Shown in pieces: positions 1 to 64,000 of a stretch of DNA of 64,000 bases. The notes beneath the pieces are model-generated. The model had not been told where the DNA came from. It searched no databases and worked only from the letters and a program-made list of their open reading frames with translations. This DNA is from Chrysemys picta bellii. Its lineage: Eukaryota. The position numbers were made by a program, and so were the translations under genes. Every line of letters begins with the position of its first letter. Within the stretch, counting starts at the first letter, position 1. The stretch lies in the NCBI RefSeq assembly GCF_011386835.1, contig NC_088792.1, positions 82,522,001-82,586,000 on the forward strand, in the 5' to 3' direction.

Positions 1-290
1 CTTTTGGTGAGAGACCTTGTCAAAGGCTTTCTGAAAGTCCAAGTACACTATATCCAATGGATTACCCTTGTCCACGTGCTTGTTGACCCCCTAAAAGAAT
101 TCTAAGATTAGCCAGGCATAATTTTCCTTTACTAAAGGCATGATGGTTCTTTCCCCACATATTGTGTTAATCTATGTGTCTGATAATTGTGTTATTTATT
201 ATAGTTACAACCAATTTGCCTAGTACTGAAGTCAGGGTTATGGGCCTGTAATTGCAAGGATCGTCTATGGAGCCTTTTTTAGAAATCTGT
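1..290 (-). mobile_element. CR1 LINE ORF2 fragment (reverse transcriptase region), cut by window edge
   Basis: Minus strand of about 1-75 translates VDKGNPLDIVYLDFQKAFDKVSHQK, the CR1 RT motif. Confidence 0.92.
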
Positions 291-1039
291 CACTGCAGCA
301 GTAGAAACACACACATAAGGGACATAGAAGCCTTTATCAAAAGCCTAGTATATAGTAAATGCCAATGGGTTGAGCAGGCATGTAAATGCGATTAAAATTT
401 TTTTTTGTAAAATCTGGTTTAGAGCTAGCAAGAGCCCAGTGCTGAATTTCCCATTTTTCTGCTTTTTAATCATGACAGTAATTCTGTACACATTTGACGC
501 ACATTCGAATCTATTTTCCAGCTGACAATCCAAAGGATAACACCCTGCAGGAGTGTGCGAAGAGTTTAGTGTTTCTGCCTTTTAAAAAAATGAGCCTTTT
601 GTTGACGGTACAAAAAGGAGAAAAAATGCTTTTAGATTGTCTAAATTAGAATCTACATTTACGCCTTTTCTTTAAAATGTGGACACCATTCCTGCCCCTA
701 CCTCTAACCTGATTAAAAAACTCCCAAAGCTCATTCATTTGTATTTTATAATCCCATCCCTGACACTTCATCTTTTTCTGCCTTTTGGACCCCAATCCTG
801 CAAGTGTCTTTGTATGGACAGGCCCCACTGAAGCCAATATGGCTCATGGTGGGCACAGGGATCCACCCCCATTGATTCAACTGCAAGATCGGAGCCTTAA
901 ATTTGTAAGAGTCACCAACACAGGGAGTTATATGTGTCTGTATAGCGCTTAACATAATAGGCCCACATGCCTAATGGGACATTTGTGTGCTACCAGAACA
1001 TAAACATTTAATAATAAAATATGTAAAATGGGAGCATGT

Positions 1040-1230
1040 GAGGCCCTGATTCAAGCAAAGCATTTAAGCTAAGCTTAGCTTTACGCACATGCTCAGGTTT
1101 AAACACATGCTTACGTCCATCCCTACTCAACAAAGCACATGCTTAAACCCTAATGAAATCAATGAGATTTAAATGTGCGCTCACAGTGCTTTACTGAAAT
1201 GTGCATAAATAGTTTGCTGAATTGGAGCCT
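1040..1230. mobile_element. Old palindromic (hairpin-type) non-autonomous DNA element
   Basis: Imperfect terminal inverted arms (ggccctgattcaagcaaa ... tttgctgaattggagcct). Related copies near 19150, 50452 and 51810. Confidence 0.5.
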
Positions 1231-2789
1231 ATGGAACAAGCATTATTTAAATCTAAAATGAATCATCCTTAGTGTATCATGTAATTGAGTTTAACTATCT
1301 TTCAAGTCAACCTTTCAAACAGGAAAGGAGAAATATCTGTCGATCACGGAGATACTATAGTCAACTCTTTTTTTAAAAAAAACTATCAAAAGGAGAAGAG
1401 ATAAAATCAGCTCTTTGGTTTCAAAGTGAATGTCCCCTTCATTTAAATTTGGCCCTATTCTAAATCACATAATGAAAGTATGAATTAATGCTTTAGGGAA
1501 GGAGATAGAGTTTGGTCTTTCTCTCTCTCAAATACCCACTGGAGAATAAATTAGATAAAACTATATTAAGTTCACCAAGGTTACATTTTGAATTTAAATT
1601 GATCTTGTTTGTTCAGTGTTTTATAGTAATTGCCTCCAAGCTATCCTCATATGTCCAAAAGATTTCATATGCATTTATTTGCTTTAGCATTTTGATATTT
1701 GCATTTTTAACGGAAGCTCAGTCACAGTTTTTATTTTGTCTAATCTATCTACTAGGCTTTTATCCCACACTCTTCCCTTATGCACCTTATTCACAAAATT
1801 TGTAAGCACAATAAAAAAATCTCTAGCTTTCCCATGAATGCACCCCTCCACCCCCAAAATTGCTGCCCAGCCAGCACAGGTATTTATGTTTGCATCTTCC
1901 GGTTGCTGTTTTTGGATATTGTGTTTTGTTGCGGGAAGAATAGGTTTCACATTTCAATTTGAAGGCAGCAAGAGTAGAAATGGCACTAATCATCTTTGAG
2001 GAATGAGCCAACTCCTGAGAAAACACTGTCATATGCCTGACAGGGTTAAGAATTCCACTGTTCCTCTGAAGCATACTGTAAGTAATCAGTGGAGGTCATG
2101 GACGCGCTGAATGAGGTTGCTTGGTAGCTGGGCTGATTCCATGGAGGTCCTTGAAGATAGTGACTGAAACCTTGACCTATTGATTGTCTACCATTGTTTT
2201 CATTATTTGTAAAACACTAAAGTATATAGGAATTTCCTAAAACAGGTCATATAAATAGAGCAATCTAATCAGCCATATATTAGCTATATTGTAATTGTAC
2301 CTGTCCCATCCCAACTGATTGGATCCATTCATTGTCAATGGGTTTCAAGACAGCATATATACAATGTCAACAGTATGTTTATCTTAAAATAATAAACAAG
2401 GTTACATCTGTATACCTTAATCTATACCTATCATTCACAGAATTCTCAGTGAGTAACCTTGAGCCTACTCAATATTTACTAATCAATTATAAATTCGGAC
2501 TATTTCTCTAAAACTTTGGAGAACAAAACACCACCAACTGATAACGGGACAGACAGTGTCTGTCCCTGTATGAGTTTGCAAGGGAAAAGAGCCTTACTTT
2601 TGCATCCCTATTCAGGTGTTAGATCAATCCCAGACCTCTCACATGGGAAATGTTAGGACTACTCCAGGTTAGTGCCAACACTGGCACTAGTTTCTCCAAA
2701 GTAAAGTGGGAACTGGGGTCAAACAGCTCAGCTCATAACTCAATCATGGACTCACAAGAAGTGGCCATAGAACTTCCCCAAAATAATTG

Positions 2790-2992
2790 CTAGAGCAGAT
2801 CTTTTAGAAAAACATCCAATCTTGATTTAGAAATTGTCAGTGATGAAGAGTCCACATGACCCGTGGTCAATTGTTCCAATGGATAATTAATCTCACCGTT
2901 AACAATGTACACCTTACTTCCAGTGTGAACTTGTCTAGCTTCAACTTACACCCACTGGATCATATTATACCTTTCTTTGCAGATTATAAACT
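2790..2992 (-). mobile_element. CR1 LINE 3'-region fragment
   Basis: Decayed match to the CR1 ORF2 C-terminal region (gaaaaacatccaatcttgattt...gttccaatgg...aatctcac); compare the CR1 copies at 32222 and 34450. Confidence 0.7.
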
Positions 2993-4229
2993 CCACGTGG
3001 CAGGAACTGATATCTTTGCTTATATACAAAATTTTCAAAAATCACTATTGTCTGCTGAATTGGACTTAAGTTGGAAATGAACGGATTTTCGCCCCTATGT
3101 CATTCAGGGGCAGCCCACACCATATACAGTAGCTACTATTATCATCAAGAGCAGGCAAACTAGTTACTGTTGAGATAATGCCTGGATTAGATTAAAATTA
3201 GACGAATTCAGATTAAAGTTCAATTATTTTCTACCTTGCAGCACCTTTCCTTCAAAAAACCCCAAACTTTAGAGCACATTAAAATATATTCTCATGTAAA
3301 CAACATAAATCAATGGCAGTCCAAGGTTAGAACAGGGTCATGTCAGAAAATGCATATATCAGAAGATATCCATGATTCTAAATATAAAACTCTGAAATAT
3401 TTCCCATGCTTGAATTTTGGCCAGATGTGCAGAACAGAAACCAAAACAACCCCCCCAAAGCTTTATGTGATACTGCCAATTTGATTCAGGCACAGGTGAA
3501 TGCTTCCAAGAACAGAGTTACAGACCACATTACTTTTTAATAAATGAAAGATGAAATATTTATTCAGTCTTTTCCTAGGGCTGTTGATTGCAGAGGATAC
3601 CCGCTGTATGACCTGAAACTCACTGAGATGGTTATAACACACTTTGCTACATTTCTTAGACCTGAGAAAATAAGGAAGAGATGCGCAGCTGCAGAAATTA
3701 CAGTCCAGCGAAATAGCTGAAAAATAGCACTGCAAGAACAATGCTTCATACAAAAGGCAAATCTACTGCATGTATTACCCTGTGTGATATCTGCCACTGT
3801 CTTCAGGGGTCAAGCTGGGCCAGTTCACAGAAGCTCAGCGAGCTGGTACTTTCTTTTGTGCTCAATAATCTGAAGTATTCATTTTTAAAAATTAAACCCC
3901 AGCCTTTGGGTTGCAAATATTACCTTTCAAATACGAACCACCAGTGCTGTGCTGTCTTCCTGGGTCTAAAGAGCCTGCAATAATAGCCTTGAGAGCTGTG
4001 AACTGCCCCATTAATCTCACTGGGGTTTTAAAACTGAAATCTAACAATGCTAATTTAAATATCAGTATTGTTAAATTCTTTCACTGCTTATCAAAGCACA
4101 CCAGACATATTATGAAGATCTGCACAATCTACTGCAACATCTCATTTGGGTGTTACATGTAGCTGGAGCTTGGATTGTGAGCAGAGCTTAGCAGGGTATC
4201 AATTTTTTTTTTTTTTTTTTACCATTATG

Positions 4230-4560
4230 ATCTGTAAAATCGACAAACCAAAGGGGAATAAAGAAGCCTGGGAGGCATTCATGGCCCATCAAGGGGAGTC
4301 AAGCAGCAGAGCTTATGGGGCAGCTGAGACCCAGTGAGAGGGAGCTGAGCCCAGGTAGTTCAGCAGAGCCCAAGAGCGTATCTGAATCCCATGAAGTTCA
4401 AGCCCATCCCAAGAAGTCTAGCATTGCACCCACAATCACACTCTGGACCTCTGAGCAGTCAGAGTTTCTTTTTTGCATCTCAAGAGGGTGGAACTTGATT
4501 TATGGGTAGAACTTGACTTATGGGTGGAGTTTCAAGTGTACCACTTGTGGCTGTCAGTCT
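4230..4560 (+). mobile_element. Probable LTR fragment
   Basis: Composition and motifs resemble the LTR-like block at 7030-7925; termini not resolved. Confidence 0.35.
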
Positions 4561-4984
4561 CCCCACCCCCCATTTCACCTCCTGACTGTGTTCTACATCT
4601 ACAATCAGAAACAATTGTCTATATAGAAGGGTGAGACTTTCATATGCTAACTGGACACAAGTAGTGGTATTTTTTCCTCACTGTCAAACTGAGTACACAT
4701 TTAGCTTCTTGAATGACACTCATGTCTCATGCGTATATTGGAGAACAGCAGTAACCCTTAGATACAGACCCACTACAGCATCAGAATGTATCTCTAAATG
4801 CCAGTTATATCAAGCTCCAGTGCTTAGCTCTAATATAATATCTATACTGAAGCTAGACTTAGGCTTTTGAGGAGATGATCATAATGATTATGATTTCTAA
4901 CCATTATCAGTTTTCATTTCTTTATTTTAAAAGACAATGCATTTTGATGTCCACAAGATGAAATTCCTAGATTCCTATTGTTTG

Positions 4985-5235
4985 TATTAGAATAGCAGCC
5001 CTATCGGGATCAGTGCCAAGAAGTGCTAGGTATTGTACCAACACACAGTGAGAGACAGCCCCTGCTTAGAAGAGCTTACACTCAAAACAGAGAAAAAGTG
5101 GAAAGGGAAACAGATGCACAGGCAGAAAAAGAGACTAGCTCAAGGCCACAGAGCAGGCTACTGGCAGAGCCAGAATTAGAATCCAGGTCTCCTGACTCCC
5201 AGTCCTGTGCCCTATCTACTGGACTACACTTCCTA
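4985..5235 (-). mobile_element. L2 3' tail / MIR-type CORE-SINE fragment
   Basis: tgctaggtattgtacc...gagcttacac (L2 3' end, reversed), then gccagaattagaatccaggtctcctgactcccag (MIR-type). Confidence 0.7.
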
Positions 5236-5339
5236 CTGGATACCATCATATTTAATTATAGATAACTAGTGCAAGGCGACCAGCTCTTCTGGGGCATCTC
5301 TTTGTGCTTGGGGAGGACATGGAGATGTCTAAGGGAGTT

Positions 5340-5630
5340 GACAGATAAGTCTGAGGGGGATTAGAGATCACCCAGAAGATAAGTGGAGCTAAGGAGCACA
5401 GGGAGAAGCTTGAAGTGGTTTAAGGGAGAAGCTTGAAGGGACTTAAAGAAAAGCGAAGTTGACACCAGTGTCCTTGTGAGTCCAGAGAAAACACAACAGA
5501 CCAAAAGAAAGGAAGCAACCCAGAGAAGAATGGAAGGTCCTGTATGTGGATGAACAGGTGGCAAGGGGTGAGGGAATGTCTGTGGAACCCAAGTGGACCC
5601 CACAGTGGAACCCAAGACAGGATTTGTCTA
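5340..5630 (-). mobile_element. L2 LINE fragment (endonuclease region), decayed
   Basis: Minus-strand ORF ends ...SSTYLLGDL, resembling the APE 'xLILGDFN' motif; pyrimidine-rich L2-type composition. Confidence 0.5.
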
Positions 5631-7029
5631 AGTAGAGCTGGACAGAACGTTTTTTTGGTCAAAATTTCCTGATTCATCTTAACGGAAACGTTCTGTAGAA
5701 GCTGTTTGATTACAACAAAGTTTCTTGCCAGGTTGACTGCTCGTCTGCTCAGCAGCTCTGGTGGGCTGATGGGGAGCCAAGAGCCTGAGAGCCCAAGCTC
5801 TTCAGCAGCCTGGGCTCCAGGTCAGTGGTCCTGTGGCAGCCCACCAAGCAGACTATGCCAGAGCCAGGGCTCCATTCCCTTTCACACAGAACTGTTGGGG
5901 GGAGGCGGGGAGGTTCATTCTGAATCAGAATTAAACCAAATTTCAAAATGTGGAAATCCTCTGCAAAATGGATTTACCTTTCTCCCCCCAGCTTTGGCTG
6001 TAAGGTAAAGTTATGGGCCATTCTGGAACACAGACTCCTGTCTTGACTGGATTATATTGAACACTGTGCTATTGTCTCATGAGTTAGACTATATATATTA
6101 GGAACCACCCAAAGATCTTCCTTTATTGGTAAATTCAGACTCACATTGAAGACACATGAAAGCTACGCAAAGCCATGTCTCCCCTTGGGAAAGAGCTCTC
6201 TCATTATCTGTAGTATAATTTTATATCAATCACTATGTTACTAAGCTAGGATCCCAATTTAGAAGCACACTTATGGGGCGAGGGGGAGGGATGAAGAAAT
6301 CAAGCCCATTATAATACCTAGCACTCCTACAGCACCTTTCACCCAAGGATCTCAAAGCCCTTTAAAAATATTAATCAGCTAAAACAGGATTTATTTTTGC
6401 ATTTACATGAACAGAATTGGTAAGAAATGCATCGATATACAATAAAAAGCATGTTTTTGGCAGAAAGTGCTACACAGATACTCACTGGTTTAAATATTAA
6501 CTACAACTATCCTCATTAAAGCTGCTAGTGTGTTTACACATTTTAATTTCCTCCATACATTTGTCTTCCTGAAAGCATGTCAGAAACTAATGACAACTTT
6601 CAAGTTGGCTGGATTTCATTCTCTTGAATACAGACAAGTGGGGTTTAATTTGAAATCCGACATCACTTTAAACTATTAAATCGGAACACAGTGGTTTTAC
6701 AGTTTATCTTCAGCCAAGTGACTGAAGTGAGCTTGTACAAAAGCGGGCCAGCGTTAGCTGAAAAAGAATGATGAGTCAAAATCATATCAACATGCTGATA
6801 CATTCTAAATCATCACCATACTAATGGAAAACAACATTAAGGTTAATCAAATCAAGGATTTAAATTAAAAACTAAAAAAATAAAATGAGATATGCTGGCT
6901 TTGATGAATTGGGGGTTCTGTCTGTACCACTTCTGAACTGTGGATGATTTTATGAAATTGTATCATTAGATTACTCTGTCATGGAAAGCCTATATGTATG
7001 TGAATCCACTATAAGTTAGCAGGGTTAAG

Positions 7030-7925
7030 TCATGTCTGTGCCAGGCCAAAGACCACTGCAAGTGAGCAGCACTGAAGGATCATCTAGTCAAAGTAAAACA
7101 CCTTTTGAAAATGGATTTACTCTAGCTGGGAGAAGACACTTCCTGAAGGGGGAGTGGGAACTTGAGAGCAGTGGACAATTACCAAAAGGTAGAACAAAAG
7201 AAGCAGGTGACCCCAGCAGAAGTTGACCATGGGACTCACAGGGGGAAACTGGGAGAAGAGAGACATTTTGCACCAGATTAAGATGAGGGAAACTGCTGCA
7301 GTGGCATGCTAGCCAGGGGTTCGGAGGACCTTGCCTGCCTGACTGGCGGGACATAGATGGTCCCTCAAGGATTCCCATGGGAAGGGTGAGCTAGTGAGGG
7401 AAATTGTGTTTAGGATGTTCTATTGATTTGGGTAATCTGTACTATCCTGTGCTTCACATGATTAAATATAAAGAGCATAAAGTTGAAAAAACTGTATGAA
7501 GAGCAGATCTGTATATGCTTTACAACTACTGCGTGCCCCTGCGAGAGTTAAATTGCAAACCAGAAGCTTCACACACTTTTCGGGTAGAGATCAGGGAGAG
7601 GGGTGTGTTTAAGTGTGGCAAGCCTGAGGGATCAGTGGTGCACCTAGAGAAGCTAGGCAGTGGAACAGTGGGTTCCAACACTTGAAAGCGGGTACTGATA
7701 GAAGGCCTGAGCTCTGAGCATGTGCCTCAGGACAGCAAGATTGGGGCTGTGATTGTCTCTGTTCAGACTCCAGGAGCTTGAAATCTGGGAGTTCTGGAAC
7801 CCTGGCAATCCAGAGAGCAGAGGCTTGGATTCCCCTCACAGTAGTCCTAGTGGGTGGCTAGTAGGGAGTGCTCTAGAGCTATCTAATCCACAGCAGGGGA
7901 AAGTTACTGGGGTTCCCCATACAAA
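7030..7925 (+). mobile_element. Probable LTR (Gypsy/ERV-type), decayed
   Basis: Starts tgtc and has LTR-like composition; related to the 4230 fragment; no TSD resolved. Confidence 0.4.
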
Positions 7926-8159
7926 GAGCACAGATGCAACTGCTTTCTAAACAGAGAGCTTGAGCCTGCACGTCTCCACACACGCAGAGCTGCCACTGAC
8001 TTCAGTTGGGGGTCCATGCACACAGTTGTTGGAGAATTAGGGACATTTCCCACACACACCCTACCACCATCACCTCAGAAGATCAGGTATCTCCGCTTAC
8101 AAAAGAAAAGATGGTAGAGACACTGAACCATTTAAAATGCTTTATAATCAAAATTAAAT

Positions 8160-8366
8160 ATATGGAGATATACGTATCTCATAGAACTGGAAGGGACCTT
8201 GAAAGGTCATTGAGTCCAGTCCCCTGCCTTCACTAGCAGGACCAAGTACTGTCCCTGACAGATTTCCCCCCCCCCCCCCGATCCCTAAAGGGACCCCTCA
8301 AGGATTGAACTCTCAAGGCTGGATTTAGTAGGCCAATGCTCCAACCACTGAGCTATCCCTCCTCCC
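8160..8366 (-). mobile_element. Turtle tRNA-derived SINE with CR1 3' tail (tortoise Pol III/SINE type)
   Basis: Reverse complement starts gggaggagggatagctcagtggttggagcattggcc (tRNA-like A box), has ...gagttcaatcc (B box) and ends in CR1-type ggtcccttccagttctatgag. Sister copy at 45555. Confidence 0.9.
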
Positions 8367-8514
8367 AATAGCATGGGTTGAATTTATGTTCTGTAGAAAG
8401 TTCAGAAAAAAATTCATTTTAGAAATATCAAAATGACTCTATTGAAGTGCTTCATTTCGATATTATATTACATATTTTCAATGCAAGGGTTGAGGTAAAC
8501 CTCTGGTTGACATA

Positions 8515-9462
8515 CAGTAACTCCTCACTTAATGTTGTAGTTATGTTCCTGAAAAATGCAAATCCAATTTCCCCATAAGAATTAATGTAAATAGGGGGGA
8601 TTAGGTTCCAGGGAAATTCTTTTCACCAGAAATTTGTGTATACACATATATACACACACACACAGTATAAGTTTTAAACAAACAATTTAATACTGTACAC
8701 AGCAATGATGATTGTGAAGCTTGGTTGAGGTGGTGAAGTCAGAGGGTGGAAGAAGGTGGAATATTGCCCAGGGAATGCCTTACTGCTAAACGATGAATTA
8801 GCAGTCGGCTGAGGCCTCAAGGATTAACACATTGTTGTTAATGTAGCCTCACACTCTACAAGGCAGCACAAATGGAGGGAGGGGAGACAGCATGGCAGAC
8901 AGAGACAATGACACACACCCTGTGTAAGAGAGAGATGTGCATTGCCCCTTTAAGTACACTGACGCCACTCTAAGTACACTGCCTTTTTAAGTAGATCAGC
9001 AAGTCCAGACAGCCGCTGCTGCCAGAAAGATCCCTCCCGTGTGTGTGTCCCTCCCTGCTCTATGGAAATGAGATAAGCAGGAAGACACCCTGACATTAGC
9101 CCCCCTTCCCCCCACTTACATAGCAAGCAGAAGGCTCCTGGGAGCAGCTCCAAGGCAGAGGGCAGGAGTAGCACATGGCAGTGGGGGGAGGAACAGCTGA
9201 ACTGCTGGCAATTGATAGCCTGCTGGGCGCCTGCTGCACAGGGAACTTAGGGGAGCAGGGAGCTGATAGGGGAGCTGCCGGTCCACCCTGGTTCCAAGCC
9301 TCCACCAGCTAGCTCCAATGGGCTGCTCTTTCTGCAAGCGGTGACAAAGCAGGCAGCTGCCAAACAATGTTATAAGGGAGCATTGTGCAACTTTAAATGA
9401 GCACGTTCTTTAAGTGATCAGCAACATAACAACCCGGGACGACTTTAAGAGAGGAATTACTG
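8515..9462 (+). mobile_element. Tc1/mariner (Tigger-like) non-autonomous DNA transposon, copy 1
   Basis: TIRs cagtaactcctcacttaa / ttaagagaggaattactg with TA flanks at 8513-14 and 9463-64. Homologous over its length to 20479-21780. Confidence 0.9.
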
Positions 9463-9464
9463 TA

Positions 9465-9958
9465 ATAGCCGCCCTTCATTCAGGATAAATGTAAGAAGCA
9501 GTTAACTGAAACAACAGGAGCCACCACCCAAAACACAGGCCACAAGCAAACCCAATCAGGTGGCTAGAGGGATTTCACTGGGAATACAAATGCAGAGGCC
9601 CGGGTATTGTATTGGTGGAGTTCTGTGTGTGAGAGCAGCAGCAAGAAAACTCTTCAGGCAAACAGAGAAGGCAGCAGAAGGCAAGGACAGCCAGAGAAGC
9701 ATCTTTAACATGATCTTGAGAAAAAGCTAAGAGAGAACTTCTGGGGCAGAGTGCTGGCTGGAAAGAGGCTTGGAATATTGAACAAGAAAACTGTTTCGTG
9801 ATGTTTGATTCCTACTGTGGCCAGGGCAACTGGACTTGGCACACATTCTTTGTAAATAAACAGGATTGCATCAAAGAAATACCTGACTACATCAACAATT
9901 TCTCCTCCTAGTCGAAACAACCTGATTTGGCTAATTGCTTAGGTCAAAAAGGGTAACA
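9465..9958 (+). mobile_element. LTR 3' portion (ends ...gggtaaca)
   Basis: aataaa-like signal (gtaaataaac) and CA terminus. Shares gagaacttctggggcagagtgctggctg with the minus-strand LTR piece at 52727-53100. Confidence 0.65.
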
Positions 9959-10953
9959 ATATTATATTTATTTTTATATTATATTTTGGATTATGTACCC
10001 ACAGCTGCACCAGCAGCATACGGTGCAGTGTACTCGTGGGTGTCCGGCTACTACTGAGAAAGCTGGGAGGAAGGGGACTGGCCAAACCAGTTACACAAGC
10101 ACCTGTCCATACCACAAAAAACAGTGTTTCAAACTGGTTACAGGGAGGCAAACCGGAAGCCTGAGTCTCTGGCAGGGGCAAAATACAGTTAGCTAGTGAG
10201 TATTTTCACCTTGTGTTGTGGGGATACAATCATGTCTGGAAGCAATCATGAAACTAACTAGTTACAAACTCCTAGAAAAGTTGTAATGTGGATAGAGCAT
10301 TAGTAGCTTCATCTCTTCAGACTGTTGAAGGCATCAGTGATCCTTCCTATAGTTCTGGATAGAGCGCAATAGCTGCCACTATTGTCTGAGCACTACAACA
10401 CAATTGTTGCACTGCATCAACAGCTACCAACAAAACCTTACCATTGCCTCTTGTCACACTTGTGTTGATATAATGTACAATAACTTCCTGAAGTTTCATC
10501 TCCCTAGCACATTTGCACAGCCTAGGAGAAAGCTATCAGACATTTTGACAGGTGTTATAATAAAAACAGATAAAACCCACAAGGGAGAAATTTAACGGTC
10601 ATGCTGCTACTGTTCTAACTCCTACCAGAGCATTACCATGAATCAAAGCACAAACAGAGGCTTTTGTTCATGTTAATGAAGCATTCTTTGCTGAAATTAT
10701 CGCTTTTTCTTTTCTTGCTGTTATTTCTACTGCCATGTCCAGTGCCACAGCAAACCAATGGGGACTGAAAGGCAACAGTGTGTTAGCGCAGCTTGTTACA
10801 GCCAAAGAAAATTGGTGATAGTGCTACAGCCATGGCAGCACAAGAGCAAAGCCTCACTATCTGTACCACCTCCTCCATTGTCCAAACTGGTATAGGTCCA
10901 GGAGGTAAAGATAATGAGAATTAATTAACTTTCAACAGATGTCACATTCACCA

Positions 10954-11048
10954 GGTGAGATTCTGATTTCAGTTACACTAGTGTAAATCTGAAGGAACTC
11001 CTTTAACTCCAGATTTACACCGATGTAATCCAGATCAGAACCTGGCCC
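10954..11048. mobile_element. Short palindromic MITE
   Basis: Inverted arms gattctgatttcagttacactagtgtaaatctg / cagatttacaccgatgtaatccagatcagaacc. Confidence 0.6.
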
Positions 11049-11897
11049 TACAATCGCAGCTGAATTCCAGCTAACATCCTCTTCCAATGTTGGGTAGGAA
11101 AGCAGAGAACCTGTTGGAAACAAGGAGAAGATTGGCTGTAGCCTGTGAAGGAAGATTAGAATCTCTTTCTTTCTCTTCTCTCTTATGGGGAATTAGCAAA
11201 AACAGCTGGCTGATGATAGCTGGCAAATGCTACTTCAAACCCCTGTGGGCCAGGCATTATATTTTTGAAACACACTTTATTAAGTGCCAGTTGATGTACA
11301 AGAATAGGCCAGGTGAGAGAGCCATGAAAGTGCAAATCCACAGACAGGTTTCCCACTCCCTTTCCCCGCCACATTCCTCTTTATTGCTATAATTTTCCCC
11401 GACCTTCGGGCTCAATGCTTGCAAAAAACACAGAAGGGCTATCTCCAGCCAGACATATTCAAGTTAACAACACCACATACTAATATACTTGTTAAAATGT
11501 CCACATTAAATAAGATGAACGGTATTTGGGTGGGGGTAATACTAAATCAGGGAGCCTTTGAGATGCTTGGGCCCCAAACAATTGTTTAGTTTTCTTATGC
11601 TTAGCACCACCAACAACCTTTCTCACACCTTTAACATGATCGATAAGTGAGAAGTTTAGATTTCTAAATCCCATTGGCAACTTTAGTTCTTTTTCTGTCC
11701 AAAAACAAATGATCTATCTAAAATCTGTAGTCTCCATCACCTTAGTTTCTGAGCGCCTAATTATCTGACCTATTAATTTTAAAAGTAGCAAAGTTAGAGG
11801 ATGATCTCACCCTGTATTCTAATCACACTAATTTTATATTCAAATATTAAATCACAGGAACATTAGAATAATCCAGATATGCTATTGTCTAAATTCC

Positions 11898-12875
11898 CAA
11901 CCCAGGGGAAAAGAGGCCTTATAGTATAATTGCCAAAGAAGGGTGACCTTACCAACTGCAATAACTGGCAAGAAATCACATTACTCTCAATGCCTGGAAG
12001 CATCACGCACAACATTATCCTGGAATGTATCAAGAAAGAAATAGATTTCCAACTTATAGAGGAACAAGGAGGTTTTAGACCACTGAGATTATGTGCAAAC
12101 CATACTGCTGTTCTCAGACATATTATAATACAAAGTGTGGAGTGGCAAGAGCCAATTGTGGTAAATGTTATTGATTTCCAGAAGGCTTTTGACAGAGTAC
12201 GCAGAAACAGCCTTTTGAAAATTATGGCATACTATGGAATACCAAGAAAAATAATTAGAATCATCAAGGATCTATATGCTAATGCCAAATGTGCCATCAG
12301 AGATGGTGACAACATCAGCCAATGGTTTGCATAGACAACTGTACTAAAGGCAAGCAAACAACTTTCATAAACTTGAAAAGATTCGGAAAAGTGGCATGAC
12401 TGGCACGGATACTAAAACGTGAATATTTTACACGAGCATCATGTCTGTCCTTTATGGAGCAGTAGTCATGAAAATCTACAACAGAAATTGATAAGACGAT
12501 GAACTCATTCTGAAGTAAATGCCTGCAAAAGATCTTCTGAATTCATCTGAAATAATTTCTTGCAACATCAGAAATTCTAAGGAGAGCAAACCAACCTAAT
12601 ACATCAAACATGGTAAGAAGATGATGGTGGACATATTTAGGACATGCTTTAAGGATGTTACCAACATGACTTCCATAGCAAGTGACACTACTTGGAAAAA
12701 GAAAAAGAGGGCAAACCTAGAGAAACATTATGCAGAACAATAGAGAAAGAAGTCAAATTCATTGACAGGACACTCAGAAGACTGAACAGACCAGTACAAG
12801 ACTGAAATAAATGGCAGAAACTGGTGGACGCCCTCTGCACCTGAGGGTGCGGGAAGATAAAGAAAGAAGAAAAGA
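11898..12875 (+). mobile_element. RTE-clade LINE, 5'-truncated and internally deleted
   Basis: ORF 11930-12334 PKKGDLTNCNNWQEITLLS...EQGGFR...IDFQKAFDRV is the N-terminal RT region of RTE elements. It jumps to C-terminal/3' sequence ending gacgccctctgcacctgagggtgc plus a GA-rich tail. Confidence 0.85.
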
Positions 12876-13763
12876 TTGTCCAAATTTTGTCCTTGGATGT
12901 ATATGCATAGGCAATGTAGATCTCATTAACTTGAAGAGATACACATCAATGGACAGAATTTGAAAGACTGAGGGTGGATAGATAGAAAAAGTTCAGACAC
13001 TCATGAAATCCCTACCTTTATTTATTCACTATTATGACTTTTAATATAAAAAAGATAGTACAGCTTATCATTATTAGGAAATGGAACACACTGTCGACGG
13101 CAGAAAATTCACCAGAGATTTCAAATCTCATCATTTCTAGTTAATTACAGTAATACTCTATCTCTTTGGTTTTCACAAAATCTCTCCATGGGCAATGTTT
13201 ATCAAATGGATTCAAATAATTTGCTTCAGTTTTGTCTAGAACTTTTCCCAGGTTATCTCCACCAAATCCCAGGATGAATTTGATATTAACATTACCAGTA
13301 GAATGCTATACAGATAGTACATGGCAATCAAAGAAAGAATAGTTTCTAAAACAACCATTTTCTTTTCAATAAAAAACTAAAAATGTCTTATCAGCTGAGA
13401 TAAAAAGGGTAAGGGACCACATTCTCCCCTTGACATACATGTGTAAGTCCCATTACTGCCAATGGGAGACAACCGTACATATATTGAGGGGAAAACAGAC
13501 TCATCATAGACTTGCTCTTGTACCAATAGGCACTTTGCTTTAAACTTCGATGGCAAAAGATCAGATCCTATTTGCATAAGATAGTTATGTGCGAAAGTAT
13601 TGCAATCATCAGGACATTTGTTAAAATCTTCACCTTAATTTAGGATTGTGTTTCAAAACAAAACTAAAATGAAAGCAATTACTACTTTTCAGGACTATTT
13701 TGGCTGCATCTTCTGGGATAGTTTCACAGAGAAAGATTAAGAGCCTGATCATGCAACTCCTTA

Positions 13764-14873
13764 GGGTATGTCTATACTGCAACGTAAGCCCAGGGTTAGT
13801 GGGACTCAAGTCAGCTGACTCATATTAGGGAACCCCGGGCTTGAGCGTCTACATTGTATTTTAATCCTAGGTTAAGAATTTTCTGACCCATGCTTGAACC
13901 TAGGACTCTGGCGTCCATACTGCAGTGCACAGACCCGACTCAAAGTAACCATATCCAGCGCCGTATTATTGCCTAGGCCAACAAGGCCTACGCCAAGGGC
14001 AGCAAATTTGCAGGGGCGGGAGCTCCCCTCCGCGCCCCGCGCCCCTGCTCCAGCTCACCTCCGCCTCCTCTGCAAGCGCACCGCTACATCCTGTTTCTCT
14101 CCCCTCCCAGCGCTTGCACCGCGAAACAGCTGTTTCACAGGGCAGGGAGGGAGGGGGGAGAAGGGGGAACGCCGCACGCTGGGGGAAGAGGTGGGGCCGG
14201 GGGCGGGGATTTGGGAAAGGGATCCAATAGGGGAAAGAAGGGGGCGGAGTTGGGGCGGGGACTTTGGGGAGGGGGTTGGAATGGGGGTGGGGAAAGGGCG
14301 GAGTCAGGGTGGGGCCAGGGCAGCAATTATTTCCTGGCCTAGGGGCGGCAAAATTATTAATCCGCCACTGACCATATCCCAGAGTCCCTAGAACCTGCCT
14401 CTGAAATGTGGCCATTCTAGCCCTAGGAATGTGGTGCACTGTGGGAAAACTTTACTGCCCATCCTGCACATTACCAAGAAGCAGCTTGTTTTGCAAACAG
14501 GTTGATCAGCTCCCTCTCCATTGCAAACCCAAAGTGTATTTGCAGATCAGCGATTGGAAAAGAATGGGTTAATACTGACCTGAGCTGCTGCTGTTTGCCA
14601 GGTAGGGTGCGGTGGAGGGAGGCTTCCATTTTCAATAGAGTGGATTTCAGATTGTTGGGATAGAGAGGACTAAGGAAGTTGTCCCATGGAATTGTAGGAT
14701 ACTTATGGATGACTCCAAGGACTTGAATCAAGCGGGGCCGTGGCCACACTGCAAAGCAATAGGGTTCGGACCCTGGGTCTTAGCTTCACTGGAGCTCAGA
14801 CCCTCCAGCCCTGCAAGGTTCTGGGCCTGTGGGTCCAAGCCCTGGGTTAGTGCAGTTGCAGTGTAGATATGCT
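13764..14873 (+). mobile_element. PIF/Harbinger-type MITE hosting a hAT insertion
   Basis: TIRs gggtatgtctatactgcaac / gttgcagtgtagatatgct; TTA at the left flank. Confidence 0.7.
13956..14370. mobile_element. Non-autonomous hAT element nested in the MITE
   Basis: TIRs cagcgccgtatta / taatccgccactg and perfect 8-bp TSD ACCATATC (13948-55, 14371-78). Confidence 0.92.
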
Positions 14874-15079
14874 TTCCTAAATTGGAGACTTACTTATTAC
14901 ATGAATAGCTTTCAGTGCCAGGTCTGATTATAAACTATTCATTAAATTAAAGGTTTCAGGACCGTAAAGCTTTGCAGAACTAGCAAATATACAATAACTT
15001 ACTTGCAGAACTGCGAGTCAAATACCCAACTGGCATAAATCAAGCTGAAAATCTGGACCTGAGAGCTCTGATACCTAGG

Positions 15080-15806
15080 TGTAGATATTAGACCTACTTT
15101 GGGACAGTGTCTGTATTGCAAGAGACTGCCGAGTGTGCACCAGCAGTGAGGCTCCCCCACTAACAGCTGAAATCACTGAGAGCTGAGTTCAGTGGTGGAC
15201 CCTGAAGACATCTTGGCGAGTGGCAGGCTGGCAGAGAGGGCCAGAGCAGAGTCCCACATAGAGGTGCGGAAATTGGCCAGCATGGTGACAAGCAAGTGTG
15301 TCCAAGCAGCCAGAGCATGTAAGGTGCCTCCTTACCCCCCCCCTCCACCCAGGGTGGGAGGTAACTCTGCGGATGAACCTCTGAACTCTGGGGCTGCACT
15401 GGCCAAGGACAGCAACTGTGAGTGGGGTGCAGAGAAGGGATGGGCATGTTAAAGGGACTTTTGGGTTGCAGGACTTAAGACCCTGAGGGGAAAAGGACAC
15501 TGCCCAACTTACTTGGGGGTGGGTCTTTTGTTCATGGTTTATGTTTATGAACCCTAGTTGCGGTGTTTTCCCAAATTAATTCTGAGTTACTTCCCTCCTT
15601 TTATTAACAGTTTTTGCTACACTCAGACTCTGTGCTTGCAAGAGGGGAAGTATTGCCTCTTAGAGGCACCCAGGGGGTGGTGTGTAATTGTCCCAGGTCA
15701 CTGGGTCGGGGCTCGAGCTGGTTTTGTGTTGTATTGTTGAAAAGGAACCCCTAGACACTGAACCCGGCCCTTGTTGCTGCTGGCTCCACCTGGTAGAAGG
15801 GTTACA
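15080..15806 (+). mobile_element. LTR (3' part) of a turtle Gypsy-type family
   Basis: Ends ...cccttgttgctgctggctccacctggtagaagggttaca (CA terminus); 5' end not resolved. Confidence 0.7.
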
Positions 15807-17559
15807 CACATGTACATATATAGGAATATTTTAAAAGGATGGACAAGTTCAGTTCTGTTAAATGTAAGTGACCATAACACAAACCAGTTCAGCTAAGAAC
15901 GATTTATTTTAAAACTACACACTTTGTTAAAAACACTATGGAAACAATTTAACACCTAAAAAGTGCTATAAAAAGATATGCATGCATCAGACCCATTCCA
16001 GTCACAAATGTATGTATAGACAGAATTAAAAAAAGGGATATTTTCTCCCTCAGGAATGCCAAACACTGTTCTTCATGAATATGTATAATTAGATGTTCTC
16101 TGTGAGTGAGAAGTAGTAATTAATTCAGTGTTAAACATCACAACCTATTACTTGAACTCCATGGCAACCAACATTGCCAAAAGAGAAAATGAATTTTCAA
16201 AGCCTATTTTTAAATTATTACATTTATACATTTTCCAAAATTTCAGAGCAGGTTTGCACTATTTTTAGACAAAGACAATAGAAGTTAACTTTTTCAAGTG
16301 CTAAGGAATAAGCTCATTAATGAGGGAGGTTATAATTTTTTTGACTCAAAAGAATGACTTGGTGGCAGGTGAACTAAGACTTCTATGAGATTGGGGTTAT
16401 TTTTTTGAAGGTACAGAACTGAAAATATAAGAGAAAAGGTGACTGATATGCACGGTTGTCTCAATGTGATAAACAAAGCACTCTGAAGAGCACATTTTCA
16501 AAGTATTCCTCATGGTTTCAACCACATGACTGTCACTGGCTTTTAGATGCAATTGGACCACCAGAGAACATTCTGAAATTCTGCACTCTAATAGTTTGGT
16601 TAATGATTTGTCCCTCTGTATCATCTGGTACCAATCCACACTCAAAACAGTATGTGGAAATGTTACTTTCACTGCATTCTATTAAGGACAAGCGCAATCT
16701 GTAGAATCTTGATACAGATTTCCAACCGACATTGGTTCAGGGATGTTCAGAGCTGACATAATGAACTTTCATATTCCATGAAAAATAAGGTTATTTGCAT
16801 CTGATTCCTAGCTAAACAAACTCAAAAGGAGTCTTATCTTGATAACGCAGTCGAATTTATGTGGGCTGCTCCCACTATTGTTAATCCATGCAGTGATCAA
16901 AGAATAAAACCCTATTGTCTCTCTATCTTCACAAGAAAGCTGTGGGCTACTCTTTGACAATACTGAGGTTGCAAGGCTATTTTGGTTCTCTTAATATGTA
17001 GTAAGTGGGGCTCTATGCTTCTCTCTATATGGGCAGAGTCAAGCAAAAACTGGGCAAGGTATCGAATCTCTGCTATATTCTCCCTCTCTCCCTAGAGCCA
17101 ACAGAAGAAACCCTTTCACAGGATTACAATGGAGTTAAGGCATACTGGGGAAAGTGAAGCCGCTCTTCATGGCAGGATCCCCTAAAGACCTAGCGGAATC
17201 CACTTGAAACTTAATGTTGCTCCAAGCTCCACATCTACTATCCCCCCCATAGAGATAGGTCGCAAAACCTGTGGCAGCATGGGAGGCTAAGAGTGCATCA
17301 TAGAGAGGCCCACAGAGGCCCCCACCCCATGCAGATGTTCCTAGAGCAACAGGAGGATAGAACATAAGCTCCACAAAGATTCCAGGCTACTTTACCCCCA
17401 ACCAAGAAAGCATATTTTCTCCTGTACTTCTCATTACAAAATTCTGAGGGTTTATCTGAGTAGGTTTTTATACCATGAAAAACATAGCTGGTCTATGTTG
17501 CATTAGACCTACTGAAGAAAATAATTACATTAGGGAAACCTTCAGCATAAAGAAGAAAC

Positions 17560-17762
17560 AAATAACTACTTATACTAAACAATCTGTTCCACCTTCTATT
17601 TAGTTGTGACACTGAGTACCTTTCCCAGACCTGAAGAAGAGCTCTGCATAAGCTCGAAAGCTTGTCTCTCTCACCAACAGAAGCTGGTTCAATAAAAAAT
17701 ATGACCTCACCCACCTTGTCTTGCTAATATCCTGGGACCAACACCGCTACAACAACACTGCA
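17560..17762 (+). mobile_element. Penelope-like element terminal fragment
   Basis: cctgaagaagagctctgcataagctcgaaagcttgtctctctcaccaacagaag...aataaaa..., the typical Penelope pseudo-LTR end in turtles. Confidence 0.75.
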
Positions 17763-18529
17763 AAAAACAAATACATTACATTTAGGGGAATTAACACAGC
17801 CAAAATGTGATACTCTCTTTCAGGATATAACTTCCTCAAGTAATTGTTGTGTACAAACATTTTTGTGTATTGTTTGCAGTGCTGGTCTTGGGAACCAAGA
17901 AACATTGGTTAACCCTGCAAAGAATTCCAAAGTAACCCTTTCAGTTGAAAACTACTATTCAATTCAGAACTCTGAAATGGTCAGATCCTCCCTGTAAATT
18001 TTCATTAACACTGAGCTGTAGGCAATTAAATTTTTAGAAATAGTAAGGATCAGATGTAAATCTGCAGTTAGGGCACTGAAGTTAATGGACTTACTCCACA
18101 TTTAATATCAGTGTAAATGGGATCAGAATTTAGCCTCTATATTGCACTGAAAACAGTCACAAATCAGGCTGAACAACGGAATCACCATGGTGTATAACAA
18201 ATGCAAAAATAACTTCACTTCTAAATGCAATTATTATAATGTTGCTATCTTAAAGACTTATACTTGGAAGCCAAGAAGTTGTCATAATAGAAGAGACAAG
18301 TAAACAGTAAAGTAGAAATGATGTGTCGGGGGAACTCTGAATTAGTTCAAGCCTTAAAGATGCAATCAAACCTTTTCAGATATGAGATCCAGTTACTGCA
18401 GTGCGTTTTATGGCTGGATGCAAGAAGGCTGGGGTTATTTGAGTGACATCGCTCACCCTCTCCAGTAGCCAGTTATATTAAGCACGTGGGCTGAGTTATG
18501 TGAAAATGGAAGGAGGGGACAGAGCATCA

Positions 18530-18870
18530 GTAAGGAGTAAGCAACAGGAACCCTACTAGTAGATTGCATTTTTGAGAGGCAGTAGCAGTATGAGGCAGTA
18601 GGGTGGGAATTAATGAAGAGTGGTGATTACAACTATGGAGAGAAGGTCCAGACAAAAGAAAGGGGCCTGGAGGAGAAGAGACTGCTTGAAATAGGAAGAA
18701 AAGGAGTGAGCAGAGGACTAATGGCCTTAAAATGAGTAGAGGATCAAGGAACTGATTGGGGTGTCTGGCAGATGAGAAAGACCCAACAGAGCTGGGGATA
18801 GATACAGAGAAATTGTCCTTTGCAAGGAAAGAAAAACAGAAAGAGACATGCTCAGCTGCAGGGCCAGAAA
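18530..18870 (-). mobile_element. L2 LINE fragment, decayed
   Basis: Purine-rich plus strand, similar in character to 5340-5630. Confidence 0.4.
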
Positions 18871-19322
18871 GCATTTCTGAGGCAATCGACTCTGGGTGAT
18901 CTGTTCAGACAAGAGGCCCGTATTAAACAACAAAAAGCCTCACAGTATTCCACTGTCATTGTCCAAAACACTGTAGTAGCTTTTACACCACCTTATAAAT
19001 CAGAGACATTTTATGCCTCAAGATGTGAACTGTATTCACTGCCTGCTGAGCAATTTCCCTTGAAGGAAAAGTGCTTTCTACTAAGAATCTAAGTTCTAGT
19101 ACATTTAATACCACACCAAAATTCTCTCTTTTTAGACTGGAGAACTCAACTGGACCCTAATTCAGGAAAGCACTTAGTGCAATTTAAGTACATGCCTGAG
19201 TGCTTTCTTTATCACAGCCTGATACAAGCACATCGTGAGAGAAAGTGCTTATCTTTTACACTGAGTTGAGGCCTGATCCAGCAATCCATGTGCCTTTGTA
19301 ACTCCTTGTGAAGTCAATAGTT

Positions 19323-19765
19323 AGAGTCATAGACTGTAAGGTCAGAAGGGACCATTATGATCGTCTAGTCTGACCTCCTGCACAACACAGGCCACAGAAT
19401 CTCACCCACCCACTCCTGTAATAAACCCCTAACCTATGTCTGAGCTAGTGAAGTCCTCAAATCATGGTTTAAAGACTTCAAGGTGCAGAGAATCCTCCAG
19501 CAAGTGACCCGTGCCCCACGCTGCAGAAGGCGGCAAAAAACCCCAGGGCCTCTGCCAATCTGCCCTGGAGGAAAATTCCTTCCCGACCCCAAATATGGCG
19601 ATCAGCTAAGCCCTGAGCATGTGAGCAAGACTCACCAGCCAGACACCCAGGAAAGAATTCTCTGTAATAACTTAGATCCCATCCCATCTAACATCCAATC
19701 ACAGGCCATTGGGCATACTTACCGCTAATAGTCAAAGATCAATTAATTGCCAAAATTAGGCTAAT
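19323..19765 (-). mobile_element. CR1 3'-end-related element
   Basis: Reverse complement ends ...gtcagactagacgatcataatggtcccttctgaccttacagtctatgac, the CR1-type 3' terminus. Confidence 0.8.
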
Positions 19766-20478
19766 TATCTAGTTGTTCGGTGCACCCAGGGATTGCCACA
19801 TTAGGGTCTAATTAAAGGTAAAACATGTTCAGGTAGAAAAGCTTCCTCTGACATGGACAACATATGAGTATCTGAATGAACCAAATGTTCAGCCACCAGG
19901 GAGCACTGAACTGGAGATTCTGCTTTCTACAAGAGTGTTGTGTAATGAAAATAGCACCATGACTCTATAACAATCTGAATATATTAGTATACCAAAAAAA
20001 AGTCCATCACGCCCCAAAACAGTAATTTTTTTTTATTTTGAGGCAAGTTAATATTGTATTTCTGTTCTTTTTTGTAACTTTTCTTCTGAGTAGGTTTAAA
20101 TGTTAAATTTCCCCCTGTCTGCATCAGCCATTTTCTCTGAGAAAGGAAAGAGATCAGACATTAATTGGCCCATTCTTATGAAGACAAGTGACTGAGGTTC
20201 CCCAGCAGGATACTGGATGTGATGAGGAAGCGTGGGGCTAGCTGAGGTTTCTGTCAACTTGCCTTTCAAGCAGATCTAAGAATAAACCGGAGTTGCTGCA
20301 ATTAGCCACTTATTTGCATTCGATTTAAAAGTGAGACTTCATAAATAAGTCCCATCAGCAAATGTTTATCAGAATTCCTTTTTCTGATGAGAGGCAGTTC
20401 AAGAGAATTGGGTTAGAACTTAGCTACTTTATTGCCTAATGAAATAACTGGTCATACTGTTCTGTAACTTTGCTGATA

Positions 20479-20679
20479 CAGTAACTCCTCACTTAACATT
20501 GTAGTTATGTTCCTGAAAAATGCAACTTTAAGCAAAACGATATTAAGCGAATCCAATTTCCCCAGACGAATTAATGTAAATGAGGGGGTTAGGTTCCAGG
20601 GAAATTTTTTTCACCGGACAAAAGACTATATTATATATATACACATATACATATATGTATATGTGTATATATATACATA

Positions 20680-20714
<35 letters not shown>

Positions 20715-20814
20715 TAGGTGGGGGTTAGGTTCCAGGGAAATTTTTTTCACCGGACAGAAGACTATATTATATATATACACACACATATACATATGTATAT
20801 ATATATATATACAC

Positions 20815-20852
<38 letters not shown>

Positions 20853-21780
20853 GGTGGGGGTTAGGTTCCAGGGAAATTTTTTTCACCGGACAAAAGACTA
20901 TATTATATATATACACATATACGTGTATATATATATATACACGTGTATATATATAATATAGTCTTTTGTCCGGTGAAAAAAAAATCCCTAGAACCTAACC
21001 CCCACCTAACACACACACACACACACACACATACACAGTATAAGTTTTAAACAAACAATTTAATACTGGTACACAGTGATGATGATTGTGAAGCTTAGTT
21101 GAGGTGGAGGAGTCAGAAGGTGGATATTTCCCTTACTGTTAAATGATGAACTAGCAATTGGCTGAGCCTTCAAGGGTTAACTCTCTCACTCTACAAGGCA
21201 GCAGGAATGGAGGGAGGGGAGACATCGCAGACAGAGACACACACCGTATGTGTGAGAGAGAGATGTGCATTTCCCCTTTAAGTACACTGCCTTGTTAATT
21301 AGATCAGCTTGCTGAGACCGTAGCTGCTGCAAGCTCCCTCCGTCCTGAGCCCTGGTGTGTCCCCCCTGCTCTATGGAAGATGGGTTAAGGAGGTGCAGGG
21401 GGGAGGGGGACACTCTGACATTAGTCCCCCTCTTCCTTCCCTCCCTCCCGCACAGCAAGCAGGAGTCTTGGGGAGCAGCTCCAAGGCAGAGGGCGGGAGC
21501 AGCACATGGCAGTGGGGGGAGGAACAGCTGAACTGCAGGCAGCTGCTGCACAGGGAACTTAGGGGAGCACGGAGGGCTGCCAGTCCTCCCTGGTGCCAAG
21601 CCCCCACCAGCTAGCTGCAACGGGCTGCTCTTCCTGCAAGCAGTAGACAAAGCAGGCGGCTGCCAAACTACGCGTTAGAAGGGAGCATTGCACAACTTTA
21701 AAGGAGCATGTTCCCTAATTGATCAGCAACGTAACAATGAAACAATGTTAACCAGGACGACTTTAAGTGAGGAGTTACTG
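20479..21780 (+). mobile_element. Tigger-like MITE, copy 2, with internal triplication and inversion
   Basis: Perfect 18-bp TIRs cagtaactcctcacttaa / ttaagtgaggagttactg and TA TSD (20477-78, 21781-82). Confidence 0.93.
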
Positions 21781-21903
21781 TACTATGGGACACTGATATT
21801 ATTGACCTCCATGGTGCTATGACAATTGGTCCCTGCATAGGCTCGATGGCAAAGAAGTCTCCAGTGTCTTTCAGAGAGTAAACAGACAGAGATAAACTTC
21901 TCA

Positions 21904-22096
21904 GCCCAGATTTTTAACGGTATTAGCTACATTCAGCGTTGCAACGTCTAACTGATTTAGGCACTTGACAGCCTAAATCCCATTGACTGTCAATGAGATT
22001 TTGACTCCTGAGTGCCTAAATCACTTTTGAAAATGAGTCTTAGGTGCTGCAAAGCTGAGCTCGGCTATGCCTAAATACCTTTAAAAATCTGGGCCC
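21904..22096. mobile_element. Palindromic non-autonomous DNA element
   Basis: gcccagatttttaacggtatt ... aatacctttaaaaatctgggc inverted ends with a cccattgactgtcaatg core. Confidence 0.6.
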
Positions 22097-22144
22097 TCAT
22101 CTTTTAAAATGTGCTCAGATACTGCAGTGATGGATGCCGTATAA

Positions 22145-23040
22145 CAGGGATGGGCAGCTGGGGGCCGCATCCAGCTTGCCAGATCATTTTATTTGGCCCA
22201 CCAACCACGAGCGTAGCCACAGATGGGCCTGGGTGGGCCACAGACCACCCCATTAGCACCCAGGCCCACCCAAATCGGAGCCTGAGAGGAGGTGGCTCTG
22301 CTAGCGCCAGGAATTAGGGAAGAAGAAGAGGCGATGGAGGAGAAGTAGCAGCTCTGCAAGTGCCTGGCATGAGGGAAGGGGCAAGAGGCTCTGCCAGTAT
22401 GGAGCAGAAGATGGCGAAAGGTGGCTCTTCCCACCATCTGGAAGAGGAGAGAAGACTACTCGCTGAGACCTGCTGGAGTAAGAGCGGGAGGCAGCAGCTC
22501 CCCGGTTGCAGTGGGCTTGCCCTAGATGGCCCTGCTGGACAGCACCCAGGAATTACCAAACTGGGGCTGCGTGTCCCCAGAGGCAGGGACTAGGGCAGAA
22601 GCAGGGTCAGGGAGTACAGGCTCATCTACCTTCCTGGAGATCATGGAGTCAAATGTGGGCGGGCCAGGTGTGAATGTGATGCAATGTGGCATGATGGTGT
22701 CAGTGCAGGATTTGCTACTCTGGTGCATGTTCTCACAGCAGCAGCCGAGAGGTGAAATGCCCTAGGGTATCTTCCTCACCTGCAACCTCTTCCACTGCAT
22801 CCTGGAGCCTCTAAAAGAAAAATGTATGGCCGGCCAAAGAGTTGTAGTGGATTTTGTAGCCTTCTACTAACTTGAAGATGCCCATCCTGCCATATAAGTA
22901 CTTAGAAAATGTGTGAGATGCTTGTTCATTTATGCTATTTGTGCCACAATCAGCATTTCTTTGTTTTTATAATAAATATTTGATGATAGTTTATATAGAA
23001 TAGATGGTTACCATTAAAAAGTCAGCATTTGCCAACCCTG
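22145..23040. mobile_element. Older non-autonomous hAT element
   Basis: TIR-like ends cagggatgggca / tgccaaccctg; TSD no longer matches. Confidence 0.55.
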
Positions 23041-26000
23041 CTGAAATATCACATTTATCAGCTATCCTTAGAGCAGAAAGTTATTGTTTCTGTTAGACAG
23101 TGGTGTTGACTTTTCAAGGTCAGTCACGTTCACTATTCAAATACAAAACCCTAAAATACCCTAAAATACAAAACACTAAACAAGTGAACAATAGTTCATG
23201 GCATAAAGAGATTTCATGACAATTTACTGTCCAAGATCACTCTCACTTATCATTAGTGATTCTGCCATCTGGGTAAAAGATAAATAAAACCAAAATTGCC
23301 TACAAATTAAAATAAAACCCTCAAACCAAGAAGAGGACACTCATGTCCAGATTCTAGTACCGCTCTGTGGCCAGTACATGAGTGGTGGGCATAGTAGTAT
23401 GAGCCTACATCAAGTTACTGTACATGGGTTCAGACATGGTGATGCTAATGCTCAACTACTTTAATGTCTCCCTTGTTAATAATTCCACACTTGTGATCAG
23501 TTAGATATCAATGCTCACTTATGTCTCCTTCTATTTCCTAGTAAGAAATTCCCAATTACATAACTGTTGCGCTAGTGCATGATGGGATGAACATAAGTTC
23601 ATAATGTCACCCTGTTACATGTGTGATGTAGTAATGAGTGGGTATGGTAGTAATAATCTTTAAGAAAATATAAGAAAATAATGCTATGGAAAACCAAAAG
23701 GAGGACATCATTAGTTCAAATACACAATCAATAGCCATCAAGTGACTCAGATCCCTGACTCTCAGAAAGCTGGGAGTTCAACTCCCTTTCCCCCAAAAGC
23801 TTGTCTCGGTCTGCTTTGCCATCACCAATCTCTGCAATTTGTGTTTACCCTTTCATAGGACCTTTGCAAACATGAGTTCCTGATAGTTGAGCCCTGAAGA
23901 GAGACCATCAATTGGAGTCTTAAGGTGGTCACATTTTATGAGTCCTGCAGCCTGCAACTCCCGATCTCTTTCTGTTCCATTTATATTGTTTTGTCCTTTT
24001 TCTCTGTCCTGAGGAAGTGGCCCCAGATAATCTGGATGAAAATAGTTTTTGGAGTTATGACACATGTGTAGGATAAGGACAGGACAAGATTTGAAAAGTA
24101 AAAATATCCTTTTGCTCTAAATATTATTTCATTCCATTAATCACAAGGGTCCTACATTTTAATGCCTCTGCCTTCAGGGGTCCCAGATTTCCTAAATCAG
24201 TTTGAAGGCTTTTGTTTTAAAGGTTAATTTGAAATCTCCACTGCTGTTTAGAGATCTTCTTGTAATTTAGCAAGCATGCCTAAAGCAATAAGCCATTTTT
24301 GAAGTCAGCAAAAAAGAAATTATTTGAACTTTCTCAGGGGATACTCTCATGGGATGAGAAATAAAAACTAGATTAAGTTTCAGTGTTCTCCATTAAATAG
24401 AAGCTATTCACTCATGGGATGAGATATGTAATAGAGTATCATCAATATTTTTACATAAAGTCTTCTTCAGATTCTTTCCCTTCATTCTGACATACAGTGC
24501 TATACAGATTTGATATAAGGGTTGAAGAAATGTAGGTCATCTCCTTAAAAAGAACAGCGTGTATTTCAAAGTTTGGATGATTTAGTATTGATACATAAAA
24601 ACAACAAGGAGTCCGGTGGCACCTTAAAGTATTGATATATAAATCAGTGAATCTGAAATGTGACTTTGGTGTGAATCTTACAAAGGGGGGAAAAGACAAA
24701 AATACTAAACCACAGAAAGAATGATAAGTAACTTCCTTCCAAGGAAAAAAACAAACAGATCATAAACAGGGAAGGATTATTTTCCTGGCCCATTGCTCTG
24801 ACTGTCCCTCCATGAATCCCTCCACTAGCTTTCCATTTTCTATTACATCTTGTCCCCAACCTTCAAGGTTTATGTCCTCACTCACACAACTCCACCCCTC
24901 CCTATCTGTGTGCAATTTTTGATTGCACTTCGTAGCCCTCCTTCATTCTGAGAACAATGCTAGCTTTGAAAAGCCATTTCTAAACTACTCCCACTCTGCT
25001 CCTTATCCATGAAACATCCACAAGAAGTTAAACTGTGAAGCCACTAGGGTCTCTCCTCTGCAGGGCCCAGCTCCGCTGTCATGCCAACAAAACAAAACAA
25101 AAAATCAGCTAACCAAATAATGGCTGGGTCAGACAGCAGTCTGGAATAATTGATTTAATTTATTTATGTTTAAAAACACTTTGGTTATTTTGAACCACAA
25201 GGTTGTCAAACAGACAAACTGCTATCTTGTCATCATTAGCTTTGTTCTTCCATTCCCCTTCCATTTGTCACACACACATGTGTGCTTTGTTTCAAAGGTG
25301 GTCAAAAAATTTCAAATAAAAAGGATTTTCTTCAACAAATTACTTTAAAAATTTCATGAGAATTAGTCAACATGGTTGAAATTTTTTATTTTATTTTGCT
25401 ACACAAAATTCATGTTTTTTAAAAAATATATTAAACTTTTTTTAAAAAATGTTTTTAAACTTTTCCATTGATTGAAACTAGGTTTTCAGTAAAAGAAAAA
25501 ATCTAATAACATTTTCAACATTTTAAAATTCACAAAAATATTGAAAATACCAAACATTTTAACACTTCATAGCAAAAATAACTAAAATTTTTCACAAAAT
25601 AGGTTTATTTTTTTAAGCTAGCTCCGTAAATTACACTGTCTGATATTGGGAGTAGGGATCATGTTTGCACAGCACCTCTCACTACAGGACCCTAATCCTG
25701 CTTGGTGGCCTCTACGTGCATACCAATGCAAATAAATAACAGTTGGATATTTAAAGTCATGTATCACAAATCCCAGCCTCTATTCTTGTAAATACCTACA
25801 AGTGATTTTACTTGTTCATTTCAAAGAAAAAGGCAGTGATTCATACTTACAGCAGCTACACATTTTACCCAGACGTTCACCTTAGTGTAGGAGCACAAAG
25901 CTATACATAATAGGGTGCACTTGCAAGGAGCCTTAAACAAGTTTGTTGGTATTTGATTGCACAGCCGATGGCCTATGCATTGTACTGCTGAGTTCAAGAC

Positions 26001-26409
26001 AGGCTGAGTGCTTTGTGGCACAGACATTTTTAATATGGGCTGTTAGAGCAGAGGACCAAAGGATTAGATAGCTTCAAGATATATTGCACTGAAGCACGGG
26101 CTGGGCACGTGTCATGCTGTGCAGTTGCCGATGGGGTATCAGCACATAGTACCGTTCTACTATGACATGTGAGATGTATATATGTAGGTACATTATTCTG
26201 TAGCGTATGGCGTTATGGGCATATTACTTCTCTCCTGTGGTAAAACCCATGAGAGGAACTTCTGGGAGAGAAAAACTACACAATGATCCCCTTGCAGCTT
26301 TCCATCTCATACGGTTCTGTAAGGAAATGGGGCTGGATCCCTGGGAAGTCTCTGCTCCATCCATTGGGTCTGGAGAAAGGGGTAGAGGAGAAAGAAAGAA
26401 ATAGTGCCA

Positions 26410-26560
26410 TAGAGGGGGGGCAGACAATAGTTTAGATTGTAAGCTCCACCAGGCAGAGTTTTTCTGTCTTGTGTTTGCACTGTGCCTAGCACAATGGGGT
26501 TCTCGACTATGACTGGAGTTCCTAGGCAATACAAATGCAGTGTAAATAAATAATAAGCCA
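26410..26560 (+). mobile_element. L2 3' end
   Basis: tagattgtaagctcc...tgtgcctagcacaatgggg...aaataaataataa. Confidence 0.7.
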
Positions 26561-27308
26561 GAGTGGGAGAGAGATCCACATGTGGCTCTTGGAAGAATCC
26601 CACCATTAGTCAAAAGAGCATGACTCCTAATCCAGTACGGTTATGAATGTGCATTATAGCATACCTTAGCAGCACACAAACCAGAATGTGGGGTCCTGTA
26701 CAGATAAGTATACCTTGGGGGCATTTGACTGAAAGCTGTCATTAGGAAGGGGGTGGGTGTGATATGGAACACAGCTGAAAGGATGTTGGTTTGCTTACAA
26801 AGCAGTATTTTAATGATTGAATTAAAATACTCAGTATTTAATGGGAGTGGGTTAATATAAGTGCAAGAACATCTTTCAAATGTTCAACGGTATTTATTTT
26901 TCAAAATTTACCCGCGTGACTTAATGTGAGCTGATGACTTCCCCCACCCTGCTCTAAACTAATCCCTTTCATGAGATTTGGCTTTTTAAACCAAAAAATT
27001 TTTTTGACTAAAGTTCAAATCAAATTCTCTCTCCAGATTTGTGTTTCCTCCTCACACTGCTCAGCCCACAATCTAGATCCTCCCTCCCTCACACCCCAGA
27101 ATGTTTGGTCAGGGCTGCAGTCTCAGAAGCCTGTTTCCGCCTCTTTCATTCCCTTCATGCTCCACATTACTGGGCAGGGCTGGCTTTGGTCCCAGTCTCC
27201 AGGGCAGAACATTAACCACTTCCTCACCTGGTTTACTGTGGGGTTTTATGACCTCGTGAGATCCAAAAGTTGGTAGCAGCCTGCAGCATATCTGCATAAA
27301 AGTCAGTA

Positions 27309-27837
27309 CAGTAGAACCTCAGAGTTACGAACACTAGAGTTACAAACTGACCAGTCAACCACACACCTCATTTGGAACTGGAAGTACGCAATCAGGCAAC
27401 GGCACAGAGACCAAAAAAAAAAAAAAAAAAAGGCAAATACAGCACAGTACTGTTTTAAACCTAAACCACTAAAAAAATAAAGGGAAAGTTAAAAAAAAAT
27501 ATTTGACAAAGAAAGGAAACTGTTTCTGTGTTTGTCTTATTAAGATAGCTAAAAGCAGCATTTTTCTTCTGCATAGTAACATTTCAAAGCTGTATTAAGT
27601 CAATATTCAGTTGTAAACTTTTGAAAGAACAACCATAATATTTTGTTCAGCGTTACGAACAGCCTCCATTCCCAAGGTGTCTCAAACTCTGAGGTTCTAC
27701 CAGAGGTCCTGGAATAACAGATGCGGGGGATGCTGCCACACCCCCTGGCTTCCATTATATACAGGGTTTACAGTTTGGTTCAATGGCTCTCAGCACCCCC
27801 ACTATACAATTTTTTCCAGCACCCTAGGGTTCTACTG
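27309..27837 (+). mobile_element. Tigger-like MITE whose right TIR is split by a hAT insertion
   Basis: Left TIR cagtagaacctcagagtt after TA (27307-08). Right TIR aactctgaggttctac|...|tg, followed by TA at 27838-39. Confidence 0.88.
27701..27827. mobile_element. Short hAT element inserted in the Tigger TIR
   Basis: 8-bp TSD GGTTCTAC at 27693-27700 and 27828-35; ends cagaggtcctgga / tccagcaccctag. Confidence 0.85.
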
Positions 27838-28191
27838 TATTTAGAAAGAGAAGGCAACACATAAAGAAGCTTTTATCCTTTTCAAAGTTAAGTATAAAAA
27901 AATTAAAACATGGCTCTGGACAGAGAAAAGTAGCTTCAAGAAAACCTCAATAAGTACTTGCAGTATCCAATGCGCAGTATTATGAGGGCTTATATCCTCT
28001 GTAGACTTCAGCCACTGCAGAGTGACAATTACACACACTTGTGCAGATATGGCATTCCATCCAGTAGAGACCCATGACATACAACATAGGGGAAGGTCAC
28101 AGGAGATACACACACACACACACACACACACTTTGCACATCATTATATAGGTAACAATAAAAGTAACAGCAATCTTTATGTAACTCTAGAG

Positions 28192-28504
28192 CAGGGATCA
28201 GCAACGTTTGGAACGCAGCCCGCCGGGCCGGTTTCTTTACCTGCCGCATCCGCAGGTTCGGCCGATCGCAGCTCCCACTGGCCACGGTTTGTCGTCCCAG
28301 GCCAACGGGGACTGCGGGAAGTGGCGCAGGCTGAGGGATGTGCTGGCCGCTGCTTCCCACAGCCCCCATTGGCCTGGAGCAGTGAACCGCGGCCAGTGGG
28401 AGCCGCGATCGGCTGAACCTGTGGACGCTGCAGGTAAATAAACCAGCCCAGCCCACCAGGGTGCTTACCCTGGCGGGCCACGGGCCAAAGGTTGCCGATC
28501 CCTG
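28192..28504. mobile_element. Non-autonomous hAT element
   Basis: TIRs cagggatcagcaac / gttgccgatccctg; perfect TSD CTCTAGAG (28184-91, 28505-12). Confidence 0.93.
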
Positions 28505-28955
28505 CTCTAGAGCTTTGCTATTTTCCCCAAGCCAGGTCAACTTTAAACACAGTCAGAAACCTTGAGTTGAATGAGCCAGTTGTTACAACTTTAGGATGGA
28601 TCTAAAATTGGTAAGTGATGAGATTATTCTTTATTTGTGTTGTAGTAGTGGCTATAGGCCCTGATCCAGAATGGGTGCAAGGCTATCTATACGGATATAT
28701 CAATGAGAAGCTACGCGATCTAAAGAGGTAGATTATAAAATGAGACACAATGTGTAGATACTACAAACTGATGGGGCAAACTACAAGGTAACAGTGAGAT
28801 GACAAATGCTAAATTCTGCTGGGCTGCTGTGTCCTCTACCATACACTTCAAAAATGAATTAAATACCAGAACTGAGGTTACTATGTTTAATCAAGCAGTC
28901 ATCCAACATCGGATGATGACATGAAGAGACTGCTAAACTGTGGTTTTCCCCAAGA

Positions 28956-29722
28956 CAAGGGCGGGCAAACTTTTTGGCCTGAGGGCCGCATCAGGTTTCA
29001 TAAATTTGTATGGAGGGCCGGTTAGGGAAGGCTGTGCCTCCCCAAACATCCAGGCGTGGCCCGGCCGCCGCCCCCTATCTGACCCCCCTGCTTCTCGCCC
29101 CCTGATGGCCCCCCAGGACCCCTGCCCCATCCACCCACCCTGCTGTCTGTCCCCTGACTGCACCCGGACTTCCCACCTCTAATTGCCCCCCACTGCCCCA
29201 TCCAACCCCCCCTCTCCTTCCTGACTGTCCCCCAACCCATCCAACCACCCCTTCTCCCTGTCCCCAGACTGCCCCTGGAACCTCGCCCCCATTCAACCCC
29301 CCTGTTCCCCACCCTCTGACCGCCCCTACCCCTATCCACACCCCTAGCCCCTGACCACCGCCTCTGTCCTCTATCCAACCCCCTCCAACATTCCCTGCCC
29401 CCTTATCACTCTGCCTGGAGCACCGGTGGCTGGCGGCATGGCTGCACTAGGACAGGCAGCCGTACCGCCCGGCTGGAGCCAGCCACGCACCACGCAGCAC
29501 AGAGCACTGGGTCAGGCCGGGCACTGCAGCTGCGCTACCACAGGAGCTCGCAGCCTCGCTGCCCAGAGCATTGCACCCGCAGCACAGTGAGCTGAGGCTG
29601 CGGGGGAAGGGGAACAGCGGGGGAGGGGCTGGGGGCTAGCCTCCCAGGCCAGGAGCTCAGGGGCAGGCAGAAAGGTCCCGCAGACCAGATGTGGCTTGCG
29701 GGCTGTAGTTTGCCCACCTCTG
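28956..29722. mobile_element. Non-autonomous hAT element with internal C-rich minisatellite
   Basis: TIRs caagggcgggcaaact / agtttgcccacctctg; perfect TSD CCCCAAGA (28948-55, 29723-30). Confidence 0.93.
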
Positions 29723-30585
29723 CCCCAAGAACTCACTTTCCAGCTGCTAAATCACGTTTAAAACCACTGAAAATACACAAATGCTTTCCTCATATTACTT
29801 TTTCTTTTAAGCAATTGCTGTACTTGTCACAGGGATGTTATGTAGCACAAATGTGAAAGAACAAGATCAGCAGATTCATGGATAAGAGGGCAGGCAAGTC
29901 AATTTTCTATTAAGATGTAGCCCACACTACGAAACATTTTGAAAACACTTGCGATAATGTATTCGAATTCATCTGAAATAAACTTGCTACAAATTTCAAA
30001 AATCCCTTCGACTCAGAACAAAAAAATTTTAAATAGGGGGATATTTTTAAACTTTAAAAGTTTTGCCTGGGTTTGGGAGGAGGAAAATCAAAGTGACATT
30101 CTGCTCCCTGATAAGAAAAGGCAGCTCCCAATACGAATTGGAAGTTGTGGAATTAGGAGGTTCTCTACTGCCTGCCCTGCTTCCCCTTACTTTTGCTTTT
30201 GGAAATTGGAGACATCTAATACCAGTGGGCAAGGTAGAGAACGTAATCCTCATATTGCCTCCACAAATACATAAGCTTCCAGGCTTTCCAATGTCAGCAC
30301 TTTTTGTACAGAAAGCACAGGGTTTTGTCAGGAGAGCTGTGGTGTTCGCTTTGCTCTGATTTCTAATGAATGGCATTATTATCTCCCTTGTCCCCTTTCT
30401 CAAGGGCCAATATAGCTAAGGCTGCAAATGTCCTGTTATTTTCATACCAGGTTTTCTATTTTATATGACGTCAATTTAACATTTTCCTCATCCAAAGGGA
30501 AATAAGATAGAAGCATAGTACATAAAACAGTCATAACCAAAAGAGTTTGATTGTGTTATTGGAAACTGTGATTATGTATCACCGC

Positions 30586-30713
30586 NNNNNNNNNNNNNNN
30601 NNNNNNNNNNNNNNNNNNNNNNNNNNNNNNNNNNNNNNNNNNNNNNNNNNNNNNNNNNNNNNNNNNNNNNNNNNNNNNNNNNNNNNNNNNNNNNNNNNNN
30701 NNNNNNNNNNNNN
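30586..30713. other. Assembly gap (128 N)
   Basis: Run of N. Confidence 1.
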
Positions 30714-31320
30714 TTAAGGGTGCTAAATCAAGAATTACAGTCGCCTGTGCAACCTTAATTTGGCTTCCTGGTGCGTATGTATTATGATACAGTCTTTAAT
30801 TACATGAGGACTTTTGCCTCATTCAGTGCACAGAATGGACAGTACTCCCTGACTGAGCTGCTATTCGATATTTTATTTTACCCTCATTGTTCTATGTGTG
30901 GTCCCATGCCTTATTTACTGCACACTATTCAAACCCTGTTCTGAAGACAGAATTATTAATTTCCTCTTGGGCTTTTCTATGGTGCTCATCACTAGAGTAT
31001 CTGAACACTTCACAGATATTCATGAATTTATTTTCACAACATGCCTATGTGATGAAAGCTATTATCCCCATTTTACAGATGGGGAACTGAGGCATAAAGA
31101 GATTAAGGTTAGAAGTATCCACTAATTTTGGGACACCTGAGACCTGATTTTTCGGAGTACTTGGCATTACGTATACCGTCAAAGCACAATTCCCATTGAC
31201 TTCAATTGCAGCTGTGAGCACTCAGCACTTCTGCAGATCAGACTCCAATATCTCAAGTTGGGCATCCAGAAAATGAGGAACAACCAATGAAAAGTTTGGT
31301 TGAGTGACTTCCACCACCAC
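30714..31320. mobile_element. Interspersed repeats ending in a MIR-type segment
   Basis: attatccccattttacagatggggaactgaggcataaagagattaagg at about 31060-31110 is the MIR core. Confidence 0.6.
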
Positions 31321-32221
31321 CACCCCATACACACACCCAAATCAAGAGATTAGGTTTAAAAACATGAGATATTTTAAAAATATTAAATTAAGAGTTCTTT
31401 TTATTTGCTTTCTGATTTCTGAGTCTTTAGGGTTCATTTTTCTCCACAACCATGAGGACTACACACTTAAATTTTTAATGAACATCGGAGATTCACATGA
31501 CTGCAGGATCTGGGGCTTTAAGAAAAGCAACATATTTTGTGAGATCCATGATTCACCATGATGGGCCAGTGAGCAGGACTGCTACATGTCCAGTTACCTC
31601 CTGGAGCTACTATTCTAGCAGCTGCAATCCCTCTGGTTCACTTACATGGGCTTTAGGGGCCAAGAAATCTGTGGACACATGAACCCAGTAGGTCCTCCCC
31701 TGCCTTGTGCCTGGCCTATTCTAATCATGGCCTGTGTGCTAGCACTATACAGGGATGGGGCAGAAACCCTTTGTACTGCATATAGGGGATGCAAATGTAC
31801 CCCTGCTCTGCTCAGCCACGTCACCTCTGGTGCATAAAGACAGCAACATGGGTAGAGTTCATCCCTAAGAGTTTAGAATTAAGCCCACAGCATGGACCTT
31901 CTGTAAGACCAGTATAATGCAAGAGAACTTTAGTTAGTATCCATTTCGATTTTAACAGCTATAGCATTTTACAATGACCTGGCTGGTTTCCAGAGAACAC
32001 ATCCTGGGAGACCATCCAAACAGGAATGGTAAATAGAGCAGTGAATTGACATTTCCATGTCAGTGGGAGGAGGACAAGCGAAATTTCAAGTTGGCAGAGT
32101 TGCTAGGGTGATAAAAGAACATTTAATAATAACCAACTATAAAACCCAAATTAGGGATTTGAAAGCCAAATTGGAGTCAAATTGACAAATACCTAGATAG
32201 CAGTGTAAGTGTAAATCATTG

Positions 32222-33040
32222 TGGAATCATAGAAATATAGGGCTGGAGGGGACCTAGAGAAGACATCTAGTACAGCCCCCTGCTCTGAGGGAGAACCAAG
32301 TATAACCATCCCTGCCAACTGTTTGTCTAGCCTTAAAAACCTCCAATGATGGGTATTAACTATCCTGATAGTTAGAAAGTTTCCCCTAATTTCTAACCTA
32401 AATTTCCCTGGCTATAGATTAAGGCCATTACTTCTAGTCATACCTTCAATGGACATGGAGAACAATTGATAACTGTCCTTTTTAGAATAGCCCTTAACAA
32501 ATCTGAAGACTTTATCAAGTCCCCCCAGTCTCCTTTTCTCAAGACTAAACATGCCCAGTTTTTTTAACTTTTCCTCACACGTCAGATTTCGGAAACTTTT
32601 TATCATCTTTGTTGCTCTCCAATTTGTCCACATCTTTCCTAAGAATGTGTAGTGTCCAGAACTGGACACAGTACTCAGCTGAGACCTCACCAGTACTGAC
32701 TAGAGCAGGGCAATCACCTCCCAGGCCTTACATACCACACTCCTATTAATACACCCCAGAATTATATTAGCCTTTTTCGCAACTGTATCATATTGTTGAA
32801 TCATATTCAATTTTTGATCCACTATAAACCCAGGATTCTTTCCAGAAGCACTTTCACCTAGCCAGTTATTCCCCATTTTATAGTTGTGCATTTGATTTTT
32901 CCTTCCTAAGTGTAGTTCTCTGCACTTGTCTTTATTGAATTTCATCTTGCTAATTTCAGATAGATTCTCCAATTTGTCAAGATTATTTTGAATTCTAATC
33001 CTCTCCTTCAAAGTGCTAGCAACCCCTTCCAGCCTGGTGT
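32222..33040 (-). mobile_element. CR1 LINE 3' about 0.8 kb
   Basis: ORFs ...RIQNNLDKLE...MKFNKDKCRELHLGRKN...KKANIILGCINR and ...LEKRRL.. are the CR1 ORF2 C-terminus; tail ...tttctatgattc. Confidence 0.93.
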
Positions 33041-33568
33041 CAACCTATATAAATTTTATTTTATCCATCACTCTCTAGGGGACAGAGAGTTTACCCGATT
33101 TATGTATCCTGTTTATAAAATCCTGCCCCAAAAGAGCAAAGTTAGGAATTCTGAATACACAGTCCTGTATGCAGTTGCACATGATCACACCACACAGCAG
33201 CTTTAAAGTTAGCAGTATATGGTACGAGGAGCTGCACCTTGTAAGGACATAAAAGCAGTACTCTGGGATCTGCACTAGCTTGTATGTGGAATGCAATGTG
33301 TTAATTTTCACCTATAAAGTCAGAGGGGCCAGATTTTTTAGGGGCTTAGCAACAACCATTGGGGGTTGATTTTCAAAATATCTCCGTACCCAAAACACTG
33401 AGCTCTTGGAAGATCTGGCCACTTATTTTGCTTCTAAATGGAAGATGAGCTCTTTCGAAAACCTGAGCTTGATTGTGCTTCATGGGCTCTTAAAAATATG
33501 ACTCTGTGTGTTTTGGAACCTGGTTATGAGAGAGATTGCCTCTCCCCCCATTCCATGTGCCAGTGGTG

Positions 33569-33587
33569 TGATCAGTAGGGGGCGCTC
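33569..33587 (+). promoter_or_regulatory. CTCF-binding-site-like motif
   Basis: TGATCAGTAGGGGGCGCTC versus consensus TGGCCACCAGGGGGCGCTA, in a small CpG-retaining non-repeat patch. Confidence 0.55.
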
Positions 33588-33984
33588 ACGCTGAGCTCGC
33601 TCAGTATGAAGCAGCAGCAGCAGCTGCAGGCATCCTCAACATTGGAACTCGCTCCATCCGTGGCTTGCCAAAGCCCAGGTTTGTTAGCATATCTAGGGAA
33701 GATTATCTTTTTTCTCAGTCTGTTGAGAAGTGAGAGGGCTGAAAATTGTCCTGTGGGCAGAGGTTTTATATGGTTTTGTGTGTGTTTAATTTACAGGACA
33801 GGCATCCAGTGCACGGGATGTTTTATGTTTATATAGGTACTTTATTTTGTCTTTATTTGAATTTTTAAAAAGCCACAGAATCCTCAAACCAGGTTTTGTT
33901 CTCTCTCCTGCTGATAGCAGCTCATCTCAATTGATTGGCCTCTTACAGTTGGTCTGGCTACTCCCACCTTTTCATGTTCTCTGT

Positions 33985-34110
33985 ATGTATAAATATCTTC
34001 ATCGGATGCATAGAATGGAACACACAGAAGTAGGCTGTAGCCCACGAAAGCTTATGCTCAAATAAATCCATTAGTCTCTACGGTGCCACAAGTACTTCTG
34101 TTTTTTTTTG
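33985..34110 (+). mobile_element. Penelope-like terminal fragment
   Basis: ggctgtagcccacgaaagcttatgctcaaataaat...agtctctacggtgccacaagtact. Confidence 0.8.
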
Positions 34111-34449
34111 CAATCAGCTGTTTCACCTAAACTGGTGCCCTGCTCATTCACCTTCAGCCCCAGAATTTTCCTTCTGGTTCAATCACTATGATATCCTGTT
34201 TCTTCCGTTTACTTTCAGTTACTTATTAGTTTCCTTTGCTGTTAGGAATTTTCCATGAAGTCTATATAGGAAATAAAGTGCTAACCATCACCTTGAAACT
34301 CGGTGCTCCCTCTCCTTTGCTGAGAACTGCTGCATGCTGGCTGGAAGACAGTGGGGGAACAGAAAGAGCAGAGGAGCAGAGGCAGCCTGACACAGTGGCC
34401 CTGCGGTGACAGTAAGAGACGTTGCAAGGGAAGCCTTGCTGTATAAATA

Positions 34450-35250
34450 TCAAGTAGGGAGGTATAATTATCTCTGTATACAGTAATACTGAGACCATTA
34501 CTTGAATACTGTGTCCACTTCAAAAAGGCTATTGACAAATTGGAGAGGGTTCAGAAAACAGCTACAAGAATGAAGCAAGGTCTGGAAAAGTTTCCTTACA
34601 ATGAGACATTAAAGAACCTCCAACCACTTAATTTATCCAAGAGATGGTTAAGAGGTGAGTTCATCATGATCTACAAACACCTACACATGGGGTAAGGATT
34701 TCTGAATCTTTGATCTAGCAGACAAAGGCATAAACAAGCTAAGAAGTAGGCGCTAGACAAATTCAGACTGCAAGTAAGGTGCATATTTTTTAACAGTGAT
34801 GTAATTTACCACTGGATCAACTCATCTGAAGACATGGCAGATTCTCCATCATGTGAAGTCTTTAAATCAGTGGCTCTCAAACGTTTTTACTAGTGACCCC
34901 TTTCACATAGCAAGCCTCTGAGTGCGACACCCCCCCTTTATAAATTAAAAACACGTTTTTATATATTTAACACCAATAGAAATGGCAAAGCAGGGATTGG
35001 GGTGGAGGTTAACAGCTCGCAACCCCCCCATGTAATAACCTCGTGACCCCCGAGGGGTCCCAACCCCCAGTTTGAGAACCCCTGCTTTAAATCATGACTG
35101 GATGTCTTTCTAAACGATATGGTATAGCTCAGATTGATGTTATGGGCTTACTGCAGGAATCATTTGGTGAAAATTCTATGGCCTGTGTTATCCAGACTAG
35201 ATGATCATAAAGGTCCCTGTTGGCCTGAAAAACCTATGAATCCATGACTC
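34450..35250 (+). mobile_element. CR1 LINE 3' fragment interrupted by hAT
   Basis: tactgtgtcc...gacaaattggagagggttcag (ORF2 C-terminus) through ...tagatgatcataaaggtccctgttggcctg...ctatgaatc. Confidence 0.85.
34868..35084. mobile_element. hAT (Charlie-type) MITE nested in CR1
   Basis: TIRs cagtggctctcaaac / gtttgagaacccctg; perfect TSD CTTTAAAT (34860-67, 35085-92). Confidence 0.93.
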
Positions 35251-36638
35251 CTGTAGTCCTAGCAAGATAAGTGAGAATCCAATGGGAATGAGGAGATAGG
35301 GGCAGAATTGCAGATTTGAGGGTCACATGAGGTGTTTGACACTTGGCAATTCTATGTTTCCTTCCTACTGGGGTGAGTAAAAAAAGCCGTCCGAATGGCA
35401 GAAGTGGAGATGAAGAACAGCACCCTGATTCATTTATGCCAAAAAGCCATCCCAGGTCACAAATTGCTAACTATAGCAAGCTTTCAATATCACTTTATAC
35501 CTTCTCCTTCCCTCATTATAACCCAGCTTCCACTGAGAGAGCAATACATTGTAGTAATAGGAATTTGGTGTTTGATTACTTTTCTTCTACTGTTGGGGGA
35601 ACTAGTGGGCTAAAGAACTAATGCTTTTGTATTTGTCCAAAATACATTTTTATCTATTCAAATAGATGATTAGGATATTTGAATAGTACAAAGCATTAAA
35701 ATGGAGAAAACAAGAAAAGTCGACAAACTGATAAAGACCCAATTACTTTATTACTTTGCATTCACAAAAAAACACCACCAATTTTAATTCCACATTTTAA
35801 AAAAGATAAAATTCCAATAAATTTTCATATGTTTCATATTTTTAGACAAAGACTGATGGAAAGTCCCCAGAGACACAAGCATCAGCTCTTTGCTTAGAAC
35901 TCCTTTCTACAATTTAGAAAACTAAATTTACCTTTTCCAGCATTTATTTGCTTATTAATAGCCTTCAGGAAATAATAGTTTGCTTCATTTTTATAGGACA
36001 GCTTCTTTCTTGCTTGCTTATTTTATTTAATGTCTGTGGGAAGGATAATTTGGGGCAAGGAGAAAATTGGGTCTTCTTATTATTTTATTATACTTATTAT
36101 TTCTATTACAGTTGTGCTTAGAGGCCCTAATAGAGAATCAGGCCTCCATTGTGCTAGGCACTATACACAAATATAATAAGGAGTCCATGCTCCAAAGAGC
36201 TGCTCCTCATATAATAAAACAACTGGTGGACTAAATAAATTTATGAGTTTGGGGGGAGAAAAAGTAAAGAGTGGATCCTGATCAGTTTAACAAGACTTAC
36301 AGTGCGATTTAAGGATATTTACTCTGTATATTTTGACATATGATGTTGACAATTTGTGTTTTAACAGTTATAAAGTTTTAACTTTTTGAATCTCAACGTC
36401 TATTGTCATTAAATAAGTGTCTGAGCCACCCGACAGTCTCCCACTATGAAAATTTAGATTAAAAAAAAAAACTCTTAAAACCCATTTTTCACAAATGTGA
36501 ACATTTAAAAATTGATACACATTTTAAAAATGCTTAAATAAACATTGATATTACACACCAAAATTATAAAAAAAATCAAAATGAAATTCTGCCAGGCCTA
36601 ATTATTTCCTAAGCTTTTTTTAGTAGAATGGTGTCTTA

Positions 36639-36910
36639 GGCCTGGTCTACATTTGGGGGGAAAGTGAGGGGTCTATCCAAGATACGCAACTTCAGCTACG
36701 AGAATTGCGTAGCTGAAGTCAACATATCTTAGATTGACTTAGAATCACTTACTTCGCGTCCTCGTGGTGTGGGATCGACGGCCGACGCTCCCCCGTTGAC
36801 TCCGCTTCCACCTCTCGCTGTGGTGGAGTTCTGGAGTTGACGGTAGAGCGATCGGTGATCGATTTATCGCGTCTAGACCCGCCGATCCGGCGGGTAGTGT
36901 AAACGTACTC
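36639..36910. mobile_element. PIF/Harbinger-type MITE
   Basis: Ends ggcctggtctaca / tgtaaacgtactc with TTA on both flanks; CpG-rich. Confidence 0.8.
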
Positions 36911-38646
36911 TTAGATTTTTCTGTTTTTCATGCCTCTACTCCAGGAGCCAGATTTTCAGAAGCATATGGAGGTGCAAATCCTGCAAGCAGGAGATGCATG
37001 CACACTCAATTTTTGAAGGGTGACATGCAGAGCAGGTTTGAATGGAAAGATGAACATATACAAACAAGCAGGGCAGATAGCATGGTCTCAAGAATCTGCA
37101 AAGACTACTTCTTTCAGAACCAAAAGAGCTACACTGAGCCAAGATGGCAGGCATGGCTTGGGAAGGCCCACGTGGGGAAGGGCTCCGAGCAATCTTCCAA
37201 TGGATGCTGGGTGAAGCTGCTCAAGTCCAAATTAGGCAGAAACAGAGGGGACAGGCTCCTCAATGTTAACTTTTAAAATGTTTAATATTTTACTCTTTTA
37301 GTTGTTGGGTGCTCATGTCTGCATTACATGCTCGGGCCCAAGATAGAGCTGGAATGGGAACTGCAACCTCAGGCCAGACACATAATAGGATTTAATGTTT
37401 TTCTTCCCTCTTTTGTGCCTTTGTCTGGGATCCAGAGATTGACTGATGCTTGGCCAGGCGTCTCTCTCCAGTTCAGCTATTTCCCTCCATCTCTCTTAGG
37501 CTACACATGGCAGCAGTTCCCCAGGGGCCTTCTTAGTCTTTGGTGGGAACAAGACTGTAAGGAACGAGCCCCACGGTACCACAGAAGAGTATCTTGGGGT
37601 GAAATCCTGGCGCCAATAAAGTCAATTGGAGTTTTGTCAATGATTTTAATAAAGCCAGAATTTCACCCTCTGAGGTAAGAGAGTGGCTCATCAAAGTGCA
37701 CTTATCTCTTTGGGTTTTTACTTCAAATGCAGCTATTCTTCTGCTCTCCCACGTATGTCTCTGTTTATTCTCCCATCAGCAACATAGTAAGAAATGCAGG
37801 TAAGTGATCCAAGTAATTTAAAATGAATCTAAGCTGTGACTTCAGTCTAATCTCTGTATGTCTGGATGGTATTTTTTGATTTAGTGTTTCCCTGCAATAA
37901 TATTAATGTATGTGGAGGAAGGGAGTGAGATTCCACAGATGATTAGAGATGAAAAAAAATCAAAACTCTGGATATGAATTCTGGGGAAGTCTGGATTCAG
38001 AATCAGTTTCAAACTCTGCAGCTCTGTCCCACCTTTATAGATAGATACCTCAATTTCTAATTAAACTATGATTTCGGGTCCAAATCCTGAAGTAATGAAG
38101 TAAAATTCCCATTGAAATCAATTAAAAGTTTTGTCAGATCTTGGCAAAAATATTGATCCCTTTTTGGGATTAGCATGGTAGAATTGCTCAACTATTGATA
38201 ATTCAAAATTGCATTGATGATCTATCACAGCATTAATATAAAACTATTTAGGTCACATGATTCTGTGTGAGCCAACTAGTTTCCATTTGGAAATATAGGT
38301 AGTTTGTGAAGAAAGAGGGGCAGCAACAGAGCTGAGGGGGCTCTGGTGAGGCTATACCTACCACTCACCTTAAGAACGCCAAATCACTAAATTGGATTAA
38401 GTTATGCCACCTCCCCCGGCAGGACCAAGTAAGCAGCTCCCCTGGGACTGGAGGCAGACCCACAAAGAAACCCTGCTACTCACCAATCCAAACAGTCAGT
38501 GTTACCAAGGACTGCTACCTGTGGGTCACTGTCACTGCCATGTAAGGAGGGAGTTAGATGGACTGTTGCCAAAGTTACTGGGGGTGCAAGTAGTTTCTGT
38601 TCTTCATGTGTGTGTATATATATATATATATACACACACACATACA

Positions 38647-38852
38647 CAGGTCTGTCGCATCTTATACTGGGGTTACGTTCCGCAGTCAGCGGGTAAAGCG
38701 AAAATCGCGTATAGTCAAAATTACATTGAGTGGAATGGCAGGCGGAATCACCCGCACTACAGGTACAGTATTAAAATTGTTATTTTTCTCTTTTTTTTGT
38801 TTTTGCTGACCACGTAAAGCTGAACTTGCGCATGTTAAATGTGACAGACCTG
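38647..38852. mobile_element. Tigger-like MITE inside a microsatellite
   Basis: TIRs caggtctgtcgcatctta / ttaaatgtgacagacctg. Confidence 0.8.
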
Positions 38853-38895
38853 TGTGTCTGTGTGTGTGTGTATGTGTGTATATATATATATATAT

Positions 38896-38925
<30 letters not shown>
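38853..38925. repeat. Compound (TG)n(TA)n(GA)n microsatellite
   Basis: Seen directly. Confidence 0.95.
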
Positions 38926-38929
<4 letters not shown>

Positions 38930-39689
38930 TGTCTTTTCCCAAGGTCATGACTGTGTTCCCTTATCCCTAATAAAGACTTCCTTGTTTGTACACATTCTCA
39001 GAGTACTTGCAAGTAGGAAGCTCTAGGGCACTCAGGGGGGATACATTTCGTTTCCCAGTTTTCTGGGAGGGGTCGCGATACAGTTTAGTTATTTGTCGCA
39101 AGGGACCCGATATAGACTGAACGGGGCCTTTACACAGCTTGCTCTATTTACTTCTTGAATCTAGCACAAATAACGAAATTCCACAAAGAGGGGTATTTGT
39201 TAACACATAAAATGGCTCCTATTCAATCCACACATCATAATAATGACAGTCAGGGCCTCGTGTATAATGTGATAATGGTTCGGTAGACACCCAGTACAGA
39301 TTACAGCTATCTATCATATTTGTTTGTTTAGATTTTACCATTTAAGCACAAATGACTTAAAATGATCTGTCCGTACAGTTATAGGGTATGTAACCCCATG
39401 TTCTTATCACAGTTACCCTATCTTTGTTCCTTCTTTACCTGTTTGTGAAAGCTATTCACTGTGTCTCATCTTATACTGTAATGTCATTAGGGCAGAGACA
39501 GTCTCTTGATATGATTTTTACAGCACTCAGTACAACAGGGCATCAGTATGCTACTATAAACAAAAAACAACACGCAGCTACTCAAACAGTCACAAGCATT
39601 TACCATTTTGCACATTGCTGCACAAATCTCCATGTGTACCTTATAAATCCCACAAAATGGTCTCTCCCAGCCCCACCCCCTTATTGCCA

Positions 39690-39820
39690 TTATTTATTAT
39701 TTGTATTATCATAGTGCTTAGGAGCCCAGTCATGGGCTGAGACCCCATTGTGCTAGGTGCTGTACAAACACAGAACAAAGAAATGGTCTCTGCCCCAAAG
39801 AGCTTACAATCTAAGTAGAA
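39690..39820 (-). mobile_element. L2 3' end
   Basis: ttattatttgtattat...cccattgtgctaggtgctgtacaaacacag...gagcttacaatctaa. Confidence 0.7.
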
Positions 39821-40980
39821 GATCAACAGACAGATCGGAGAGAGCAAGGAAACAATGAGATAATATTGGTCAGCATGATAAGCAGTGGACTGTGAACCAT
39901 TTTGGTTTCCTTTTTTGTGTTCCCCCACTGTGTGTCCCTCTGAAACTGTCAATTAGTGAGTTTCCTTAAAAACAGAGCCAACACCACTCAGACGGTCCTT
40001 CAGCGCCTTCTGCAGCTTCATGCACTTTCTACCCTGCTCATCCAACAAGCAAATGATCCAAAAATATTCCTGTCTGCAGATCTAATCATGTCTTCAGGAG
40101 GGAAGCTTTTGGATGGACTTATGGAGTGCCATGCAGTAACTTCCTCTAGCAGATTTCTTTCCCCCACCTTCCTTGAAGACATTGTCTCTTCTGTCACTGC
40201 TTGCTTCCGTTGCCCCTAGTTAAGAGTTATCCATTGACAGCAGACCACTGTCATGGGGAAATGGACTCACACTGTGATGGGGTCTTTACAATTATTTCAA
40301 TACAACAGAAGATCTTAAATGTTTTCATAATCAGCTAACGTTGCTGCATCATCCCCTACTTGTCAGATAATCCAGCACAGCTCTGCTACATAAATGGGGG
40401 ATAGGGATGAGGGAGACGAAAGGGGACTTGTTGCATAAGTTGAGTCTAAAATACTATACATACGAGTACTGAGCTCTTCTCAGAGTGAGTGGGTATGACT
40501 CGTGGCCCTTTTTTGTATCTTGTTAATTTTTTTGTGATCTTCAATTCATAAATATGCAGCTGTGTGCACATCTCTAACACTGTAGGCCTGGCTTGACATG
40601 TAATTGGATAAGGATGAGGCCTCATTTTTTGGGATGCAGGATTAGGGAGGTAAATGAATCAGCAGACTGGAAACAGAATGTCTATACCAGCTAAGATAAG
40701 GGGGAACATCCAGGGACCCGTTTACAATGGACAAGATAACAATGGATAAAAGCCTGAAATGTAAGGTGAGGCAAAGAGTAAGCCGTGCACAGACAGCGCG
40801 AGGGCAGAGCATTCTGTACAGGGATTGGTTCCCAAAACAAGTGATACAGTGTATAGTAAATGCAGTGTGTAAATTTATATAAAGGAAGAGGTCTGCTGTG
40901 TAATTTTCGATGTGTGGTATGCTACACCCATCCCCTATGCCTGAATCTGCTCAACTCAGCATAGCTTTGCAGTATGAAAG

Positions 40981-42066
40981 TGTGACGTTATTGACAAACT
41001 GTGACCGTATAGATCATTGTTGCAACCACTGTTTTATATTTGCAGCAAATATTGTACAAAGGTTGCCGTGTGAGGTGTCTATGAAAAGGTTATGATTTGC
41101 TGGTTATAATTATGCTATCTGTATGTGTGTATCATTTTTGTAGCTAAAGTTATGAATATTGGCTATGAACTTGTATCCCAATGTGTTTGATTCTAAGTAG
41201 CATTAATGACGCATTTGGTCATCTCTTGAGAAAGGAATTTGTGGATTAAGTGCCCAATCAAGAAACACTTAACTGACAATGGACTTTGGGAAATGTTCAA
41301 GGTAGCATGTGAGCAATGGCTGCCACCTGCAAATTGAATCATGCATGGACCTGTGACTTGCCCAGGTGGCTACAGACTCCATCTTGTTCCTGTGATTTTG
41401 CACAGCAGAACAAAGGGGTTTCCGCCCACAGGAGAAAAAATATAAAAGCCCTGGAAACCTCTCCATTTTGTCTTCAGTCCTGCTTCTTACTTCTGGAGGA
41501 ATCTTGCTACAAACTGAAGCTCTGAACAAAGGACTGAATGACCCATCCAAGCTCTGGATGTACTCCAGAGACTTGATTTGAACCTGCAGTTTATTCCATC
41601 ACAACTACAAGCCTGAACCAAGAACTTTGCCATTACTGTATGCAATTGGTTTCAGTTAACCAGTTTTAACTCTCACCTATATTTCTTTATTTTTATAAAT
41701 AAACCTTTAGATTTTAGATTCTAAAGGATTGGCAACAGCGTGATTTATGGGTAAAATCTGACTTGTATATTGACCTGGGTCTGGGGCTTGGACCTTTGGG
41801 ATCGGGAGAACCTTTTTTCTTTTACTGGGGTATTGGTTTTCATAACCATTCGTCCCCATAACGAGTGGCACTGCTGGTGATACTGGGAAACTGGAGTGTC
41901 TAAGGGAATTGTTTGTATAACTTATGGTTAGCCAGTGGTGTGAGACCAAAGTCCTGTTTGGCTGGTTTCGTGTGCCTTAATAGCAAAGGAAACCCAGCCT
42001 TGGACTGTAACTGCCCTGCTCTAAGCAATTTGTCCTGAATTGATACTCTCAGTTGTGTCCCGCCAA
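40981..42066 (+). mobile_element. Second (Gypsy-type) solo LTR nested in the provirus 5' LTR
   Basis: Starts tgtgacgttattgac, carries tataaaag (about 41440) and aataaa (about 41698), and has a 3' end apparently clipped at ...tgtcccgcca. It separates the U3/R and U5 halves of the host LTR. Confidence 0.7.
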
Positions 42067-42138
42067 GTGCCAACACTGGAGTTGAATTGAGTTCTTAGGG
42101 AACAGAGTGGAAGAGGTCTCGGGGACACCCCAACATAG

Positions 42139-42156
42139 CAGTGCCGTGACTCGGTT
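42139..42156 (+). promoter_or_regulatory. Primer-binding site complementary to the tRNA-His 3' end
   Basis: caGTGCCGTGACTCGGtT versus TGGTGCCGTGACTCGGAT (15/18, 14-nt perfect core), a few nt after the LTR CA. Confidence 0.85.
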
Positions 42157-42259
42157 GCCATTCATCTGGAGCAGGTAAAGTAAACTCAGTGACACGCCCA
42201 GAGTAAGCCCAGGAACCACTCATCTGGAATAGGTAAAGTGTGCACCCTTTTGAGTGTGA

Positions 42260-43238
42260 GGGCAGCTACCTAATAGTAAGGGAAATGGCATTGGAAAGAT
42301 TTAAGGGTTTAACTATGAGAAAGTTAGCACCATGATGGAGAAATGGGTTAAACCTGAGGGTGAACCCTATGGACTCCCTAGAGAAGTATTAGGGGGAGAT
42401 TGGGAGTAGGTAAAGAAGGAACTCCAGAGAGATATTAGATTTTTTTTAAAAGATTGCTTTGCAAAGCAAGGCAAAAGTCTGTTAAATGCCATAAATAAAT
42501 AAATTATTGGCAGAGCACAGCAAATATCTGTTAAATGCCACTGAAGTTTTAAAAAAACAGGACCCATGGCAGCCATGAAAAAAATAGTATCTATTTTTAT
42601 CTGAGGGCAAAGAAAGCCCAAATCATTGAAGCAGTTTCAGAAGAATTATTCCTTGTGGCGGAAATGTTACAAACAGAATGTGCCACCTTAAGGAATGAAT
42701 GCAAAAAGCATAAAAAGAAAATCAAAGTTGTAGAAAAAAAAACAATGAAACAAATTCCTGTAAGGTCGGAAAGAAAACAATGACTGTTACCTGTTCGCAT
42801 AAATCCAAAGTAAAAAGCAGCCATCCTTTAAGGACTGTATTTAGTGAGTACAGCTTTTCAGGCAAAGTATATACATTTAAAAATAAGTGCAAAACCCATA
42901 AAAAAAAATCAGTATAAAGCCACCAAAAAAAAAAAGTGGGCTAAAAATATGTTATTCTGAAAAATAAAATAAAGCTACAGTTCCCAAAGTCAGTAGCTAG
43001 TAAGGTCTTTAAAAGTGTCTTATACAACAATGAAACACTAACGTAGGTAATCTTAAAGAGGTGCATCCAGTTAAAAAAAAAACTTGCACAAATTAACACT
43101 GCAAAGCTCAGAAGGGACTAAATAGTCACGGGTATTAAAAGTAATAAAGCATTAAAAGAGTGTTTAAAAAAAGAACACTTGGTTTAATAATAAAACCCAG
43201 TTATGGCAGTATAACTTGGTGCCATTATCCCTGGGGAA
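42260..43238 (+). pseudogene. Disrupted gag-like ORF of the provirus
   Basis: Segments translate GQLPNSK...YEKVSTMMEKWVKPEGEPYGLPREVLGGDWE*VKKELQRD...LLNAINK*IIG; ...AQIIEAVSEELFLVAEMLQTECATLRNECKKHKK (coiled-coil-like); ...ETLT*VILKRCIQLKKKLAQINTAKLRRD*IVTG. The position just after the PBS is where gag lies. Confidence 0.6.
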
Positions 43239-44720
43239 ACTGGAGTTGAACTGAGTTCTTGGGGCACCAAGTGGAAGAGGTCTTGGGGGAACCCCAACAA
43301 ACACCACCAGTAATTAATTCACTAAGGAGAGAGAGAGAGAGAGAGATGAGCACAATGGAGCCCCATTTCTTGGTTGGTCCCTAGACCTGTAATAAACATG
43401 ATTAAAATATGTGCCATGGGATTATCAGAAGCTATCCTCTGTTTTTGTGTCACCAAATCGCAAGTGCAAATAATGGCTGATGTAATTTTGTACACCCAAT
43501 TTAGGTAACTTGGACATTTAAGTATTAATTTGGGTCCACGAATCAGGCATTTAGATGTCCAGGTAATCTAAACTGTCCCTATAATCATTTGCACCTGCAA
43601 TCTGTGGGTGTGAAGATAAAAGTCTTTGAATACATCCTGGCTGAAAAATTGGCCCTATATGCTAAGCTATTTACATTTACTCATGCTGTGTATCTCTGTG
43701 TTTTTCCTGGGCCTATTTGGTCTGTTTTGACCTTGGAAGTAGAAAGAAACCGTGACATTTAAGAAAATTCAATGTAACAGGGATCTGCTGTACAGTGTAT
43801 CCAGCAAGCATCCTCTGAGAAATCCTACCTTTTATGCTACTAAAAGGCTACTGCTTAAAAAAATGGTACAAATCAAGAAGATTTACAAATAATTTATGCA
43901 GAAACACTGGCAGAGGTTTCTGTGTAAATTATGCATATTTTTTATTCATTAAATCACTTTTTTCCCTCCTATACATATTACCCAAGTTGTCATCTCTTAT
44001 TCACATACTACAGGATGCACAATTCAAATAAAGAAGGCAAACTTATACAGTGTATGTAAGAGAGGGTGGTATTTACATTTGCTGTCTGAATATTTATTAA
44101 CAGACAACACATTTCAGATGCATTTTTACAGAGTAGTTTGTTTTGACAAGCTTATTGCTAGAATGTTTATTTGTTCTCCTCTTGCTGAACATCGTGAAGG
44201 TAGCACGCTAACTGAATGTACAGTAGGTATCTCAGAAAGAACCAACAAAGACCCCACTTCACTGGGTGCACTATCCTGGTTTTGATAACTGAGACATGAG
44301 GGGAAACTGCAGCACTTACAGATGAAAGAAAAGGGACACAGAGAAGACCCCTCTCATCATCTCTTTTTCTTCTTTATCTCCTTACTTTTTACTCTTTCTT
44401 CTCTCCCCTTCTTATATGCTTGTAACCTTATCTTCTAAGTTTGGAGAGTTCTCCTCCAATCTCAAGTCTGAGGGGAAAGGTACCCTTTTTGAAGGGGAAA
44501 GGATGGCAAGGAGAAAGGAGTCAAATGGTGAAAGAAGAGAATCTCCATCTCATGCCTTCGTTTTCTCTAGCATCTCATTCCTTCTCAGAAGGATGAAGGA
44601 AAGAAAAAGAGTAGCCCAGTGATTAGGGGCACTAACCTAAGACTTGTGAGATCTGTGTTCAAGTCCTTTCTCTGCCATGGATTTCCTATGTAACCTTGGG
44701 CAATTCACTTAGTCTCTCTG

Positions 44721-44810
44721 GAATTATTTTAGGGAAGTTCCAGAGCCAGTGCTATACAGGAGGTCACACTAGATGATCACAGTGGTCCCTTCTGGCCTTG
44801 GAATCAATGA
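44721..44810 (+). mobile_element. 90-bp CR1 3'-terminal insertion
   Basis: ...ctagatgatcacagtggtcccttctggccttggaatcaatga, flanked by ctctg on both sides. Confidence 0.7.
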
Positions 44811-44845
44811 CTCTGTACCTCAGTTCCCCACCTGTATAATGGAGA

Positions 44846-45266
44846 TGTGGAAGCAGAGAAAGAACTGACAGGAAGGGGATGCAATGCATGACAGTTCGTT
44901 AGCAAGAGTCAGGCTAACTGTAACCCTAATAATGCAAGATTTGTAGAAGCGAGGATTGTGTGAGGTGAGTGGGAAAGAACTGTGTGAGAAGTTGTTGCGA
45001 CCTTGTGTAGATAATGTGTAGATAATATTGTATGTAGACTAGAGTCAAAACAAGTGAGAAAAATAAGATATCAAGATGGCCTATGTATAAACAAAATGCA
45101 GCTGTTGCTTATTATTGTCTGTAATGAAAGGTATAAAGGTTTGCTGTAATTGTTTACCTGTAGAGAGACCTGTTTAGCACTCTCCCTCTATGCAATTGTT
45201 AGAGAAAATAAAGTATCTGACTTGCTGTACCCAAACAAAAAGTGAGAACTCTGTTATTCTCTGACA
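44846..45266 (+). mobile_element. Complete 421-bp solo LTR (4-bp TSD, class I ERV-like)
   Basis: TG...CA, TATAAA 45132-37, AATAAA 45207-12, TSD GAGA (44842-45, 45267-70). Confidence 0.9.
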
Positions 45267-45554
45267 GAGATAATAGCACTTCCCTGCCTGACAGGGAGTG
45301 AGTGTGAGGTGTTTGGATGCTAGAGTAATGGGGCCCATATAAATACCTCAGCCAGATGGATAAACTACATCTAGATAGGAAAGATGGTCTTGTGGTCAAT
45401 GCACTATATTGGGATTCAGGAGATCTAGGTTTGAGATCTGGATTTGACAGACACTGCCTATGTGACCATGGTCTAAATTTTCAGTTCCTCATCTGTAAAA
45501 AAGGGATAACAATACTCACCTCCCTCTGAGAGATATCTGAAGATAAACAGGAGG

Positions 45555-45745
45555 GGAGGGATAGCTCAGTGGTCTGATCATTGACCTGCTAAACCCAGGG
45601 TTGTGAATTCAATCCTTGAGGAGGCCACTTAGGCATCTGAGGCAAAAATCAGTACTTGGTCCTGCTAGTGAAGGCAGTGGGCTGGACTCGATGACCTTTC
45701 AGGCTCCCTTCCAGTTCTATGAGATAGGATATCTCCATATATTAT
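45555..45745 (+). mobile_element. Turtle tRNA-derived SINE with CR1 tail
   Basis: ggagggatagctcagtggtc...gggttgtgaattcaatcc...cccttccagttctatgagata; same subfamily tail (atctccatatatt) as the 8160 copy. Confidence 0.9.
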
Positions 45746-46745
45746 TATATTAAACTCATTAGTGTTGATGAGAACAGCTGATCAAAAACTCAGACAGAAA
45801 GTGGCTTTTTGTCACAATGGAAAAATGTCTATAGAAAATGTCCATTTTCAACTAAATTTTTCAGGCTTTCATAGAAAAAATGAAAATAGAATATTTTTCT
45901 GTTTTCAGCCAAAACGTTGTGTTTTTCAGCACAGAAATTTAAAAAATTTACAGTTTGGGGATTTTCATCATAGATTTCCAGGGTGCCTTACAAACATGTA
46001 AGGTCCTTGCCCCAAGACATTTACCATCTAAGTTAGGGTATAAAAAAGGACGAGTGACAGGATAGTAAAAAAGGACAGGTTGCAGGAGAGTTGGAACAAG
46101 AGAAGGGCAAAAGTTTTCACAGTAAATAATTGTAGGGTTTTCTGCTGTGTAATATACATATTGTGTTAATACCATTTTTAAAAGATAACTGTTTGCTAGG
46201 TTTGATTTCCTGCTCAGAATCCAAAAGCCAAGACATGGTCTCATATAAATCCAGGGCCAACCCTCAGCAAGTGTAAATACACTGAAGTCAACAGAGCAAC
46301 ACCGATTTACACCAACTAAGGATCTAGCTCATTGGCTACCTTTGTCCCAGATCATCTCTAATCACTAAGCTTCCCTATGATGCTGTTTACTCAGACTCTT
46401 CCAAGCCTCGGTGGCAAATCAGTTTCAGTTGATTGCCAAGAGAAAATAGATTTAAAACAGAGAGTGCTCATTGCCCAGCTCTCCAACAGAAACCGTGTGG
46501 GTACTCAGACACTCTGATCATAAGGTCACAAATGTTTAAGACAATCATTGTTATAAAGAGCTGTTAAAGAGGCCTCTTCATGTTTGTCTCAACTATAGCA
46601 TTCCCCCAAATTTCCCATGCTAATTTTCTAAAGAAATAAGCAAGACATTACCTATAAGTACAATAAACCCCTAGTGCACAGCCTTCTGTTACAGACATAC
46701 TTTGAGAATTTTGAAAATAGCATTTAATTGGATGAGTAGTTTGGA

Positions 46746-46937
46746 CAGGAGCGCCGCCAGGTTTTCCGCCGCCCTATGGCGGCGGAAGGTCCCGCCCCAA
46801 AATGCCGCCCCCCCCCCCCACACACACACAGAAGCGGCGGAAGGTCCCACTGCTGAAACACCGCTGCGGTCGCCGCCCTCCAAATCGCAGCGCCCTAGGC
46901 GACCGTCTAGGTTGCCTAATGGGTTGCGCCGGCCCTG
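46746..46937. mobile_element. Non-autonomous hAT element
   Basis: Ends caggagcgcc / gcgccggccctg; TSD AGTTTGGA / AGTGTGGA (7/8). Confidence 0.85.
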
Positions 46938-49900
46938 AGTGTGGAGCACTGTATATGTACAGATAGGCCCATAGTATTCAGCTGCCTGGAACAAAGGCAA
47001 AACATAGATCTGAATTATTTAATCTTTCTAAGAGCAAACAGAGAAATGCTGTATCATCAGATATACAGAGTCCTCTTCTGCCCTTGATTTCATGCTCATC
47101 CTACTCTTTCTTAAAAACAATCACACTTCTGGTTCTTGTAACCATCACTGAAGCTACAGAGAATTCTTCTGGTTTTAATTCAGCACAGAGTCACTGATGT
47201 TTGTTTGTTAAACTCATTATCTGGCAGGAAAAGCCAACCAACAAAGGTGGTGCCATGCTACTGAGTCAATGGGGAATTTCACTTTTCTTCAGAATCAGGA
47301 GCCACGGCGACAAATGTAACCTTAAAATAAGATTGAGAATGCAGCTCCGAATTACTGCTCCTTATTTCATTCTCTCCACAGTTTTTAAAGAACATTTGTT
47401 TGAGTTTGCCAGCCACAGGCCAAAGCTTGAAAAGCAGTGACACTAGCAGTCAGACATTTGCTAAAGATGATTGAGACCCTCAACTGGTCATTCCCCCATG
47501 CCCCGCCTCCAAAAAAAACATCTGAAGTGCTTTATATTTAGAAAGATTATATCAACAAAGAACCAACATTAAACATATAGGTATGTACATTTATTATCAT
47601 TCTCACAGGACCCAAACTTCTCTCCTTATAGGACTAGTCCCAGTAAAATGATGAATGCACCTGTAATTGAAGTCAATGGGTCTACTCACATGAGTAAGAA
47701 CTACAGCACAGACATAATTTTTAAGCTCCTGGGGGCAAGGGCAATCTTTTTTATTTTTTATTTTATTTTATTTTTTTGCCCTGGTCCGTGACTAGGGCTC
47801 CTAGGCCCTACTGCAATACAAATAATAATGTTTACACATACTTTGTATGGAATGCTGGCTCTGCGAAAGTGAATGGGATTTTTGTCACTGAATTCAGTAA
47901 AGACAGGATTTCACCTATCATATATAGTCATGCTTCTGCTGACCAGCAGCAGATACCAGGGCCTTGCACGTCACTTTCCCATTGGAAGAGGAAGTAATAA
48001 TGTGGTATCAGGGTATTTTCTTAATGTAATCTGTTTATTTATGCTATAAGCATCAGTACTTGAAAGGAGGTGGTCACAAGTGGGGCACACACAATCCCAT
48101 TATCCAGTTCCCAAGAAGCAACTCTATTCCAAGAATTGGCTCCAGTTCAAGATATTAAGCCTGACAGCAAACTCTCCTGCTAATTCCAACTGCTTCCACC
48201 TAGAGCCTTCATCACAAACCTAACAATAACCGAGCACACTTCCAAGTCTATACACTGCTCTCATGCTAAGAAAAAAGAACTTGTAAGACTATACGCAGCA
48301 GCACCACTTGGTTATGCCCGTCATGACATATCACATACAGGCTTGGTTCACCTAAGCATCCATTTGGTTGGCAGTCATGGAAAACACTCAGGAAGTAAAC
48401 TAACAGGCTTTCTATCTGGTCATACTATATGGACTACAGCTGATGAACTGGGGTAATATTTGTTTAGGTGAAATTTTACTGTATATTCAAGGTTTTTTTT
48501 TTTAAATACTTAAAAGTACTTTGGCTTTTCAAGTCATCTCTGAGGATGACCACGGTTAAAGTGTACACTAAATCACTGGTTCGTAATCTTATTTCTCCCA
48601 CTCAGGACCCCAAGATCAGCTCCAACTCACCCAAAATGATTGTGGAACTGGGGTCACCATTAGAAACTATGGGTGAATTTTGGGTGCTGGGTGAGATGGG
48701 ATAGGGCTACTGTTGTAGAGATGGTGGTTATCAACTACTGAGAGAGCAAGGTCAGGGTTCTGGGACTGGTAGGTCATGGGTTGGATTGCTGTGAGGATTA
48801 TGGGTTTGAGTGTAAGGCTGGGGTGGAGGGGAGTGGGATGGGCTACCGATGCTAGTGGTGGTCAGAGATAGTGGTCTTAAATGTTTGGAGAATTCCAGCT
48901 CTCTTTGGTAGGAAACAGAAAGTTAAGTGGTTTAACCTACCTTGTAGTTTATACTAAATTTTCAGGGAAATGCTATAATTGAAGCCATAACGCACCCATA
49001 TAACAGTCCCCAGTTGACAGACTAATGAATAAAATATTATTAAATCATAAGATGCAAATGCACAGTGCTGGAAAAACACTATTAAGAAGTATTTTTTTCA
49101 GTTATTTTAAGGAATGTTTCAGAGTTTGAAAAAATCATTTCTCAGAAGAAAGAGGTACATTGAATTCAGAACCTGGAATGTCTGGTTCCTTATAGAAAGA
49201 AGAAGGTTTTTTTTAATCATGCTTAGTTTTGGGGGATCGATAATTAGAGTTATTGAGTGGCATCCTACATTTCCCCTTTTTAACTCTTAAAGCATATAAT
49301 TTCTCTTCTTTAAATTGCCTTTGTGTGGAGCATTTCTCGGATTGTATAAGCAAAAATCTGAAAGGTTTCTTAGAACCCACACAGAACGGTTTCTTCAGAG
49401 CATGGTTTGAGACCCATCACAACATAAAATTACCCATTCTGGATTAATTTCGGACTGATATTATTGTCTCTCTAATACAATTGCAAATCCATCTAACATA
49501 GACCACATAAAAGAACACAGTCAAATGTGAGAAACAGAATATCTGAATATGGAAATTAAACTTTTCTGTTTAATCTTATATATTTATAGAGCAGTAGCTA
49601 AACTATGTTAAATCTTATCAACAGTTAAACCTGATGGAATCGTATCTACCCTACAAAAATCCTACCCTGCAGAAAAAAAACATATGTTTTGCTATTTGTT
49701 TCATGGCAATTTGCCATAAATCAATGTGATCCATTTTACAATGCACTGCTCGACTGTATACCGTGATAACAGGAAACCTTGAACAGTCTTCGCTGAACCA
49801 TGTGTTTTAAAATTAAGCACTGCATGGTATGCCAGAATAAAGAAATGGAATTACTTGAAGTACTGTAAACAACTGAAAATACACATGCGTTCATTTGTTC

Positions 49901-50451
49901 CTTGTGATCAGAGTTAATGAAAACTATAGGTTTTCTTACACAGTAGGTGTACAGTATCTGCGTTTATAGTCAATTATACTGTCATCAACCAGACAAGGCA
50001 AAGCGCTCCAGAATATAGCACAGGAAAAAAATCCTACATACACAGAAGGATGGCCTAGATGACTTAATAGGCCTTCTCCATCTGAATTTTTTTGTCTGTT
50101 TGTGATAAATATACATTAAATAGCAATAAATACTAATTTCTTGGATCCACAGGTAAGGAGAGCACATTTTTGAAAATTATTTCCTTTTGGAGTCAGAAAA
50201 ATCTACAAAAGGTTTGGTCACAGCATTATACGATGGAGAAAGGATGAGTTGAGAGTACATGTGCTTCTGCGCCAAAAGGTCTTTTGCATTTAAGTGATTT
50301 GTGTGGGATCATCTAATTTGGTACCAAGAGGTATGAGACCTCATGAGAGAGCTCTGGCTAGCAGAATTTAGAAAGACCCCAATAGCTAGGGACTATAGGA
50401 GCAAGACTTGCTATATAGAACCCTTCCTTTGAGTTGATGTAATCTAATATA

Positions 50452-50577
50452 GGCCCTGATCCTGCAAACACTTATGCACATGCTTAACTTTACTACCATG
50501 AGTGACCATTGACTTCAATGGGACTGCTCACTGTAGTAAAGTTAATTTAGTACATAAGTGTTTACAGGAGCAGGGTC
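50452..50577. mobile_element. Palindromic MITE with CCATTGACTTCAATGG core
   Basis: Arms ggccctgatcctgcaaacacttatg / cataagtgtttacaggagcagggtc. Confidence 0.7.
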
Positions 50578-52726
50578 ATAATGAATATGAAGATGCTTTT
50601 TTGATATAATCAGAAAGAAAAATTAGTATAAAAAGAAATATATCAACTGCACAGTCTTTCCAGAGAGTCAGAAATATGTCATGTGATCACAGTGGAATCA
50701 CATGATCATACAGAATACAATAGAGCTGGTCAAAAAAATTTAATAAAATGGGTATTTGGTCAAATATTATACATATCCAAACAAAATGTTTTGCAAAACA
50801 TCTTTTTTTATTTTAAACAATTTTTTGCGAACCCCCCCGCAATATTTCAGTATTTTCCAAAAAAAAATTCATTTTGAAATTGTGAGAGAATGCCCAGTTT
50901 GTCTAATACCCTCCTCACTCCCATAGAAAAGCGTGGGTTGGTGGGGAAAGGTAAAAACTCAGAAAAGGTAACTTTCATTTATTTAAAAAATGTGACTTTT
51001 CACTTTTTAAAGTGTTAACACAACAATGAAAATGTTGCTTTCACTGAGAAAATAAGGCTTTCACTTCTTTTTATTGTTTTTCCAATTGACAAAAGTTGGG
51101 AAAGAGTCACAGTCTAGAAAGTAGGTTCCCCACCCCCTCCACATTCTTAATTTTTATTACCATCCCATGAGGAAAAATTATTTCCCACGAGGAAAAATTC
51201 AAAATGGGGATTTTTCCATGAAAATTCCTATTTTCTAGCCAGTTCTGGAATACAGTAAGAACAGCACAAAAAAGGCTAATAAGTAATTAGTGCCCATACC
51301 TGGAAGCTACTGGGAACAGCTGGTCAGAATTTTTTGATGAAACATTTTTATGGTCAGAAGATGCCAGTTCACCAAAACTGAAACAGTTTTGCAGGAACAA
51401 GCCAGAGTCACTAAGGGCTAGGACTTGAACCTAGCACTCCCATATCCCAGGTGAATACCCTAACCACTGGGCTATTAGTGGAGTTTGGGTTTGCTTTTAG
51501 TCTTAAAAAAAAAAAAATCAATTGATCTGAGTTTTGTCCTGATGCAAAAGAGGGCAAAAAATTAAATATCAAAAAATTTTCCAAGACAGGAAAACCATTT
51601 TCCACCAAATTCTAGTTGGGAACACACAAGAAATTAAATCAGTGAAAACATGCACACGCTAACAAAGATATTTAGCTTTAAGCACGTGAGTACTTCCACT
51701 GAAGTCACCTTTGTAACAATAGAATAGTTATACCCCAAGGTCACAAAAGTACAGGCCATCAACTATTCTCAATGTGACACAGTAGCTTTTCTAAACAGAA
51801 GGATTGTTTTTTCCGCAAAGTCAACGGGATTTCTCACATGCTTACAGTTAAGCATTTGCAGGATCAGGACCTAACAATTACACACCTACACAAAACATCT
51901 CCCAGAGGATTATGATGAATCATTCTAATTAAACTGTTGAATTGTAATGTACAAGTGACTAACTCAAAAAAACAAAACCTCAAATTCTTAGCCTTCCATT
52001 GAATTCTTCTTGTTCCTTGCCACTCGGAAATTTTATTTATATCATCCTGAACACAAAATATGCTGAGACATTCTGTTTCAAAAACAAAATATTATGAATT
52101 TCTCCCAGGCTGCTGCGACATGCCCACTCAATGTTTTGGGACGTTGATGTATTTCTACACAGCAATAGCTGTTGGACAACTCTTATTTACATAACATTTC
52201 CACATTACCATACGTTTCCCAGCAAAGTCTCTGAGCGCTATTGAAAGAATGTGTATCCATCACCAGCTACATACAACTCCTCGTTACATATCAGTTATTA
52301 TATTAGATAAGTGTTTGTTGGTAGCTCAATATGTGACAAATTTCTAATGAGTTAGGATATGTCTACACAGCAATTAAAAACCCACAGCTGGCCCATACCA
52401 GCTGACTCAAGCTCATGAGGTTGGAAAGGGCAGGGGGCTGCAGAAAATTAACATAACTGAAAAAGAGGCTCCCTTTTAACAGCAACAAGACTGGTTTTGA
52501 GTAAAGGCCCTCATCTCTCTCGGCTTCCTAGAATCCAGGGGAGAGATATTAGGGTAATTCTTGATTACTTTGGCAGGGGAGAGGAGATCACTGGCTGTGT
52601 CCCAGACTAGATACTCTCTTGATTTTATCTTATCAATGGCTTGGTATTCTCTTGATGGCACGCCCCTGACCCCGGCACCCTGGGCGGTTGCTCACGTCGA
52701 CCACCCCTTCTGTCAGCCCTGATGTA

Positions 52727-53100
52727 TAAAGTCCTGTTTCCAGGAACACAGCAAGAATCAGACAACAAGAGACAATGTCTTTTATCACAGCTTCACGTTG
52801 CTTTCAGCCAGCACTCAGCCCCGAAAGCTCTCTCGCTAGGCTTTTCTCAGGACCATGCTCTCAGCGCATGTTCAGGCTGCAACAATACCCAGTGAAACTT
52901 CTCCAGCCACATACTTCAAATTCCTGAGTGGCCTCACATGTGCCTTTGTTCTGGGCAATATGGGCCTGTATTTTGGTTTGAGGCCCCTGTAGTTTCAGCT
53001 ACTTGGTTCCATAAAGGAACTTAATGGCTTCTTATGCCTTTCTTAAATGCTTACATGCCCCCATTTCAATAAGGGTTAATCTAAGCCAAAACTATATGAC
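52727..53100 (-). mobile_element. LTR 5' portion, same family as 9465-9958
   Basis: Minus strand starts tgtcatatag and shares gagagctttcggggctgagtgctggctg; truncated by a hAT-like segment (about 52410-52726). Confidence 0.55.
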
Positions 53101-54299
53101 AAGTCCAAGAGTCCTAGGCACCATTCACATGCACTAAGTTCACTTCATTTTTTTAAAAATCTTTTCTTTACTAGTGGTCTAAATAATCTATTTTCTTTTA
53201 TACAGACCCTGAGATTAAATAAATAACAGAAAAATAAATATTTTGAATAAAGCATGGGGTTTTTTGCATTGCAGATCTTGTTAAATGCTTTGCCCTATAA
53301 ACGTAAGAGAGGATCGTGATCTGTGCCTCTTGGTTGTTTTCTACAGCTGTACATGATTAGTAATTTAGTGCTTCAAAACCTGAAGTGCTTCACAAAACCT
53401 TGTTTGAATCAGTCCCTCACTGAAGCACTCATAAAATGCAAAGCGCCTTAATCATTTGAAATTGCCATACCCAGTGCAGACCCAGAATCCAATAGCTTCT
53501 AAAAAAAGATTCAGGTGCTCTTAAAAATCTGAAGCAGCCTGTTAATTTTAAATTCCTCTTCACTACATGTGCCCATGAATCCTGATCTTTGAACCCATCT
53601 CTAAATCAAAGCAGTTTTTATTGCAGAATTATTGGAGGAACCTCTATAACATAACAGTCTAGTACTAGTCAAACCACTGCCAGCAAATCACATTTAATGT
53701 TTTCACGAGTTAAAAAAATAAATGTGCGCACGCACACATATCTATATCAAAAGAAGCTTTCTTCCCTTCTCTTTTTATAGAAACTACACACCAAAAAAGT
53801 AAAACAAGTACACTAGTATCCTTTATATGAATTACGGGACTGTTGGTGTGAACACTTCCTTTGACAAAAGGTACTGTATTTTTGTCTCAATTATATTAGC
53901 ATTATTATTTATTGGCTTATAATTATTTATATTGCAATGGCACCTGGAAGCCCCCTTCAGGGAACAGGGTCCCATTGTGCTAGGCACTGAACACCGACAC
54001 AACAAAGAAAATGTGTTTCCTGTCCCAAAGAGCTTACAGTCTTAAGAATGTTATAAAACACACACCGAGATGCAGAACAATCTGAACACAACACACACTA
54101 CCTTGAACAAAAATCACCCTAGGGAAAGGAATGTTTTAAGTATGACCTTGTGTGAATGTTTTTTTTAGAATAAACCTCCAATTCTGCAATTCATAGTTAA
54201 GTGCCTGAATATGGATTTAGGAGCCTCACTTTAGGCACTGAGGTTTGAAAGTTTTGCGTACAAGTGACCATAGAGAACATAGTACTGCATTTCCCACAT

Positions 54300-54850
54300 C
54301 TAGCACCCACTCTTCCTACCGAGCTCTCGTTCCTTTCTTGGTGGTGGTGATGTACCTTCTGATGCCCTTCCTTTAAGCTACATGACTTTAGCTTCCTGCA
54401 GTGCATTTTTTTGCCCTCTCAGAACAAGTGTGAGCAGGTTTGATTATATTAACTTGTCTTAAGTGACCACACTTTCCATTCTGTAATTTGTCAATAACAC
54501 GTCTCTTCACATGCCCCTCTGCACCATACACTTCACACCTACTACTCTCATAGCATATTTCTCTCTCTATACGTCTATCTGTGAACTTTTTATTCTTCAG
54601 TATGTTCCACAGTGTGGCAATTTCATTTACTATATTAACAATCACATTCTTAAAGTGCTCAACCGCCTGTCTTCAGCAATAGTTATGGCCATTTGTCAAC
54701 CATCACCAACATTTGCCATTCATTGGCATCAGAGATACCACAGTCCCTTATATGGAGAGGGGGGAAAGCGATAGCAACTATTGACACAAAACTTGACTTT
54801 TCAATAGTGGTCACTGTATGTAACTATGGCCGCTGGAAATTTTCTCTGTC
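54300..54850 (-). mobile_element. Highly decayed RTE-clade LINE fragment (post-RT region)
   Basis: Minus ORF ...LWNILKNKK...CY...YGAE...IDKLQ matches the RTE pattern 'L.NILKNKK...R..CY...LYGAE.W...I.KL'. Confidence 0.55.
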
Positions 54851-56012
54851 AGCAGAGCACCAAATCTTCTTCTACTTCATATAGGCATCTGCAGTGTCTC
54901 AGTTCCTTAACCCTGTACAAAAACTTAAAATGAAAGGTGGGCACAACATAAAAAAAATATGAAGGCACACAGTAAATTCTCTGCTCCCTTCACATATAAT
55001 CAACAGCTGTAACCCAATTAATCTGCAGTTCATAGAAGACTTCAACACAAAAGTACACTGCTCTTTAGACACAGCTGCGCATCCAGCTCTACCTGGAATC
55101 TTCAGAAAACCAACAATGATACAATGAAACAAAATAAAATCAACCCACATCAGCTGTAACCCAGTTATGTGAAGAACAGCACATGGTTGTTGATAAAGGA
55201 ATAGCAGATACACAAATATATCTATGGAACAATTTTGTGCAGACTTTTGGGATTTTAGCACAGCAATAAAATATTTCTACATGTAAAATTATCAGTTAAT
55301 CAACATGACAATTTCTCTGGTTCTCAGTTTTGTCTTCCAGACAATAAACTCATGACTACCCACAAATTAACTGTTGACTCCCAACCAACAGAAAATACCG
55401 ACAGCTCTCTGAAACCAGGAAGTGGGAAACACACTTTTCTTTTCTTACGGGTGTGCCTTTTGGTTGCCAACATTAAAGTCTCCTAGAACAATATTTCTAT
55501 AACTCCAGAGTAGGTGAAAGAAAAAGTTCTCCATTTTAATAAACTCACATAATTGAGACAACTGTACTTTGTGACCCTGAGGCCACACAGACTAACCACC
55601 ATCTGTCAGACAATTGAAATCAATGGGAACAGGCCATAGTTGCTTCATATCAACATCATCACTGATGATTTCTAAAATGTAAAATCTTCAGCATATTTAT
55701 ATTTATGTGGTCTGTGGGTGAATGTGCTTCATTTTAAATACTTCAGTTAGACAGCTTATTGTATTCCTATTTGTAATGTTTACATTTGGCATGCCTCCAT
55801 TTGGATGGCAAGGTAATAATCAGAGCCAAATGTGAATGGCTTTTTATGACTGAATTCATCCATAAAGCTCTTTTATATGCATACTGTAGTATTCGGGGGG
55901 GGGGGGGGAACTGCCTTAGAAAGTCAGGAAATCACTGTGTTAAGATTACACACAACCCTAACTCAAACCACTGTTGTATGTGCATTACAATACAGCCTCT
56001 GATGACTAAAAT

Positions 56013-57665
56013 TAGGGCTGTCGATTAATCACAGTTAACTCACGTGATTAACTCAAAAAAATTAATCGCAATTAATCGCACTGTCAAAGAATAGAATACC
56101 AATTGAAATTTGTTAAATATTTTTGGATGTTTTTCTACATTTTCAAATATATTGATTTCTATTACAACACAGAATACAAAGTGTACAGAGCTCGATATTT
56201 TTTATTACAAATATATGTACGGTAAAAATGATAAGCAAAAGAAATAGTATTTTTCAATTCACCTTATACAAGTACTGTTATCGTGAAAGTGTAATTTACA
56301 AAGTAGGATTTTTTTTTGTTACACTAATTGCACTCCAAAACAAAACAGTGTAGAATGTTAGAGCTTACAAGTCCACTCAGTCCTACTTCTTGTTCAGCCA
56401 ATCGCTAAGACAAACAAATTTGTTTACATTTATGGGAGATATTGCTGCCTGCTTCTTATTTATAATGTCACCAGAAAGTGAGAACAGGCGTTCGCATGAC
56501 ACTTTTGTAGCCAGCATGGCAAGGTATTTACGTGCCAGCTATGCTAAACATTTGTATGCCCCTTCATGCTTTGGCCACCGTTCCAGAGGACATGCTTCCA
56601 TGCTGATGATGCTTGTTAAAAAATAATGCATTAATTAAATTTGTGACTGAACTCCTTGAGGGAGAATAGTATGTCTCCTGTTCGGTTTTACCCGCATTCT
56701 GCCATACATTTCATGTTATAGAAGTCTCGGATGATGACCCAGGACATGTTGTTCGTTTTAAGAACACTTTCACAGCAAATCTGACAAAACGCAAAGAAGG
56801 TACCAATGTAGGATTTCTAAAAATAGCTACAGCATTTGACCCAAGGTTTAAGAATCTGAAGTGCTGCCCAAAATCAGAGGGACGAGGTGTGGAGCATGCT
56901 TCCAGACGTCTTAAAAGAGCAACACTCTGATGCGGAAACTACAGAACCCAAACCACCAAAAAAGAAAAAGAACCTTCTGCTGGTGGCATCTGACTCAGAC
57001 GATGAAAATGAACATGTCGGTCCGCTCTGCTTTGGATCGTTATTGAGCAGAACCCATCATCAGCATGGACGCATGTCCCCTGGAATGGTGGTTGAAGCAT
57101 GAAGGGACATATGAATCTTTAGCGGATCTGGCACGTAAATATCTTGCGACGCTGGCTACAACAGTGCCATGCAAATGTCTGTTTTCACTTTCAGGTGACA
57201 TTGTAAACAAGAAGCAGGCATTATCTCCTGCAAATTGTAACCAAACTTGTTTGTCTGAGCGATTGGCTGAAGTAGGACTGAGTGGACTTGTAGATTTTAC
57301 ATTGTTTTATTTTTGAATGCAGTTATTTTTTGTACATAATTCTACATTTGTAAGTTCAACTTTCATGATAAAGAGATTGCACTACAGTACTTGTATTAGG
57401 TGAATTGAAAAATACTATTTCTTTTCTTTTTTTACAGTGCAAATATTTGTAATTAAAAATAAATATAAAGTGAGCATTATATACTTTGTATTCTCTGTTG
57501 TAATTGAAATCAACGCATTTTAAAATGTAGAAACCACCCAAAAATATTTAAATAAATGGTATTCTTATTGTTTAACAACACGATTAATCACACGATTAAT
57601 CGCAATTAATTTTTTTAACCATGTGATTAATCACGATTAATTTTTTTAATCGCTTGACAGCCCTA
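56013..57665 (+). mobile_element. hAT transposon deletion derivative retaining the transposase C-terminus
   Basis: TIRs tagggctgtcgattaa / ttaatcgcttgacagcccta; subterminal gattaa/ttaatc repeats; ORF 57065 CPLEWWLKHEGTYESLADLARKYLATLATTVPCKCLFSLSG is the hATC dimerisation domain. Confidence 0.93.
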
Positions 57666-57779
57666 TTTTAAAAAACTGCAATATAATATCATGCAGCAGC
57701 CCTTTCTTAGGTACTGCACACCTTATACACTTCACAGGGACTCTCCTCTCAAACCCTTTGATCTTCAGATGTCCCCTTT

Positions 57780-58255
57780 AATCTCCTTGTTCTATATAAG
57801 GTCCACAGAAGCCCTCAATATATTTGACCAAACTTTTCACTAAGAAGATAACCTATCCATACATGAATATACAAGTCCACTCTACTGTGCACTTTACAAA
57901 CTTCCCATGCGTAGGACAAACTCCCTAACACAATTTGTAAAGCTGTTGCCTTAATCACTTTTAAATCTCTCCTAAACATCTACCTCTACCAAGACTATGA
58001 CCTACTTCTGTTCCGTTTGACACGGGCTAGGCAAGTGGAGAACTGTGACTTCTGCTTTTCTGCTAAAGTCTCTATCTTATTGATACTCATGCTTTCACAA
58101 CCCAGCCCTCCTCCATTGTCTGTTTCATCCACATGTTGTTACAACAGGTCTCGTATGTAGACTGTGATCTCTTGGGCAGAGGATGTCATCTTTGTTATTT
58201 GCCTGTGTAGTGCCTAGCACAATGGACACATTGTACAAATAATAAATAACAATAC
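57780..58255 (+). mobile_element. L2 LINE 3' region
   Basis: ...ttttaaatctctcctaaac... and ...tagactgtgatctcttgggcagagg...gtgcctagcacaatg...aataataaataac. Confidence 0.65.
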
Positions 58256-60199
58256 CAGGTAAAAAAATGTGGATTTTTTTTTTTTTTTTTTTTTGCTGGT
58301 TATGTGGTTCTTCAAAGAATTATTGTTTAGTCAAGATCAATTTCCTTCAGAACACTGCTACTTAATGAGTGCTCTTTCCATGCAAAAAATCTCGCCATTC
58401 ATATTTAAGCCATTCAGCTGCAGAGTTGTTAAAGAAGATGATAAAATATTTTTTATAAATCACTGACGTGTATCTTTTCCATTGGTCTCACTGTCACAAA
58501 ACAGCTAAATGTTTTTTCCACAAATGTTCCCCAAAATAATTCACTGTATAGCAGAAACCAAGCATGGCACATTTCATCCCAAAAGGTGAAATTCTAAAAG
58601 TTACAAATGGCTGAAAACAGGAGATTGGAATGAAAACAATTATTGAACCTTAACTTCAATTAACTACTGTATATTTGTTACTACTCCCAAAATTGCTTTT
58701 GATTGTGGAGAACCAGGTAAACAAAACTGATGAGGAGAATCATGGTTGGGAAAACAGCCAATATCTACCACTATTGACTCTATATCTTAACTGATGCTAT
58801 GAATGACAGCATCCATGGTTCATGGTGATTAACTTGTATTGGTGTATATGGAGCTTATATAGGCAAGATATTCTGTGCACAATAGTCTATTTTCATATAG
58901 GACAGAGGTGAAGAAAACAAATACAAAAAAGAGAATACAACAAAAATAAATGTGTGGAAAAAGAGGCAGAAGGATAAAAGTATGCACTCAGAGTGAAAAT
59001 AAATTCAGTACCAACAAAACCTAGAACAAATATGAAAGAAAATAAATAAATAGACAATTATTTAATTCAGTTGTATGAATGTAACCAAATAAGCAAAGAA
59101 ACTATTTAGTAATGGAAGAATGTGTACACAAAGAAAAGTAGCTTGACATAACCAAAACAAAACTGGGCATTAAATGGGGAGACTGATAATGCAGGAGGGA
59201 GATTGCTTAGGAGAAGACCTGGTAAAACATTGTCATCTGAAATTTTTCTCTGAAAAAAAGGGATACATTTGGTGTGAAAAAGGTTCCAGTTTTTCAACCA
59301 GCTGTACTTAGAAGTTAGAGACACAAATTAAAAAAACCCCACCAGAGTTAGCATGGGCTGTCAGCATGATCGAAAGTAATGAACACAGGTCCAGAGTCAG
59401 AAACACCTGAGCTGATTCCAACTGTTGCAAACACTCACTTGGTTGGCATGGAGCAAATCCTGAATCAAGACAGATTTTGCAAGGGGGGGGAGGAGAGGGA
59501 GGAACTGTTTGCTGCTCACCAGCACTACACACAATTTGAATTGAAAATGGGTTTTTTGAGAGGATTTTGGGTGGGTGGCAAAATTGGGCTTTCAACAGAT
59601 AGCAAGTCTCAACCTTTACTATGGATATGGAGAGCAGTAACACTGCAGAGACTATTACAGCCTTCCCTATGTAAAAATATAAGGAAGGCTAATGCAGTAA
59701 ATAAAAAGATAAACAGTAAGAAATTACTACAGTATCTTACATATGTGTATTACATAAAGTGAACATGGAACAAACACCTAGTCAACCACTCTGCAAGCCT
59801 GTTTATAAAGGAGTGAGAGAAAAAATATGAAGTTGAGATTACCAAGCACCTGTACTGAATTTGCTGCCTCACTATTCACAGAGGAAGCAGAAAGTCCCAT
59901 CTCCTTAGAGACTGGGCTGCATTGTCCCTGTGTGCGAGAAGAGTTTGGAGGATAAGAAACACCAAAATGCTGCTTTGAAAAGCAGCAACACAAAAGCTGA
60001 GCAACAAAAGCTAAAGTGACAAAGGGGTTAACAAGACTTGCCTGAGATAATTTCACTTGTGCCAGTCAGACTGCTTGCAGGAGTGATGTGCACCTGATAC
60101 TCTACCTCATCTGTGGATTTCCACAGAGACCCATCTTTTTTCCCACCATTAGGCAGTCTTTAAGGGGAGAGATTGTGAAATGGCATAGCCTAACAATAT

Positions 60200-60400
60200 C
60201 TGTCTTTTATAGAGTGCCTTTCATCTGTCTATCTCAAGGTGCCTTACAAATTAAATATTATTCCCATTTTACACATAGGGAAACTGTAAACAGGGGGTGA
60301 CATGACTAACACAAGATCACCCAGCAAAGCAGTGGCAGAGCCAGGAACAGAACCCAGGTCTTCTAAGTCCTAGTCCAGTACCTTATTCACTAGGCCACAT
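60200..60400 (-). mobile_element. MIR-type SINE
   Basis: attattcccattttacacatagggaaactg...gtggcagagccaggaacagaacccaggtct. Confidence 0.75.
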
Positions 60401-61898
60401 TGACCCCCCTATCAGCCATAGGCAGGCTGGTACCCAGCTCTTTGTCACCTTCAGATCAGATGCAAATATTGCCTTCTCCCCCTACCCCAGGGCCTGGCTA
60501 AGATCAGCATCTAGATGGAAAGCAGCTGACAGAATCCTGAAGACTAAAGAAACAAAACAAAAACAAAACTTGCCACGTCTATATCACCTTCTATTGAGGG
60601 TATCTGCCCTCAAAGCATTAAACCTTAGCGCTCACCTGTATTCTTCACTGCTTCTAGACACACAAATAGCCACAGTCATAAAAAAGATGCTTTCCTGTGG
60701 TTGACGCAAAGACTGATCCCTCCTGTCAGATTCTGATTAGTCATGGTGATTCATACACTCATGAACTACAGGTTGCAAGATTAATTATCTTTGCCTACAA
60801 ATGAATTATCTTTGCCGGTGATCTAAAAAAACACCCAGCTCCACTTGGTTCAGAGCACAGCAGCCCATCTGCTCAGCAATACAGGCCACCAAGAGTACAT
60901 TACCCTGGTGCTCTGCTCTCTTCAGTGACTCCCTGTGGAATGCCAAGATTTCGGACTGAATTTTGAAAGCCTTCCCTTGGCCCAAGTTACTTGGAGCCAG
61001 GGCCACTTCACTCTGCCTTATTTTGACCTCCCACTAGAATAATGGAATTGTCTACCCCACGCGTCAGATTTGTATGGGAAGAAGACAGAACTTTCACAGC
61101 TACTGGCCCATGAATCTGGAAATCACTTCTCAGAGTAAAATGCAAAACCCACTTCTCTGACCTAACCTTCTCAAGAAAACATAAAAAATAATTATCAAAT
61201 AAAAACAAAGTCCAGCCACTGCTGGCTGCAGGGAAGAAAGAGGCAAGTAGATGTTTGTGTGTTTGTTTTTCAGTTTGGCAATGTGCTCAGATACCATGTG
61301 TTCCATGTAGAAATCTACATAGATTAGTCTGGATTAGGCTAGGCTATGCACAGGGAGAAGATCAAGTAAATCCCAACAGTAAAATAGGAAAGCTCTTGTC
61401 CAACGCATTGATAGCTGTATAAAGAGAAAGCATTAAGACCAATACAAAGAATGGTAGAGTGACGGATTTAATAAAAGTATCAAGGAAGGAACTAGGCAGC
61501 TACAGAGCCATGAACAAGACTAAATGTGGGAAAGGCACTAAGCAGTATAATGCAGCATTGGGATTTACCATAAGGACAATGACCTTAGATAAACAAATGA
61601 AAGATGATACAACATAGTACAAGTCTGCTTACCTATTCCTTGAATATTGACTAGGTTGACAAAAAGTTCCAAGTATATATAGTCCCTGCAGACTATGAAA
61701 TATGTGTCTACAAAGCAAATAAGCATGGTATAGAGGGGAAAGCTACTAAAACGTGATTTAAAATTAGCAAATAGCAGTGTCAGTAAATGAGAACTGTTCA
61801 GATGATCAACGGGATACAAACTGAAGAGGGAGTAGGGGGAATTAGGGCTACTGAAACTACTCCAGTTAGTAGGCTAGGGAAACCATACAAGCACCAAA

Positions 61899-62273
61899 AG
61901 TTACATCTACACTTACAGCAGAGTGTAGAGTACAGACACTACATGCCCAGCTAGCATGGGTATAAAGAGCAGTGGAGTCAGTAAGGCACATGAGTGAGTA
62001 GAGTGGAACCGAGTGTCCTACATGCCTGAGCCCTACGGTGTATACACTACACGGCTTTCTACATGCCGAAGCAGTGCTTCCCACATCTACACCGCTGCCT
62101 TCCTCTTACCAGAGCCTTTCATTGCCGTGTGTAGCTATGTAACCCACACGTGTGTGGGTTACATAGCTACACACTGCAATGACAAGTGTGGACGCAGCGT
62201 GCCTTTCACTGTGGCATGTAGCTACAAGTGTACTGCTCGTACTTTACACACCACCGTAAGTGCAGACAAGGCC
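61899..62273. mobile_element. PIF/Harbinger-type MITE with internal palindrome
   Basis: TIR-like ends agttacatctacacttac / gtaagtgcagacaaggcc followed by TAA. Confidence 0.75.
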
Positions 62274-62596
62274 TAAGGTAGAGTGTATGGGGGGAGGGGA
62301 GGTCTGCCCACTCAAATGAATTTAGGGTAAATATGGTAGGTGCAGCAATCATTATAATGTCTCCCAAAAGAAGATGTGTATACCCATAGATAAACAGTAC
62401 AACAGACTTTGCACTGATTGATGACATTACAAAAAGTTTTGCTTCAACAGTCAATTCTACACTAGCTAAGCATAAAATCTTGTGAGGCATGTTATATTAA
62501 AATAAATCATTTCCGCAAACATTCAGAAAATGAGTTTCATCTTTTTCTCTTTTTTTTTTTTCTTTTAAAGGGTAAATACCATGATAAAATGAGGAT

Positions 62597-63387
62597 TGTA
62601 GTGGGGCGGCTGCCTCACTCCTGGAGAATTTAGGCTTCAGCAGGCCAGTAGGCCTGTGCAGATGGGCAGCCAATCAGAGAAGGGCTTATTGGGAGCCAAT
62701 CAGAGCCCAGATTGGAGGCAGGGCCCTATAAAAAGGCTGCTCAGGAAGGAGAGTCAGTCTGTCCCAGGCCTTTGAGAGGGGAAGGTCTGTCTCCAGAGCA
62801 GGGAGACTAACACCTGGGACAGCGCAGCGCTGGGCAAGCCTGGGGGAGCAGGAGGGAATTCCAGCCCGGTGTCTGCCAGACTGTAGGCCCAGAGGGGAAG
62901 GCCTAGCCGGTGCAAGAGGCTGAAGGGGAAGTGGCCAGGGACGTGGACAGACGGAGGGAAGAGAAGGACGACAGCGAGACTGCTGCCAGAGGGCCCCTGG
63001 GCCGGGATCCAGAGTAGAGGGCGGGCCTGGAACCCCTCCCTTTCCCCCTTGCAGTACACCCAGCCATCAGCCGTAGGGAGCGGCCATTATAGACTACGCC
63101 AGATACCTGACAAGAGGGATTAGACGTTGGGGGTGTGATTGACCACGGTGGCTGGAGCGCAGAGAAGGACTGCTGATAATACCAGATCCCCGGAAGGGGG
63201 TGAGACCGGAGCAGTGGGCACTGCCGGAGGGATGCCGCTGAGCAGGAAGCAATGCGGGTCCAGACAACAACAAAGGAGCAGAGGACGGATGGGACACCAC
63301 CAGCGGCGGGAGCCCCACCAAGGACTGAGCTAATTCCCAGCGCGACCAGTGGGAGGAGTCATGATGCTAAGTCCCAACACCGTGACA
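62597..63387 (+). mobile_element. Complete 791-bp solo LTR
   Basis: TG...CA; two CCAAT boxes; TATAAAA 62727-33; 5-bp TSD AGGAT/GGGAT (1 mismatch). Confidence 0.85.
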
Positions 63388-64000
63388 GGGATTATAAAAT
63401 TTATCCTCACAACAGAATGTTATCTGCCTTAAAAAACATGTATACCTTCTTTCACAAGTTTGGGATAATAACCCTGAAGTTCACAATCCATTGTTGCATA
63501 TTTCACATTATTGCACCATGTAGTTTAAGATGTACTTCTAACGTAGTTATACTTAAGCTTTACAAACAGTGGACTGTATTTCTTTGAATTCATAAACAAA
63601 GAATCAATAGATTATTGGAGCTGCCACTGTATTTTCTGGTTCCTGACAGCCATTGATCACACATTTTACCCTCTTTAACCTGCAAACTTCACAGTTCAAC
63701 TAAAGTCAAACTCAGTGACTGATAGAGACCAATCAGGCCAGATTATCTCAATAGACTGTATGCAGCACAGACTCTGCATAGTGCTCTGAACTCTCCTGAA
63801 CAGGTAGCATTTTTGTGGACAGTACAATAGGTTAAAAAAGCAGTAGGAATCACAATTCCAGGATGTTACTGAGACCAGTCCTTAGATTCACAGTTCCAAA
63901 CACACGACATATGAAAGGATGCCCGTGGGGAGGCTGCATTAAGGGACTGATCTAGAGAGAACACTTTAGTTAGTGTTGCAGACTGTGAGCTAATGGGCAG

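Follow-up and report, generated by a model that had tools for sequence, protein, structure and literature searches.

An old, broken LTR element in the genome of the painted turtle, Chrysemys picta bellii, carries GA>AA changes that are very probably the scar of a turtle deaminase acting at 5′-TC in the minus-strand cDNA during reverse transcription. The element lies in a stretch of 64,000 nucleotides of contig NC_088792.1 (positions 82,522,001 to 82,586,000; hereafter the window, whose own numbering is used for the element), and a preliminary description, made from the letters alone, had presented it as a single edited provirus. The editing is largely supported and is not peculiar to this provirus: the bias extends over 61 copies of the family, and the focal copy, which ranks 4th among 39 in its GA>AA load, is typical of the heavily edited minority of its family and not unique.

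The focal stretch is the 5′ end of the element, which spans 40581-43299, is bounded by identical 5-bp duplications and retains about 1.08 kb of internal sequence. Its features are as follows (o/e, observed over expected).

40576..40580, + strand: left target-site duplication AACAC, identical to 43300-43304
40581..40976, + strand: first part of the 5′ LTR, starting with TG; 63-84% to sister 5′ and 3′ LTRs, GA o/e 0.86
40982..42064, + strand: solo LTR from another and younger family, inside the 5′ LTR; its final ~18 bp apparently lost
42065..42135, + strand: last part of the 5′ LTR, ending with CA; 87% repeat of 43239-43299
42139..42157, + strand: primer-binding site (PBS), assigned from its sequence; most of 11 sister copies shown have a motif like it after their LTR
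42141..43222, + strand: leader and broken 5′ ORF with graded GA>AA changes; gag by position only
42553..42780, + strand: 76 aa of the 5′ ORF that contain no stop, rich in Lys/Glu and by eye resembling a coiled coil
43223..43238, + strand: deletion junction; lost here are ~3.2 kb of the interior, envelope remnant included, and the greater part of the 3′ LTR
43239..43299, + strand: 61-bp end of the 3′ LTR, a repeat of the 5′ LTR end; GA o/e 1.09
43300..43304, + strand: right target-site duplication AACAC, identical to 40576..40580

In sister copies, whose LTRs measure ~480 bp and whose interiors reach ~4.3 kb, the piece at 42065-42135 is colinear with the first LTR part, and the deletion was deduced from the longer sister copies, which run on for ~4.3 kb between their LTRs. 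The primer-binding site is one that we take to be of the His-tRNA type. The 5′ ORF is interrupted by numerous stops in all three frames. Its 76-aa piece shows 45-46% identity to pieces from three sister copies, an Atlas search with this piece gave no usable match, and no Pfam family was found in 15 frames of the focal stretch and four sister copies with the stops read as X. Hence, the frame that had been called gag-like deserves the name by its position and not by any Pfam or Atlas match.

By direct count, A amounts to 32% in 42141-42440, 42% in 42441-42840 and 47% in 42841-43200, and GA occurs at 30 of 88, 21 of 71 and 8 of 56 G residues (o/e 1.07, 0.70 and 0.31, respectively), with GG seen 11 times in the last segment (o/e 1.27). 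The base, GA and GG counts of the preliminary description were thus reproduced exactly. Base shuffles of 42841-43200 contained 26.1 ± 3.4 GA, and none of 20,000 was as low as the 8 found; for 42441-42840, the observed count was matched or undercut in 226 of 20,000. When the 1053 N-free 360-bp segments of the window were scored, an A content of at least 44% together with a GA o/e of at most 0.4 was met in two, both within 42141-43200, and the mirror pattern on the opposite strand in none. As had been noted, GA is retained in the LTR-end repeats (o/e 1.17 in 42065-42135 and 1.09 in 43239-43299). Public contigs from four organisms span 42838-43316 wholly or for the greater part, with 0, 5, 4 and 3 differences, the contigs with 0 differences covering the full span, so that an assembly artefact is ruled out and the A-rich state is real and predates the split of these organisms. 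Over 42841-43200, five lightly changed sister copies have 37-42% A and a GA o/e of 0.72-0.98. The 29 sister matches contain 35-42% A. Since the lightly changed copies are already this rich in A, the A-richness of the focal copy is mostly family composition; its loss of GA, unlike most of its A-richness, is not. The reported A-rich, GA-poor signature is therefore kept for GA and largely given up for A. Several A runs lie inside the focal stretch.

The changes in the focal copy were polarised by reading its state at trinucleotides on which a pair of other copies agrees, CpG contexts being left out; the reference copies were lightly loaded ones, picked after the loads had been seen. With the first reference pair, GA>AA was found from 5′ to 3′ at 1 of 8, 6 of 11 and 15 of 19 sites (trend p 0.0015), and C>T at 4 of 17, 1 of 31 and 1 of 16. 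A second, disjoint pair gave 0/12, 4/11 and 5/8 (trend p 0.0021) and a third 1/11, 5/12 and 9/11 (trend p 0.0006), so that the proposed course, low near the PBS and rising 3′-ward, was repeated. Compared with L032 and L046, the focal copy has changed at 23 of 42 GA, 9 of 84 other G, 3 of 16 TC and 3 of 49 other C sites. GA was separated from other G in four of five reference pairs (p 4e-7 to 0.02), and the fifth showed no contrast (5/20 versus 6/34, p 0.73); GA against TC alone was significant in one of the five, because TC sites are few. Thus the Hypermut-style context check against paralogous copies, pairwise and three-way, found sisters that are not equally GA-poor, and differences that are strand-asymmetric with CpG contexts excluded. 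The reading of three stops (AINK*IIG, ETLT*VIL and LRRD*IVT) as lost Trp codons did not survive, as, out of 29 sister copies, 14, 18 and 18 likewise have a stop at these three places and 0, 1 and 0 have TGG. Taking all frames together, 73 focal stop triplets were scored: for 52, half or more of the other copies also have a stop, and for 6 the commonest triplet in the other copies is TGG.

Searches for family copies scored 40 of 102 candidates in one case and 40 of 104 in another; L191 was dropped as the second piece of the L168 copy. Pooled rates are weighted fractions, bootstrapped over copies and not over sites. In 61 copies, GA>AA reached 0.228 against 0.089 for the mirror change TC>TT, a ratio of 2.57 (bootstrap 2.15-3.15) that is also 2.57 outside A runs. 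The bias is thus on one strand and favours GA: the ratios to the mirror are 1.81 for GG and 1.10 for GY, so that the GA>AA context of the preliminary description holds, accompanied by a weaker excess of GG>AG. No bias was seen at GYW, the AID hotspot (WRC on the opposite strand), where the ratio is 1.10 (0.96-1.26), and the transversion control CA>AA was 0.035 against a mirror of 0.033. A copy set retrieved with a 3′-region query (29 copies, partly the same elements) gave 0.182 versus 0.078. Copies lying in either direction on the chromosome show the bias, with 0.214 and 0.300 versus 0.099 and 0.098.

Along the element, the load is low towards the PBS and the LTR is spared. The LTR of the focal family shows 0.130 versus a mirror of 0.117 (ratio 1.11 overall), its last third being asymmetric (ratio 2.01); in the internal bins GA>AA climbs from 0.167 to 0.29-0.39, and in the final ~1.2 kb before the polypurine tract (PPT) it drops to 0.133, 0.201 and 0.113, with no peak there, the 3′ copies behind this drop having been retrieved with a lightly changed query. 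The last bin, which held too few copies, was left out of the profile. The load of a copy is correlated along its length (rho 0.63, n=35; 0.59, n=27). Of the 61 copies, 42 contain runs of at least five G>A mismatches (205 pairs) and 31 contain such runs of C>T (71 pairs); the focal copy has runs of at least five of both kinds, and this test is weak at ~23% divergence. In eight LTR pairs, a GA change was shared by both LTRs at 0.047 versus 0.018 expected, with all classes in excess (A>G 0.019 versus 0.004); one pair, L050, has a p-distance of 0.39 and is probably mispaired. L169 and L183 are copies cut down to an LTR, a piece of envelope and an LTR, and the load of L183 (0.53) is the highest of its copy set.

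The younger solo-LTR family inserted in the 5′ LTR, of which 40 members were scored among 7732 candidates (top matches 82-89%) by their likeness to the window copy at 40982-42064, is ~11% divergent and gave a GA>AA ratio of 1.68 (1.26-2.23), strongest in its last third (2.45). A supposed internal region beside one such solo LTR turned out to be host flank with other repeats. Because this family, chosen at first as a negative control, is mildly biased itself, two further repeats of the window were added as controls, with the query copies not used as targets.

8512-9469 and 20476-21784: two copies of a ~1 kb DNA transposon with short inverted ends of the TA...CAGTAACTCCTC type
32225-33059, - strand: CR1 LINE fragment

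Both control families were symmetric, with GA>AA ratios of 0.85 (0.56-1.31) for the DNA transposon and 0.87 (0.65-1.18) for CR1, each over 24 target copies. Another repeat of the window, at 56005-57665, has nested, long inverted arms that reach 166 bp (85%), occurs at several other loci and is probably a non-autonomous DNA transposon.

A second scar is found in a younger retrovirus-like family that carries reverse transcriptase (RT), integrase and a similar envelope. In its copy L297 (C13:22089240-22099239), a three-way test gave GA>AA at 25 of 77 sites versus TC>TT at 2 of 69, with GG at 3 of 68; L297 was significant in this test and the other five of the six copies were not. Relative to L298, L297 shows 54 of 130 GA>AA versus 4 of 111 in the mirror (p 3e-13), distributed with a peak directly before the PPT (13 of 24 just 5′ of the LTR), a drop to 3 of 20 at the LTR start and a renewed rise to 9 of 15 later in the LTR. 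Overall, G>A outnumbers A>G by 84 to 20 against L298, and G>A dominates against each of the four relatives. A related group of five copies is symmetric over env (0.076 versus 0.090). The RT piece of the younger family scores 66-74 bits with foamy/MLV RT and 44-45 bits with Ty3; its RT_RNaseH match is strong, and a second RNase_H match, which was not seen in the focal family, is weak (E 0.02). The polymerases of the two families share 29% identity over one remnant. At L293-L312, the painted turtle genome holds at least two further families with remnants of an F-type envelope: in one, RT is closer to foamy/MLV than to Ty3, with a possible second RNase H, and the other has a ~300-bp piece in common with the focal 5′ ORF, followed closely by a piece resembling an integrase end and by env.

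Before APOBEC enzymes were known, G>A hypermutation in HIV was attributed to mispairing at low dCTP. Applied to the turtle, reverse-transcriptase errors of this kind (G:T mispairing and slippage at GA) would need no deaminase, would favour GA and would predict both the same strand and unequal loads per molecule. We nevertheless regard them as improbable, since they account neither for the low load behind the PBS and where the LTR begins nor for the peak of L297 before the PPT, and since the same context recurs in two families with different polymerases (29% identical). The L297 profile, moreover, tracks the single-stranded lifetime as in PMC1635257, which argues against such errors and for a deaminase.

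Considerably less probable still is a subfamily composition, by which the copies would owe their high A and low GA to one source element or a few. The whole family is indeed A-rich (35-42% A in the 29 matches), and site sharing, although near independence, slightly exceeds the independent model (sd 0.143 versus 0.128 simulated, range 0.117-0.132). A tree built on transversions only is nevertheless a star, with terminal branches of 0.0515, internal ones of 0.0031 and 2 of 35 with UFBoot of at least 95. The loads are spread continuously from 0.06 to 0.55, and their heterogeneity is large (chi2 343 on 38 df, against 67.5 on 37 df for the somewhat overdispersed mirror TC); residual r exceeded 0.5 in 1 of 708 copy pairs. 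The star tree and the very unequal loads indicate that each copy was hit separately, and inheritance within a subfamily is largely refuted by the tree, the continuous loads and the near-independent sites.

We give hardly any credence to a reversed polarity, in which some copies gained G from A by ADAR-type RNA editing and the focal copy kept the ancestral A. AA>GA is mildly above its mirror (0.04-0.10 versus 0.02-0.05), as this reading would have it, but unrelated, lightly loaded copies agree on G in three disjoint pairs on a star tree, the six focal stop triplets lie where TGG is commonest elsewhere, and L297 differs from its four relatives mainly by G>A; an outgroup check on polarity is partly supplied by the younger family. 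Equally far-fetched is ordinary decay after insertion, through CpG loss, growth of A runs or an asymmetry of transcription or replication: the copies are ~23% divergent, with strong CpG decay (0.36-0.64 in most bins) and several A runs, but the bias persists with CpG excluded, its ratio does not change when A runs are left out, no asymmetry is seen among transversions into A, the bias tracks the element strand in both chromosome orientations, and CR1 and the DNA transposon are symmetric, so that the mirror, orientation and control tests exclude A-run slippage, CpG decay and host-strand asymmetry. Transcription exposes the coding strand and would produce C>T there, which is opposite in sign to what was observed.

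The target of the editing was characterised from the longer copies. A profile of natural pieces from their 3′ part finds env-like proteins of shark and frog (E 2e-22), the shark protein matches 29 of the 61 family copies, and by Atlas features it lies near the Fusion_gly/Baculo_F clusters (0.93). The link to F proteins is an indirect one: the PF00523 profile found no match in the whole genome, its controls being silent too; a word-indexed protein search, PDB and Pfam with env pieces gave nothing useful, and a PDB search with the shark/frog env alignment returned no F protein. Most family copies are without pol; L066 holds a remnant of RT/RNase H, with colinear DNA in L308. Judged by its sequence, the focal family carries a remnant of an F-type, lokiretrovirus-like envelope, and it would fit the highly degraded lokiretrovirus copies of turtles described by Wang and Han (PMC7947760). 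Both are LTR elements whose Env is related to the F glycoprotein of Mononegavirales; in lokiretroviruses the LTRs flank gag, pol and env (PMC7947760), whereas in the focal family LTRs, a target-site duplication and an env remnant were identified and gag is unrecognised. Two further marks of lokiretroviruses are an RT that groups in trees as sister to retroviruses and a tether with a second RNase H.

The copies of the focal family are ~23% divergent, and seven of the eight LTR pairs differ by 0.13-0.25. At a substitution rate of ~1e-9, the family would be ~125 million years old. PMC4299795 cites 3.9e-10 for crocodilians, which would put the age above 300 million years, implausibly old; no turtle substitution rate was found in PMC7955980. 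From the divergence, the family is probably more than 100 million years old.

As for the enzyme, eight APOBEC1-like catalytic exons, seven of them stop-free, stand in tandem over ~160 kb (C1:136.73-136.89 Mb), adjoining AID. Pfam ranked SNAD4 over APOBEC1 in four of the eight, and for one exon the nearest relatives by name are turtle APOBEC1 or turtle deaminases given no specific name. Together with AID the cluster covers C1:136728880-136901451 (L070-L074, L076-L079, L081 and L082), and its loop sequences vary. The genome also has APOBEC2-like and APOBEC4-like genes and one decayed deaminase; L080 (C1:257520017-257520421) is a decayed AID/APOBEC-like gene with four stops that scores best on the APOBEC2/NAD1 models. 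AID is unlikely to be the editor because its GYW hotspot is without bias, and, granted a deaminase, the enzyme was probably of the APOBEC1 type. The editing by a turtle cytidine deaminase put forward in the preliminary description thus finds support, with AID dropped from its candidates. A cytidine deaminase, probably encoded in the APOBEC1 cluster next to AID, would meet the minus-strand cDNA while this is single-stranded and convert C to U at 5′-TC, which would appear as GA>AA on the coding strand only, and the edited copy would then integrate in the germ line. We infer from these data the timing at reverse transcription, the action in the germ line and a defensive role.

Antiviral DNA editing would thereby be extended to turtles, with an editor footprint of 5′-TC, and more weakly CC, that is not AID's; the seven stop-free APOBEC1-like exons make a non-mammalian stand-in for APOBEC3 directly testable. 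The target would be an old lineage, retrovirus-like and equipped with an F-type envelope, and its scar may date the defence far back. Edits in turtle LTR families also inflate estimates of divergence and base composition. A bolder proposal, about which we are more doubtful than confident, is that the tandem APOBEC1 cluster is a convergent counterpart of the APOBEC3 locus and that the lokiretrovirus-like fossils record a Mesozoic, TC-specific attack that reached the majority of a family's copies and predates APOBEC3; if true, these would be among the oldest datable antiviral DNA-editing scars, and the defence would persist into younger turtle retrovirus families.

Editing scars are already known from mammals, birds, opossum, alligator and Anolis, so that deaminase restriction without APOBEC3, offered at first as a surprise, is less of one. 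Knisbacher and Levanon (PMC4866542) reported APOBEC editing of LTR elements also in opossum and birds, which lack APOBEC3. Their elements resemble the turtle family in the excess of sense G>A over C>T, in having a context preference and in the sparing of DNA transposons; outside mammals, their positives were 3 of 15 birds, and the preferred context is GG in songbirds but GA in the turtle family. The painted turtle was in their screen, with 0.03 in the last column of the supplement, which we read as the percentage of LTR (chicken 1.31), and their cluster filter, which needs close pairs, is poorly suited to a family that is ~23% divergent. In bioRxiv 10.64898/2025.12.03.692250, G>A changes in reptile LTR elements are assigned to APOBEC1, with 22,417 sites in alligator and 11,872 in Anolis, and up to six A1 copies are given for turtles, compared with the eight exons found here; multiple turtle APOBEC1 copies also appear in PMC5889660. 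The main text of that preprint, as far as accessible, holds no turtle editing count, context or gradient, and its supplements may hold more. No passage on context preference was found in PMC5399452, and no report of turtle editing in the literature searched, which left subscription papers mostly outside its scope. The turtle host, the GA context and the lokiretrovirus-like target seem to be new. Lindic et al. (PMC3880073) described lizard APOBEC1 as a DNA mutator that restricts retroelements; editing there was in L1 and not in LTR elements or CR1, whereas in the turtle an LTR family was hit and CR1 shows no strand bias. In HIV-1, Suspene et al. (PMC1635257) described APOBEC3F/3G gradients with a minimum after the PBS. 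HIV-1 and the turtle are alike in the preference for GA over GG, as expected of TC-preferring enzymes, in this minimum, in the lightly edited LTR and in the smooth spread of loads, and the peak of L297 before the PPT matches the HIV-1 pattern; unlike HIV-1, the turtle case involves no APOBEC3, and the profile of the focal family is hump-shaped, declining ahead of the 3′ PPT.
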